Of a stretch of DNA of 64,000 nucleotides, positions 1-64,000 are shown in pieces. Below the pieces are notes generated by a model. That model did not search any database, was not told where the DNA came from, and worked only from the letters and a program-made list of their open reading frames with translations. The stretch is taken from the NCBI RefSeq assembly GCF_018977255.1, contig NW_024704743.1, forward strand, positions 2,668,001-2,732,000. The letters are read 5' to 3'. Source of the DNA: Callorhinchus milii (lineage: Eukaryota). Position 1 is the stretch's first letter, and every line of letters starts with the position of its first letter. A program made the translations under genes and the position numbers.

Positions 1-138
1 CCAGGGATTCAGGTTGTTAAGTAGGAATCTAAAAGTCAAGTTTATGTATTAAATTATTCCAGCCTAAAAGATCTTATGCAGAAGGTGTTTGTTTGAAATT
101 TTTTTTAAAAAAAAGGTCAGTCTTTCCAGCGAAGCGAG

Positions 139-446
139 GTGGAGTCCTGTAGCTCAGTGGTTAGAGCACTCACTTTGCAAGCGAGAGACCTGAGTTCAAT
201 TCCAGGCAGAGGGCGAAACCTTGGGCAAGTTTCCTTACTCCACACAGAGCCTAATAATAATCCCTCCAAAACCAAAAACAATAATAAATTGGTCATTTTC
301 AATCTACGACTGTTTGTGGGACATTGCTGTGCGCAATTGGCTGCCGCGTTCGCCCACAAATATACAGTCAATTCACTTTACAGTGTGTTCCGTGAAGTGC
401 TTTGGGACGTCCTCCTGACGTGAAAAGCGCTATATCAAATGCAAGG

Positions 447-492
<46 letters not shown>
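139..492 (+). mobile_element. tRNA-derived SINE, full length, young subfamily
   Basis: A box tagctcagtgg, B box gagttcaattcc, Deu-like core ttgctgtgcgcaattggctgccgcg, LINE-like tail and (TTA)n. Confidence 0.9.
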
Positions 493-494
<2 letters not shown>

Positions 495-1394
495 ATCGCG
501 CTTCGCAAAACACAAACCTGCTTTTCATCAATTACTTAATCCTTAAACCGATACTTGTTAAAAACCCGGAATTCCCAGGTTCCTAAAGGTTGGATGTGTT
601 GAAGGTAAAATCGTCCACACAATCGCCAGGAACACCGGGTGAAGAAGCGACAAATAACCCGAACTGCTGCCCTGCATGACGTCCTTACACACTGTTTGTA
701 CGGGAACCCGGTTGTTAGTCGATTGACGGATCACTTTTCCGGGGATAGTAATCCCACGACTGTTTGTCGGGACGCTGCTGTGCGCAATTGGCTGCAGAAT
801 TTCGCCCACAAAATACACAGTCACTACACTTTACAGAGCGCTTTGTGACGTGATAAGGAGTGTTATCAAATTATTATTTATTATCTGCTTTAAAACAGGC
901 AGTGGCTTCTATTGAAGAGGGCTACAGTGGTTTATAATTGGCAGGGGACAGAATTCCCGTTAGGGGACACAAGTTGTCCAGATTCTGCGAGTCTAGCTGT
1001 CTCCGGAACAAAAAAAAATCAGTGATACATATTTATGACATTCAAGAAGCCGCAGAGCTTTGTAAATAGAATGATTTTCTCGCAGGACCTAATGGCTGTT
1101 TTTTAGGGACATTGCTGCGTGCAAATTGGTTGCCCCGTTTCTCCTACAAAATAGGCCGTCACTACAGATTACTGCAAATACTGGGAAGTGCTTTGAGATG
1201 CCACCGTGACATGAAAGGCAGAATATCAATCGCACGATTATTATTTTTTTATTTATTTAGTTATTTGTCTATTTATTATTTATTTAGTTAGTTATTTGTT
1301 TATTTATTATTAACTTTACTGTGTGCTTTTTTTAGATCGTGTGAGATTTCATCATCATCATCATCACATAATAATCCTTGCATTTTATGTAGCA

Positions 1395-1694
1395 TCAAAC
1401 ACCTCCAAGTGCTTCACTGGAAGGGCCAACCAGTCATTGTGGGGGCAGGTAATCCTCCCCCTCAGCTCATGTTAACCCTAGAGCCAAAGCCCTAACCAAC
1501 GGGGAGGGTGGTCCTCGCTGGACAAGCAGCGGGAAAGCTTGGCCAGACAGTGATATCAATGGCAAACTACGTGGTTTTAGCTGGTTAGACTCCAGCAGTT
1601 ACCCCAACACACACTCTGGGCTCCCCCCAAGCCTTGCTCTTGACCTGTGTCTAATACTCTCTGGAAGAATTAGGTTAGCGGGAAGCGTCCCTCC

Positions 1695-1729
<35 letters not shown>

Positions 1730-1866
1730 ACGCATTCCATTTCAACAATCTATCTCTGGGATTTCCATGTGTAGGTGGGAGGCGGGAATTCTCAGCTTGG
1801 TCTGGAGACTGTGAAGCAATGGTGATGGATTTCCACCCGTGTCAGACACCCGGACGACCAAAAAAA
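1395..1866 (+). mobile_element. Family-B repeat, left end missing
   Basis: ggttttagctggttagactccagcagttacccc, internal (GA)n, end gtgtcagacacccggacgacc(A)n. Confidence 0.75.
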
Positions 1867-2632
1867 ACTCTTACAATAAAATCCTGTGTAGAGCTTTGAG
1901 GCATTTCAATAACAAGATAAGATCAGGTGCTATAACCAAAGCCAAGGACGGTTGCTGTTATCAGCTTGATCAGGTCTGAAACAAACTCGTGCTGTAATGA
2001 GTCAGAGCACAGCGTAACCTTTCAGTACAGGCTCAGGTCTCCTCGGGGCTGACTTGTCCTTTAGAGGAGTTTCCTCACTGACTCTCAGACAGGAAGCTCA
2101 CAGCAGCAGCTTGCAGGGCAGTGTTGATCAGCCCTGAGATGGCCATCAGGAATATGGCTTTGAAGTTCTGCTTCATTTCATGCGGAAACCAGGTACCAAT
2201 CACTTAGATTTACAGGAATAAATCTACTGTATATTCAGGAGGTGGATCAGATCAGATCAGATCAGGGGACGGAACGACTTAATCGATACCTTGGGGCTCA
2301 CCTAGACTGTACACATCACCCCTGGTGCTGATGTCCAATTGAGACACAAATGCCACACAGATCAACATCAGCATTTTACTCACATTGCTCGCTCCTGGCT
2401 CTTACTCAATGCCACGTTTCATTTAATCTTTTAAGATCTAAAGGTATTGGATGAAACACAACTTAACCAACTGGTCACAGATAAAACAAAAACACATGAC
2501 ATTTACACACAAGCCTTTCACATCAGAAGGACGTCCCAAGGCCCTGGACAGTCAGGGATTTTGACCCGAGCTGGTGGTTGGTAGCAGGAGGGGATGGAGA
2601 GCGGGGAGGCTAGGGGCCTGACCATGTGCAAA

Positions 2633-3068
2633 TGTGGTGTGTGTGTGTTTGTGTATGTGTGTGATGTCTGTATGTGTGTGATGTCTGTATGTGTGGTGTG
2701 TGTGTATGTGTGAGTGTATGTGTGGTGTGTGTGTGTATGTGTGGTGCGTGTGTATGGGTGTGTGTATGTGTGGTGTGTGTTTGTGTGTATGTGTGGTGTG
2801 CGTGTGTGTGTATGTGTGGTGCGTGTGTATGGGTGTGTGTATGTGTGGTGTGTGTGTGTGTGTATGTGTGGTGTGTGTGTATGTGTAGTGTGTGTGTGTG
2901 TGTATGTGTGGTGTGTGTTTGTGTGTATGTGTGGTGCGTGTGTATGGGTGTGTATGTGTAGTGTGTGTGTATGGGTGTGTGTATGTGTGGTGTGTGTGTG
3001 TGTGTGTGTATGTGTGGTGTGTGTGTGTGTATGTGTGGTGTGTATTTGTGGTGTGTGTGCGCGCGTGC
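2633..3068. repeat. Compound (TG)n-rich microsatellite
   Basis: Repeating tgtgtatgtgtggtg units. Confidence 0.95.
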
Positions 3069-3366
3069 GCATGATGTCATGTAAAATGCAGGCTACAGTT
3101 TCCTTGCCAACCGATGCCCCAGACACCATCATCTGTGCACTACTTTAATCTGCCACTGACTGTGGAGTTAATAACCTGCTCAGTGAAGCCCTTTTACTGT
3201 CATTGTTAATTAACCAGAAAATAATGACAGTGAAAGGAAACTGGCAATGGGTAAAGCTGCACCTCTGGATCACACCACATTCCTCACAGAAACATTCCCA
3301 TCGCTTCAACATCCAGGCCTCGGGAGGGACTTCTTCAGTAACACGAATGGAGAGGAACTTTAAACC

Positions 3367-4045
3367 TTATTAATAATAATAATCCTTGCCTGTGATACAG
3401 CACCTTATCACGTCTTCAAGAAGTCTCAAAGCACTTCACAGGATACACTGTAAAGTGAATTGACTGTGTATTTTGTGGGCGAAACGCAGCAGCCGATCGC
3501 GCACAGCAGCGTCCCCCACAAGCAGCCGTGGGTTGAGTGACTGAATTATTATTTAAAATTTATTTCGAAGAAATTATTACCCACGGAAAAGCGATCCACC
3601 AATCGATTAACAGCGGAAACACATCACCGTTGCTCCCCAGTCTCCAAACAAAGCTGAGAATTCCAGGCCTCCCATCTCCACATAACAACCCCAGAGAGAG
3701 ATTGTTGGAATGGAATGTGCTCTCTCTCTCTCTCTCTCTCTTTCCCTGGAGGGATGCTTCCTGCTTACCTAATTCCGGAGATTATTAGGTGCACACTCTG
3801 CGCCTTTGGGGGCCCCCAAACCTTGGCTCTTGCCCACTGCAGGTTGTCTAACCAGCTAAAACCACATATTTTCCCCAGAAAGTAATCCGCCAATTAACTA
3901 ACAACCGGGTTCCCACTCACTCACTCACTCGCCGTTAGGGTTAAACACAGGTGTGTGGGTAAGGAAACTTGGCTCACACAGGAAACAAACCCAGGTCCAC
4001 TCACGTGCGAGGCGAGCAGGCTGACCACTACACTATAGGATCTGC
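3367..4045 (-). mobile_element. SINE segments (3367-3615 and 3875-4045) interrupted by a family-B repeat fragment
   Basis: SINE tail and core on the left, SINE head on the right, family-B sequence between. Confidence 0.7.
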
Positions 4046-4421
4046 AACTCATCGACGCCGGCTAAAACACCCTCAAAATATACCCCAAATTTGAATCGGG
4101 GGGGGGGGGGGGGAGAGGGGGAACGGGTAAGGGTTGGTGGGGAGCGAAGCGAAGAAGGGGAGGGGAGGAGGGAACGAGAGAGTGAAGCTGTGATGAAAAT
4201 GATCAACTAAATGCCACAAACGTCCTGGTTTTGTTGTCACTGAGACAGTGTAAGATGTCAGTGTCTCGCTGCTCTATATTAATAACTAAACCAGACTGAC
4301 TGCATGTAACAAAGGCAATATTCCTGATGATTGACGTGAGGCTGTCATTGATTGTCCAGATGTTCCTCCCGGCCTCCAACTCTGGCTTTGTCTCCTCTTG
4401 CAAACTGAACATATCTGACCT

Positions 4422-4757
4422 TTCCTCTCTCTGTCTCTCTTTCTGTCTCTGGCTCTCTATCTATCTCTGTCCGTCTCTCTCTCTCTCTGTCTGTCTCTCT
4501 GTCTCTGTCTGTCTCTCTCTGTGGCTCTCTATCTGTCTCTATTTGTCTCTCTACGTGTCTCTGTCTGTCACTCTCTGTCTCTCTCTATCTCTCTATGTGT
4601 CTCTGTCTGTCTCTCTCTATCTCTCTATGTGTCTCTGTCTGTCTCTCTCTGTCTCTCTATGTGTCTCTGTCTCTCTCTGTCTCTCTATGTGTCTCTGTCT
4701 GTCTCTCTCTATCTTGCTGTCTGTCTCTGTCTCTCGGTCTCTGTCTCTATGTCTCTC
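4422..4757. repeat. Compound (TC)n/(TCTG)n microsatellite
   Basis: Directly visible. Confidence 0.95.
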
Positions 4758-7700
4758 CACCATCAGACCTGCCACACCAGAGCAAGAGGGTTTGCTCGTT
4801 TATGAAACATTGACTTTTTTTTCTTCAAACGGAGTCTCAATGTGGAATCTGATTTTAATTATTATTGTATTTTGCTCAGATCCTCACGACAAACCTGGAG
4901 GTGAGATTGTGGGTTAGTAAATTTGTTTCTGGATTCCCTCTCCCCCCACCACTTCCTCCTTCTCCTCTCCCCCCTCACCCTCATGTAATTAAAATGACAT
5001 TCCTTCTGACCTTTCACTTTCCTCTGTTTCGTTCATTGTGTCATTTGATAACAAGCTTTTAAAAACTATGAGCATAAAAATGACTTGATTTTGCTTTGCG
5101 CTCATTCCCAGCCTTAGTCTAAGTTCCACCGTAGATCTTTTTAAGCAGAAATACTGTATCTATTTTCCTACTCGCTCCCGTTGAGCCGGTGAATAAAACT
5201 TCAAGGTAGAATTTGGAGCGTTGCAATTTAGCATTGCCTTTAATTGACGCTGACTTCGGTTTAAGGAATATAACTGGAATTGGGAGAAGGAATCGTTGTT
5301 AGTTGATTAGCGGATCGCTTTTCCCGGAGTAATAATGCCTTCAAAAAGATCCCCTCAAAATATTTGGTCACTCAATCCATGATTGTTTGTGGGACATTCA
5401 CTGCTGTGTGCAATTGGCTGCCGAGTTTCGCCCACAAAATGAACAGTCAATTGACTTTACAGTATATTCTGTGAAGCGCTTTGAGACGTCTGGAAGGTCC
5501 AGGGATAGAAGTCAACCTCTGCAAGTCTGTTGTGTTTTGTGCGGCTGATTGTACACATTGCGCTAATTGAGATCCTGCAGTTCAGGTGAATGTCGCCGGC
5601 AACAGGACAAGGAGACTGGCTGGCTGTGTGTCTTTGAAGACACCGCCCAGAGAGATCTTCATAAGCTACACAGCACATCAGATCCCACAATCTGCCACCG
5701 ACACATGGTCAGAGACTAATGACTATTTAGCAAGTGACCTGCCATTCCAATTGATCCACAATTCCAATCGTGGAAATGTTACGTCTGTCACAGACTCAGA
5801 TTCTGCCTCAAATTACAGCTGATTGAAATGCGAGTTCCTTGGCCTCTCCGGAGACAGGGCTCAGTATCAATCCTAGATTATTCATAGAATCTACAATCAT
5901 AGATTATTCAACCGGGGTATGTTGCCCAGGGACCTGTAACCTGCTGCTCTTCACATCCACACACAATTCTCCTCCCCCCATCTTGCCTCCTTCATACAAA
6001 TTTACAGCACAGGAGGAGGCCACTCAGTCCATTGAGTCTGCACTAGCGCTCAGAGCAAGATGCTCAGTGGGCTCCTTCCTGCTCCATGTTCCTGGCCCAC
6101 CCCCACCCCCCCCACCACTCAACCCACGACTGTTGGACTTGTTGTGCACGATTGGCTGCTGCGTTTTCCCCACAAAACAGTCACTACACTTCACAGTATA
6201 TTCTGTGAAGCGCTTTGAGACGTCTCAGCAACATGATAAGACCCTGTATCTAATGCGAGGATTATTATTGTTATTATTATTATTGTTGTTATTATTGTTA
6301 TTATTATTGAGGCCGGGGGCAGTGCTTCCGATCAGAATGACAGAGGGGATGAGCTCTGTATGAACTCTCAGCTTATCTCTCACCAGCAGGTTTAAAGCTT
6401 GAAGTGCAGCAATAAAAGCAAAGCTCAGGGACACAAGGAGAAGTGTAGATATCTCCCCCGATAACATTTAGGATTTTGTGGTGATTCACAATGAAGGCCA
6501 CGATCCTGTTGAATTACCCTCAGGCAAACACAATGTCTCACTGAGCCACGTGGAGAGGTTTCATGATTAGATGACAGTCTGACAGCACTGGGCGAAGAGC
6601 CTGAGAAATGAGACTTTTATTAATTTACAGCACTTTGTTTTCACAAACTCCCCTTCAGTTTTCCCTCCTCTTCTTGTAGATCTTTTGAGACCATTCTGTC
6701 GTTTGACCCAAGGTGCCATTATTCACATCACAGCCAGTCATCCCTACCAGTCAGTCTCAGCAGTTTATTGGAAATAGGGCTGGAGGGGAATCAGCAGCGA
6801 CTGATAATGTCCACACCTGATATTGTTGGATCTCCCTCCCACAGTCCCTCTGCCTCTCTCTCTCTCTCCTTTTGCCTTCAAGCCCATCTCAAAATCCTCC
6901 TCTTCATTCTCGCCTTTGGTCACCCTCCTACCCCTACCCTCTCCGCCCTCCACCCCTCCTGATCACAACGTCCTCCTGACATGAAAGGCACCGTGTGTAA
7001 ATGTCATGTGTTGCTGTTGTTCTCATTCATGCACATTAATTGTCTGATCTAACAATGTGGAACAATGTGGTTCTGTCACTGGTATAAAAGCTCCTCCTGT
7101 GAGTTGGCTGTTTGTTAGTCTATTTATTTTGATTCACTCATATTCCAAATGTAGAAAATATAGAAAATGGTGTCACTTAAAAAATAATATATCATAAGCT
7201 CAGGGGAACACACACGCTCAGCAAATGCAAACTGCAGAGTCTTTTATTGTTACACACACACATTCCTGGTAAATAATTCACAAGCATTGGCCCGTTTGAA
7301 CTCGATCATCATTCCAGAATGTCTAATCAGAGCCAAAGCTTGTCTTTAAACAGTGAACTGGTGCATTGACAGAGGCTAAATGAGTATCATATACAGCCTC
7401 TAATGTGCACTTGATAATAGGGGACTTGATTTAAGACACATTAAGGTTAGTGTATTTCAGCATAAACCCAGTGGAACAGTCCCGGTTTATGCAAAGAGGA
7501 TGAATTGCATGTGCACAGAAGTTCAATAGGGTCGATGCCCATGAGTTGATTTGATGTACGGATAAAGGTTGCAATGGGTGTAAGTTGCAAAGATAAGAGT
7601 TGATACGTGGGGAAGGATGAAATTGGCTCGGTGTTTGTCCACCGGTTTGAGTTGTGGTCTGTACAGAGGCAGATGCACAAACGGCTAAACGTTAAGCTGA

Positions 7701-8159
7701 TGTGCAGGGTAACACGTGCAGAGATCGCAGTGCAGGAGAAGGGGGGGGGGAGCTGAGGCTGATCGAGGAAGGTTCTCTGAGAGTCCACACCTCCTGTGCC
7801 TGTGCCTCAGGTCTGGTCAGCAACTACCACCCTCACCCCCAGTCCCCCCACCAGAGAACTGGCTCTGTTACTGGGGAGCAATAATACCCGTCTTTTTTGG
7901 ACAGTGCCATGAGTTCTCACACACGTGTGCCCACCAAATACACAGTCACTACACTTTACAGTACATTCTGTGAAGCGCTTTGAGACGTCTTGAAGAGACG
8001 TGATAAGGCGCTGTATCAAATGCAAGGATTATGATTAAAGAGGGAATGTCTCAGTGTTTTGCAGGCTACAGTGTAACGTGTAGTGACTGTGTATTTTGTA
8101 GGCCAACTTGTGCAAAACAGTTGAATAATCGAAAGCTTGTCTCTTGCATTATCCACAAT

Positions 8160-11100
8160 ACTCCACAAACAATACAGCTTTATTCGTAAGTAATTTTTAC
8201 AGAGGTAGAACAAAATACTTTGTATATTTTATTGATATATACAGAGAGAGAGAAATAACCATAAATTAACACGAGAGAAAGTGAGAGGAACAGTGGTTTA
8301 AGAATGACCAGCATTATGCCTTAAATCCAAAAAAAAACCCAACACAGATGAAAATCCCTCACATAGGTTCTTGAGATAGGTGGAGGAGCTTTTGCTGGTA
8401 TAAAACATCCAAGTACGTTAGGGGGAGACACGATATGAGAATAATATAGATCAGATCCTCCCGAGATTTCCTTCAGTGACACCTGGGCTCTGACTTCAAT
8501 TCAAGTTGAAAATCACAGCTGCAGGTTTCTACAAAGTTAAACACAGCCGAGACCTGAAATTCCACCTGGTCTGAGGCAGTGAGTCCCATGGCTTGTCCTG
8601 TTCTGACATATTAGGGGTATTAGGGGAACAACAACAACTTGCATTTATATAGCACTCCTCATGCAGGGTAGCGTCTCAGAGCGCTTCTGAGAGCCGGCGG
8701 GAGTGAGGTGTGGGGGAGAAAGATGACAAAAAGCACCATCGACTATAAAGATGAGGCCTTAAAGGTGGGGAAATAGGGGTTAACACAGACGTGGCGGCGG
8801 GGGGGGGAATGATTGACAGCTTGTTCGCGCTGTTGGGCAGGTTGGTGGGTGGGGGGGTGGCGCAGGTGTGTAGGAATTCACAGCCCATATTTGCTGGCTG
8901 TAGGGAGGGGGGGGGGGTTAAGGGATTGCAGGAGGCACAGAGCTAGGGATGGGGGGGAATTTGAACACTTGGAATTCGACACGTAGCATCTCTGCAGAGT
9001 TGTGGAGTATTCTTTGGAGTTGGGGGTGTGCGTGGATGTGTGTGGGGTGTGGATATGTGGTGGGACTGTGTGAGGGTGTGTGTGTGTGTGGGTGGGTGGG
9101 GGGGGGGTGCATTTTTGTGTGAAACACATTAACAAGGAATATTTCACTGCAATATCTGGAAATTCCCAGGTGCCAATTGCTAATTATCACACTGTTGACA
9201 AATGTGGTGGGCAAAACCTGGACCTGCTGGGAGTGTTAATTCCCCCACTCGCCCACCCCTTGAGGAAGGTGATATTGGGGCGCGAGTCAGAGGGAGATCA
9301 CAGTTACTGGGTTTATTGTTGAGTTAGTTAACCCAGTGTCTCGCTGACTGGTACTCCAATGCTGTGAGGCAGCGAACACTAATAGCCCACATTGAGATGG
9401 AGTCTTGGGGTGACAGTGGGTACACAGAGAACAGGTCTCAGCTGCAGTCAAACATCTTACAGTGTTATTAACACATCACCCATCGGAATTTGCTCCCCGT
9501 TTACTTTTTTCTTTTTATTCCCCCCCCCCCCCACCCCCCACTTCCTCCCCTTCACACAAAAAAAACCTTCACTAAGTAGAAGTTCGAGTGTTGAAATTCT
9601 TCCCTTTTCAATTAAAAAAAAGCTCTGAAACGTTTCATTATGACGGGTGTTCCTGAATTATTTTGAGTTAAGGACGGAGGTGGGGGGGGGGGGGGGGAGT
9701 GTGGATAAGTTTGGTTCGGGGAGTGGGGGAAGAGAATGAGAGCGAGAGTATGTATATGTGAGAGAGAGAGAAAATATCTATAGACATCAATGGGTTAACT
9801 GAAGTCCCAGGAGGAAAAAGAAATCTACTTTTTTAAAAATAAAATCACACTAAAAGAAGCACGTTGTGAAAGTGTTAAGTGTTGATAGCCACACAGTTAG
9901 CCGCATTATTTTGGTCACTCGTATATAAATAGCCAACACATACCACAAAATCCATCACCGTGAAGCGAACACAAAGAAATCTAACAGAACCAAATCCCCC
10001 AAAACAGCTCGTTATCAAGAAAATAACCAGGAGATTAAAGTAAATTAACAACACAAGTGGTCAGAGAGCACAGACACTCGGCTACTTTGACGACTTAAAA
10101 GTTTTCGTGAAAAGCTGAAACATTTAAAATATTTTTCGTTTAAAAGATGTATATATTGAGATCAGTCGTACGTAACCAGCACTATTTACAGACAAAGAAC
10201 TATCATAATAACTTTACTGTGTGTGTGTGTGGTGTGCGTGTGTGTGTGGTGGTGTGCGCGTGTGTATATGAACATGGTGTATGTGGTGTGCGTGTGTGAT
10301 GTGTGTGTGTATGTATGTGGTGTGAGTGTGTGTATATGTACGTGGTGTGTGTGTATGTGCGTGTGTCAACATCAAGTTCAACCACAGACATTTTAGTAGT
10401 TTTACAGAATTCAAAGAAATCGAACATTTAGGATTTCTATCTAATGCTTTGCAACTTGACTTGAATTGAGAGTCCCTCTGTTTGTGTGTGTGCGGGGGGG
10501 GGGGGGTTTGGTTGGTTGTAAGTTTTGCTGAGCGGTGGAAAGGGAGTGGGGGCGGGAGACACAGAAGCAATTTTTTTAAAAAAATGATTGCAAAAGCTGG
10601 AATAAAAAGTGTGTAGTCAGCGTCTAAAAGTGAGAACTGGAATTCCATCTCGTCTTAACCGAAAAGACTATTTTGTCTTGAAATTTAACAACTTTAAGAA
10701 GGAGGCCCTTTGGCCCATCCATTCAGAACACCCACCCTACGATCCTCCCATCAAGCTGATTATTAAGTGAGTCCAATGTCCTGGCCTCTACAACTTTCCT
10801 TGTGGACATTTCAGTCCTATATTTGGATACTTTTTTTTTATTCACCATGGAAAACTGGCTTCTCAATTCAGATTGAAATTGAAGGGATTTTTGCCAATTT
10901 TGAATCAAGTTAAATTTTAAGGTTAAAGAAAACAGGTCTTTATCATGTGTCATCCAAGGGGGTGGAATGCCAGGTTTTATATCGGGGCTGTTTATCTCCT
11001 GAGAGAAAGTGTCTTCTAACTCGCTAACCTTTGAGATGTAAACTTCGCAGTATTTCAGAACGGATTTCATTCTCAAATTTCTAAAGCACTGAACCCTCCG

Positions 11101-11644
11101 AGGAAACATGTTTGACGGCACATTTGGGTTTCATTCATTTGACTATTTTGTATCCAGTACGATTTACATTTATAAATCTCCTTTCGTGTCGGGAGGACAT
11201 CGCAAAGCACCTGACATTGTTTGATGGGCAGCCCAGCTGGGGGTTGGGGACTGAGGGGAGTGCGGGGGGGGTTAGGGGAAAAGTGACCGAAAGCTCAGAG
11301 AGTGAAAGAGGTTCTTCTTGTGATGGGACTTGAATGAGGGGAGGGAGAGCGAGTGAGTGAGTCAGAGGGACTCCGTGATGAGGCGAATTAGAAAATACCT
11401 CAAGTTAGACCGGTTCAGCTCTGCCTGTAGAGAGGAGTTAACCTTGTTTTTAAAAAGGTTCTAACCTCAGACCCCGTCGGTTACAGGTGTTGAAGAGACA
11501 CGGTTTCTAAGCTGTTACAACAGTCAAGGTTAGATCACATTTTCTACGACATTCATGTCAGGATTATAAACACCTCTGTGTGTGTGGGGGGGTGTGTGAG
11601 TGGAGGGGGGGTGTGGTGGTGTTGGGGGAGAGGGAGAGCGACGC
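8160..11644 (-). other. PTPRN2: Probable PTPRN2 3' UTR (about 3.5 kb)
   Basis: Follows the stop codon. AT-rich and depleted of full SINE copies relative to the flanks. Minus-strand AATAAA at 8228-8233 and 8179-8184. The 3' end is inferred. Confidence 0.5.
8179..8233 (-). terminator. Candidate polyadenylation signals (two AATAAA)
   Basis: Plus-strand tttatt at 8179-8184 and 8228-8233, with a TG/T-rich tract just downstream on the minus strand. An alternative AATAAA lies at 7243-7248. Confidence 0.4.
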
Positions 11645-11716
11645 TCACTGTGGCAGGGCTTTGAGAATCGCATTCACTTCCTCGGCCACCGCTGTCAACG
11701 CAAACTCAAACTGCTC
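11645..11716 (-). CDS. PTPRN2: PTPRN2 last coding exon (coding part), ending in TGA
   Basis: Acceptor ccacag|, then EQFEFALTAVAEEVNAILKALPQ*, the conserved IA-2/phogrin C-terminus. Confidence 0.97.
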   Translation of the reverse strand, partial: EQFEFALTAVAEEVNAILKALPQ

Positions 11717-11859
11717 CTGTGGAGATCAACGGAAAAGCCGTCAGCAAACAGGTACCCAGTTACTCACACGCACACCGACCGACTGACTGACATGGTGCAA
11801 ACGGATCTGTTCTCTGCAATGGTTTGGGGGGAATCCAGCATTTAAACCAGAGAGAGTTT

Positions 11860-12325
11860 GCCAGCTGCACACGGACATTTCCCCTGGGTCTGGAATGGAA
11901 TGCAGGCCGGCAGGAGCCAAGGCTTGAGGACCCCACAGTGTGTGTTGGGGATAACTGCTGGAGTCTAACAGCTAAAACTATACAGTTTGCCATTGAGAGC
12001 GAATGCTGTCTGGCCAAGCTTTCCTGCTGCTTGTCCAGCTGGGACCGGCCTCCCCGTTAGTTAGTCAGGGCTTTGGCTGCGGGGTTAACATGAGCCGAGG
12101 GGGAGGATTCCTCTGCCCTCAGTGACTGGTTGGCCCTTCCAGGTCCTGCCGATGAGCCAGGCCGGGCTGTGCTGCCATCAGCAGTGAGTGCCCTGGAATA
12201 CTGCGGCCCCTCCTGGCTCGGGAGCTGGACTAGAGACCACCACGAGAGAGGGGGCTCCATTCCCACATTCCATTGCCAGGCATGTCACCTTGGGGCCAGT
12301 TCAGCTCCAAGGAGACCCCGCTTCC
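11860..12325 (-). mobile_element. Family-B repeat in the last PTPRN2 intron
   Basis: Reverse complement of about 53305-53770. Confidence 0.7.
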
Positions 12326-13003
12326 CCCCACCCCCCCCCCACCACATCCCCCAGGAGCATTGTATATAACATAAAGGAAATGAGGAAAAGAAATGTGGTG
12401 ATGGAGAAAGGATATTTTTTACTGATGCTGTTTCCAACTCTCTCCAAAAAAACCTTCTGTGGCCAATAAGCATAAAGTGAGGTCCTCCATGTCGGGAGGT
12501 ATTAGTAACTGTGTGATATCTCTCCAGACAGCTATTGCTCACATCAATGACATTTCAAATCTGACTATTATTGAATCCATGGATTCCGATGGCTTTGAAG
12601 ACAATGTTTTTTTTATTCCTTATTTGTGTGCAGCCCTGGGAGCGCGAGGCTTGTTTAGATCGGTCACGGCCCAGATTCTCCCCAGACTTGCCCCTTAGGC
12701 TGTGTAATTAAGAGATGTATAATTTGCCACACTTCGGAATAAATGAATGTGTGGCTGTTAAGGAGGCGATGTGACCCAGTCTGCACTAGTTCCTAGTTAC
12801 GATTGAGACCCATAGGAATTGCTAGACAACACATGAGCTCGACGGGCTGAATGGCTGGTCTCCTTCTGTGCTGCAGGTTTCTCTGACTGGACCTGCGAGC
12901 TCCTGGGCTGCGAGCCACAGCTCTCTGCTACACACTACACCTTCGGGGCTGGTAACTTGCCTCTCGTTGATCTGAGCGCCCGGCAAGGCTCAGCTCAGCT
13001 TAC

Positions 13004-13077
13004 CTTGGTCTGAACCATCTGCGGTCTCTGGTCTCTCAAGTGTTCCAGAGTGGCTGCTATGTCAATCTCCTTAGCAC
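13004..13077 (-). CDS. PTPRN2: PTPRN2 exon 22 equivalent, 74 bp, phase 1/0
   Basis: Bounded by ttacag| and |gtaagc. Encodes (G)[24 protein letters not shown] (Q-loop). Confidence 0.97.
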
Positions 13078-16000
13078 CTGTAAAGATACCATTCACACAC
13101 CCTGGTTACTGTACAATCTCACGCACTCACTCGGGCAGCTGGCAATGTCAGGGGATGGTGAGAGACCGATTCAGCACTTTCACTCGGGCATTAACAAGCT
13201 GCCCACACACACGTTGGTAATCTAGGGTGAAAATTACCCCCACTTTTTATAACAATAATCCTGGCATTTGATACAGCGCCTCATCACGTCTTCGAGACGT
13301 CTCAAATCGCTTCATAGGATTCACTGTAAAGTGAATTGACTGTATATTTTGTGGGCAAAACATGGCAGCGAATTACGCACAGCAGCGTTCCCACAAACAG
13401 TGGTGGGTTGAGTGACTATTTATGGCTGGATCCACTCATTCCTGATAACAGCCATGGCCCTGACGCACTCCCATGTTCCTTCTCCATCAAGACACGTTTG
13501 AAAACACAGCTCATTGATCGTGCTTTGGGTCACCTTCCCTCACCCCACCTCCTCCTCTCCCCTCCCCTTCTCTCCCCTCCTCTCCTCCTCTCCCCTCTAG
13601 CTTCAGGGATCACTGGTAGCAGAAACACATTGGAGGAGTTTGATGCGTTTAGTTTTTGGTTTGAGTTTTTGAACGCATGGCCACTGTTCCTGACTGAGGG
13701 GCAAAGCAAAAAAAACAATTTTGCTCATAACTAAAGGATGTCCCGATCGATTTGAAACCAAGTTTGCTCTCACTGCTCCAGAGCCCTGGGTGACTACAAG
13801 CCACACAGCGTCTGAGCTCTCCAGGCCATGGCTGGCTCCACCAGGGACACGATGAACACTTAACCCAATCGTCGCTGTTTTGTGTCCTGCTCACTGATAA
13901 TTAGCCCGCAAAATGTACAAAAGCACTGAACTTCTGCTTTCTATCCCTAAGTGAAAATTGAAGCATGTCTCACGTCCAGTGGTGCTACAGTGGGTTTAGT
14001 TACAAATTCCTAGCTAAAGCTTTATGCCTTTTAAAGGAAACTACAATAATACATAAGAATGTTAAGACAATAATAATTGAATATTCCTTGCATTTGTTGA
14101 TAACACTTTATCACGTCATCAAAACTTCTCAAAGCATTTCCCAGGATTCATTATAAAGTGTAGTAACTGTGTACTTTGTAGGTGAAAATGGGAGCCAATT
14201 TATGCATTATATAATAATAATTCTTGCATTTGATATAGCGCCTTATCATGTCGTTGAGGCGACTCAGGAGCTTCACAGAACCTACTGTAAAGTGTGTGTC
14301 TTGTGAGCGAGTGCTCCACAAACATCCATGAATGACCATTTATATTTGGGGGAGAAAATCTCTTCTCTATTCGAATTGTGCCACGTGATGTTTAACGTGC
14401 ACTTGAACAGACAAGACGGGACCTCGGGCTTTAACCTCTCGTCTGAAGGAGGGGAAGTAAAGGACATTCTGTGGAGCTCAAAAGACACGGTGAGAGGAGA
14501 TTTTCGAGGTCTGTGATTCTGTGCTTTGATCAGTTGATGAACACTGGATCTTTTCTTGGGCGCTCACAGACTTCTCAGCCCAGACAATGAGAGCTCTGGC
14601 CCCAGAAGCCAAGCTAAATATCTCTCAGAACAAAGTCTTTGGCTGCTTCTCAGTGTGATGGCCTGGGAAAGCCCCAGCTCAGCAGGAGGCTGCGCCCCAC
14701 TCTGCCCTTTGATCTCCCCCTTCAACAGGAGGCGGACTGTCAGGTCAGGGCATTTCACATTAACACGTACTATAGGCAAAGATAGGGGGAGGGGAGGGCG
14801 AGGGAGGGTGGGGGGTGAAGAGTGGGGGCGGGGGAGGAGGGAGGGCTGAAGAGGGGGTGAGGGGAGGCGGAGTAAAGACCATGGGAGAGGGAGGGATGGT
14901 CAGAATGCAGGAACCTCCCTCCCCTGCTACTCAGCAGGTTTCACTTGACTTCCTCCGCATTATACACCAGACTAAACCCCAGGCTTGCAATGCAATCTGA
15001 CATTGTGTTTGGTACAATGGGATTTGAAAGTAAATGGCATTTCTTGTCCAGTCTTCACAGCCAGGACCAGCACCTCCTTCAACTCAGTTTATACCCAAAA
15101 GAGAGAGGCCCATCTTCCTTCTTCCCATTCCTCACAACCCCAAGTTCTCTATAGCAGCCTTCAGGGTCTTGGGAAGCCATATAAATGTACATTTGGTGCT
15201 GTTGTTCCCTGTTGTTCCCTTCCACTCTATCAATACGTTATCAATCAGACATCCAGACAATAATCCCTGGGTTTGATACAGTGGCTACAACATCAAAACA
15301 GGCCTCAAAGATAATTGATCTCAACTGTATTTTGCAGGTGAACATTGCAGCTAATTTGTGCATTGCAATTCCCCGCAGCCATGAACTGAATGACTAATTT
15401 TATCTGCGGGATTGTTGACCAAGAACACAGAGAAAAACCCCTTCTCTTTTCAAATCATCTTATAATAATAATAATAATCCTTGTATTTGATATAGGGTCT
15501 CACCATGTCAAGATGTCACAAAGAGTTTCACAGAATATACTGTCTTAAGTAGTGATTATTTGTAGGAAAACACGGCAGATAATTTGCACACAGTAATGTC
15601 CCACAAACAGTCGTGAAATAAATGAACCCTTTTTTTTAATCTGGGGATTTTTGGCCAGGAAATATGGAACAACTTGCTTCTCTTTAGGAATAGGCTGCGG
15701 GAACTTTAACATCCACCTGAAAAGGCAGACGGGGAGTGAGGTTTAATGTCATCCCCAGAACTGCTGTCGGCATAGACAGGGTCCGTGCGTTTAAATGCCA
15801 CAACTTTCTGACTCTGAGGCAAGGATTCTACCGACTGAGCCAGGAGATAGTGAGAGAGAAAGTCCTGCATGTTTCTGAGGCTGACAAGGTGACAAGGTGC
15901 CTGTAGATGATACAAGCCACGTGACATCCTGCAATCAATGTCAGGCCACTGACTCCCTTAAGCATCTCTCACGTTCCCAGTGCAAACAGGACCTTGTGTT

Positions 16001-16476
16001 ATATCAGGAAGGACCTTTGCTGTTAATTGCTTTCGCACCTCGGTGACAACCCACAAGATGCTTTTCTTTCTCTTTTTTTTGAATGAACGAAGGCCCTCGA
16101 CAGCCTCTGTGTCGAGCGCAAATAAAGGAGAGCGAGAGAAAACGAGAGACAGCAAGAGAGAACGAGAGAGAGTGAGGCCCCATTCACCATCAGGTTATAA
16201 TCTATCTCCAACCCATTCGCAGGCCAACTCTTGAATTGTGAGTGTCTGCGGTCACCCATGGCAACTGAACAACCAGACACTCACTCACACACTCACTCGT
16301 ACACACACACTCACATACACACATTCACTCACACACTCACATTCACACACACACACATACTCACTCACACAGACACACTCACACACACACACACACTCTC
16401 ACACTCACACAGCCTGACACTCACTCACAAACTCACACACACACTCACACGAAAGCTGGAGAAGGTGCGCTCTCAC

Positions 16477-16541
16477 CTTTTGCCATCCTATTCAGCACCA
16501 TGTCAATCAGAACGTAGGTCCCACTGCGTCCAGCTCCATCA
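16477..16541 (-). CDS. PTPRN2: PTPRN2 exon 21 equivalent, 65 bp, phase 2/1
   Basis: Bounded by tgacag| and |gtgaga. Encodes (S)[21 protein letters not shown](G), completing the IA-2-family signature [11 protein letters not shown]. Confidence 0.97.
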
Positions 16542-16816
16542 CTGTCAATAACAAGGGGGGGGTGGGGGGAAACAATAGCTATTAATCCCTTCTTGTTCAG
16601 TGCCCTCCATCACACCCCCGGTTCTCTCTCTCGCTCTCTCTCTCGTTCTCTCTCTTGCTCTCTTTCTCCTTTATTGCACTTGTTGAGCAGCCGTCACTGG
16701 CTTCTCAAGCTCCTGCGGAGGTGACCCCGGCCCCCAATGGCACTGTGCAGACAGGAGTCACGTATTGTTCCTCATGTAGGGTAGGTCTGCCTTGTTTCTC
16801 TTCACCTCCCTTCCTG

Positions 16817-17272
16817 CACACACACACTCACACGTACTCACACACACACATACACACTCACACTTGCACACTCACTCACACACTCCCATAAGCACGCACT
16901 CACACACACACACACAATCACCCGCGCACACTCCCTCACACACTCACATGCACACACTCACATCACACATACACACATATATGCACACACACTCCCTCAC
17001 ACACTCACATCACACATACACACATATATGCGCACACACATATATGCGCGCACACTCACTCACACACTCCCTCACATGTACATAAACACACACTCACACA
17101 CACACCGCATACACACACTCACATCGCACATACACACATATGCTTACACATATACGTTCACACACACTGCACACACACACAGATACACATACAAATGCAT
17201 ACACTCACACACATGCACACATTCATTCACAAACAAACACACACTCACACAAATATCGCACACGCACACACG
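16817..17272. repeat. Compound (CA)n microsatellite filling much of the GC-AG intron
   Basis: Directly visible. A similar tract lies at 16275-16450. Confidence 0.95.
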
Positions 17273-17315
17273 CGCTTTTACAAAATGAAACACAGCCCCA
17301 CAGAGCTGGACTTGC

Positions 17316-17369
17316 CTGCAGTGGACAATTATAGGACAGGAGCGGCCCCTGTAGCACTTGTTTACTTTT
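17316..17369 (-). CDS. PTPRN2: PTPRN2 exon 20 equivalent, 54 bp, phase 2/2, with GC donor
   Basis: Bounded by tttcag| and AG|gcaagt. Encodes KVNKCYRGRSCPIIVHC(S). The GC donor is needed to join the next exon in frame. Confidence 0.93.
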
Positions 17370-17990
17370 CTGAAACAGAAAGAGAAAGACTTGACGGCTT
17401 TACACACCGGGTTTAACTCCCTGCCTGTGAGAGTCACCCAAAATCCACAGTGTTAGCTCGAGACAGCGGAACAACACAAGCCTCTGAGCATCTCTGTGTC
17501 GCGTTCTTGTAGATTTCTTTGTGTCCGTTTGTATAATAATAATAAGGAGGAGCCTTGCGTTTGATGCACCGCCTCACAGGATTGTACCCTGTTAGTGTAG
17601 TGACTGTGTATCTCTAAGTGAATACGTAACTACAGATATGTGTGGATATAAACACGTGCAGCAGCATTTGTTTGGTTCTCGCCCTGGCAAAGTCATGGGG
17701 AAAATAGCAATTAGTGATACAAACCAGCCTCCGGCTCAGAGGGGGAGGGGATATCGAGGGGGTTGGGGGGGTGGGGAGAAGTGGGGGAGGAGTGTGGGAA
17801 GGGGCAAGGGAGTCGGGGAGGAAGCAAGTGGGGGGAAAAGGGAAAGGGGTTGAGTGGTGGGGAAGGGGAAGGAGTAGTGGAGGAGAGGAGGAAGGAGTGG
17901 GGTAGGGGGTAGGGGGAAAAAAATCATGCAAACTGTTAGCAAGCAAAGGTGGTAAGAGACCTTTTCCACACTGTCTGTCCCTGCTGCAGA

Positions 17991-18077
17991 CACAGTTTCC
18001 AATAATCACTTTTGTGACTATGCAACTGAGATCATATTACTAGCTGCAACATCACAAAAATGACACTGGCAACTGTT
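17991..18077 (-). ncRNA. MIR153: miR-153 precursor hairpin (miR-153-2 orthologue)
   Basis: Minus strand reads ...gccagtgTCATTTTTGTGATGTTGCAGCTagtaatatgatctcagTTGCATAGTCACAAAAGTGATTattggaaactgtg. The 5p arm is at 18042-18063 and the 3p arm at 18004-18025, and the arms are complementary. Sits between the exon 19 and exon 20 equivalents. Confidence 0.97.
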
Positions 18078-18289
18078 AGTTTAGCTGGCAACATAGCAAG
18101 AGTTTGTTCATTTAAAAAGCGGTTAGTCAGTAAGTTCCGTGGCACACAGTAAGAAGGAACGTCAAGCTCAGGTGTAAGGTTTTAGCACAAATGTTCAAAT
18201 TTAAGAGGACTCGACACAACAATAGTATTGTTTTTGCTCACAAACTCCTTTTAAAGTGTAAATTTTGCTTCCTACAGGACTCAACATTA

Positions 18290-19058
18290 ATGAGTGACTG
18301 AGTGAGTTAATGAATGAATGAGTGAGTGATTGAGTGAGTGAGTGAGTTAGTCAGTGACTGAGTCAGTGACTGAATGAGTGAGTCAGTGAGTGACTGAGTT
18401 AGTGACTGAGTGAGTGACAGTGAGTGTGTGAGTGACTGAGTCAGTGACTGAGTGAGTGGGTGAGCAAGTGAATCAGTGACTGAGTGAGTTAATGAATGAA
18501 TGAATGAACGAGTGACTGAGTGTGTGACTTGACTGAGCGAGTGAGTGAGTAAGTGAGTCAGTTAGTCAGTGACTGAGTCAGTGACTGAATGAGTGAGTCA
18601 GTGAGTGACTGAGTTAGTGACTGAGTGAGTGACAGTGAGTGTGTGAGTGACTGAGTGAGTGAGTCAGTGACGGAGTGAGTGAGTCAGTGACTGAGTCAGT
18701 GACTGAGTGAGTGGGTGAGCAAGTGAATCAGTGACTGAGTGAGTCAGCGAGCGAGTGAGCGAGTGAGTGAGCGAGTGAGCGAGTCAGCGAGCGAGTGAGT
18801 GTGTAAGCCAGTGAGTGAGTGAGTCAGTGAGTGAGTGAGCGAGTGAGAGAGTCAGTGACTGAGTGAGTGAGCGAGTGAGTCAGTGACTGAGTGAGTGAGT
18901 GAGCGAGCGAATCAGTGAATGAGTGAGCGAGTGAGTGAGTGACTGAGTGAGCGAGTGAGCGAGTGAGCGAGTGAGTCAGTGACTGAGTGAGTCAGTGAGC
19001 GAGTGAGTCAGTGAGTGAGTGAACGAGTGAGCGAGTGACTGAGTGAGTGAGTGAGTGA
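18290..19058. repeat. (TGAG)n/(TGAC,TCAG) compound tetranucleotide repeat
   Basis: Directly visible, with many TGAGTCA heptamers. Confidence 0.95.
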
Positions 19059-19730
19059 ATAAAGATATCTAGCTCACTGCACGTTGCCAAGTTTCTGCAG
19101 CTATAAGGAAATTCAGCTCCGTTCTTGCTGTCCATCAATTTCCTTCAACCCCCACCCCCTCATTCCCCTCCCCACCCACGTGCCCCCTCTCCCCACCGAC
19201 AGCTTATATTCCCTCGCACCGTCGCAGACACACTGCTCAGTCAGGCCAGTGATGTTGCGTTCAGTGCTGAGCTCTGGGGATCACAGGAGGGACGTGTCTG
19301 TGGGTCGAGTCTCACGGTGTTACTGGGGCCCAGGTCACCCTCTAATTAGCTGAGAGCAACACGGATACACCAGAGAAACCAGGGCGTGAAGGTGGGAATG
19401 TCCCCATCCTCACGCTCCCCCCTCATCCCCACCCCAACCCCACCCCTGGTCTCCATTCCCGTCTCCCCTCAAATCAACAACAATTTTTCTCTTAAATCCA
19501 TTCAAGCTTTTTGTTTCAACCAATCTGTCCTCCTCACTAAACAACTCCCCCAACGCACCCCCTCACCCCCCCCGCCCCATCCCCCCAACACGTCCCATCC
19601 CTCGGCCCCATTCCCCCATCCGATCGCCCCAGCCCATAAGCCCCGCCCCATCCCCCCGCAAGAAATACACAGCACAGAGTAACAACAACAATAAAATTAC
19701 ATTTGTATAGCGCCTTTCACATCAGGAGGA

Positions 19731-19926
19731 TGGGGTGGAGGGAGGGTGTGGGTGGGGAGGGGGAGGGCGGGTGTGGTGGGAAGGGGGAGGCCGGGGGTGG
19801 TGGGGATGGGGAGGCCGGGGGTGGTGGGGAGGGGGAGGCCGGGGGTGGTGGGGAGGGTGTGGTGGGGGAGGGCGGGTGTGGTGGGGGAGGGGGAGGGAGG
19901 GTGTGGTGGGGAGGGGGAGGGAGGGT
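19731..19926. repeat. G-rich tandem repeat, unit about 21 bp
   Basis: ggggagggggaggccgggggtggt-type units adjacent to the exon 19 donor. Confidence 0.9.
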
Positions 19927-19951
19927 AGTGCCCACTGAGCAGCTGCTGTAC

Positions 19952-20118
19952 CTGCGGAAATCCAACAAGGATCTGGTGGACGCCGGGACCTTCTGGTTCA
20001 GCCAACTGAGGAAGTGGAACTGTGTCACCGTGCGAGTCTCATTGGTCTGAAGGTTTTTAAGATAGAAACTCCGCACCAGGAAATCTTCACACCAGATGTG
20101 CTCGGAGACTAAATTCAC
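19952..20118 (-). CDS. PTPRN2: PTPRN2 exon 19 equivalent, 167 bp, phase 0/2
   Basis: Bounded by ctcaag| and |gtacag. Encodes [55 protein letters not shown](R). Confidence 0.97.
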
Positions 20119-20399
20119 CTTGAGGGAGGGAGGGTGGGAGGGGAGAGACAGAACAAAACAACATTAAAAAAGGCAAGTTCAGTGACTATAAGCACGAGCA
20201 GTGTAACAGGGTATTAGCGTGTGACAAAGTATTAGGGTGTATTAGGGTATAACAGGGTTAGGGTGTATTAGGGTGTAACAAGCTATTAGGGTGTAACACG
20301 GTATTAGGGTGTAACAGGGTGTTACGCTTGAAAACACACAAGATCAAAGATTGGTTTGGATAAAGAATCTGATCCCATCTGATCTCATCTTCCAAACTA

Positions 20400-21381
20400 G
20401 TGTAGAGAGTGATCTGTAGCCAGTGATCTGTAGCCAGTGATTTGTAGAGAGTGATCTGTAGAGAATGATCTGTAGAGAGTGATCTGTATCCAGTGATCTG
20501 TAGCCAGTGATTTGTAGAGAGTGATCTGTAGAGAATGATCTGTACAGAGTGATCTGTAGAGAGTGATCTGTAGACAGGGATCTGTAGAGAATGATCTGTA
20601 TCCAGTGATCTGTAGAGAATGATCTGTAGAGAGTGATCTGTAGAGAATGATCTGTAGAGAGTAATCTTTACAGAATGATCTGTAGAGAATGATCTGTAGA
20701 GTGTGATCTGTAGAGAATGATCTGTAGAGAGTGATCTGTAGTCAGTGATCTGAAGAGAGTGATCTGTAGCCAATGATCTGTAGAGAGTGATCTGTAGAGA
20801 GTGATCTGTAGCCAGTGATCTGTAGAGAGTGATCTGTAGAGAGTGATCTGTAGAGAATGATCTGTAGCCAGTGATCTGCAGAGAATAATCTGTAGCCAGT
20901 GATCTGTAGAGAGCGATCTGTAGAGTGATCTGTTGAGGATGATCTGTAGCCAGTAATCTGTAGAGTGATCTGTAGAGGATGATCTGTAGCCAGTGATCTG
21001 TAGAGAGTGATCTGTAGAGAGTGATCTGTAGAGAGTGATCTGTAGAGAGTGATCTGTAGAGGATGATCTGTAGAGAATGATCTGTAGAGGATGATCTGTA
21101 GAGGATGATCTGTAGAGGATGATCTGTAGCTAGTGATCTGGAGAGAATGATCGGTAGTCAGTGATCTGTGAGAATGATCTTTGGCAAATGATCTGCAGCC
21201 AATGATCTGTAGAGAGTGATCTGTAGAGAGTGATCTGTAGAGAGTGATCTGTAGAGAGTGATCTGTAGCCAACAATCTGTAGAGAATGACCTGTAAAGAG
21301 TGATCTGTAGAGAATGTTCTGTAGAGAGTGATCCATAGCCAGTGGTCTGTAGAGAGTGATCTGTAGAGAGTGATCTGTAGA
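20400..21381. repeat. 14-bp minisatellite (GTGATCTGTAGAGA)n, about 70 units
   Basis: Directly visible, with variant units (gcca, gaat, ggat). Confidence 0.97.
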
Positions 21382-21792
21382 CAATGCTGACCCAGAGCCA
21401 CAGGTAATCAGATTTTTTTAAAGAGGGTTTTAAACACTATTGGAGCTGTAGTGATTGAGGAAGAAGGTCCCAAAGATCTGGGGAGGAGCAGGTGGCTGAA
21501 GGTGTTCACTGTCGAGCTGATCAATAATTATCCAATGGTTTGAGCACAATTATGTCCTAATTTCACTGCTTGTGTCTATCACATCTCATTTCTTCCCCCC
21601 CGGAAAAAAAGGCAAGAACAATAACTTGCATTTACACGGTGCCCTCATGCAGGATAGCGCTTCACAGAGATTCACTGTAAAGTGTAGTGGTGGTGGTTTG
21701 GGGAAGGGGTGGTGGGGGGAGGTGTGAGAGGAAAAATGTACCATTGCCTCCCCCCAAAATATCGTTCAGCAAACAAGCCGCTATGACAGTAC

Positions 21793-21912
21793 CTCGTAGA
21801 TGTGATAGAGCTGAGAACCCTCATCCGGCCAGTAGTGATGACACTGTTGGTCTCCGTTCTCCATCAGGGGTGTGAGCATCACAATAACAACACAGCCGTT
21901 CTCCCAAACCAT
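21793..21912 (-). CDS. PTPRN2: PTPRN2 exon 18 equivalent, 120 bp, phase 0/0
   Basis: Bounded by ccgcag| and |gtactg. Encodes [40 protein letters not shown]. Confidence 0.97.
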
Positions 21913-22274
21913 CTGCGGGGAGAGGTGGAGGGGTTGGGGGAGGGGGGCGGAGATGGGGGAGAGAGGGGGAGTGGACAGAGAGGGGGAGCAGAGCAGAACT
22001 CAGTCACAACCTCACAGTAACATTCACCACGCAAAATACTCTCACCTCAGCTCATCTCGTCTCAACTCACCAAACTCGCACTTTGATGTATTTAGGACAA
22101 CAAAATACTTTTTGGGGGGGGTCGGCCGGGTGTCTGACACACGTGGAAAACCATCACTGTTGCTTAAGAGTCTCCAAACCCAAGCTGAAAATTCCAGACC
22201 TCCCACCTACACATGGAAATCCCAGAGATAGATTGTTGGGATAGAATGGTCTCTCTCTCTCTCTCTCTCCCTCC

Positions 22275-22620
22275 GTTAACTCTGGAACCTTCTGCAACCT
22301 TATTCCCCCTCGACTGCTTCCTCCGATCGGCAAACGCTGCCCACCCCCCCCCCTCCGACCCCCGTCCCCAATTGATGGGCGAGCTTACAGCCACTGTACG
22401 CCTTGCTCTCTGCCACTCCCTCCTGGGGTCACTCCCCCTCACCCACTCCCTCCACATTTTCAACATCCTTTCTCTCCAAACATGCTTTTCGTCTCCTATT
22501 TCCCTTCACTCCCTCCCCCCCCCACCCACCCAGTTGCCCAACTCCCCAGCTCGGAGTCCCGGACGGTTTTATGTAGCGTTTTGAAACACCGGCGTAAATG
22601 TAAGATTGTTGTTTTTGTTG
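22275..22620 (+). mobile_element. L2-like LINE 3' fragment
   Basis: C-rich L2 3' segment ending tagcgttttgaaacac...aaatgtaagattgttgtt. Confidence 0.5.
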
Positions 22621-22796
22621 AGTCAGAAGGTGGTGGGTTGGAGCCTCACATCAGGACTTTAATCCGCTCCATGCTCTATGGCGGTGCTGGGGTGGGTCTC
22701 GCTGTCGGAGGTGCCGGGCTTTTGTTGGTAAAATAAATTGGTTTTCCTGCTTAAATAAAACAAAAAAAACATGTTTGGTCAGATTGGATCTCTCAC

Positions 22797-22874
22797 CTGC
22801 CAGAAATCTGCCACGGTGGCAGGAAGGGGACCTTGGGTTGCGATGTAAGCTGGGTTCCTGGGGTCGTGGTCCAT
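22797..22874 (-). CDS. PTPRN2: PTPRN2 exon 17 equivalent, 78 bp, phase 0/0
   Basis: Bounded by ctacag| and |gtgaga. Encodes [26 protein letters not shown] (YIATQGP and DFW motifs). Not in the supplied ORF track in this frame. Confidence 0.97.
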
Positions 22875-23857
22875 CTGTAGACACAGAAACAAGAAACATG
22901 GAGTTATCATCAGGGTCTGGATTGGGAACCCAAACATTCATCTCTTTATGTCAGCCTGATTCAGTTGGTAGTACTCTCTCTTCTGAGTCAGAATACACAG
23001 TCACTCCACTTTACAGTGTATCCTGTGACGTGCTTTGAGACGGTCTCGAAGACGTGATGAGGCACTGGATCAGATGCAAGGATTATTATTAATTATTGTT
23101 ATTATTATTATTATTATGTGACTACTAGGAAGGTAGAAGGAGAACAAGATGGACCTTGGTCTTTTTTCACTCTAGCAATTCCTATGTTTCTACATTGTGG
23201 GTTCGACATCAGGAGCATGAACTCACATGGTCTCGGCTGACACCTCAGTGCTCTGCTGGGTTGCACTGCATTGTTGGAGGTGCCGTCATTCTGATGAGAC
23301 ATTAAACTGAGCTCCCACCCGTTCAGGTAGACATTAAACATCCTGTGGGAGGCAATGCTATGTGCAAATTGCATTCGCTTACAAATACAGCTACTGTAAG
23401 CTTTGTGAAGCTCGTTGAGACATTTTGACCACCTTCTAAGGCGCTATGTAAAATACAAGGATTATTATTTAACAGCCTGGCAACTCTCCCTCTGATACAA
23501 TACGTTTCCTGTAAGGCACGGAGACCAGAACTGCAATTTACATCTCTGCAATTTGCAGATAGCAATAAAAGGCTCCTCACGCAACCCCTTTCCCTTTTGA
23601 ATGCCACGTAGCTAGCAATTAGGATGTTTTCAAGGAAGGGAAGAGTACAAAAGGGGGAAGTGCACATTCTCACAGAACGTTTGTGAATAAGCTCATTGTC
23701 CAAACCTATAATTTCTTGCTGCGTAATTAAAGTGAGTCTTTTTATACATTTTTCCATTCTTGCTGTTCCACACATTGAAAGGATTGATTGAAAGGATAAT
23801 AATTCTTACAATAATAATAATAATCCTCACATTTAATTTAACACCTTTCACGTTGGG

Positions 23858-24095
23858 ATAATAATAATCCTTGCATTTGATATAGTGCTTTTCACGTCTT
23901 CTAGACGTCCCAAAGCGCTTCACAGAATATACTGTAAAGTGAATTGACTGTATATTTGTGGGCGAACACGACAGCCAATTGCACACAGCAATGTCCCACA
24001 AACAGTCGTGGATTGAAAATGACCAATTTATTATTTTATTTTTTTGAGGGATTATTATTAGGCGTGTGGAGTAAGGAAACTTGCCCAGATCTTGT
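23858..24095 (-). mobile_element. tRNA-derived SINE, headless copy of the same subfamily
   Basis: Shares gattgaaaatgaccaatttatt and the core and tail with 139-492. Confidence 0.85.
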
Positions 24096-24284
24096 TTCAA
24101 AGCGCTACACAGAATATACTCTAAAGTGTAGTGACTGTACTTTTCGAGGTGACGTAGCAGTTAATGTACGCACAGCAATGTCCCACAAACAGCCACAAAG
24201 TGATTAACCAAATTAATCTGGAGGATTGTCAGCCAAGACACTGGGAGAGAGAGAGAAAAACTCCCTTCTCTTTTCAAATAGTAC

Positions 24285-24860
24285 TTGGAGGTAGAGGAGA
24301 GGATGGGGGAAGCATGGAGAGCTGGGAGTAGGAGCTGGTGTGGGCTGAGGTGCGGGCGGAGTGGTAGGTTTTGATGTGGTCCAAGCAGATCTGACGGTGA
24401 GCCATTAGGTTGGATTTGTGCCAGGTGTGTCCAGCTGTGACTTGAGGGAGCAGAGGTGGCTGGTGTACTCGGGGGAGCTGTGGCAGGAGACAGTGCGGGA
24501 GGTGACGGGTATCGACGGTGGCGGGGAGGGAGTTGTGGGGGAGAATGAGCAAGGAGGTAAGGTCATTACAGGAAGAAGCCCAGATGGTCAGGAGTTCAGA
24601 TGACTCTAATGCGAGGGAGAGGGAGTGGGGGCAAAGTTATTCCAGGGGTGGTAAGAGATAGATAGTGGGTTGGGAGTCAGGGAGTGGGATGGAGGAGTTA
24701 AGGGAGATGAAATAACGGTGCATGATGGATTTATCAGTGATGGTGAGGCCCCAAGTGATCAGCAGGTCAAGGGGGTGAGTGTCGGAGTTAATGTGGAGGG
24801 AGCGATTATGAGAGGAGAGAAGGGAGAAGTCAACAGAGGTGAAGCAAGAATAAACATGAA
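24285..24860 (-). mobile_element. Degenerate L2-like LINE ORF2 fragment (endonuclease-proximal region)
   Basis: Translation includes HPLDLLITWGL, resembling the apurinic-endonuclease-domain H-T-L-D-L motif. C/T-rich minus strand typical of L2. Confidence 0.55.
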
Positions 24861-24872
24861 TAAATGCAATAC

Positions 24873-25261
24873 ATAATAATAATATTCCTTGCATTTGATA
24901 CAGTGCCCTATCACATCTTCTAGACGTCTCAAAGCGCTTCAGAGAATACACTGTAAAGTGAATTGACTGTGTATTTTGTGGGTGAAACGCGGCAGCCAAT
25001 TGCGCACAGCAGCGTCCCCACAAACAGCCGTGGATTAAGTGACCAATTTTTTTTAAATAAATTATTACCCCCGGAAAAGAGATCCACCGATCGACTAACA
25101 ACTGGGTTCCTACTGACTGCTGGTAAACAGAGGCGTGTGTGTGTGTGTGTGTGGAGTGAGGAAACTGGCCCAATGTTTCGCCCTGACCTGCCCGGGAATC
25201 GAACCCCGGTCCTCTCGCTTGCGAGGTGAGAGCTCTGACCACTGAGCTACAGGGACTCCAC
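24873..25261 (-). mobile_element. tRNA-derived SINE, full length
   Basis: Head gtggagtccctgtagctcagtgg...ggttcgattccc, plus core and (TTA) tail. Confidence 0.88.
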
Positions 25262-27496
25262 AGATCTCCTGTTCAGCCGATCATCAGAACAAGCGAGAAA
25301 CGGAGGAAACTGCTGTCACGTTCCCTGTTTAAGGACACTGAGAAAGGCAACCAGTTTGTTTTCTTGATGGGTTAAGTCACAGACATAACGTATGTCTCCT
25401 GTTGTAGGCTTTGCTCTGAAAGCTTGGCAAACGCTGCCGGATTAGCAGAGACGATTGGATTAATGAGTCAAATTGTGTAGAAAATGAAATAAATGTGGCG
25501 TAAAATTGCATTTCATTAGCGAGGCTTTTCGGATTAACAAGCGACTGAGACACAGCTGCAGATACTGTCACTTCCTGGTTAGGCAGCCTGTTTAACACTG
25601 CTGGATAGACACCACGTTTCACATTTCACACTCGCAAGTTTCATACATGTTTCACACACACACACGTTTCACACACACCCTTCACAGCACACTGACTGGC
25701 CGACCGACCAACCGACTGATGTCAATTTGTTGGCCAGGACACGGGTGAGATGCCCCTCACTCCGAGATACTGTCCTGCCCAAAGGTGCTAAATAATAAAG
25801 TAATAATAACCTTTGCATTTGTTACAGAGCCTTATCACGTCGCTGAGAGGTCTCAAAGCGCTTCACAGGTTATATTGTGAAAGTGGAGTGACTGTGTTAT
25901 TTTGGGGGACAAACGCAAGTTGTATATAAAGAACAAAAACTTGCATTTTCACAGCGCCTCAGAGCTGGACAGTGGAGCGCGGGGCCGAGAGCGCTACATA
26001 AATACAAGTTGTTGTTGAAATTATTTGAGTTGCAATCCAATCCGATTCCTGGATTTGACACAGTGGCAGATAGCTTTTCTCTTCTCTTTGGTTGCAACAT
26101 CAGGCATTAGCCTGCAAAATACACAGTCACTACACCTCACAGTGTATCCTGTGACCTGCTCTGAGATGTTCACCTGACGTGAAAGGCGCGATATCAAATG
26201 TAAAGCTTATTAATGCTTTACTCGCCGGCTACCTACACTCGCAAGAACAATTTCTACTTAAAAACAGACTGCAGCATGTTAATATTGCCCTACAAGCCAT
26301 GCCAGGGGCTGGAAAAGCAGGACAAGCCTTTATAGCACTTGACATTCCCTTGCTGTCACTCTCTCTCTCTGTCTCGCTCTCTCTTCCCCCTCCCCCCAGT
26401 GAGAGACTGCAGATCCCAGCATTTTCACTGATGACCTGACTATTCAGCAAAGCACACGGCATATCATTCATTGCTGCTTGGATTCGCTGCGCTGCAATAA
26501 TGAGCCAGCAGAAATGTGACAGATGCAATTATCGCAACTGTGTCCCTTGCTGTTAGCCTGTCTCGTGTTATAATTAAAGCCTTTCTTTCCCTCACTCGCT
26601 TCTGGCTGAATAAACAGCGCATTTTTTTTTCCATTTTTGCTTTTAAACAAAAACCAGGAAATAATAATCTTTCTCTCGATTGTCACCTCCTGTATCTGTT
26701 CAAATTGTTAAAAAAACATAAAAGGACTTAACATCGGGTGAAAACCCTACCTTGTGACGTCTTTCAACCACACCGAACCTTCACTCAGTAGCTGCTTCAT
26801 GTAGCTTTGCTCATAACTGCCCCACCATTGAGAGCCATTCTACCCCTTCTCTCTGGAACTCTGTCCCTCCGACTTTTGGTCACCTGCCCCCTACCCCCAC
26901 CCACCTCGGCCCCCACCCCAGGACGGGTACCCGACCAGCAATGTCAAGTGCTTTGAGACATCCTCCTGACATGAAAAGTGTTGTGATAATCATAATAATA
27001 ATAGCAATAACTCTTGCATTTGATGTAGCGCTTTATCAGTTCTCCCCCCTGAGCTCCCGTTAACACTGGAAGCCAAAATGCTTCTGGGTCGGGTGATGCT
27101 GGGTGGTCCCAGCTGGACAGGCAGCAGCAAGCTTGCCAAGCAATAGTTGTCGTCACAAGCTGTGCTGATTTAGCTGGTTACATTCCAGCAGCGCACCCAA
27201 ACCACACTGCGGACTGACTCCCCAAGCTTTGGCTCCTGCCAACCTGCGCCTGTGTGCAAAATTATATTCTTCCTAAATCCCCCTTCTTTTTCCTGGTGAT
27301 AATCCTCTGTTTATAGTCCTCTTGTTACTGACTCGAAGCTCAGTATAAATATAATGCCTCGTAATCGCTGTTTAACCTTCTCTGCTCCAGGGAGAACAAT
27401 CCCAACATTTCGATCCTCTCCTCTCCGGTGGGGGAGTTGGCACCAACCCAGACACAATGGGGACAAATGGGCTGCGTGTGTCTGTACTGTTTGTCA

Positions 27497-27920
27497 GCCT
27501 GGCTCAGTGGTCGCACTCTCTCTCTCTGTCGCTTGAGTCAGAAGATTGTGGGTTCAAGCCCCATGTTCGACATTGTGCTCACAGTCTAGGCTGGCCACTC
27601 CAGTGCTGTGCTAGGGGTGCACTGCAATATCGGGGGAGAGGGGCATCTTGTGGATGGAGTTAAATCGAGGTCCAGTTTCGTCTGCCTATTCAAGTGGATG
27701 TTAAAGATCCCTTTGAAAAGAGACTGGAGTTTATTCTGGTCTCAATGCCCCCAGATAAAATGGGTCATTCACCTCACGGCTGTTTTGGGGTCACTGTTGT
27801 GCGCAAATTGACTGCCATGGTTGCCTACAAAATACACAGTCACTACACTTCACAGTAAAATCCTCCGAAATGCTTTGAAATGTCCTCCCGAAGTGAATCT
27901 GCGATATCAAATGTAGGTGC
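27497..27920 (+). mobile_element. Older DeuSINE-like element (SacSINE1/AmnSINE-type body)
   Basis: Head agcctggctcagtgg...gggttcaagccc and body ttaaatcgaggtcc...gtggatgttaaagatccc, with the shared 3' core. Confidence 0.7.
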
Positions 27921-29136
27921 TCAGTGAGTGGTCAGTCACGGTGCAATATCCAAAGGTTCAGCAATGCTGTTGGGAGTCACTGTAGATACCTGGAGTCCCT
28001 CTGTGTGGACAAGCAGCAGCCAGATGCCACTTAGACCAACACAATCCACTGGCTGCTTATACACAAAAGGTGTCTTGGATCGACAGTTACACCACGTGGT
28101 TTCAGGCCAAGTTGGCAGCAGCCTGGCACAGCGACAACGGCAATCTGGCAGCACATCATCCCTGAAGTTCTGCAAACGTACTTTTTGTCTTTGGCAATTG
28201 CTGCAAAGCTGAAGCTCGTCAGCAGGTTGTGGGTTCGAGCCCCACATTATCCGATGCTCCAGCGCAGTGCCTGGGGTGTGGGGGTCACATTGTTGGAGAT
28301 ACCTTTAGATGAGACGTTAAACCGAGGTCCCGTCTGCATGTTCAGGTGGGTGTTAAAGATCCCGCTGCGAAAAAAGAAGGGGGTTTCTCTCTCTCTCTCT
28401 CTCCTGGTGTCCTGGCCAACACGTAGTCACTCGCTCAATCCATGACTGTTTGTGGGACGCTGTTGTGCGCAATTGGCTGCCGCGTTTCACCCACAGAATA
28501 TACAGTCACTACACTTTACAGTATATCATGTGAAGCGCTTTGAGAGGTTTATATTTAAGTGAAAATTAGATCCAAGAATGAGCCGATGAACTACTAAAGA
28601 CAAAGGTGTCAGCAGTCTGGTTGCTGAGCCAGGTAGGTCCACAGTACTCCATGATGACAAGACTATTGACAGCACAGTGCAGCCTGGCTCATCGGCAGGA
28701 CCTGGAAGGTTAGACCAGTCACTGGGGGGGGGTGGCAAAGAATCCTCTCACTCGGCTCCTGTAACCCTGCAGCCAAAGCCCTAACTAACGGGAATTGTGG
28801 TCCTAGCTGGACAAGCAGCAGGAAGCATGCCAACCAGTGCTTCATACTCTCCAGAATTTGTTAAGCAGGATGTTTCCCTCTCAGAGAAAGTGATTCCATT
28901 CCAATATGTGTGAATGGCATATGCCAAATTTTCAGCTTGGTTTGGATATTCCTAAACATGGTGATGGTTTTCACACGCGTCCCATACCCGGCTAACCCCC
29001 AAAAAAGTCTTAATATGGGCTGGGAACCCATAACCTGCCAACTCAGCAATGAGAGTGCTGTCAAGTGCTCCAGACTGACCCCAGGCATACAGTGAAGGGT
29101 CCAGTCACAAACACAAACACCCGAGAAGGTACTTAC

Positions 29137-29210
29137 AATGGGGCTGGCATTGACGTAATCTGAGTTTGAAAGACTTGACTCTGCTTTCAATGTGACTCTG
29201 GAGTTATCAT
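29137..29210 (-). CDS. PTPRN2: PTPRN2 exon 16 equivalent, 74 bp, phase 1/0
   Basis: Bounded by ccacag| and |gtaagt. Encodes (Y)DNSRVTLKAESSLSNSDYVNASPI, containing the PTP DYINA motif. Confidence 0.97.
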
Positions 29211-29586
29211 CTGTGGGAAGGAAGCATTTGAAGACATCAGTTTCCCAGCACAAACTTCCTACCTTTATTCACTTTATCCCTCTTTTCTTTACCTACCCCC
29301 CCCCCCACTCCCACCCTCTCGCCCCCTCAGACCCTGAGACCCTTGACCTTCCAGCGCCTTTGGACGTTTTCCTGTCATATCAATATAAATTTGTTGTTGC
29401 TGTTCTTTCTCCTGGAAGCTTGGATTCAACAATAAAAAGGAGCATTTATATAGCAACCTTCAAGCTGGAAGCTTAACTCAGGGGCAAGAGCTCGACCAAC
29501 TGATCCAGGCTGACAGCTGCACATTAGGAAATATTCTGAATATATTGTCATTTAGAGGCTACAATCTCACCGAGAGAGACACTTAC

Positions 29587-29734
29587 ACGGCAGGACCTGG
29601 TGAGACCTATTCTTGTGTGTGTTGTCCTCCCTCTCAGCCACGCTGCTGTTGTTGGGCTCCGCTTGATATGCGTCCAGTGCCTCCCATTCCTTCACCAGAC
29701 GATTTTTGTTCTTCAAATGATCCTCCATGTAAGA
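29587..29734 (-). CDS. PTPRN2: PTPRN2 exon 15 equivalent, 148 bp, phase 0/1
   Basis: Bounded by ttccag| and |gtaagt. Encodes [49 protein letters not shown]. Confidence 0.97.
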
Positions 29735-31047
29735 CTGGAACATACAGAGAAACATTTAACCAGGTCTCTCCGAGACTAACAGCTGCCATAATAATAATAT
29801 TATTAATAATAACAATAATCATAATAATCCTTGCATTTGATATAGCGTCTTATCCACATCATTGGGACGTCTCAAAGGGCTTCATAAGCGGAGGTTATGA
29901 ACCCATAACCTGCCAACTCAGCAATGAGAGTGCTGTCAAGTGCTCCGACTCTTGGCTCTGGGTCAGTAGGGAAGTGGGTTCAATCCCCAGAGTAGGTCCT
30001 GAACTCCCAGTGTGGGCTCAAACCCCAGTGTGGTGCTGAGGAACCGGGCGTTGTTAGATGTGACGTGCCTTGGTGGCTCAGGTAGATTGTGCGAGACTCA
30101 AGTGGAGTATAAACAGGCTGGTTGGACGAGTGGCCTGTTTCCACGCTGTAAATTCACTGTAAAATCTTTGTAAATATTCTGCCCTCTTCCGAATCCAGCA
30201 ACCAGGCACAGCTTCAGCTGCTATATTTGCTGAATTAATGAGCACAAATATTAACAGATCGTGTGAAACGCTTTGAAATGTGGGAAGGCTACACATCTCA
30301 GATGCCAGGATTATTACTAAGCAGTTTCCCTGCAGTTAGGAAACCTGGTGTTAAACCTCGCTTCATTTCAATAATAATAATAATAATCCTTGCATTTAAT
30401 TTTAGTGCCTTATCACCTCACTGAGATGTCTCAAAACGCTTCACAGAATATAATGTAGAGCGCAGTGACTGTGTGTTTTGTGGGCTAAACGTGGAAGCCA
30501 GTTCTGCATGGCAGCAGCCCACAGACAGTCTTGGAATGAGTGACCGATTTTATTTGGCGGCCAGGACAGATACAGTTAAAATGCCAGCTACGTCAGGGGC
30601 CAGACAGTGCTAGCACCACAGAGAGGCTCTCGGTCGGTGCCAGCGACACAATTAGTAACGCCAACGGTGCTCCATTTTCATGAGAAGCCAAATCAAATTG
30701 ATCAGGAATGGCTAATGTGTGACGGAGTAGATATAAATTAGCGTTTGGGTGGTCTGACTAACGAAGGCACTGCCTTTGACAACAGCACCACCGCTTCATG
30801 AATTCACTCGAGGTCCAGACTCACAAGTACAGTCTTCTGCCTGGTTATTGTTTGCAAACTGTAACTTACAGATAGTGGATTCTAGCTGAGACACCCCCAA
30901 CCCCATCACCGCCTGCCCCTCCCCCCCACCCCGCCCTTACCCCCTCCGCTCCCGTGCCCACCACCCCTAACCCCCCACTCTAAATGTTCCTTTCTCTTTT
31001 CTCGTTGCCCACTCATTGTTGGAATTGAGGACTAGCCTTCTTGGGGG

Positions 31048-31451
31048 AGGTAAGTGGGGGTCTCCTTGGAGCTAAACTGGCTCCAAGGTGACATGTATGC
31101 CAACCCTCTGTGATGGTCTCTAGTCCGGTTTCTGAGCCAGGCGGTACCCCAGGGCACTGCCAATGTACCCCCTGCCCAGCCTGGCTCATCAGCAGTTCTT
31201 TGAAGAGCCGACCAGTCACTGGGGGCAGGGAATCCTTCCACTCATTTCCTGTTAACCCTGCAGCCAAAGCCCTAATGGGAGGGTGGTCCAAGCTGAACAA
31301 GCAGCAGGAAAGCTTGCCAGACAGCGCCATCGATGGAAAGTTATATGGTTTTAGCTGGTGAGACTCCAGCAGTTACCCTAACACAAACTCTGCGGACCCC
31401 AAGCCTTGGCTCTAATACTTTCCAATTAGGTAAACAGGATGTGTCCCTCTA

Positions 31452-31492
<41 letters not shown>

Positions 31493-31620
31493 TTGCATTC
31501 CAACAAACATCTCTGGAATATCCATATAAAGGTGGGATGCATGGAACCTTCAGCGTGGTTTGGATATCTTTAAGCATGGTGATGGGTTTCCGTGTGTGTC
31601 AGACACTCGGCTGAACAAAA
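31048..31620 (+). mobile_element. Family-B repeat, near complete
   Basis: Same start aggtaagtggggg, internal (GA)n, and end gtgtcagacactcggctgaac. Confidence 0.75.
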
Positions 31621-32264
31621 AATAGATAGTAATCTCTCAAGAGGGGTTAATGCATGAACCAACCAATGAAAAAATGAATTAAGGAACCAAGGCATGAATG
31701 GGGGAATCGCATTGTGATTACAGACCAGCTTCCCACTTTGTGATGTAAGCTGAGCCTCCTCAACACTGGCCTCTCCTCATGTGCTTCCAACTCACATTGA
31801 TAAACCCATCTTGTTCTGAATTATAAGTAAATTCCATGTACGAATGTCTGCAATAAATTCCCACCTACATTATTGTAATAATAATATCCTTGTGTTTGAC
31901 AGAGTGCCTGATGAGGTTCTGGAATGGTCTCAAAGTGCTTCACAGGATTTACTGAAAAGTAAATCACCGAGTACTTTGTAGGATGAACGTGGCAGCCAAT
32001 TTGTGCACAGCAATGTCTGACAAACAGTCCCCCCCAAAATAATGCGACATTTCTCCTCTCTCCGTCTCATTTTTCTCAATTGAATTCCTTGCCAAATAGC
32101 TCTCTAATTCCCTCTTGAATTCGTCAACACAATCTGCTTCCAGCTCCTCCTCAGAGAGGCTAATTGCACATATTCACCGCTCTCTGTGTAAAATAATTAC
32201 TTCTGAACTGTCTGCTCATCTTCCCTCTCCTGGGCTTGAGGCTACCGCCCCTTGTTCTGGTGTC

Positions 32265-32672
32265 AGGCCGGCTCATTTGGTAGCACTCACACCTCCAGTC
32301 AGATATTGAGTGATTTCCAGCCCCAAGTCACGACTTAGAACTCTAGGCTAGTAGGGGTGTGTTGCCTTGTCGGAAATGTCGTTGTTTAAAACCGAGGTCC
32401 CGCCTGTTCTGGTGGACATTAAAAGATCTCTTTTGGCACAATTCGAAAAATAAAGGGAGTGCCTCCCAGTGTCTTGGCCAACAGTCCCCCCAGATAAAAC
32501 GAAAATTGGTTGTTCTTTTCATGGCTGTTTGTTTGACGTCGCTGTAAGCAAAATTGGTGGCCGTGTTCGCTTGCAAAACACGCAGTCACCACACTTTACA
32601 GTAAATCCTGTGAAACTGTTTGAGATGTCCTCCCGACGTGACAGGCATCATACTAAATGCAAGGATTATTAG
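32265..32672 (+). mobile_element. Older DeuSINE-like element
   Basis: ttaaaccgaggtcccgcctgttctggtggacattaaaagatc...gtgtcttggccaac, plus core and tail. Confidence 0.7.
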
Positions 32673-32689
32673 TTTTTGACCATTATTAT

Positions 32690-33035
32690 AATAATAAACA
32701 ATCCTTGTATTTGATACATTGCCTTATCACATCGTTCAGATGTCTCAAAGCGCTTCACAGGATATATTGAAAAATGTAGTGACTGTGTATTTTTTGGGGT
32801 GAAACACAGCAGCCAATTGAGCGCAGTAGTGTCCCACAAACATGGATTGGGTGACCCATTTTTTTTTAGGGATTATTACCCTCGGAAAGTTATCTGCCAA
32901 TTGACTAACAATCAGGTTCCTGGTTACTGCGAGGTAAACAGAGGCGTGTGGAGTAAGGATAACTTGCCTAAGGTCTCTCCCTGCTCGGGAATCAAACCTG
33001 GATCCTCTTGTTTGCGAGGCGAGTGCTCTAACCAA
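32690..33035 (-). mobile_element. tRNA-derived SINE, near full length
   Basis: Head, core and tail motifs present. Confidence 0.85.
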
Positions 33036-33716
33036 TAAACCACCCCCTCTCCTTTCTTTGCCACAAATTGTCAAACAATGATACACAATAGTCATTAAAT
33101 GTAAATGGCTGTTTCATTCCTCAACGCAGTGCTTTTTTTAGAAAAACTATGACGAATGGAATGAAAAATGACATTAATTTCGCCTGAGATGAGCTCACTG
33201 ACATTTTTTTATTATTCTTTTTATTAAAAAATGTCACTTCGATTTTTTGTCAGATTGTTAACAAATAACTGCGGCCAAATAATCTTCACGGTGCAAGAAA
33301 ACCCCCAAAATGATCAGGCGCAGGTACTTTAGGAGCAATGGGTGAACCCTGGTCATTCCAAGACTCTGGACAAACTAATAATACAACTTATTATTATTAT
33401 TATTATATTAATAATAAAATCACCCAGAAAATACACAGTCAATCCACTGTACGGTATATCCTTTGAAACAATTTGAGACGTCCCAACAACGTGATAAGGA
33501 ACTATATCAAATGCAAGGATTATTATTATTATTCACACTCACCGTTTCTTTTGGTGTTTCGGTGGGCGCCAATAATAATAATCTTATTCGATACAGCGCC
33601 TTATCAGGGTGTCGAAACGTCTCAAAGAGCTTCACAGGATACACTATAAAGTGTAGTGACTGTGTGTTTTGTGGGTGAAACATGCAGTAAGTGTAAGGGA
33701 GATAGAGGGTCATTAC

Positions 33717-33914
33717 CAGGATCATGTGGCCGGTGGAGATGTCCATGTTGGACTGGACGGGCTCCTCACACCAGGAGGATGTGCTGCTGCGTGTGGAGGG
33801 GCTGGGCTGGGGCCCGTCACTGAACTGTGAGGAGACGCTGCTGACACGAGAGGCTCCGTGCACCGGCTCCGGTCGCTCCGAGGACTTGACGGACATTCTC
33901 TGGCGGCACAACTC
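33717..33914 (-). CDS. PTPRN2: PTPRN2 juxtamembrane exon (human exon 14 equivalent), 66 codons, phase 0/0
   Basis: Bounded by ctccag| and |gtaatg. Encodes [66 protein letters not shown] and completes the YQEL sorting motif across the junction. Confidence 0.97.
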
Positions 33915-33992
33915 CTGGAGCACAAACAGGACAGAGATCAATCAGGGTCCTTGTCAGGACGGCAGTGGTCAGAGCCAGCCCTGCCCGCAGCT

Positions 33993-34267
33993 CCAACACC
34001 AACAGCAACACCAACAGCAACAGCAACACCAACAGCAACACCAACAGCAGCAACAAAAACACCAACAGCAACACCAACAGCACCAACAGCAACACCAACA
34101 GTAACACCAACAGTAACACCAACACCAACAGCAACACCAACACCAACAGCAACACCAACAGCAACACCAACAGCAACACCACCACCAACAACAAAACCAA
34201 CAGCAACAACAAAACCAACAGCAACAACAACACCAACAGCAACACCAACAACAGCAACACCAACAGC
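33993..34267. repeat. 12-bp repeat (CAACACCAACAG)n
   Basis: Directly visible, about 75 bp from the exon 14 acceptor. Confidence 0.95.
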
Positions 34268-34589
34268 CCTGAACAACTCAAACATCGAACTTTAAGCCAC
34301 CGTTTAACAACAGACAGATTACAACACATTCACTGATTGTGGAGTCCTGTAGCTCAGTGGTTAGAGAACTCGCCTCATAAGCTGGGTTGGATTCCCAGGC
34401 GGGATGAAACCTTAGGCAAGTTTCCTCACGCCGTATTTTTGAGGTTCAACCAGGTGGAAATCCATCACCATGTTTAAGGTTATCCAAACCAAAATGAGAT
34501 TTCCATGGGTTTACGCAGCAGTGAGTATGAACCTGGTTGGTAAAGAAGGGAGAAGCCCCTTCTCTTTTGGAATAGTGCAACGAGATCTT

Positions 34590-34960
34590 TAACAGCAATA
34601 CTTGCAGTTACACAGCGCCCCCTCACACAGGGCAGCGTCCCAAAGCGCTTGACAGTGGCGGAGCACGATGCTGAGCCGGGAGGAGGGGGAGGTGACTGTC
34701 GGCACTGGTCAAAGAGGAAGGTCTTAAGGCTTGACCTGAAGATGGGGAAGGAGGGGAAAAAAATGGAGGGATAGAGGGAGAGAGTTCCAGAGTTTCGGGC
34801 GTAGAGGCTGAAAGTGCAGACAACAATGGTGGAACGGAGGATGTGAGGGACAATCAGGAGGCTGGAGCCAGTTGAGCAGAGGCAGCGAGTATGGAATTGG
34901 GGGGTAAGCAGGTCGGAGAGGAAGGGAGGTGCCAGGGCATGAAGGGATTTGAAAGCGACC
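34590..34960 (-). mobile_element. L2-like LINE 3' fragment
   Basis: Similar to the 3' part of the 50211-51585 element (gagttccagag, gaaggtctt...gcttgac, agcgctt tail). Confidence 0.6.
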
Positions 34961-35164
34961 TGTCTGCCTGTTGAAGTTGATTTTTATCAAGCAGACGGGC
35001 CTCAGTTTAATATCTGATGTGAAGGACGGCATCTCCAACAATACAGCGAGGGGAGGCACCGTCCTTTGGATGATACATTGAACTGAGGTCACTCCTGGCT
35101 GTTCAGGTGGACGTTAAAGATCCCGATGAAACATTTCGAAGGTAGTTAGTTTCTTCCGGTGTCC

Positions 35165-35515
35165 GAGCTTACAGGAATCCTACAGCTCAGTGGTTAGAGC
35201 CCTCGCCTGGCAAGCTAGAGACCTGGGTTTGATTCCTGGGCAGGGTGAAACATTGGGCAAGTTTCCTTACACCACACACCTCTATTTAACAGCAGAAGTA
35301 GTCTGTTAGTCAATTGGCGGATCGTTTTTCTGGGGTCAATAATCCCTTAAAAAAACAATAATTTGGTCACTTAATCCACGAATGTTTGTGGGACGTTGCT
35401 GTGCGCAATTGTCTGCCGTGTTTTGCCCACAAAATATATAGTCACTACACTTAGCAGTATATTCTCAAGAATGTGAAAAGGCTCTATATCAAACACAAGG
35501 ATTATTATTATTACA
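35165..35515 (+). mobile_element. tRNA-derived SINE, full length
   Basis: cagctcagtggttagagc...gggtttgattcc, plus core and (TTA)n. Confidence 0.85.
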
Positions 35516-36861
35516 TTATTGTATTATATTATTGTTATATCATTATTATATTATTATTGTTATATTATAATATTATTATTATAACGCCGTAAAGGGGTTT
35601 GAGACATTCCCCCCGACATGATAGGCACAAGGATTATCACTGTTATGAATCAAGTCCCCTTCAATGTCACTCCTTTTTAAACGCCGATGTCTCAGGCCTC
35701 TACACTTCTCCCAGCCCAGCCAGCCGTTTCCTTTCCCCTGTAGCTGTCATTCACCCTGTAAATATAAGCCCTGCTTCCTTATTAACTCAACTTCAGCTCA
35801 TTATAAAATCAATATGGACTTAACCGCCAGACCCTCAGGAGGAATAGCAAAAAGGTCGTCGACAGAAACGTCAACAATTGTACCGGTGGTGAAAAGAAAA
35901 AGACGGTTAATTACTAGGACAAATCATTAACACTGTCATAAGACAACAATGCTGGTCAGGATAATCCCAGCTTCCACAGGAGTGTGTGTGCGGCTGCACA
36001 AACCACAGTAAAGCATCTGTCTCGTCTCAACTACATTTACATTTATATAACATCGGGAGGACGTCTGAAAGGGATTCACACGACTGGCTGCGAGCCCGAG
36101 ATTGGGGGGGCTGTGGGTGGGTGGGTGGGTGGGTGGTGGGTGGGCGAGGGGGCGATGGGGTCAGGTATCTGAAACTACAGCAGTAAAGATAGTCTTGAGG
36201 GACCTCAGAAGTCGTAAAAGTAAAATTTATGATGTGCGAATCATGGTTTTATCTCGTTAGCCTTAAGAACGTGGCCTCAATATGTCAGACGATGTGGAAT
36301 TTCTTGGAATCAGTCTTCACGTAGAATCCTCTCCATTTATTGATTTAAAAATAAACAAAAATAATAAATAAATAATAGAGAAAGAGAGAGTGTGAGAGCG
36401 ACAGAGCGAGGGAGAGGAAGACAGAATCAGAGAGAGGGGGGAGAGTGAGAGAGACAGAGAGAGACAGAGAGGGAGAAAGAGACAGAGAGAGTGACAGAAA
36501 CAGAGAGAGAGTGAAAGAGAGTGAGCACAACCACAAAAAAAAAGCTGAGACCTTTTTTGGACTCGTTATTGCACTTCCATTCGCAATTCTGGTGCCTCTG
36601 AGCAATAATAATCAGCAGCACCTTGAGAAATAATTAGCATCTCCACGTGTAGGTGGGAATCAAACTCAGGTCTCTCGCTTGCGAGGCGAGTGCTCTAACC
36701 ACTGAGAGCTACAGGACACCACGTAAGGACGATTATTATTAGCAATTTGATATCGTACCCTCTCCCCCTCCCCCCCATTCCATGTTGTTTATTCTCTGGT
36801 GCAGGTTATAAACGTCCTCTCCCTCCTGTATAAAGTAATCCCAGTGAGGAGGTCACTGTAC

Positions 36862-37080
36862 CTGATAGGCTGTAGTGGCATCTGAGCTGGTGTTGGGCTC
36901 AGCTCCCAGTGAGCTCAGCTTGTGTTTCAGGCTGTGGTGGGGGCTGTGCCTCACACAGTAGACGATGCCTGATGCCACCAGGACCCCAATGATGCACAGG
37001 ATTGAGATGATGGTTAAGACAATAAACTTGGTGGATTCCTGCTCGTCTGCCTGGTGTGGGGACGCCTGCAGCTTGCTCTT
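36862..37080 (-). CDS. PTPRN2: PTPRN2 transmembrane exon (equivalent to human exon 13), 73 codons, phase 0/0
   Basis: Bounded by ctacag| and |gtacag. Encodes [73 protein letters not shown], a hydrophobic TM segment resembling phogrin [30 protein letters not shown]. Confidence 0.96.
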
Positions 37081-40000
37081 CTGTAGGGGAGAGAGAGACA
37101 CAGAGAGAGAGAGAGAGAGAGACAGAGAGCGAGAGAGAGTGAGAGAGAGAAGGGACATTGTAACTTCGGGGTAAAAAACAGAGCTGGAAAGAAATTTGAA
37201 GGATGTTTTGTCCATGTGTGTCTGTGTCTGTCTGTATCTGTGCGTATGTGTGTCTGTGTCTGTATCTGTGTATATGTCTGTCTGCCTGTTTGTGCGTCTT
37301 TGTGTGTGTGTGTGTGTGTGTCTTCGAGACGTCTCAAAACACTTCACAGAATATACTGTAAAGTGAATTGACCATATATTTTGTGGGCAAAACGCGGCAG
37401 ACTTGTTTGTAAATGATGCACGAACAGCAGCCGCTACCCCCGACCCGGGCTGTTCCCACTTTGCCCCATTTCAAGAGCCGTCAAGCAATTACAGCTGGAC
37501 TCATCTGCAGGACTTGTACCTAACTAGCCCTCTCCCCTTCAGACCTTCAGACCACTCAGGATGCCACGTTTACCCCCCTCTACACACACACACAGACACA
37601 CACACAGACACACACTCACACACACGCGGTAGTTAAAGAGCAGTCAAATCCTGGCAGAATTGCTTTAAAATTGCCTGTGTGTGAACTCTGCTTCCTGTGA
37701 CTGAAAACCTCTGCTCTCGGCCGTGTTCAGGAAAACACACGACAAGACGGACACAAAGGCTCTCAAGTGGGGATGAGAACCTTCCCCATGTTTCCATTTA
37801 TCTCACACTCTCCCCTTCCTCTCTCCCCCGGTTACCCTCGCCCCCACCTGCCTCTCCCCTCGCCCCCTCGCTCTCCCCCTCCCCCGCGTCCCCTCTCCCC
37901 TCATGTCCCCCTGTCCCCCCCGTGAACGTTAATTTGTATTCTATTTGTTGAAACTGTTTTAAAAAACAAAAAGGCATTTTTTTGATTTCATTGATAACAA
38001 AAAATAATCGTTTGCATTTGGATTTCACGCCTTAGGTTCAGGACGTCTCCAACCACACGGTAAAGTGTAGTGACTGTATTTTGTAGGCGGAGAATATCTG
38101 CCTCCAAAATACAACATCGAATGAAGCCATGAAACAGCGCCTTATCTTTTCAAGCTATTGATTCTCGTCGCTCTCTCAGTTCAGCCTTTTAGTGCTTGGA
38201 GATGTCTTTCTGACATGAAAGGCACTCAGCATTAGGAAGATAATTCCTCAAAAAATAAGTCTTAAAATCTTGCAAAGCCAAGAGATCTGTTCACCTCACT
38301 CCCGAAACCCGAGGCCCCAAATTTCCAAGGGTCATAGCCTTAAGACCACGGCCTTAAAACGTAAAGATTTTGTCAAACATTTATTTTATTTTTTTGGAGT
38401 GGGGGGGGGGGGAATCCTTCAATCCAATTTTAAGTTCAGACCTGATTTGTCACATTTACCAGCTCTCCAAAAATACACAGACCTCAGGCCTGAGACTCTT
38501 GAGTTTATTTAAATGTGGACCTCCCTATTATACGATGGGCAAAAGAAAGGAAAAAAAGCTGTCTGGACCCCCCCACCGCCAGGGCAGACACACCCAGAGC
38601 TGATTTCCAACCTGAAGGCGTTTTGGAATATTTTTTTCCCCTTTATAAATACAAGACAACTGTTTTTTGGTTGTAAAACAAAAATGATTTCACAGAGTTA
38701 TATGCACCTTCTTGTAAACATAGAGCAACTGGAAGTGTGAAATTGTGAAATACAGAGAGATTTGAAGCCCTTTTATTCTGTTTCACCTTCCACAATAATA
38801 TTTCTCCATGTTTCTGTATTACCTTCACGACGGGAATGTGTGTGTGTGTGTGAGGGAGTGTGTGAATGAGTGGGGGTTGAGCGAATCATGGTAAAATAGC
38901 CCCCAACTGCGTTAAGAGTCAAACCCTAGTTTAACTAGATTACTGAGTTGAAGGATCTCATAGACACATTTTACCTCTTTCTTTTCATACATTTATTCAT
39001 TGTTTTCAACCCCGACGAAATCAATTTCTTTTTAAACAGAAATTTTTTTTTGGGGGGGGGGATCCAATAGAGAGGATTACTCCAGTGAGGGCTATATAAA
39101 ATATATAGAAATATATATAATAAACCTGTATTTGCTGTTGGACATGGCCTGAGGTCTAAAGCTAAATCGCCTATAAAATACTGACAGTCGTGTCTTATCA
39201 TTGTCTCCCCTGAGAGCAGGTGATGTCTCTTCCCCCCCAACACATTGTACATCTCCAGCTTCAGTCACAATAGAGGAAGCAATGGGGGGGGGGGGGGGGG
39301 GGGGGTGGGGGGTGACAAGAGGGGGGGAGAGTCAGTGTTGATACCCAGCTGTCCTTTACAGAGAAAGACTATTGGAAACCTTGGGGAAGAAGAGCAGGTG
39401 GGGGTGGGGGCAGAGGTGGGGGGGAGGGGTGCAATAGGGAGGGCTTGGAGGGAGTAAGTGGGGGTGGGGGGTAAATGCTCAGGTACTTTGGAAGTTATGC
39501 TGGTTTTTATTGCAGCATTTTAATGTCCAGTCTCCAGGAACCCAAACTGGTCCCTTCAGGTAAAACCCCCGACTCCCTGAGGAGACGGACCCCAGTGACC
39601 GGGTTTGCACAAAGTGCTGCCAAAATAATGCTATTATCAGAGAGAGAGAAGAGAGAGAGTGAGAGTGACAGAAAGAGGAAGAGAGAGATAGCGAGAGAGA
39701 GTGAGACAGAGGGAGGGAGGGAGGGAGAGGGAATTCAATGCCTGGGTACATCTGCAAGTCTCTTTCTCCGAGTTCGGATCAAAGCAGACAGACACCATGG
39801 ACTGAACCGCCTCCTCTCGGTAATGCGAATGCTGGCACTTGGGGAAGCACTTTTAACATCGGGAAAACGTCTCAAAGCGCATCGCGGGTGATAGTATCAA
39901 GTGAAGTGACTGCCAATTTTTTTAGGCCAATTTGACAGCCAATTTGGACACAGCAATATCCCACAAACAGCCGTGCAGGAAATGACCAATTTCAATGGGG

Positions 40001-41042
40001 GGAATTGTTGGATTGTCAGGAAACCAGGAGAAACTCCTTTCTCTAAATACACAGCAAATGGAAAAGGATAATTCTACCTTTGCACTCATACAGAAGAGCA
40101 AATGATCACAATAACAAGAGGTTTCATTCCCTCCCATTCCAACCCATCTTCCCCGCGCTTTTTTTAAAAAAAAATCAGTAGTTTAAAGAAAAAAATAGCA
40201 ACTGTGTTCAACGAAGCAGAAATAATCAAGTATTAAAAACCAAGACATTGTAAAATCCTTTCAAAGGTTATTACTAAAACATGAGGCATTGTCATTTAAA
40301 ACCGGTGAATGCGGGGAAAAGAAGAAAAGAAGAATATCTTTGTGTTGGTCATTGTCCCTTCATATCACTGCGTATCCTCCTGGCAAAATCCATCATTCAT
40401 TACAGCCTGAGAGATATTACCACTTAATGCTCAGAGCGTTTTTTTCCTAACATCCAGAATTCATCTCATCAACATTTGGCAGTGAATTCACCTCCAAAAA
40501 GTGGTGAAATCTGCAAAGTTGATTTGCTTTCTCCCCCATCCTTCTCATTCCCTGTTAAAATAAAAACACTTTCGCACTTATCAACACGAGGTGCAAAAAA
40601 ACAGAGATTGCGCCCAATCTTTTGGGAGAAGGAAGGGGTGGGGGGGAGAGAAGGGGAAGTAAAACATTTTTGTTTCAAGGAAATGGAAAAATAAACGCTT
40701 CAAGAAAGCGTAAAAAAAATTAATCTCTGGATTTTTCGATTCTTAACTGAGGTTGTGTCAGTTTTATATACTATAGTTTTATATATAATACAATATACAA
40801 TATATACCACCTATATATACTTTATAAATCTGCCAGGCCGGGAATCTGAAAGATGCTCAGCTCATTCCCTGGGCAAAGGCACAAAGGATTACAGGAATCA
40901 AAAAGAAAGGAGAGACAAAGAGCAGAAGGATTTCTTGAGCTTTGGTTTATTCAAATGGTTGAGAAAGGGTCACCGTGAAAGGCCTCTGACCTCAACGCCA
41001 CAGTCCATCTGATCAGGAGAGAGGCACAACTGCAGACTGCTT

Positions 41043-42500
41043 CCCCCCCACCCCCTGACCACCCCCCTGCCCCCCACCCCCTACCCCCCACCCCCCACAC
41101 CATCCCTTCTCCCCCCACCCGTCACCTCCTGCCCCCACCCCCGGGCCCCCCACTCCCTGCTCCCCCCACTCCCTGCCCCCCACTCCCTGCCCCCCACCCC
41201 CTGCTCCCCCCCATTCTCTGCCCCCCCATCCCCTCCCTGCTGCCCCTCAACCTCTGCCCCCTACCCTCTTCCTGGTCCCCCCCACCCCCTGCCCCCTTCC
41301 CCGCTCCCCCCACTCCCTGCCCCCCCACCCCCATTCTTGCTCCCCACACCCCCTGCCCCCCCACCCCCTGCCCCCTCCCTGCTCCCCCCACCCCCTGCCC
41401 CCTCCCTGCTCCCCCCACCCCCTGCCCCCTCCCTGCTCCCCCCACCCCCTGCCCCTCCCTGCTCCCCCCAGCCCCGGTCCCCCACCTCTTGCCCTCTCTC
41501 TCCTCTCTCTCGCTCCCCTTCTCTCTCTCTCAATAAATTTCAGCCCAACTGAACAGAACTCAATCATATCCACATATTTACCGAAAATATAACATAACAC
41601 ATATATATATATACATATTATGACAGTATCTAAATGTGTATAATTTGCCAACACGGACCGGTCACTGTCGGTGTTGCGCTCTGAGATGTTTCTCTCGACG
41701 TGAAAGTCGCGACACCAAATACCAGAATTATATATTATATTCACATTTCATTTCTCTGACCATCGCTACACAAGTCAACAGTCTGCGCCCCCCCACTCTC
41801 TCTCTCTACTCCCCCACTCTCTCTCTGTCCCCCCCACTCTCTCTCTCTCCCCCCCACTCTCTCTCTCTACCCTACTCCCCCACTCTCTCTCTCTCTACCC
41901 CCCACACTCTCTCTCTGTCCCCCCCACTCTCTCTCTGTCCCCCCACTCTCTCTCTCTCTACTCCCCCACTCTCTCTCTGTCCCCCCCACTCTCTCTCTTT
42001 CTACCCCCCCCACTCTCTCTCTGCCCCCCCACTCTCTCTCTGTCCCCCCCACTCTCTCTCTGTCCCCCCCACTCTCTCTCTGTCCCCCCCACTCTCTCTC
42101 TTTCTACCCCCCCCACTCTCTCTCTCTGCCCCCTCCCTCTGCCCCCCCCTCTCTCTGTCCCCCCCCACTCTCTCTCTCTCTACCCCCCACTCTCTGCACC
42201 CTCTCTCTCTGTCCCCCCACTCTCTCTGTCCCCCCCCACTCTCTCTGTCCCCCCCACTCTCTCTGTCCCCCCCACTCTCTCTGTCCCCCCCCCCACTCTC
42301 TCTCTGTCCCCCCCACTCTCTCTACCCCTCTCTATCTACCCCCCCCTCTCTCTCTCTGCCCCCCTCTTCCCTCTCTCTACCCCTCTCTCTCTACCCCTCT
42401 CTCTCTCTGCCCCCACCCCCCCTCTCTCTCTGTTCCCCCCCCTCTCTCTCTGTTCCCCCCTCTCTCTCTCTGTCCCCCAACCCCTCTCTCCATCTCTCTG
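41043..42500. repeat. C/T-rich low-complexity tandem blocks (41043-41490 and 41786-42500)
   Basis: (cccccacccccTGc) and (ccccccactctctctctgt) units. Confidence 0.9.
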
Positions 42501-43479
42501 AACCCCTCTCTGAACCTCTCTCTATCACTCTATCCTTTCCCTCTATTTATCATTCTGTCCCTCCACAAGTCCGGACCAAGTTGACCCCCCGGTGAGGAGC
42601 CAATATTGGCCATTATTTGCCAATGATGAAGTGAAAAGGATTTCAGGACAAATCAGCGGAGAAACCGATGGCAATAACTCACCACAAACAAACAGCGACA
42701 GCCCCGGGACCGCGGGAGAGGGGGAGAGGAGGGAGAGGAGGGGAGGGAGGGAGAGGGGGAGAAGGGGAGAGGGAGAGGGGAGGGAGGAAGAGGGGGTGAG
42801 GGAGGGAGAGAGGGGGTGAGGGAGAGGGGAGGGAGAAGGCTGAGGGAGGGAGGGAGAGAGGGGGTGAGGAGAGAGGGGGTGAGGGAGGGAGAGGGGGAGG
42901 GAGAGGGGGAGAGGGAACGCCGCACTTACCGGATCTTCATCCCGACATTCCCCAATAATTCTTTCGTAAGTTACGATCCTTGAAAGGGAAAGGCTTTAAA
43001 AGGCGGGAAAGGAAGACTGGACCTGGAGGTTTCCTCTCTCTTTCCCCCTCTCCCCCTCCCTCTCCCTCTCCCCCTCCCTCTCCCTCTCCCTCTCCTCTCG
43101 GTCCATCTGGAATGGAGGTGAAGCCATTCCGGCGCCGCTCTCATTGCCTCATTGACTCCCGTCAAACAGCGGCGACGTTTTACACCACAAACAAAACAAA
43201 CTCAGTAAATACACATAAATATATATCTACACACAGAGGAGTCGGGAGGCAAAAACAAGGCTTCCTCTCGGCTTTCCCAACCCGATGTGTGCGAGAGGGG
43301 GAGAGGGGGAGAGAGGGGGAGAGAGAGAGGGGGTGAGGGAGAGGGGGAGAGAGGGGGTGAGGGAGAGGGGGTGAGGGAGAGAGTGAGGGAGAGAGTGAGT
43401 GAGGGATGGGGAGAGAGAGAGGGGGAGGGAGGGAGGGAGCGAGAGGTGCTGAGGGAGGAGGAGGAGGGGATGGAGGACC

Positions 43480-43600
43480 CTCTGTGCTCGGGGTCTGAGC
43501 CCCTCCTTATATCCCTGTCCTCACAGCTCTGTCCTCACCACATGGCGTGTCCCGGTTGCTATGGTGACGCCGCCACATGTTACTGACAGTAATTGGATAA
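43480..43600 (-). promoter_or_regulatory. Candidate internal Pol II promoter
   Basis: Minus-strand TATAAG at 43506-43511, E-boxes CACATG at 43539-43544 and 43574-43579, X-box GTTGCTATGGTGAC at 43555-43568, TGACAG at 43584-43589, and minus-strand CCAAT at 43592-43596. Confidence 0.55.
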
Positions 43601-44699
43601 AAGGCATTTTTCTGATAATAAAAACCTCAATAAAACCGACGGACCAACAAACCGTATGAATGTCAGTCAGAGCACCGCTCTCTCTCTCTCTCTCTCTCTC
43701 TACCTTTCTATCTCACTTTCTCTCTCTCTATCTATCTTTCTCTCTGTCCACCTCTCTCTATATATATCTTATTTATCTCACTTTCTCTCTCTCTCTCTCT
43801 ATATATATATAATCTATCTCCCTCTCCCTCTCTATCTCTCTCTCTCCCCCCCCAGTGTTTCAGGCTGGTGCTTCCGTCCAGTTTGCACTGATTTGGGTCT
43901 GCATTAGATGATATGGGGTGGGGGGGGGGTGGCGCAGGATGGGGGGGGGGGGGGGAGGGGGAGAGCTGTGATTTTTTGGGGATGGGGAATGGGTTAAAGA
44001 CTATATATTTACCCCCCGGCTCAGCATCCATCACAATCTCAGTTTCCGTGTGGGATATCAAACAGGGTTTACCTGAAATAATCAGGGAGGGCGGGTATGT
44101 GGGGGGGGGGGGGGGGTATGGGGGGATATGTGAAGGGGGTATGTGAGGGGGGTATATGAGGGGGGGGTATGTGGGAGGCGTATGTGGGGGGGGTATGTGA
44201 GGGGGGTGTGTGGGGGCAGGTATGGGAGGGGTATGTGTGGGGGGGGGGGTATGTGTGTGGGGGGGGGGGAGGGGGTGAAGTGAAGGGAAACCAAAAGTGG
44301 AAAAGGTAAATGTGAAACACAAACCATGTTAAAATGTCTTTAAAATCTAAAGAAAAGATGAGGCGCCCTGAGAATCAAACATAACAGCGGCTCCGAACAG
44401 GGGGACAGGGGGACAGGGGGGGGGGGGGGGGGGGAGAAACCGTGTCAGATGCAGATGACAAATCTTGGGAGTGTTTCTCCAGTTAATCTTTCTATTCAGG
44501 TTCCCCTCCTCCTGTCCCCCCATTGCCTCCCGGTGTGACAGGTGGAGATGGCAGTCCAGTTGTCCTCACATTTACAGCGAGAATCTGCAGCTCAAACATA
44601 TCAAACCCAAGTCACCAGGTCCTGCTCACAGCTCAGCACTAATTATCCTGACTTTAATCCACTGTCCAGGACAAGCGACAACTGATCCCAGGCCACATC

Positions 44700-45935
44700 T
44701 TGCCCTTCTGCCCCCCCCCTGCCCACCTGCCCTCCCTCCTACCCTCCTGCCCTCCCTCCTACCCGCCTGCCCCATGCCCTCCCTCCTGCCCACCTGCCCC
44801 CCTGCCCTCCTGCCCCCCTGCCCTCCTGCCCCCCTGCCCTCCTGCCCACCTGCCCCCCTGCCCCCCTGCCCTCCTGCCCCCCTGCCCACCTGTCCCCCTG
44901 CCCACCTGCCCCCTGCCCTCCTGCCCCCTGCCCTCCTGCCCCCCTGCCCTCCTGCCCCCCTGCCCTCCTGCCCCCCTGCCCTCCTGCCCCCCTGCCCTCC
45001 TGCCCCCCTGCCCTCCTGCCTGTCTAAGCAGTGAGGCTGATCACATTCAATAGATGGGCTGAATTAATTAGGTTCGCTCCAAACTGGGGGAGGTGGTGGA
45101 GGGGTGGGGATGGGGGTGGGGGTTGGGCTGGTGGTGGGAATGGGCATGGGGGTGGGGGTGGGGGTGGGCACAGGTTTATCGCTTTGCTGCGACTATGAGG
45201 AGTAAACTCGTAGCTCGAAAGGAAAAATACTTCTGTGTATGTGTGTGTACGTGTGTATCTGTATGTGTGTGTGTCTGTATACGTGTATGTCTGTATGTGA
45301 GTGTGTGTCTGTGTGTGTATGTGAGTGTGTGTCTGGGTGTATGTGTGTGTGTGTGTCTGGGTGTATGTGTGTGTGTGTATGTGAGTGTGTGTCTGGGTGT
45401 ATGTGAGTGTGTGTCTGGGTGTATGTGTGTGTATGTGAGTGTGTGTCTGGGTGTATGTGTGTGTGTATGTGAGTGTGTGTCTGGGTGTATGTGAGTGTGT
45501 GTCTGGGTGTATGTGTGTGTGTGTATGTGAGTGTGTGTCTGGGTGTATGTGTGTGTGTGTCTCTGGGTGTATGTGTGTGTGTATGTGAGTGTGTGTATGT
45601 GAGTGTGTGTCTGGGTGTATGTGTGTGTATGTGAGTGTGTGTCTGGGTGTATGTGTGTGTGTATGTGAGTGTGTGTCTGGGTGTATGTGTGTGTATGTGA
45701 GTGTGTGTCTGGGTGTATGTGTGTGTATGTGAGTGTGTGTCTGGGTGTATGTGTGTGTATGTGAGTGTGTGTCTGGGTGTATGTGTGTGTGTATGTGTGT
45801 GTCTGGGTGTAGGTGTGTGTGTATGTGAGTGTGTGTCTGGGTGTATGTGTGTGTGTATATGTGTGTGTGTACGTGAGTGTGTGTCTGGGTGTATATGTGT
45901 GTGTATGTGAGTGTGTGTCTGGGTGTAGGTGTGTG
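44700..45935. repeat. (CCCTGC)-type repeat (44700-45020) and compound TG repeat (45235-45935)
   Basis: Directly visible. Confidence 0.92.
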
Positions 45936-46375
45936 TAGGGAGGAAGGGGAGAGATCAAAACCATTCTTTAGGTCTTAGCGACGACTCTAAAGGCTGTGCT
46001 GATAAACATTGTGTTTTCCTGACACTCGAATACCTACTATGCAGAGATGCAAATCCCCCCTCTCGCCTCTGACTGTAGCCCTCCCCCCCCTCACCAACAC
46101 CCCCTCCTCCCTCACCGCCACCCCCACGTGCCCCCTCACCAACACCCCCTTCCCACTTCGCCAGTGAAAGCCTATGGTTGAGCACAATCGAGTGAACACA
46201 AACGCACATCAATCCAATCAAAGGGAATTAAACTTATGTCCCACAATATGATATCCCTTCCTTGCAATATCAAATCGACGTCAAAAAATAAAGACTGCTA
46301 CATCTCAAAGCAATGTCTGGAAGCACAGGTGAGCTGAAACCACAGCAACTTGCACTGATATAACCAGCGGCCTTC

Positions 46376-46704
46376 ATAATAATAATAATAATAATAATCC
46401 TTGCATTTGATATAGCGCTTTTCACGTCGGGAGGACGTCCCAAAGCGCTTCACAGAATATACTGTAAAGTGAATTGACTGTATATTTGTGGGCGAACGCG
46501 GCAGCCAATTGCGCACAGCAATGTCCCACAAACAGTCGTAGATTGAAAATGACCAATTTATTATTGTTTGGGGTTTTGGAGGGATTATTATTAGGCTCTG
46601 TGTGGAGTAAGGAAACTTGCCCAAGGTTTCGCCCTGCCTGGAATTGAACCCAGGTGTCTTGCTTGCAAAGCAAGTGCTCTAACCACTGAGCCACAGGACT
46701 CCAC
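46376..46704 (-). mobile_element. tRNA-derived SINE, full length, nearly identical to 139-492
   Basis: Same head, same internal junction (cacacagagcctaataataatccctcc) and same tail. Confidence 0.9.
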
Positions 46705-47633
46705 ATGTAGAATAATAATAAAAAATAACCTTTGCATTTGATACGCGCTGTTATCGTTGAGACGTCTCAAAGCGCTTCACAGAAGAGACTGTAAAGTGAA
46801 TTGACTGTATTTTGTGGGCGAAACGCGGCAGCCAATTGTGCACAGCAGCGTCCCCACAAACAGCAGCGGGTTCAGTGACCAATTTCGATTTGAAGAATAA
46901 GGTGTTGGGAGTGCGGTACAGTGTCAGAGAAGGGGGAGGAGACTTTAGTGAAGGGGAGGAGACCACTGGTGCAGTCAAACATGGGGTTTAAACCCCCGAC
47001 AAACCCATCTGCCTTAACCTGTAAATGACCACATGGTAGTTCAGACGCTCAAAGGGTTTTCAAACAAATTATTTCTCTGGAAAGGTATATCTGAAGGTAT
47101 ATCTGAGTCATGTGCAGAACCGAGCAACCACCGTCCCAACCACTCGCTGGGTTACAGCACTGTTCAGGTGAATGGCCGACACGACCACATCACAGAGAAG
47201 GCTTAGCCGGGCACATGTTCAAACCCCATCTGCAAATCCCCAGTCATTACACTTTATAGTGCACGGTGGGGGGTGGGGGGGGGGGGGGCTGCAGGCATGG
47301 TCGAAGGGGAAGGTCTTTAGACGGGACTTGAAGGAGTCAGTAGGGAGGTTGTTTGTGTGTGAAATGTCTGTATTAAGAGTGAGGAGTACAGCAGGCTGGC
47401 AGATGACAAGGACAGAAGGTGACGTTCTCCAAATAAAGGTTTTAAACTCAGCTCACGGAAAGAGAGAGAGAGAGAAAGAGAGAGAGAATCTTCGCCTTTC
47501 ACTTCAACAATCAAATAGGAAGGAATCACGAAGACGACTACATCAACAACTTGCAATTGTATCTCAACTTTCATACAGAACGAATGCCTGGAAGCCAACA
47601 ACTGGATCAGGCAGGGAAAAGGGGAGCCTGAAG

Positions 47634-47997
47634 ATAATAATAATAATAATAATAATAATAATCCTCGCATTTGATACAGCGGCTTATCACGTCTCTTCGA
47701 GACATCTCAAAGCATTTCACAGAATAAAGTGAATTGACTATATATTTTGTGGGCGAAACGCGGCAGCCAATTGCGCACAGCAGCGTCCCACAAACAGTCA
47801 TGGATTCAAGTGACCAAATTATCCATTTATTATTTTTTAAAAGGGATTATTACCCCCAGAAAAGCGATCTGCCATTCGATAACAACCGGTTCCTACTTTA
47901 CTGCTGGTAAACAGAGGCGTGTGTGTGGAATAAGGAAACTTGCCCAACATTTCGCCCTGCCCGGGAATCACCCCGGGTCCTCTCGCTTGCGAGGCGA
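47634..47997 (-). mobile_element. tRNA-derived SINE, near full length
   Basis: (ATA)n tail on the plus strand, core, and partial head. Confidence 0.85.
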
Positions 47998-48678
47998 GTT
48001 CTTGCTATATCCATGCAAGTTGTTGTTGTTGTGAAGTTGGACTTTAAAGAGAAGGGAAGTTTCTCCCAGTGTCCTGGCCAACAATCCCCCAACACAAAAT
48101 GCGTCACTCACTTCATGTCTAGTTGTGAGATATTACTGTGTGCAAATTGGCTGCCAAGTTCAGCCTACAAAATACACAGTTACTACACTTTGAATCCTGA
48201 AGCACTTTGAGACGTTCTCCCACTATATCAAATGCAAGGATATGCATACAAATGTGACCGAGGAGGGAAGAGAGGGACAGAGGAGAGGCTTATGTGGGGT
48301 ATAAACAAGCAGCAAGCATTAGGTGGCTTGTTTCCGTAATGTAACCAACTTTCTGTGCAATTCTGTGAAATGTTAACAAAACCGTGACTGTATTTTAGAT
48401 CAGCAAAAAAAATTAATTAAACCATCCTTTCCCATGGAGATTAACAAGCGTGAATCATATTCAATAAGGAAAAAAATGAGTCATCGAATGTTAACATTAT
48501 CTGTTCAAGAATATTGCATTTGTCCACTTTGAAGTGTTCAAAATAATTAGTATTTTTTTTCAAAAAATGTAACTTGGAAATCAGTTTGCTCTGGAGAAAA
48601 TGTACTCAAAAGCAACAAAATGCTTTTTGCGACTCTTTTGTATTCAGGCCCCAATGCCTTCCCTTCAAGAACGGAATA

Positions 48679-48981
48679 CTATAATAATAATCCTTGTATT
48701 TGATACAGCGCCTTATCACGTCTCAAATGCTTCACAGGATACACTGTAAAGTGAATTGACTATATTTGTGGGCAAAATGCGGCAGCCAATTGCGCACGGC
48801 AGCGTCCGCACAAACAGTCGTGGATTGAGTGACCAAATTATTATTTTATTTTTTCTCTTGAGGGATTATTATCAGGCGTGTGGTGTAAGGAAACTTGCCC
48901 AAGTTTTCTCCCTGCCGGGAATCAAACACAGGTCATTCAACTGCGAGCTGAGAATCTAACCACTGAGCTACAGGACTCCAC
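48679..48981 (-). mobile_element. tRNA-derived SINE, full length
   Basis: Head gtggagtcctgtagctcagtgg on the minus strand, plus core and tail. Confidence 0.85.
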
Positions 48982-49254
48982 TTGTTATTGTTGTATCTTG
49001 AGACTGACTAAACATTTAGATAGCGTCCTTCACATAAGGTAGCATCTCAGAGCCTTTCACTAGGACGGTGCCAAGGAAGGAGAAGATGGGGGGACCATGG
49101 ATGTGGACAAAGGTATTTAAACAGTATTTGAAGATAGATGGAGTGGGTGAACAGAGAGAAGGGGGAGGAGGTGATCAGTGAGATAGGGATGAAGATCATT
49201 ATTTGGGAAGGACAAGTTTGCAGGGCTATGGGGAGAGCACGGGGGAGTGGGGTT

Positions 49255-49390
49255 GATCAGGGCTATAGGGAGAGTGTGGGGGAATGGGGTTGAATTGGAA
49301 GCTCTTTTCAAAGAGCAGAGATACGATGGGCCGAATGGCCACTTCTGTGCTGTATAATTCTATGGTAATTCTATGGTTCTATGATTTGAT
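49255..49390 (+). mobile_element. CR1-like LINE 3' end
   Basis: gatgggccgaatggcc...ctgtgctgtat followed by (ttctatg)-type terminal repeats. Confidence 0.6.
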
Positions 49391-50210
49391 AGCTGGGAGA
49401 TGTCACCCACAGCCCACTGACAGCTTGGCTGCGTCTCTCACCTCTACACCATTCAGGGGTGTAGAGACACGGCAAAAACAACAGCTGAAATCAGGGGACT
49501 GTACAGGTGGGAATATCTCTCCGTCACTCCACCTATGTATCTTCAAATTTTAAAACCTACCATTGTGGTTGCACTTAGGGTGAATTTCACCCCTCCCCTC
49601 CCCTGCCCCCTCTCCCCTCCCCACTACCCTCACCCCCTTCCCCCTGCACTACTGTAAAACATTATTGTAAGGATTGTACAGTCACACAACATTAATAATA
49701 ATAATCCTTGCATTTGATACAACGTTTTATCATGTCTTTGAGACGTCTTAAAATGCTTTGCAGAATACTATAAAGTGTGGTGACTGTATATTCTGTGGAC
49801 GAAACAAATATATGTGTACATTTTGTTCAAAAACAGTGTATCGTGGGAAGCGCTTTGAGATGTATCGATGACATGATAAGAGGCTATATCAAAGGCAAGG
49901 ATTAATATGACGGGTTGCATTTATAAATAACTGCTGCCATCTTGTCCCCTTTGCCTGGTTGAAAGTCTGTGATTGTGTGGGAGTTTTACTCTTCCTCTGT
50001 GTCTCAGAAACCTTGTATGTCAATGCTAACTCTGTTCAAAAAAAACTTCTACTGACAACAAAAAAAGTCACGAAAATAGAGGCAGACGTCAGAGGAAATC
50101 CATGAATTAATATATAACCTTTGTATCTGACATAGCACCTCGCCACGTCAAAGCGTCACAAAACGCTTCACACAGTTTTTCTGGGGCTCAACGTGGCAGC
50201 CAATCAATCT

Positions 50211-51585
50211 ACAATAATAACAACAACAACTTGGATTTATATAGCGCCCTCCACGCCAGACGGCGTCTCAGAGCGCTTCACAGTAACGGATCCCAGGGCC
50301 GAGCCGGGGGGAGGGGGAGGAGCCGGTGGGAGTGGGAGGGGGAGGGGGAGGAAGGTGACCAAAGGTACGGTCGAAAAGAAAGGTCTTCAGCTGAGACTTG
50401 AAAATGGGAAGCGAGGCGGAGAGGTGAAGGCAGTGAGGAAGGGAGTTCCAGAGCCTCGGGGCGTAGTGGCTGAAGGCACAGCCGCCGAGGGTGGAGTGGA
50501 GGACTCAGGGGACGAGGAGGAGGCCAGACCCGGAGGAACGAAGGCAACGGGTACTGTGCTGAGGAGAGAGGAGGTCAGAGAGGTCGGGGGGTGCAGAAGA
50601 GTGGAGGGATTTGAAGACAAAGGTGAGGATCTTGAAATCGATCCTCTCTGGGACAGGCAGCCAGTGCAGTCTGGCCAGGACTGGGGGATCGGGGAGCGGA
50701 GTTTGTTGCAGATGAGAATGCGGGCGGCAGAGTTTTGAATGATCTGGATTTTATGGAAGGTAGCGAATGGGAGACCGGCGAGGAGGGCGTTAGAATAGTT
50801 CAAAGGCATGGACCAGGGTTTCAGCGGCTTTTGGAGTGAGGTATTGGCGGAGACGGGCGATGCGTCAGAGGTGGAAGAAAGCGGTGCTGGTGAGGGACAG
50901 AATGTGGGGGTGAAAGAATAATTGGGGGTCGAACCTGACGCCGAGGTTGCGTACGGGTTCGGAGAGTTTTAGGGGGAGGTCGGGTATGTGGAGCAGGTGA
51001 GAACCGTGAGATTTTAGACGTTGATGAGAGCCAAAGAGTATGGCTTCCATCTTTGCAATGTTTAGCTGAAGGAAATTTGCGCTCATCCAGCCCCTGAGGT
51101 CTGACAGGCAGCTGACAGAACATCAGGGGACTGGGGGCGCAAAGAGAGGTGGAAAAATAGAGTTGGGTGTCGTCCGCGTACATGTGGAAGTGTACCCCAT
51201 GTCTGCGGATGACATCCCCAAGAGGGAGCATGTAGATCAGAAAGAGGAGGGGGCCAAGGATGGATCCTTGGGGTACCCGCAGGTGACCGGGTGAGAGCGG
51301 GAGGAGAAGCCGTTTGTGCAGATGTACTGCTGGCGGTTTGTGAGGTAGAACTCGAACCAGGCGAGTGCGGTCCCACTGAGGTGGATGACGGAGGAAAGGC
51401 GTTGGAGGAGGATGGCGTGATTGACTGTGTCGAACACGCTGGAGAGGTCCAGGAGGATAAGGAGGCAGAGGGAGCCCTGGTCACAGATAAAGAGGATGTC
51501 GTTTGTGACTTTCACAAGCGCAGTCTCTGTACTGTGGGCGGAAAAAAAACGGATTGGAGGGGTTCGAAGAGGGAATGGGAGGAGA
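50211..51585 (-). mobile_element. 5'-truncated L2-clade LINE with a frameshifted reverse transcriptase region
   Basis: RT motifs [30 protein letters not shown] and [25 protein letters not shown] (YADD at 51169-51180) are spread over several frames. The 3' end reads gcgctatataaatccaag(ttg)n. Confidence 0.92.
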
Positions 51586-52604
51586 GGTGTGTGCAACGTT
51601 GGTTGGCAACAATTTCACAAGGTAACGTCCAACAAATAGCCATGAAGTGAATGATCATTTTTGTCACCTGGGCAGGGCAGATTGCTGGCCAGGACACGGG
51701 GAGAAGAGACATCTCATCTGAAGCATTAGCCTAAAGCTGACGCTAAATTGGGTGCACAGATGCACAACGCCATAAAGACTGTAAACAGAGGAATAGAGCA
51801 CAGAAGCAGGGAAGTAATGTCACATTTATATAAAATCTTGGTTAGATAACATTTGAAGTACTGCAGAGTCCTGTAGCTCAGGGGTTAGAGCACTTGCCTC
51901 GTAAGCGAGAGACCTGGGTTCGATTCCCGGGTAGGGCGAAACTTTGGGCAAGTTTCCTTACCCCACATGCAAGGCAGGCGGAGGGAGTCTGGGATGGTGT
52001 TCTGGAGAGTAGGGGGCAGAATGGCAGAGAGCTTGCCCACTGATGGTGAGCAGAATGAGGCGAGAGACACGGACAAGCACATGGACAAGACTGCAACATT
52101 AACTGAGTGCTTCATTACTATGTGGCCAGGACCATTAGTCTGTAACTAGAAGGTTATTGCACTGAGGTCCCTTCAGGTCTGGCTCTAAGTGAACGAGCCC
52201 CATTCTGAATACTTGGTACAGCTTTAAATTATAATCATCCATGGCAAACTGGCAGAGCAAACCCTCCTGCTCACCCAGCGCAGATCAATATCATTCTGAA
52301 GATCATTTCAATTTTGATTTGCAGATTAAAATACAAATATCAAGTGAAATAATTAGTTGGGAATACTTGCTGCATAATTGAATGCAACATTCCTCAAACA
52401 ATGATTGCATTTTCTAATTTTCTGATTCATTCCCCATTCATTTACTTCATCAGGAGCCGTGACATGTAAGTAATGCCAATTGGACTGAAGCAGTTTCCCT
52501 GATGGTTCAGCTGGTAATCAAACTGCCCAGTGTTTAGATGAGCAACACCGCATCGCGCTGCAGTCTCAAGCACATTTCCAGCTCAGTTCACTGTAGTGTA
52601 GAGA

Positions 52605-52905
52605 TTACTGCGCTCACCTCACAAGCGAGGGGACCTGGGCTCGATTCCCGGTTGGGGAGAAACTTTAGGCAAATTTCCTTACTTTACCAGCAGTAAGTAG
52701 AAACCCTGTTGTTAGTCGACTGCTGGATCGCCTTCCGGGAGTAATAATCCCCCCACTCCAAAAAAATAGTTGGTCACTCAACCCACGGCTATTTGTAGGG
52801 ACGCTGCTGTGCGTAACTGGCTGCCGTGTTTCACCCACAAAACATACAGTCAATTCACTTTAGAGTATATTCTGTGAAGAGCTTTGAGACGTCTCGCAGA
52901 GGTGA
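52605..52905 (+). mobile_element. tRNA-derived SINE whose tail is interrupted by a CR1 fragment
   Basis: Head and core present. The tail resumes near 53067 (tgataaggcgctatgtcaaat). Confidence 0.75.
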
Positions 52906-53055
52906 TAAGATGGAGGTAGATAAATATTCGTACAGTCAGGGTATTAAGGCATATGAGGCAAGGGCGGGTAATTGGAGTTGAGGTACAGATCAGCCATGAT
53001 CTCATAGAATGGTGGAACAGGCTCAAGGGGCTGAATGGCCTACTCCATTTCCAAG
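52905..53055 (+). mobile_element. CR1-like LINE 3' fragment
   Basis: gagttgaggtacagatcagccatgatctcatagaatggtggaacaggctcaaggggctgaatggcctactcc, a typical CR1 3' UTR end. Confidence 0.6.
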
Positions 53056-53302
53056 ACTATGTATCTATGATAAGGCGCTATGTCAAATAAACACATTATT
53101 ATTAAAGTGTCAGAGAATCTGGCTCTGAACTTACGCTTTTCTTCTTTTAGCATTTCTGAACCTGCACATTTTGGACAATTCAAGCCATTTTTTTAAACAG
53201 AAAATAACAGAATGATGCAGCACACAAGCCATTTGGCCTAACTATCCCGCCTCAGTGTTTATACTCCACATGAACCTCCACCTTTCTAATCCTCTCTCCT
53301 AT

Positions 53303-53960
53303 AGGTAAGTGGGGTCTCCCTGGAGCTGAATTGGTTCCAAGGTAACATGCCTGGTAATGGAATGTTGGAATCGAGCCCCCCTTCTGTGACGGTTTCTAGT
53401 CCGGTTCTTGAGTTAGGCGGGTCCGCGCTATTCCAGGGCCTCTGCTGATGGCAGTCCAGCCTAGCTCATCGGCAGGATCTGGAAGGGCAGACCAGTCACT
53501 GGGGCAGCAAGTCATCCCACTCAGCTCCTATTAATCTTGCAAGCCAAAGCCTTAACGGGTAGGTTGGGCCTAGCTGGACAACAATAACAGCAAATTATAT
53601 TTGTACAGCGCCTTTCACGTCAGGAGGGCATTCCAAGGCACTGGACAAGCAACGGGAAAGCTTGACAGACAGCAATATCAATGCCAACCTTTGTGGTTTC
53701 AGCTGGTTAGACTCCAGCAGTTACCCCAGCACATTCTCTGGGGTACCCCAAGCCTTGGCTCTTGCCGATCTTTTCCTAACATCTTCCGGAATTGGGTGAG
53801 CAGGATGCATCCCTCCAGAGAGAATGCGTTCATTCCATTCCAACAATTTATCTCTGGGATTTCCGTGTGCAGGTGGGAGGCCTGGAATTCTCAGCTTGGT
53901 TTGGAGACTGTGGAGCAACGGTGATGGGTTTCCACATGTGTTGGATACCCAGCTGACTAG
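53303..53960 (+). mobile_element. Unclassified interspersed repeat 'family B', most complete copy
   Basis: Homologous copies at about 1395-1866, 3620-3870 (-), 11860-12325 (-), 22110-22265 (-), 27060-27250, 28610-29005 and 31048-31620. Orientation is arbitrary. Confidence 0.75.
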
Positions 53961-56900
53961 AACAATATATATTTATTAATAATCTTTGCATTTGATATGG
54001 TGCCTTATCACGTGATCAAGACGTCTCAAAGCGCTTCACAGGATATACTGTAAAGCGGTGTGACTGTTTATTTTGTGGGCGAACACGGCAGCCAATTTGG
54101 ACACAGCAGTGTCCCACAAACAGCTATGGACTGAATGACCAGTTTCATATGTGTGTGGTTGGGTGGGGGGGGGGGGGAGTTAGGAATGACAGAGAGATAG
54201 ATAGGAAGGCTACGTGAGGGAAACTTGAAACCTGTATGGGAAGATATGTGGGTACAGGTTGTCAATATCATTGAGAGTTGGGGTACAGATTTGGTAAGAG
54301 ATGGACACAGGGTCTCAGTCATTAATTGGAGAGCTCAGGTACAGGTAGACACAGGACACCAGCCAATAAGGTGATGGAAACCCTCTAATATATCCAACTT
54401 TGCTCTTTTGTGTGTTTCAAATTTGTATTTTTACAGGAGTGAGAAAAAGGAATCATTGGCAATTGCCATGTATTCCCTGCTGCCCCTCAGTAGCTAACAG
54501 GAAAGGCCACAATTAAACAGTCTCAGTTAGAAACGCCTGCCTTCAAACTTGGCAGCGAAGGGTTGTGATTGGAGATACAGCTCTGTGGGTAATTACTGAT
54601 GAAGGTTTAGCTGCTGGTTGGCACCAAGATCACTACAGAAGAGAATAATATTCCTTGCATTTGATATAACACCTTATCACATCTTTGAGACATCTCAAAG
54701 CACTTCCCAGAATAGACTGTAAAGAGAATTGACTGAATATTTCTGGGCGAAACGTGGCAGCCAATTGCGCACAGCAACGTCCCCACAAACAGTCGTGGAT
54801 TGAAGTTTGTTAATAAAAAAAGTGATCTCTCAATCCACAGGCAATATCCACACCTAACAGCCTGGAGGCTGAGTAACTCAGAAACCAGTGTTTGCCAAAC
54901 TTTCAGGTATTTCACCCAATCTCTAGAGCTCCATCTCTCCACCTCACATCCTCCATACCTATTTTCAAATCTCACCTTAAAACCTACCTCTTCAACTGTG
55001 CCTACGGTGACCTCTGCCTCCTGTTCCTTCCTACCCTGATGTTATCCACCTGAAGGGCGCTATAAACATGTATGTTGTTAAAGGTGCTGTATACATATAT
55101 GTTGTAAGTGAGACAAAATTGTTGTGTTTCAATCTCACACTAATTTGACATTCGTTTCACACCTACTTTGAAAGTCCCATGTGTGTAACTTTATCAAATG
55201 CCTTTTGTAAATCAAAATTAAATTGGGCCACTGGATAGCTGTCTTACATTTGTTCAGTCACTTAAACATTTGAGTAGATTTGGGAGACATTTTTGCCTAT
55301 TTCTTGTCATGTCTGAAATTTCTAGGTGAGATTCCTGTATAATTGTCTCTAGAATGTTACAGATGTTAGGCTTAAGTGCTCCATAATTTATGAACTTGTA
55401 TCTTAAAGAAAGAGAATTCAAGCAGGGGAATGGAATCAATCATCTTTATCGATAGAGAGATAGTGTAAAATGAAGAGCCACATATTCTCAAGGGTACTTG
55501 CCCCCAATGACTATATATATATCTATTTTATAGATTGGGTATTAAGCATCTGACAATTTGTGTTGTAACATTCTGCCACTGGATTGCAAGGAAGACAGTG
55601 GTCTATTCATTCTAAAACAACAGGTCTGTGTTTCAACATTGCAGTCGTCTCAATACTCTTGTCAAGTGTCAGCCTGGCTCAGTTGGTAACACTCTCACCT
55701 CTGAGTAACAAGATTGTGGAGTTCCCTAGCGTACTGGTTAGAGCGCTCGCCTCACAGGTGAGAGGACCCGGGTTTGATTCCCGGCCAGGACCAGACATCA
55801 GACAAGTTTCCTTTCTCAACACATCTGTTTTAGTATTAATAATAATTCTTCCATTTGATATACAGTATATTCTGAGAAGCACTTTGAGACGTCTCGATGA
55901 TATGATAAAAGTTCTACATCAAATACAAAGATGGTAATTATAAATGCAGGTTGTTGTTATGGTTTGAAAGCCAGTTTTCCAAGCTCCCAAACAAAAAAGT
56001 GGAAAATCAGCTTTCAAATTAAATCTGGGTTTAAGACCGCTCCCCAAAACTGCACCCGATATTAAACGTTAAAGCAGAGGTTTGAAGCTTGAGAACACGT
56101 GGAAATCTCAGGCCTTTGGGATGTGATTGAGAAAGAATCGCTCTCATGCAGAGAGACCGAGTAAAGAAAAGGCATTCATTGACGGAAGGTTGGGGCAGTG
56201 GGAAAGATGTTATTGGTGCATTACAGAGGCAATTGGCAGCACAGCACTTTGGGCTTTTACAAAAGCTGCTGAGTGTTGTTCTATTTGTAAAGCTATAATT
56301 TGCAGCTCTGCACGCCTTTGGACGAGGGAGGTTTTTTTTCATTATTATAAGACTTAACAAAAGTGCAGTTTGTTACATAGCTTTGGAATGCGAGCTCAGC
56401 AGGTGATGAAAGGGAAGCTGACTCGTTAGGTGGGCTGCTCACTGTTCACACACTGGAATTGTCACTTTGACAGTAATATGTTTTCAGTCGATTCCTTTTG
56501 AGGGGCATTCCGTTAATGAAAAAANTGCCCAATTCGAGGGACCATTTTGCTCAGCTTTCCTTTCGCCCCCTCAACACACACTCCCCCCTGCCCACACATA
56601 CACTCCCCACCCCAAACACAGTCCCCCTCAACACACACACCCCCACCACAAATACAGTCCCCCACCAACACAGACTCCCCCCTGCCCAAACACGCACACA
56701 TTTCTCCTCCCACCTCTCGCTCCGCCCCCTCCACCCATCCTCCATTCATTCCTAATTCCGCAATGTTTAACGGGAGCAAATGAATAAAATAATGCAATCT
56801 GCTTGTCAGGGAACATCCCAATTCTGAGCTTCTCACTGCACCAAAACCACACACCAGGCGTTTAACACACTGTCCTGATCAATATACAGAATGTAACATA

Positions 56901-57174
56901 TGCAAGACTGAAAATTATATTGAAAATAACAGGCAGCAGGAAGTGATTAGCAGGTAGTATTCTCAGCAAGTGTTTCTGTTGATATAAACATCAAAGGCAG
57001 GACTTGGGCAGTTTAGAACCATCTCCCAGCCCCACCTGGAATTACAACTCCATATCACATCAGAAAACAATTCAGCACAGACGGAGGTCACTCAGCCCAA
57101 GGTCATACAGTCCATGGTCATTCACATAGTCATTCATGGTTCTCTGTAAAAGGAACGTGTTCATCCCAGTCTAT

Positions 57175-57500
57175 AATAATAATAATCCTTGCAGTTGATA
57201 TAACGCCTTATCCTGTTGTTGGAACGTCTCAAACGCTTCACTGGAAACACTATACAGAGTGAATTGACTAAACTCCCTTTCTGAATAAAGAAGCTTTTTG
57301 AATAAAGCCACAGAATCTTTTAATGTCCACCTAAACAGGCAGGACCTCGGTTTAACATCTCATCCGAAGGACGGCACCTCCCCACAATGCAACTCCCCCC
57401 CCCAGTGCTGCATTGGAGCATCATCTTAGACTGTGTGATTCCAAATCCTGACGGATGGGTTTGAACTCACAACCTCCTGATTCAGAAGCAAGAGAGCGAG
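57175..57500 (-). mobile_element. Older DeuSINE-like element
   Basis: aatcttttaatgtccacctaaacaggcaggacctcggtttaacatctcatccgaaggacggcacctc. Related copies at about 15465-15845 (-), 28210-28545 (+) and 58130-58500 (-). Confidence 0.7.
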
Positions 57501-58499
57501 CAACCCACTGCGATGGTCTGACACACGATGGCCTTTTCCCCAAACCCTCTTCTATATTTATTTTATCATCCATTCACAGGGAAACTCTACCATAGCGCCT
57601 TTCATTGCAGCTCTACCTCACTCATAGCACAGGTCTCTGTGCTTCCTTTCCCACCCTGACAGACGTGATAAGGTGTTGTATCAAATGCAAGGATTATTAT
57701 TATTATATTGTAAGGTCACGAAATTGGCCCCATGTGTTCATTAGCAGCATCGCAATATCACAATAATAATTTTGATAATTTCATGCTTTGCTAATATTGA
57801 TTTTGACAGCACTGGAAGGTCAAAGCTATGATTAAAGTGGAGAAGTGATCCTGAATTACTAATAAGGCTGAGCTGGGAATACTTATCCCCCTACATCTTA
57901 CATTTTTGGCTTCTTTTACCTCCTGCATTCCAATCCAGCCGTGTCACTGTAACCCAGGGGCAAGCCACCAAATAATGATAATAATAATAATCCCTGAGCG
58001 TGTAATCCTGGTACAGCGACTTGTGATAGGATGTCAAAAAAACCTTCACAGGATATGCTGGAAAGTGCAATGGACTCACTTTAGAAGCAGCTTGAAGCTG
58101 ATGACTCAGAGATGTTGGGTTTTGTGACGGGCGCTATATAAATACACTGTTGTTGTTGTTGTGACTGTGTGTTTTGTAAGCAAACTTTACAGCAATTTAC
58201 ACACTGTGATATCCCACAAACAGTTATGAAGAGAATGCCCTTTTTTTTTAAATCTAGACAATTGTCAGCCAGGACACTGGCAGAGATTCCCTTCTCTTTT
58301 CAAACTTTGCTGCGGGATCTTTCACATCAACCTGAACAGGAAGATGGAGCCTCGGTTTAATGTCTGATGCGCAGGACAACACCTCTAACAATATTGCACA
58401 CCCCCAGCCCAGCATTGGGGTGTCAGCCTGGACTATCTGAATCCTGAGTCCTGATGTTAGGAGTTGAACTCGTAAGCTTTCGACTCACTGCTGAGTTGC

Positions 58500-58805
58500 T
58501 CATATCAACCTCTCCGCTCCCTCCGCTCGGCAGACACGGGTCTACTCCAGGTCCCCAGCACTTCCCGAACTCTATCCCGCAGTCTCTCCACCTTACCCCC
58601 TCTCTCTTGCCTCCTTCAAGTCCCATCTAAAGACCTTCCTCTTCGACCGTACTTTCGGTCACCTTTCACCACCCTCCCCACACCCAATCCTCCACCCCTC
58701 CTGACCCCAACTCCCAGCTCGGGTCCAAAACCGCTGATTATCCAGCGCCCTGGGACGTCTTTCTGACATGAAGGGAGGGTGTCAGTTGTTGTTGTGGTTG
58801 TTGCT
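58500..58805 (+). mobile_element. L2-like LINE 3' fragment
   Basis: ccttcaagtcccatctaaagaccttcctcttcgaccgt...cagcgccctgggacgtc...(gtt)n, homologous to the reverse complement of about 50220-50520. Confidence 0.65.
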
Positions 58806-60554
58806 GAGATTGAGCCAGCCTGACACACAAGTCAAGTTATTCTGTACTTTGTCCACCCATCTCACACTCGAGTCACCTGGATCAGTGCATTGTGATGGCT
58901 GGGATCAGGGTATCATCTGCCTACAATATAATAACCTTCGGTTTTGCATTTAAATTGCCTTAGAAGTGGCGAGAGCCTCCTTTATATCACTGGCACATCA
59001 CATTTCCTCATCACGGACTTCAGTCTCGTTTCAGAGATAAATCAAAATATCCGACCAGATTTTCAGCAAAATAATTGTTGCTTAAACACTCACGCTCGGA
59101 CCTTTCTGCAGCAAGGTGAAGCAGTTAAAGTTTTTAATGTTTAATATTCCTGCTTCGGGGAAGGGGAGGAAACCGTTCTTAATAATAATGATAATAATCC
59201 TTGCATTTGATATAGCATTTTATCACGTACTCTAACTCACAAACGAGAGGCCAATGGGTTTGTGGCTCAATGCGCTCTCTGAAAATTTAAGTGCGATTTT
59301 CGATTCACTGGCAGAGTCCTGCACTTCGCTAATTGGTTATTAAGGTATATTATTGCCACTGTATTATAGCTTGTAATTATTGACAGACTAACGTGATTAT
59401 CGTGGGACCATCTGATTTAGGTTACATGCTCAGGCAGATACTGAACTGCTGCATTATACACAGAGCAATAATAACAATAATAATCCTGTCATTTAACCCA
59501 GCGCCTTATCACGCCTTCGAGACGTCTCAAAGCACTTCACTGTCAAGTGTAGTGACTGTGTGTTTTGTGGGCAAAACGCGGCAGCCAATCTGCACTGTTC
59601 AAAAAGAGAAGGGAGATTCTCTCAATGTCTTGGCTAACAATCTCCGAGATAACAAGATTGTTCACTCCGTGGCTTGTTGTGGGACACAGCTGTGCAACTT
59701 CACCTACAAAACACAGTCACTGTACTCTACAGTAAAATCCTGTAAAGTACTTTGAAACATCTCAGTGATATGCCAAGTGAGAGTGGGAACATTCAGCAAC
59801 TATATCAGAGAGAATGCTGAGCGTCAATGGAGCAGAAATATATATCGCAGCAGATGTAGAAATGCTATGCGCTCAGAAATAATAATAATATTATTCCTTG
59901 CAGTTGATAAAGCACTGGATCATATCATTAAGACATCTAAAATGCTTCACAGTATTTTACCGGGAAGTGCAGTGACTGTGTTGTTGCAGGTGGGCGCAGG
60001 TGTCTTTGGGTAGACGTATTATTGTCGTTCAGAAGCGAAATGCTCTTTTGCATGTCAACATTTTTGATACAATAATTGGTTTGTTAAGTGTTTCACTGTA
60101 TTTTCAGAGATTATTAATAATATAACTAATAATATAATTATTAACAATGATAACTAATGAAGAAGAACTCTCTCATTGCAACCACTGTGTCTGAACACAA
60201 GCTTCTATTTCCTTTTATTTATTGCTCCAAATAACACTGTTCTCTAAGCTTTGTGGCTGTTTTCTGGGGCAGGACTGCCGGCTGCTGTGTTTGGCTGGCT
60301 CCTGTACAATTTAATGTGTCTGCTTGGAGTTTTATTGAGGTTATCATCATAATCTTATATTAAAAAGAACTAAAAGAACTTTGAAGATGTTCTCTAAATC
60401 AGTTTGAAAATCGGGAAAAAAAGAGAACAATGTAATTTAGTTAATTTCTACTGTTTTTTCATCCCCTTCATGTCGCAGGCTCGGTTCTGGATGGTAATGT
60501 TGTGAGTCTCAGGTCAGCAATTAAGCTCTGGAACTAAAGACCTAAGTAAATGAC

Positions 60555-60850
60555 ACAGACTATACTGTAAAGTGAATTGACTGTATATTTTGTGGGGAAA
60601 ACGTGGCAGCCAGTTGAGCGCCGCCGCGTCCCGCAAACAGTCGTGAAAATATTATTTTTTTTAAGGGATTATTACCCCCAGAAAAGCGATCTGCCAGTTG
60701 ATTAACAAGTGGGTTCCTACTTATTGCTAGATGAACAGAGGCGTGAGTGTGGAGTAGGGAAACGTGCCCAATGTTTCGCCCTGCCTGGAACCAAACCCAG
60801 GTCTCTCACTTGTGATGAGAGTCTCTAATCACTGAGCTACACGACTCCAC
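60555..60850 (-). mobile_element. tRNA-derived SINE lacking its tail
   Basis: Head at 60850, core at about 60560-60650. Confidence 0.8.
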
Positions 60851-61024
60851 TTTGAAAAAAAGGTGAACTGTAAAGGGTTCTAAAGCTCCAAAATTTGCAG
60901 GTGATCTTAGACTGATAGAGGCTTTTGAACAAGTTTATATTAAACTTGAATATTGTGCGGAATTGTAAAGATTGTTAAGTTCAGTGTTGATTTGGATGAG
61001 ACGGTTCTTTTAAGAACTGCGGAA

Positions 61025-61499
61025 AACTGAGCCTCGAGACTGTGAGACACTGAGCCTCGAGACTGTGAAGACACTGAGCCTCGAGACTGAGACACTGAAC
61101 ATCGAGACTGTGAGACACTGAGTCTCGAGACTGTGAAGACACTGAGCCTCGAGACTGAAACACTGAGTCTCGAGACTGAGACACTGAGCCTCGAGACTGA
61201 GACACTGAGCCTCGAGACTGTGAGACACTGAGCCTCGAGACTGAGACACTGAACATCGAGACTGTGAGACACTGAGTCTCGAGACTGTGAAGACACTGAG
61301 CCTCGAGACTGAAACACTGAGTCTCGAGACTGAGACACTGAGCCTCGAGACTGAGACACTGAGCCTCGAGACTGTGAGACACTGAGCCTCGAGACTGAGA
61401 CACTGAACATCGAGACTGTGAGACACTGAGCCTCGAGACTGAGACACTGAACCTCGAGACTGAGACACTGAGCCTCGAGACTGAGACACTGAACCTCGA
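61025..61499. repeat. 21-24 bp minisatellite (GAGACACTGAGCCTCGAGACT[GT]) with a 154-bp higher-order period
   Basis: The variant gaacatcgag recurs at 61097, 61251 and 61405. Confidence 0.95.
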
Positions 61500-62099
61500 C
61501 CCTCAAATCACACCTGGTACCTGGTCGCAGCGAAAGTGGGGGTTGAACGCAGGAGAGATTTTGCTTTGGATTCTCAGCTGGTTTCACTCTGAACCTGAGA
61601 TCCCCTGAGGCTGGAGCTGCCTGTGTCTGTCACATGGCTTGATACACGCTCGGCGCCCAGGGCCTCTGCGCTCAGATTCCATCACCACCAATTTGTTTCT
61701 TGGGAGAAGAAAATGACTGTTGACGGAAAGGTTTTCAGGAGAGGTTTTTCTCATGTTACTCAGGTGTTTGGGGGTGGGGGTTTCAATGCCCCAGACACAA
61801 ACACAGAGACATAAACACAATGGGTTTCCAGGCACAAACCAATATGTATCAGTGCGTTCACTTTGAAGGGTTCTCTCTCGATATATCTCAGTGTGAAGGG
61901 CTGTATGTTGTCTCTCTTTTTCTCTCTGTCTCTCTCTCTGAGGGGCTGTGCTCTCCCTGGGGTTGGTGGGGGTGGTTGAGGGATGGGGGGCAGGCAGCAA
62001 GCCTGTGTTAGCTGAGCGAAGGGGGCAGGCACAAGAGTGGAGTATGAGTAGGTCAGAGAGGTGAGGTTTGGGGTTGTTGGGTGTTAGGGATTTGTAGAT

Positions 62100-62490
62100 C
62101 CTATAGCTTTGGGGTTAGAGCCCTGGCCTCGCAAGCGAGAGGACCTGCGTTTAATTCCCGGGCAGGTCAGAGCGAAACCTTAGGTAAGTTTCCTTACTCC
62201 ACACACATGCCTCTGTTTACCAGCAGTAAGTAGGAACATGGTTGTCAGTCGTTTGGCGGATCACTTTCCTGGGGGTAATAATCCCTCCCAAAAATAAATA
62301 AATAAATAAATAATTTGGTCACTCAATCCATGATTGTTTGTGGGGACGCTGCTGTGCACAATTGGCTGCCATGTTTCGCCCACAAAATATACAGTCACTA
62401 CACTTTACAGTGTGTCCTGTTAAGCGCTTTTAGATGTCTCGAAGACGTGATAAGGCGCTGTATCAAATGCCAGGCTTATTGTTATTAATA
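62100..62490 (+). mobile_element. tRNA-derived SINE, full length
   Basis: Head, core and tail present. Confidence 0.85.
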
Positions 62491-62919
62491 AGTGAGGCAG
62501 CTCCACCAGCAGATGAGCTGAACAGTAACAGTAAGGATTTCCTGAGGAGCCACTGCCTGTATGAACCCGCTGTGATGTGGGTCAGTGCCAACGCTGGATT
62601 GATTTCTCTCATCTAACACTACAGCCGTGACTTACTATCACTGAGCGAGTGCCTGAGAAGCTGATAATTAAGACATCAACACCAAATAGCACTTTGAGAA
62701 ACTAAAGCCCACAACAATAGACAGCACTGCTGACCTCCAGCCAGCCTGCTGTGGTGTGGGCCTGTATCTGTGTCCACCCACACCCCCACCCCCACCACTC
62801 ACCTCCCTGTTACTGCAAGAATGATTCGAAATATCATAAAGGCTATTTCCAGTGTTCCGCTAATGTATAGAGCCAGCAATCTCTCTTACACTACCTCCCC
62901 ACCACAGGCTCCAGCATCT

Positions 62920-63292
62920 ATAATAACAATAATAATCTTTGCATTTGATACAGCGCCTGATCACGTCTTCGAGACGTCTCAAAGCGCTTCACAGGATACA
63001 CTGTAAAGTGAATTGACTGCATATTTTATGGGCGAAACTTGGCAGCCATTTGCACACAGCAGCGTCCCCACAAACAGTCGTGGATTGAGTGACCAAATTA
63101 TTATTATTTTTTTTGAAGGAATTATTATCCCCGGATCCGCCAATCGATTAACAACCGGTTCCTATTTATTGCTAGGTAACCAGAGGGGTGTGGAGTAAAG
63201 ACATTTGCCCAATATTTCGGCCTGCTGGGAACCGAACCCAGGTTTCTCGCTTGCGAGGCGAGTGCTCTAACCCCCGAGCTACAGAACTCCAC
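62920..63292 (-). mobile_element. tRNA-derived SINE, full length
   Basis: Head, core and tail present. Confidence 0.85.
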
Positions 63293-63720
63293 TGTCTTGT
63301 TACAATAAAGCTGAGGATGGGTTGAGCAGGTGGATGAAATGCTAATAAAGTCCTTTTATTTCTAGACACTCAACTCAGAAGTCACCATCAGGAAAGAGAG
63401 GAAAGTATCTGACATTTGGAGTGGGAGTTGAAGAAACCTTTAAAGATTTTAATGGGCCAGGTTGACTTGATGCGATCGACTATAACCTTTAAAAGAGTTC
63501 ACTGCTCCTGATGAACTAAAACCGCAGCCTGGCTTAACATTTAAACAGAGGCTTAAAAGGAATACTTAGCCAGAGCCCACGAGCTGCTAATTTGTAATTC
63601 CTTCTCAACTTTTTTTTAAGAGAAAAAAAAAGCTGCATGAATGTTTTATGTAGGTTAAATGATTAGAACAAAATAACGGCGGCAGCGAACACAGTCAGAG
63701 CAGGAGTGTGAAAGGCTTGT

Positions 63721-63734
63721 GTTGCCATGGTAAC
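63721..63734. promoter_or_regulatory. RFX X-box
   Basis: GTTGCCATGGTAAC matches the palindromic X-box consensus GTTGCCATGG(C/T)AAC and lies in non-repeat sequence. Confidence 0.45.
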
Positions 63735-63804
63735 CTTTCCCCACAGCGGTACCCAGAGGACAGGTCAGCTCATCACTCTGACGCTCACCGTTCACCTCAG
63801 ATTT

Positions 63805-64000
63805 GTGGAGTCCTGCGGCTCAGTGGTTTGACACTTGCCTCACGAGTGAGAGGACCTGGGTTCGATTCCCGGGCAAAACGAAACGTTGGGCAAGTTTCCT
63901 TACTCCACACACGTCTCTGTTTACCCTAGAATAAGTAGGAACTCGGTTATTAGTCGATTGGCGGATCGCTTTTCCGGAGATAATAATCCCCTCAAAAAAA
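63805..64000 (+). mobile_element. tRNA-derived SINE cut by the window end
   Basis: gtggagtcctgcggctcagtgg...gggttcgattccc. Confidence 0.85.

What the first reader, a model, noticed from the sequence alone, without database searches (positions are those of the whole stretch)
42926..43600. Internal promoter and candidate first exon inside the large PTPRN2 intron
Seen: within about 90 bp on the minus strand, in promoter order, are CCAAT (43592-96), TGACAG, an E-box, an X-box GTTGCTATGGTGAC overlapping a half-CRE, a second E-box and TATAAG (43506-11). A CT-rich leader follows, then CpG-containing unique sequence and a consensus donor CCG|GTAAGT at 42930/42929. The surrounding 5 kb has few intact SINEs. 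Established: RFX and bHLH factors drive neuronal and neuroendocrine genes, and intronic miRNAs often have host-independent promoters. Inference: a TSS near 43480, 6.4 kb upstream of the TM exon, could make a host-independent pri-miR-153, an ectodomain-less PTPRN2 isoform or a nested lncRNA. The ATG reading MASPPFQMDRE... is in frame with the TM exon via this donor but is interrupted by one TAA (42996-42998), so the leader looks non-coding.
Basis: partly seen in the sequence, partly recalled or inferred. Interest (0 to 1): 0.75.

Follow-up and report, generated by a model that had tools for sequence, protein, structure and literature searches.

The report
Ancient internal promoter for miR-153
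A short cluster of promoter motifs inside the elephant shark PTPRN2 gene matches mammalian DNA that likely is the known mouse internal promoter, so it likely makes the nerve-cell microRNA miR-153 independently of its host gene, a switch that would be as old as jawed vertebrates.

Summary
In detail: every motif, the donor and the stop lie at the stated coordinates. The gene is elephant shark PTPRN2; the cluster lies 6.4 kb upstream of the transmembrane exon and 25 kb upstream of miR-153.

It is conserved. Mammalian gene models and database ORFs translate through the same element. Solving overlapping frames gives 25 of 30 fixed bases identical over the CCAAT/TGACAG/E-box block (next best site in the window 19), 11 of 14 in the X-box and an intact TATA run, in the same order. 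Read by eye, primers for the mouse Ptprn2 internal promoter (Mathew 2016) flank this core. So this is most likely the ortholog of a known promoter. The half-CRE and second E-box are not conserved.

The leader looks non-coding: the stop is in two other runs' contigs and 8 AUGs precede the first open start. Shark RNA evidence is weak: one contig, no junction. I found no paper describing the shark-to-mammal conservation or this motif anatomy. Interest 0.45.

The parts
43572..43604 (-). Conserved upstream block: CCAAT-like, TGACAG (TALE-type, label recalled) and first E-box
   Evidence: 25 of 30 frame-fixed bases identical to mammalian read-through ORFs P0195/P0196; best other of 127,936 positions is 19. 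The last base of CCAAT (43592) is unresolved in the mammal.
43555..43568 (.). X-box (RFX-type, label recalled)
   Evidence: Consensus match; 11 of 14 identical to mammal, differences at 43568, 43565, 43563, all outside the strong half-site.
43565..43569 (-). Half-CRE, shark only
   Evidence: Present; two of its bases differ in the mammalian solution.
43539..43544 (.). Second E-box, not seen in mammals
   Evidence: Present; the mammalian peptides between X-box and TATA contain none of the residue pairs it would encode (by eye).
43505..43514 (-). TATA box with flanks
   Evidence: TATAAG at 43506-11; no mismatch over 43514-43505 in the two-frame solution, 15 of 20 fixed bases in the block.
42930..43483 (-). 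Predicted non-coding first exon (start inferred about 28 nt below TATA; about 550 nt including a 174-nt CT tract)
   Evidence: TATA-to-donor 582 nt, 408 without the CT tract; 7 AUGs, none open into the CDS; one contig of RNA-guess run X2 covers 42941-43033.
42924..42932 (-). 5' splice donor at 42930/42929
   Evidence: Consensus match; use not observed (no joints).
36862..37080 (-). PTPRN2 transmembrane exon (exon 13 by counting back from intron 19), predicted splice partner
   Evidence: 100% identical to C. milii records; jaguar model P0200 runs from the promoter read-through into this exon in a shifted frame, 69 of 71 codon pairs.
17998..18070 (-). pre-miR-153, the likely product
   Evidence: Rfam RF00650, 89 bits; lies between the exons at 20121-19951 and about 17371-17318.

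Best explanation
This motif cluster is conserved between elephant shark and mammals and is likely the shark ortholog of the mouse Ptprn2 internal promoter, predicted to start a transcript near 43483 that likely releases miR-153 from a downstream intron without using the host gene's main promoter. Shown: the motifs, their order and their conservation. Inferred: TALE-type, bHLH and RFX factors bind the upstream block and X-box and TBP binds TATA; Pol II makes a first exon of about 550 nt that splices at 42930 to the TM exon; miR-153 is cropped from intron 19, 25 kb downstream; the spliced RNA is poorly translated or decays because 8 AUGs precede the first open start. The shorter unit would allow a faster, neuron-biased miR-153 response than the full-length gene.
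For: Gerbil model P0138 reads through E-box, X-box and TATA in order. A search with gerbil residues 1-140 only, holding neither shark sequence nor the upstream block, returned 13 ORFs; those reaching further upstream match the shark block 25 of 30 (next best 19), an out-of-sample test. X-box 11 of 14 and TATA run intact. 4 of 14 peptides have their best window-wide hit at 43604 above all 8 shuffles. 6 of 158 PTPRN2-bearing records carry promoter-region or primer-matching peptides upstream of the TM exon, 2 of them (gerbil P0138, elephant seal P0239) the X-box and TATA themselves. By eye, 5 of 20 mouse cryptic-promoter primers (R1 reverse, R2 forward, R2 reverse, R3 forward, R4 forward) translate into these peptides, with the core between R1 reverse and R2 forward. 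Mouse: H3K4me3 rises 100-fold there on depolarisation (PMC5293492 section 8); about 50% of brain miR-153 survives deletion of the main promoter (PMC3671108 section 16). One contig of run X2 covers part of the exon.
Against: No TSS, junction or chromatin data in shark; one search gave no joints, X1 laid 0 contigs, and the runs are only guessed to be RNA. Mammalian DNA was inferred from peptides, mixing records that may be different species for the X-box and TATA blocks. 6 of 14 peptides did not place the promoter in their top 3, and 4 more scored it within the shuffle range; 2 of 5 failed in the gapped scan. The gerbil chain alone is modest (one other place in the window scores the same; 22 of 50,940 background pairs). 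Mammalian first-exon junctions come from gene models whose RNA support I could not see. No bird, reptile or teleost copy was recognised. The first exon itself shows no significant similarity (best E 0.04 in 384 nt). Primer matches are 5-6 residues, by eye, with no control primers scored.
Confidence: 0.75

Rival explanations
1. The promoter is real but its main product is a truncated PTPRN2 protein: a soluble cytosolic form from the invariant Met of the exon after the TM exon, or a membrane form whose start is supplied by the candidate 60-nt exon at 40551-40492.
For: That Met is present in 152 of 152 records. The 60-nt segment has two AUGs in phase with the TM exon. Ectodomain-less records exist in bats and unnamed contigs (P0090, P0092, P0141, P0145, P0139, P0142, P0043) and a Xenopus record starts at that Met (P0165).
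Against: 8 AUGs precede that Met in the shark model; the Met is also part of the normal protein, so its conservation proves nothing. The leader's frame against the TM exon differs between gerbil and jaguar models. Short records may be fragments. PMC3671108 states complete loss of Ia-2beta mRNA and protein in the knockout. The 60-nt exon has no support beyond its splice-like signals.
Confidence: 0.12
2. The conserved block acts in shark only as an intronic enhancer for the main PTPRN2 promoter and starts no stable transcript.
For: X-box and E-box work in either orientation (own knowledge); no start or junction was seen in shark; a second, perfect X-box lies at 63721 in the same intron.
Against: The TATA run is conserved in the host's sense direction and in order behind the X-box; a consensus donor follows at a distance like that in mammalian ORFs; the mouse site has promoter chromatin.
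Confidence: 0.1
3. The motifs are chance, and the donor belongs to a 297-nt poison cassette exon (43226-42930) of the full-length transcript, or to nothing.
For: A pyrimidine tract with TAG ends at 43227 and gives a phase-0, 297-nt exon with two stops.
Against: The upstream block matches mammals 25 of 30 against a window background of at most 19, followed in order by X-box and TATA.
Confidence: 0.03

Closest known systems
Mouse Ptprn2 alternative (cryptic) promoter driving miR-153 (Mathew et al. 2016, eLife, PMC5293492)
   Same: Inside the Ptprn2 body, upstream of miR-153, same strand. Five of its 20 tiling primers translate by eye into mammalian ORFs that also carry the core matching the shark cluster.
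   Different: About 100 kb from miR-153 in mouse, 25 kb here. The passages and section read name predicted CREB, C/EBPbeta, ATF4 and CBP sites in tiles R3 and R5, downstream of the conserved core, and name no X-box, TALE site, TATA or first exon. The mammalian element is very GC-rich (by its Gly/Ala/Arg/Pro translation); the shark one is 48-50% GC. X-box-to-TATA spacing is 49 nt in shark and 60-66 nt in 37 mammalian records.
Host-independent miR-153-2 promoter predicted by Mandemakers et al. 2013 (PMC3671108)
   Same: Explains brain miR-153 that survives deletion of the main Ia-2beta promoter.
   Different: Their in-silico human TSS is 38,909 bp from the hairpin and untested; whether it is this element could not be checked. 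They cite Fujita and Iba 2008 for another predicted promoter; that paper was not held.
'TMcatalytic' and 'catalytic' isoforms of receptor PTPs from internal promoters (Ptpre, Ptpro, Ptprr; Forrest et al. 2006, PMC1431701)
   Same: An internal TSS upstream of the transmembrane exon of a receptor phosphatase.
   Different: Those make coding isoforms; here the leader has no open frame into the CDS. Their table lists Ptprn2 only under secreted forms.

Membership tests
Ptprn2 internal miR-153 promoter (mouse) | Lies in the PTPRN2 gene body upstream of miR-153, same strand | tested here: met
Ptprn2 internal miR-153 promoter (mouse) | Sequence homology to the mammalian element | tested here: met
   25 of 30, 11 of 14 and intact TATA run, in order, inferred from peptides
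Ptprn2 internal miR-153 promoter (mouse) | The mammalian element is the region tiled in PMC5293492 | tested here: met
   By-eye translation of 20 primers: 5 match; no machine null
Ptprn2 internal miR-153 promoter (mouse) | Starts a transcript that reaches miR-153 | tested here: inconclusive
   One contig in the exon, no joints
Ptprn2 internal miR-153 promoter (mouse) | H3K4me3, activity induction, CREB/ATF4/C/EBPbeta/CBP binding | not testable with these tools
   No shark chromatin data
TATA-type Pol II core promoter | TATA box, conserved and oriented with the transcript | tested here: met
TATA-type Pol II core promoter | Focused start about 30 nt downstream | not testable with these tools
   Contigs cannot show starts
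RFX X-box element | Match to the X-box consensus (recalled) above chance | tested here: met
   3 matches at 2 sites vs 0.55 expected
RFX X-box element | Bound by an RFX protein | not testable with these tools
   Needs ChIP or EMSA
Coding alternative first exon (TMcatalytic isoform) | Open frame from an AUG into the TM exon | tested here: not met
   TAA at 42996-98, unchanged in contigs of X2 and X16
CpG-island promoter | GC above 50-55% and CpG o/e above 0.6 over several hundred bases (thresholds recalled) | tested here: inconclusive
   o/e 0.77-0.89 but GC 48-50% in two 200-bp bins split by a CT tract

The most novel reading that the evidence does not exclude
A TALE/bHLH/RFX/TATA promoter kept since the origin of jawed vertebrates makes, besides miR-153, a soluble PTPRN2 cytosolic fragment of about 340 aa from the invariant Met after the TM exon: a transcription-made counterpart of the calpain-released PTPRN fragment that goes to the nucleus. 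Main-promoter Ptprn2 knockout mice would then not be null in brain.
Probability: 0.12. Interest if true: 0.7.

Novelty: new member of a known kind. Interest (0 to 1): 0.45.

Why it matters
The mouse promoter was mapped only as a 3-kb chromatin region. Conservation to a cartilaginous fish (about 450 million years, recalled) narrows it to a core of about 100 bp and names different candidate regulators (RFX, TALE, bHLH) from those proposed. That makes the long-noted host-independent brain supply of miR-153 directly testable by a small deletion. It also warns that Ptprn2 knockouts made at the main promoter keep this unit, and that several database gene models are promoter read-through artefacts.

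Tried and rejected
No whole genome is held, so the upstream exons and intron length were not mapped; the window shows no exon between 37081 and 64000.

I laid 4 of 24 runs on 42850-43680. X1 (share 0.37) and X15 laid nothing, which the tool says can be false. X2 had no cover over the promoter, and repeats were skipped; neither proves anything. No joints or loose ends.

Peptide routes that failed: tblastn of 136 N-terminal stretches against the intron gave only low-complexity hits among the 60 best rows printed; an ungapped codon scan gave no clear excess over shuffles for 19 peptides, the gerbil one included.

Metagenome scans: P0190 as query, 0 loci from 596 candidates; a gapped motif pattern, 0 matches. 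That pattern held a base at which the mammalian X-box later proved to differ, so it could not have found mammalian copies.

Profile search: 9 hits, 6 already seen, all mammal-like; absence of other vertebrates means little, as it needs an open frame. Carp 'VTIAT' matches (6 records) lie next to an early exon, not this intron: rejected as orthologs. A + strand chain with canary P0026 is treated as background.

Earlier findings: nothing. Fujita and Iba 2008 and Monteys 2010 were not held and may bear on novelty. No supplements were read; Fig. 4 of PMC5293492 and ESM Fig. 2 of PMC3671108 may bear on position.

Full report
Observation. Two motifs were written in + strand letters. The ATG at 43127 is in phase with the TM exon and stops at TAA 42996-98. 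Only the X-box is individually above chance: 3 matches at 2 sites against 0.55 expected; a looser pattern is not enriched. CpG is locally high (o/e 0.77-0.89 vs 0.43) at ordinary GC. SINE depletion is real but shared by 3 of 16 bins.

Context. The TM exon (37080-36862) is 100% identical to Callorhinchus milii PTPRN2 records. Eleven exons map from there to 11648 and none above it in the window. miR-153 lies at 17998-18070 on the same strand, in the intron that PMC3671108 numbers 19; counting back, the TM exon is exon 13 and the finding is in intron 12. A RefSeq model of this species joins an ectodomain to the TM exon (P0010), so the main promoter lies outside the window.

Conservation. No vertebrate DNA could be fetched, so I used database proteins that translate non-coding DNA. 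The gerbil model P0138 begins with residues that match the shark frames at the first E-box, the X-box and the TATA box. Alone this is modest: 2 of 5000 shuffles, one equal-scoring other place in the window, 22 of 50,940 background pairs. A search with gerbil residues 1-140 returned 13 ORFs, 8 of which extend further upstream in two frames. Solving two frames (P0195, P0196) fixes 30 of 33 bases over 43604-43572; 25 are identical to the shark, and the best other of 127,936 positions scores 19. This block was not in the query. A third frame (P0202) fixes the X-box (11 of 14 identical, strong half-site intact) and the TATA block (no mismatch over 43514-43505; 15 of 20 overall). The half-CRE and second E-box are not kept. 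Results against: 6 of 14 peptides did not place the promoter in their top 3, 4 more scored it within the shuffle range, and 4 scored it above all shuffles; 3 of 5 passed the gapped scan. The ORFs were selected by homology to these motifs, so their number is not independent support. No non-mammalian copy was recognised among 9 profile hits.

Link to PTPRN2 and to the known promoter. Six of 158 PTPRN2-bearing records carry promoter-region or primer-matching peptides before the TM exon, including gerbil, elephant seal and white rhinoceros. A jaguar model runs from the promoter into the TM exon in a shifted frame (69 of 71 codon pairs compatible with the meerkat exon, 20-29 at other offsets). Mathew et al. 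2016 (PMC5293492; passages and section 8) describe an H3K4me3 site 100 kb upstream of mouse miR-153 that rises 100-fold on depolarisation. By eye, 5 of their 20 primers translate into these peptides, and the core falls between R1 reverse and R2 forward; no R5-R10 primer matched. Mandemakers et al. 2013 (PMC3671108; passages and section 16) found about 50% of brain miR-153 left after deleting the main promoter, almost none in islets. PMC8499053 (passages) saw a short unannotated 3' PTPRN2 transcript in human neural stem cells.

Shark RNA. A run guessed to be RNA holds 0.37 of the sampled words but laid nothing. Another gave one 132-nt contig over 42941-43033 at depth 5.6. An unlabelled, genome-sized run covered promoter and exon. 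Both keep the TAA. No joints were found. Expression is therefore only hinted.

Mechanism. Shown: motifs, order, conservation, closed leader frame. Inferred: TALE, bHLH and RFX binding (labels recalled), a start near 43483, splicing from 42930 to the TM exon, cropping of miR-153 from intron 19, and poor translation or decay of the spliced RNA, since 8 AUGs precede the first open in-frame Met. Several mammalian ORFs end or shift frame at a donor-like position about 400-450 nt below TATA (by eye), close to the shark's 408 nt without its CT tract; the exon sequence itself is not detectably conserved.

Rivals. A truncated-protein role (0.12) is possible: the next Met is invariant (152 of 152), ectodomain-less records exist, a 60-nt candidate exon could supply a start, and a cleaved PTPRN cytosolic fragment is reported to act in the nucleus (PMC11802530, passages). 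Enhancer only: 0.10. Chance or poison cassette: 0.03.

Novelty. The promoter is known in mouse. Ten library searches turned up no paper on its conservation in cartilaginous fish, its X-box/TALE/TATA core or its first exon; most listed papers were seen only as listings. Fujita and Iba 2008, which predicted a conserved miR-153-2 promoter according to PMC3671108, could not be read, and genome-browser annotation could not be checked. Other papers seen as passages only: PMC4618452, PMC1431701, PMC9900141, PMC13108173, PMC5895606, PMC4133727, PMC2632650. Verdict: real, a new member of a known kind, interest 0.45.

Noticed in passing
window 63721-63734: A perfect near-palindromic X-box in the same intron, 20 kb upstream of the finding, next to a SINE-like stretch; possibly an enhancer.
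   Followed up: partly
window 16251-16265: A 15-bp X-box-like site in the intron just below the exon at 16561-16475.
   Followed up: no
window 40551-40492 (minus): Candidate 60-nt exon with AG acceptor, GT donor and two AUGs in phase with the TM exon; would give an ectodomain-less membrane form. No RNA test.
   Followed up: partly
P0033, P0023, P0029; P0043, P0044: Pig, pheasant and babbler models share translated non-coding stretches upstream of the TM exon (82% over 45 residues for pig and pheasant); an unnamed rodent-like contig and a mole rat model share another. No match in the window.
   Followed up: partly
P0065, P0068, P0067, P0056, P0060, P0066: Cyprinid PTPRN2 models read through an X-box-like sequence right after an early ectodomain exon.
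   Followed up: no
P0200 (XP_060485418.1): The jaguar record named 'POLG alternative reading frame-like' is promoter read-through plus the PTPRN2 TM exon in a shifted frame.
   Followed up: yes
window 37281-37081 and 20401-21381: Public C. milii models extend the TM exon into an intronic microsatellite; some use a 14-bp tandem repeat as an exon, and all three seen miss the real exon at 20121-19951.
   Followed up: partly
window 42967, 43528, 56525: Other runs differ from the window at 42967 and 43528; a single N at 56525 may mark an assembly gap.
   Followed up: no
window 147, 25186, 35184, 46629, 51868, 55727, 63217: Seven Rfam tRNA hits, likely heads of a tRNA-derived SINE; one such element has 52 blastn matches in the window.
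   Followed up: partly
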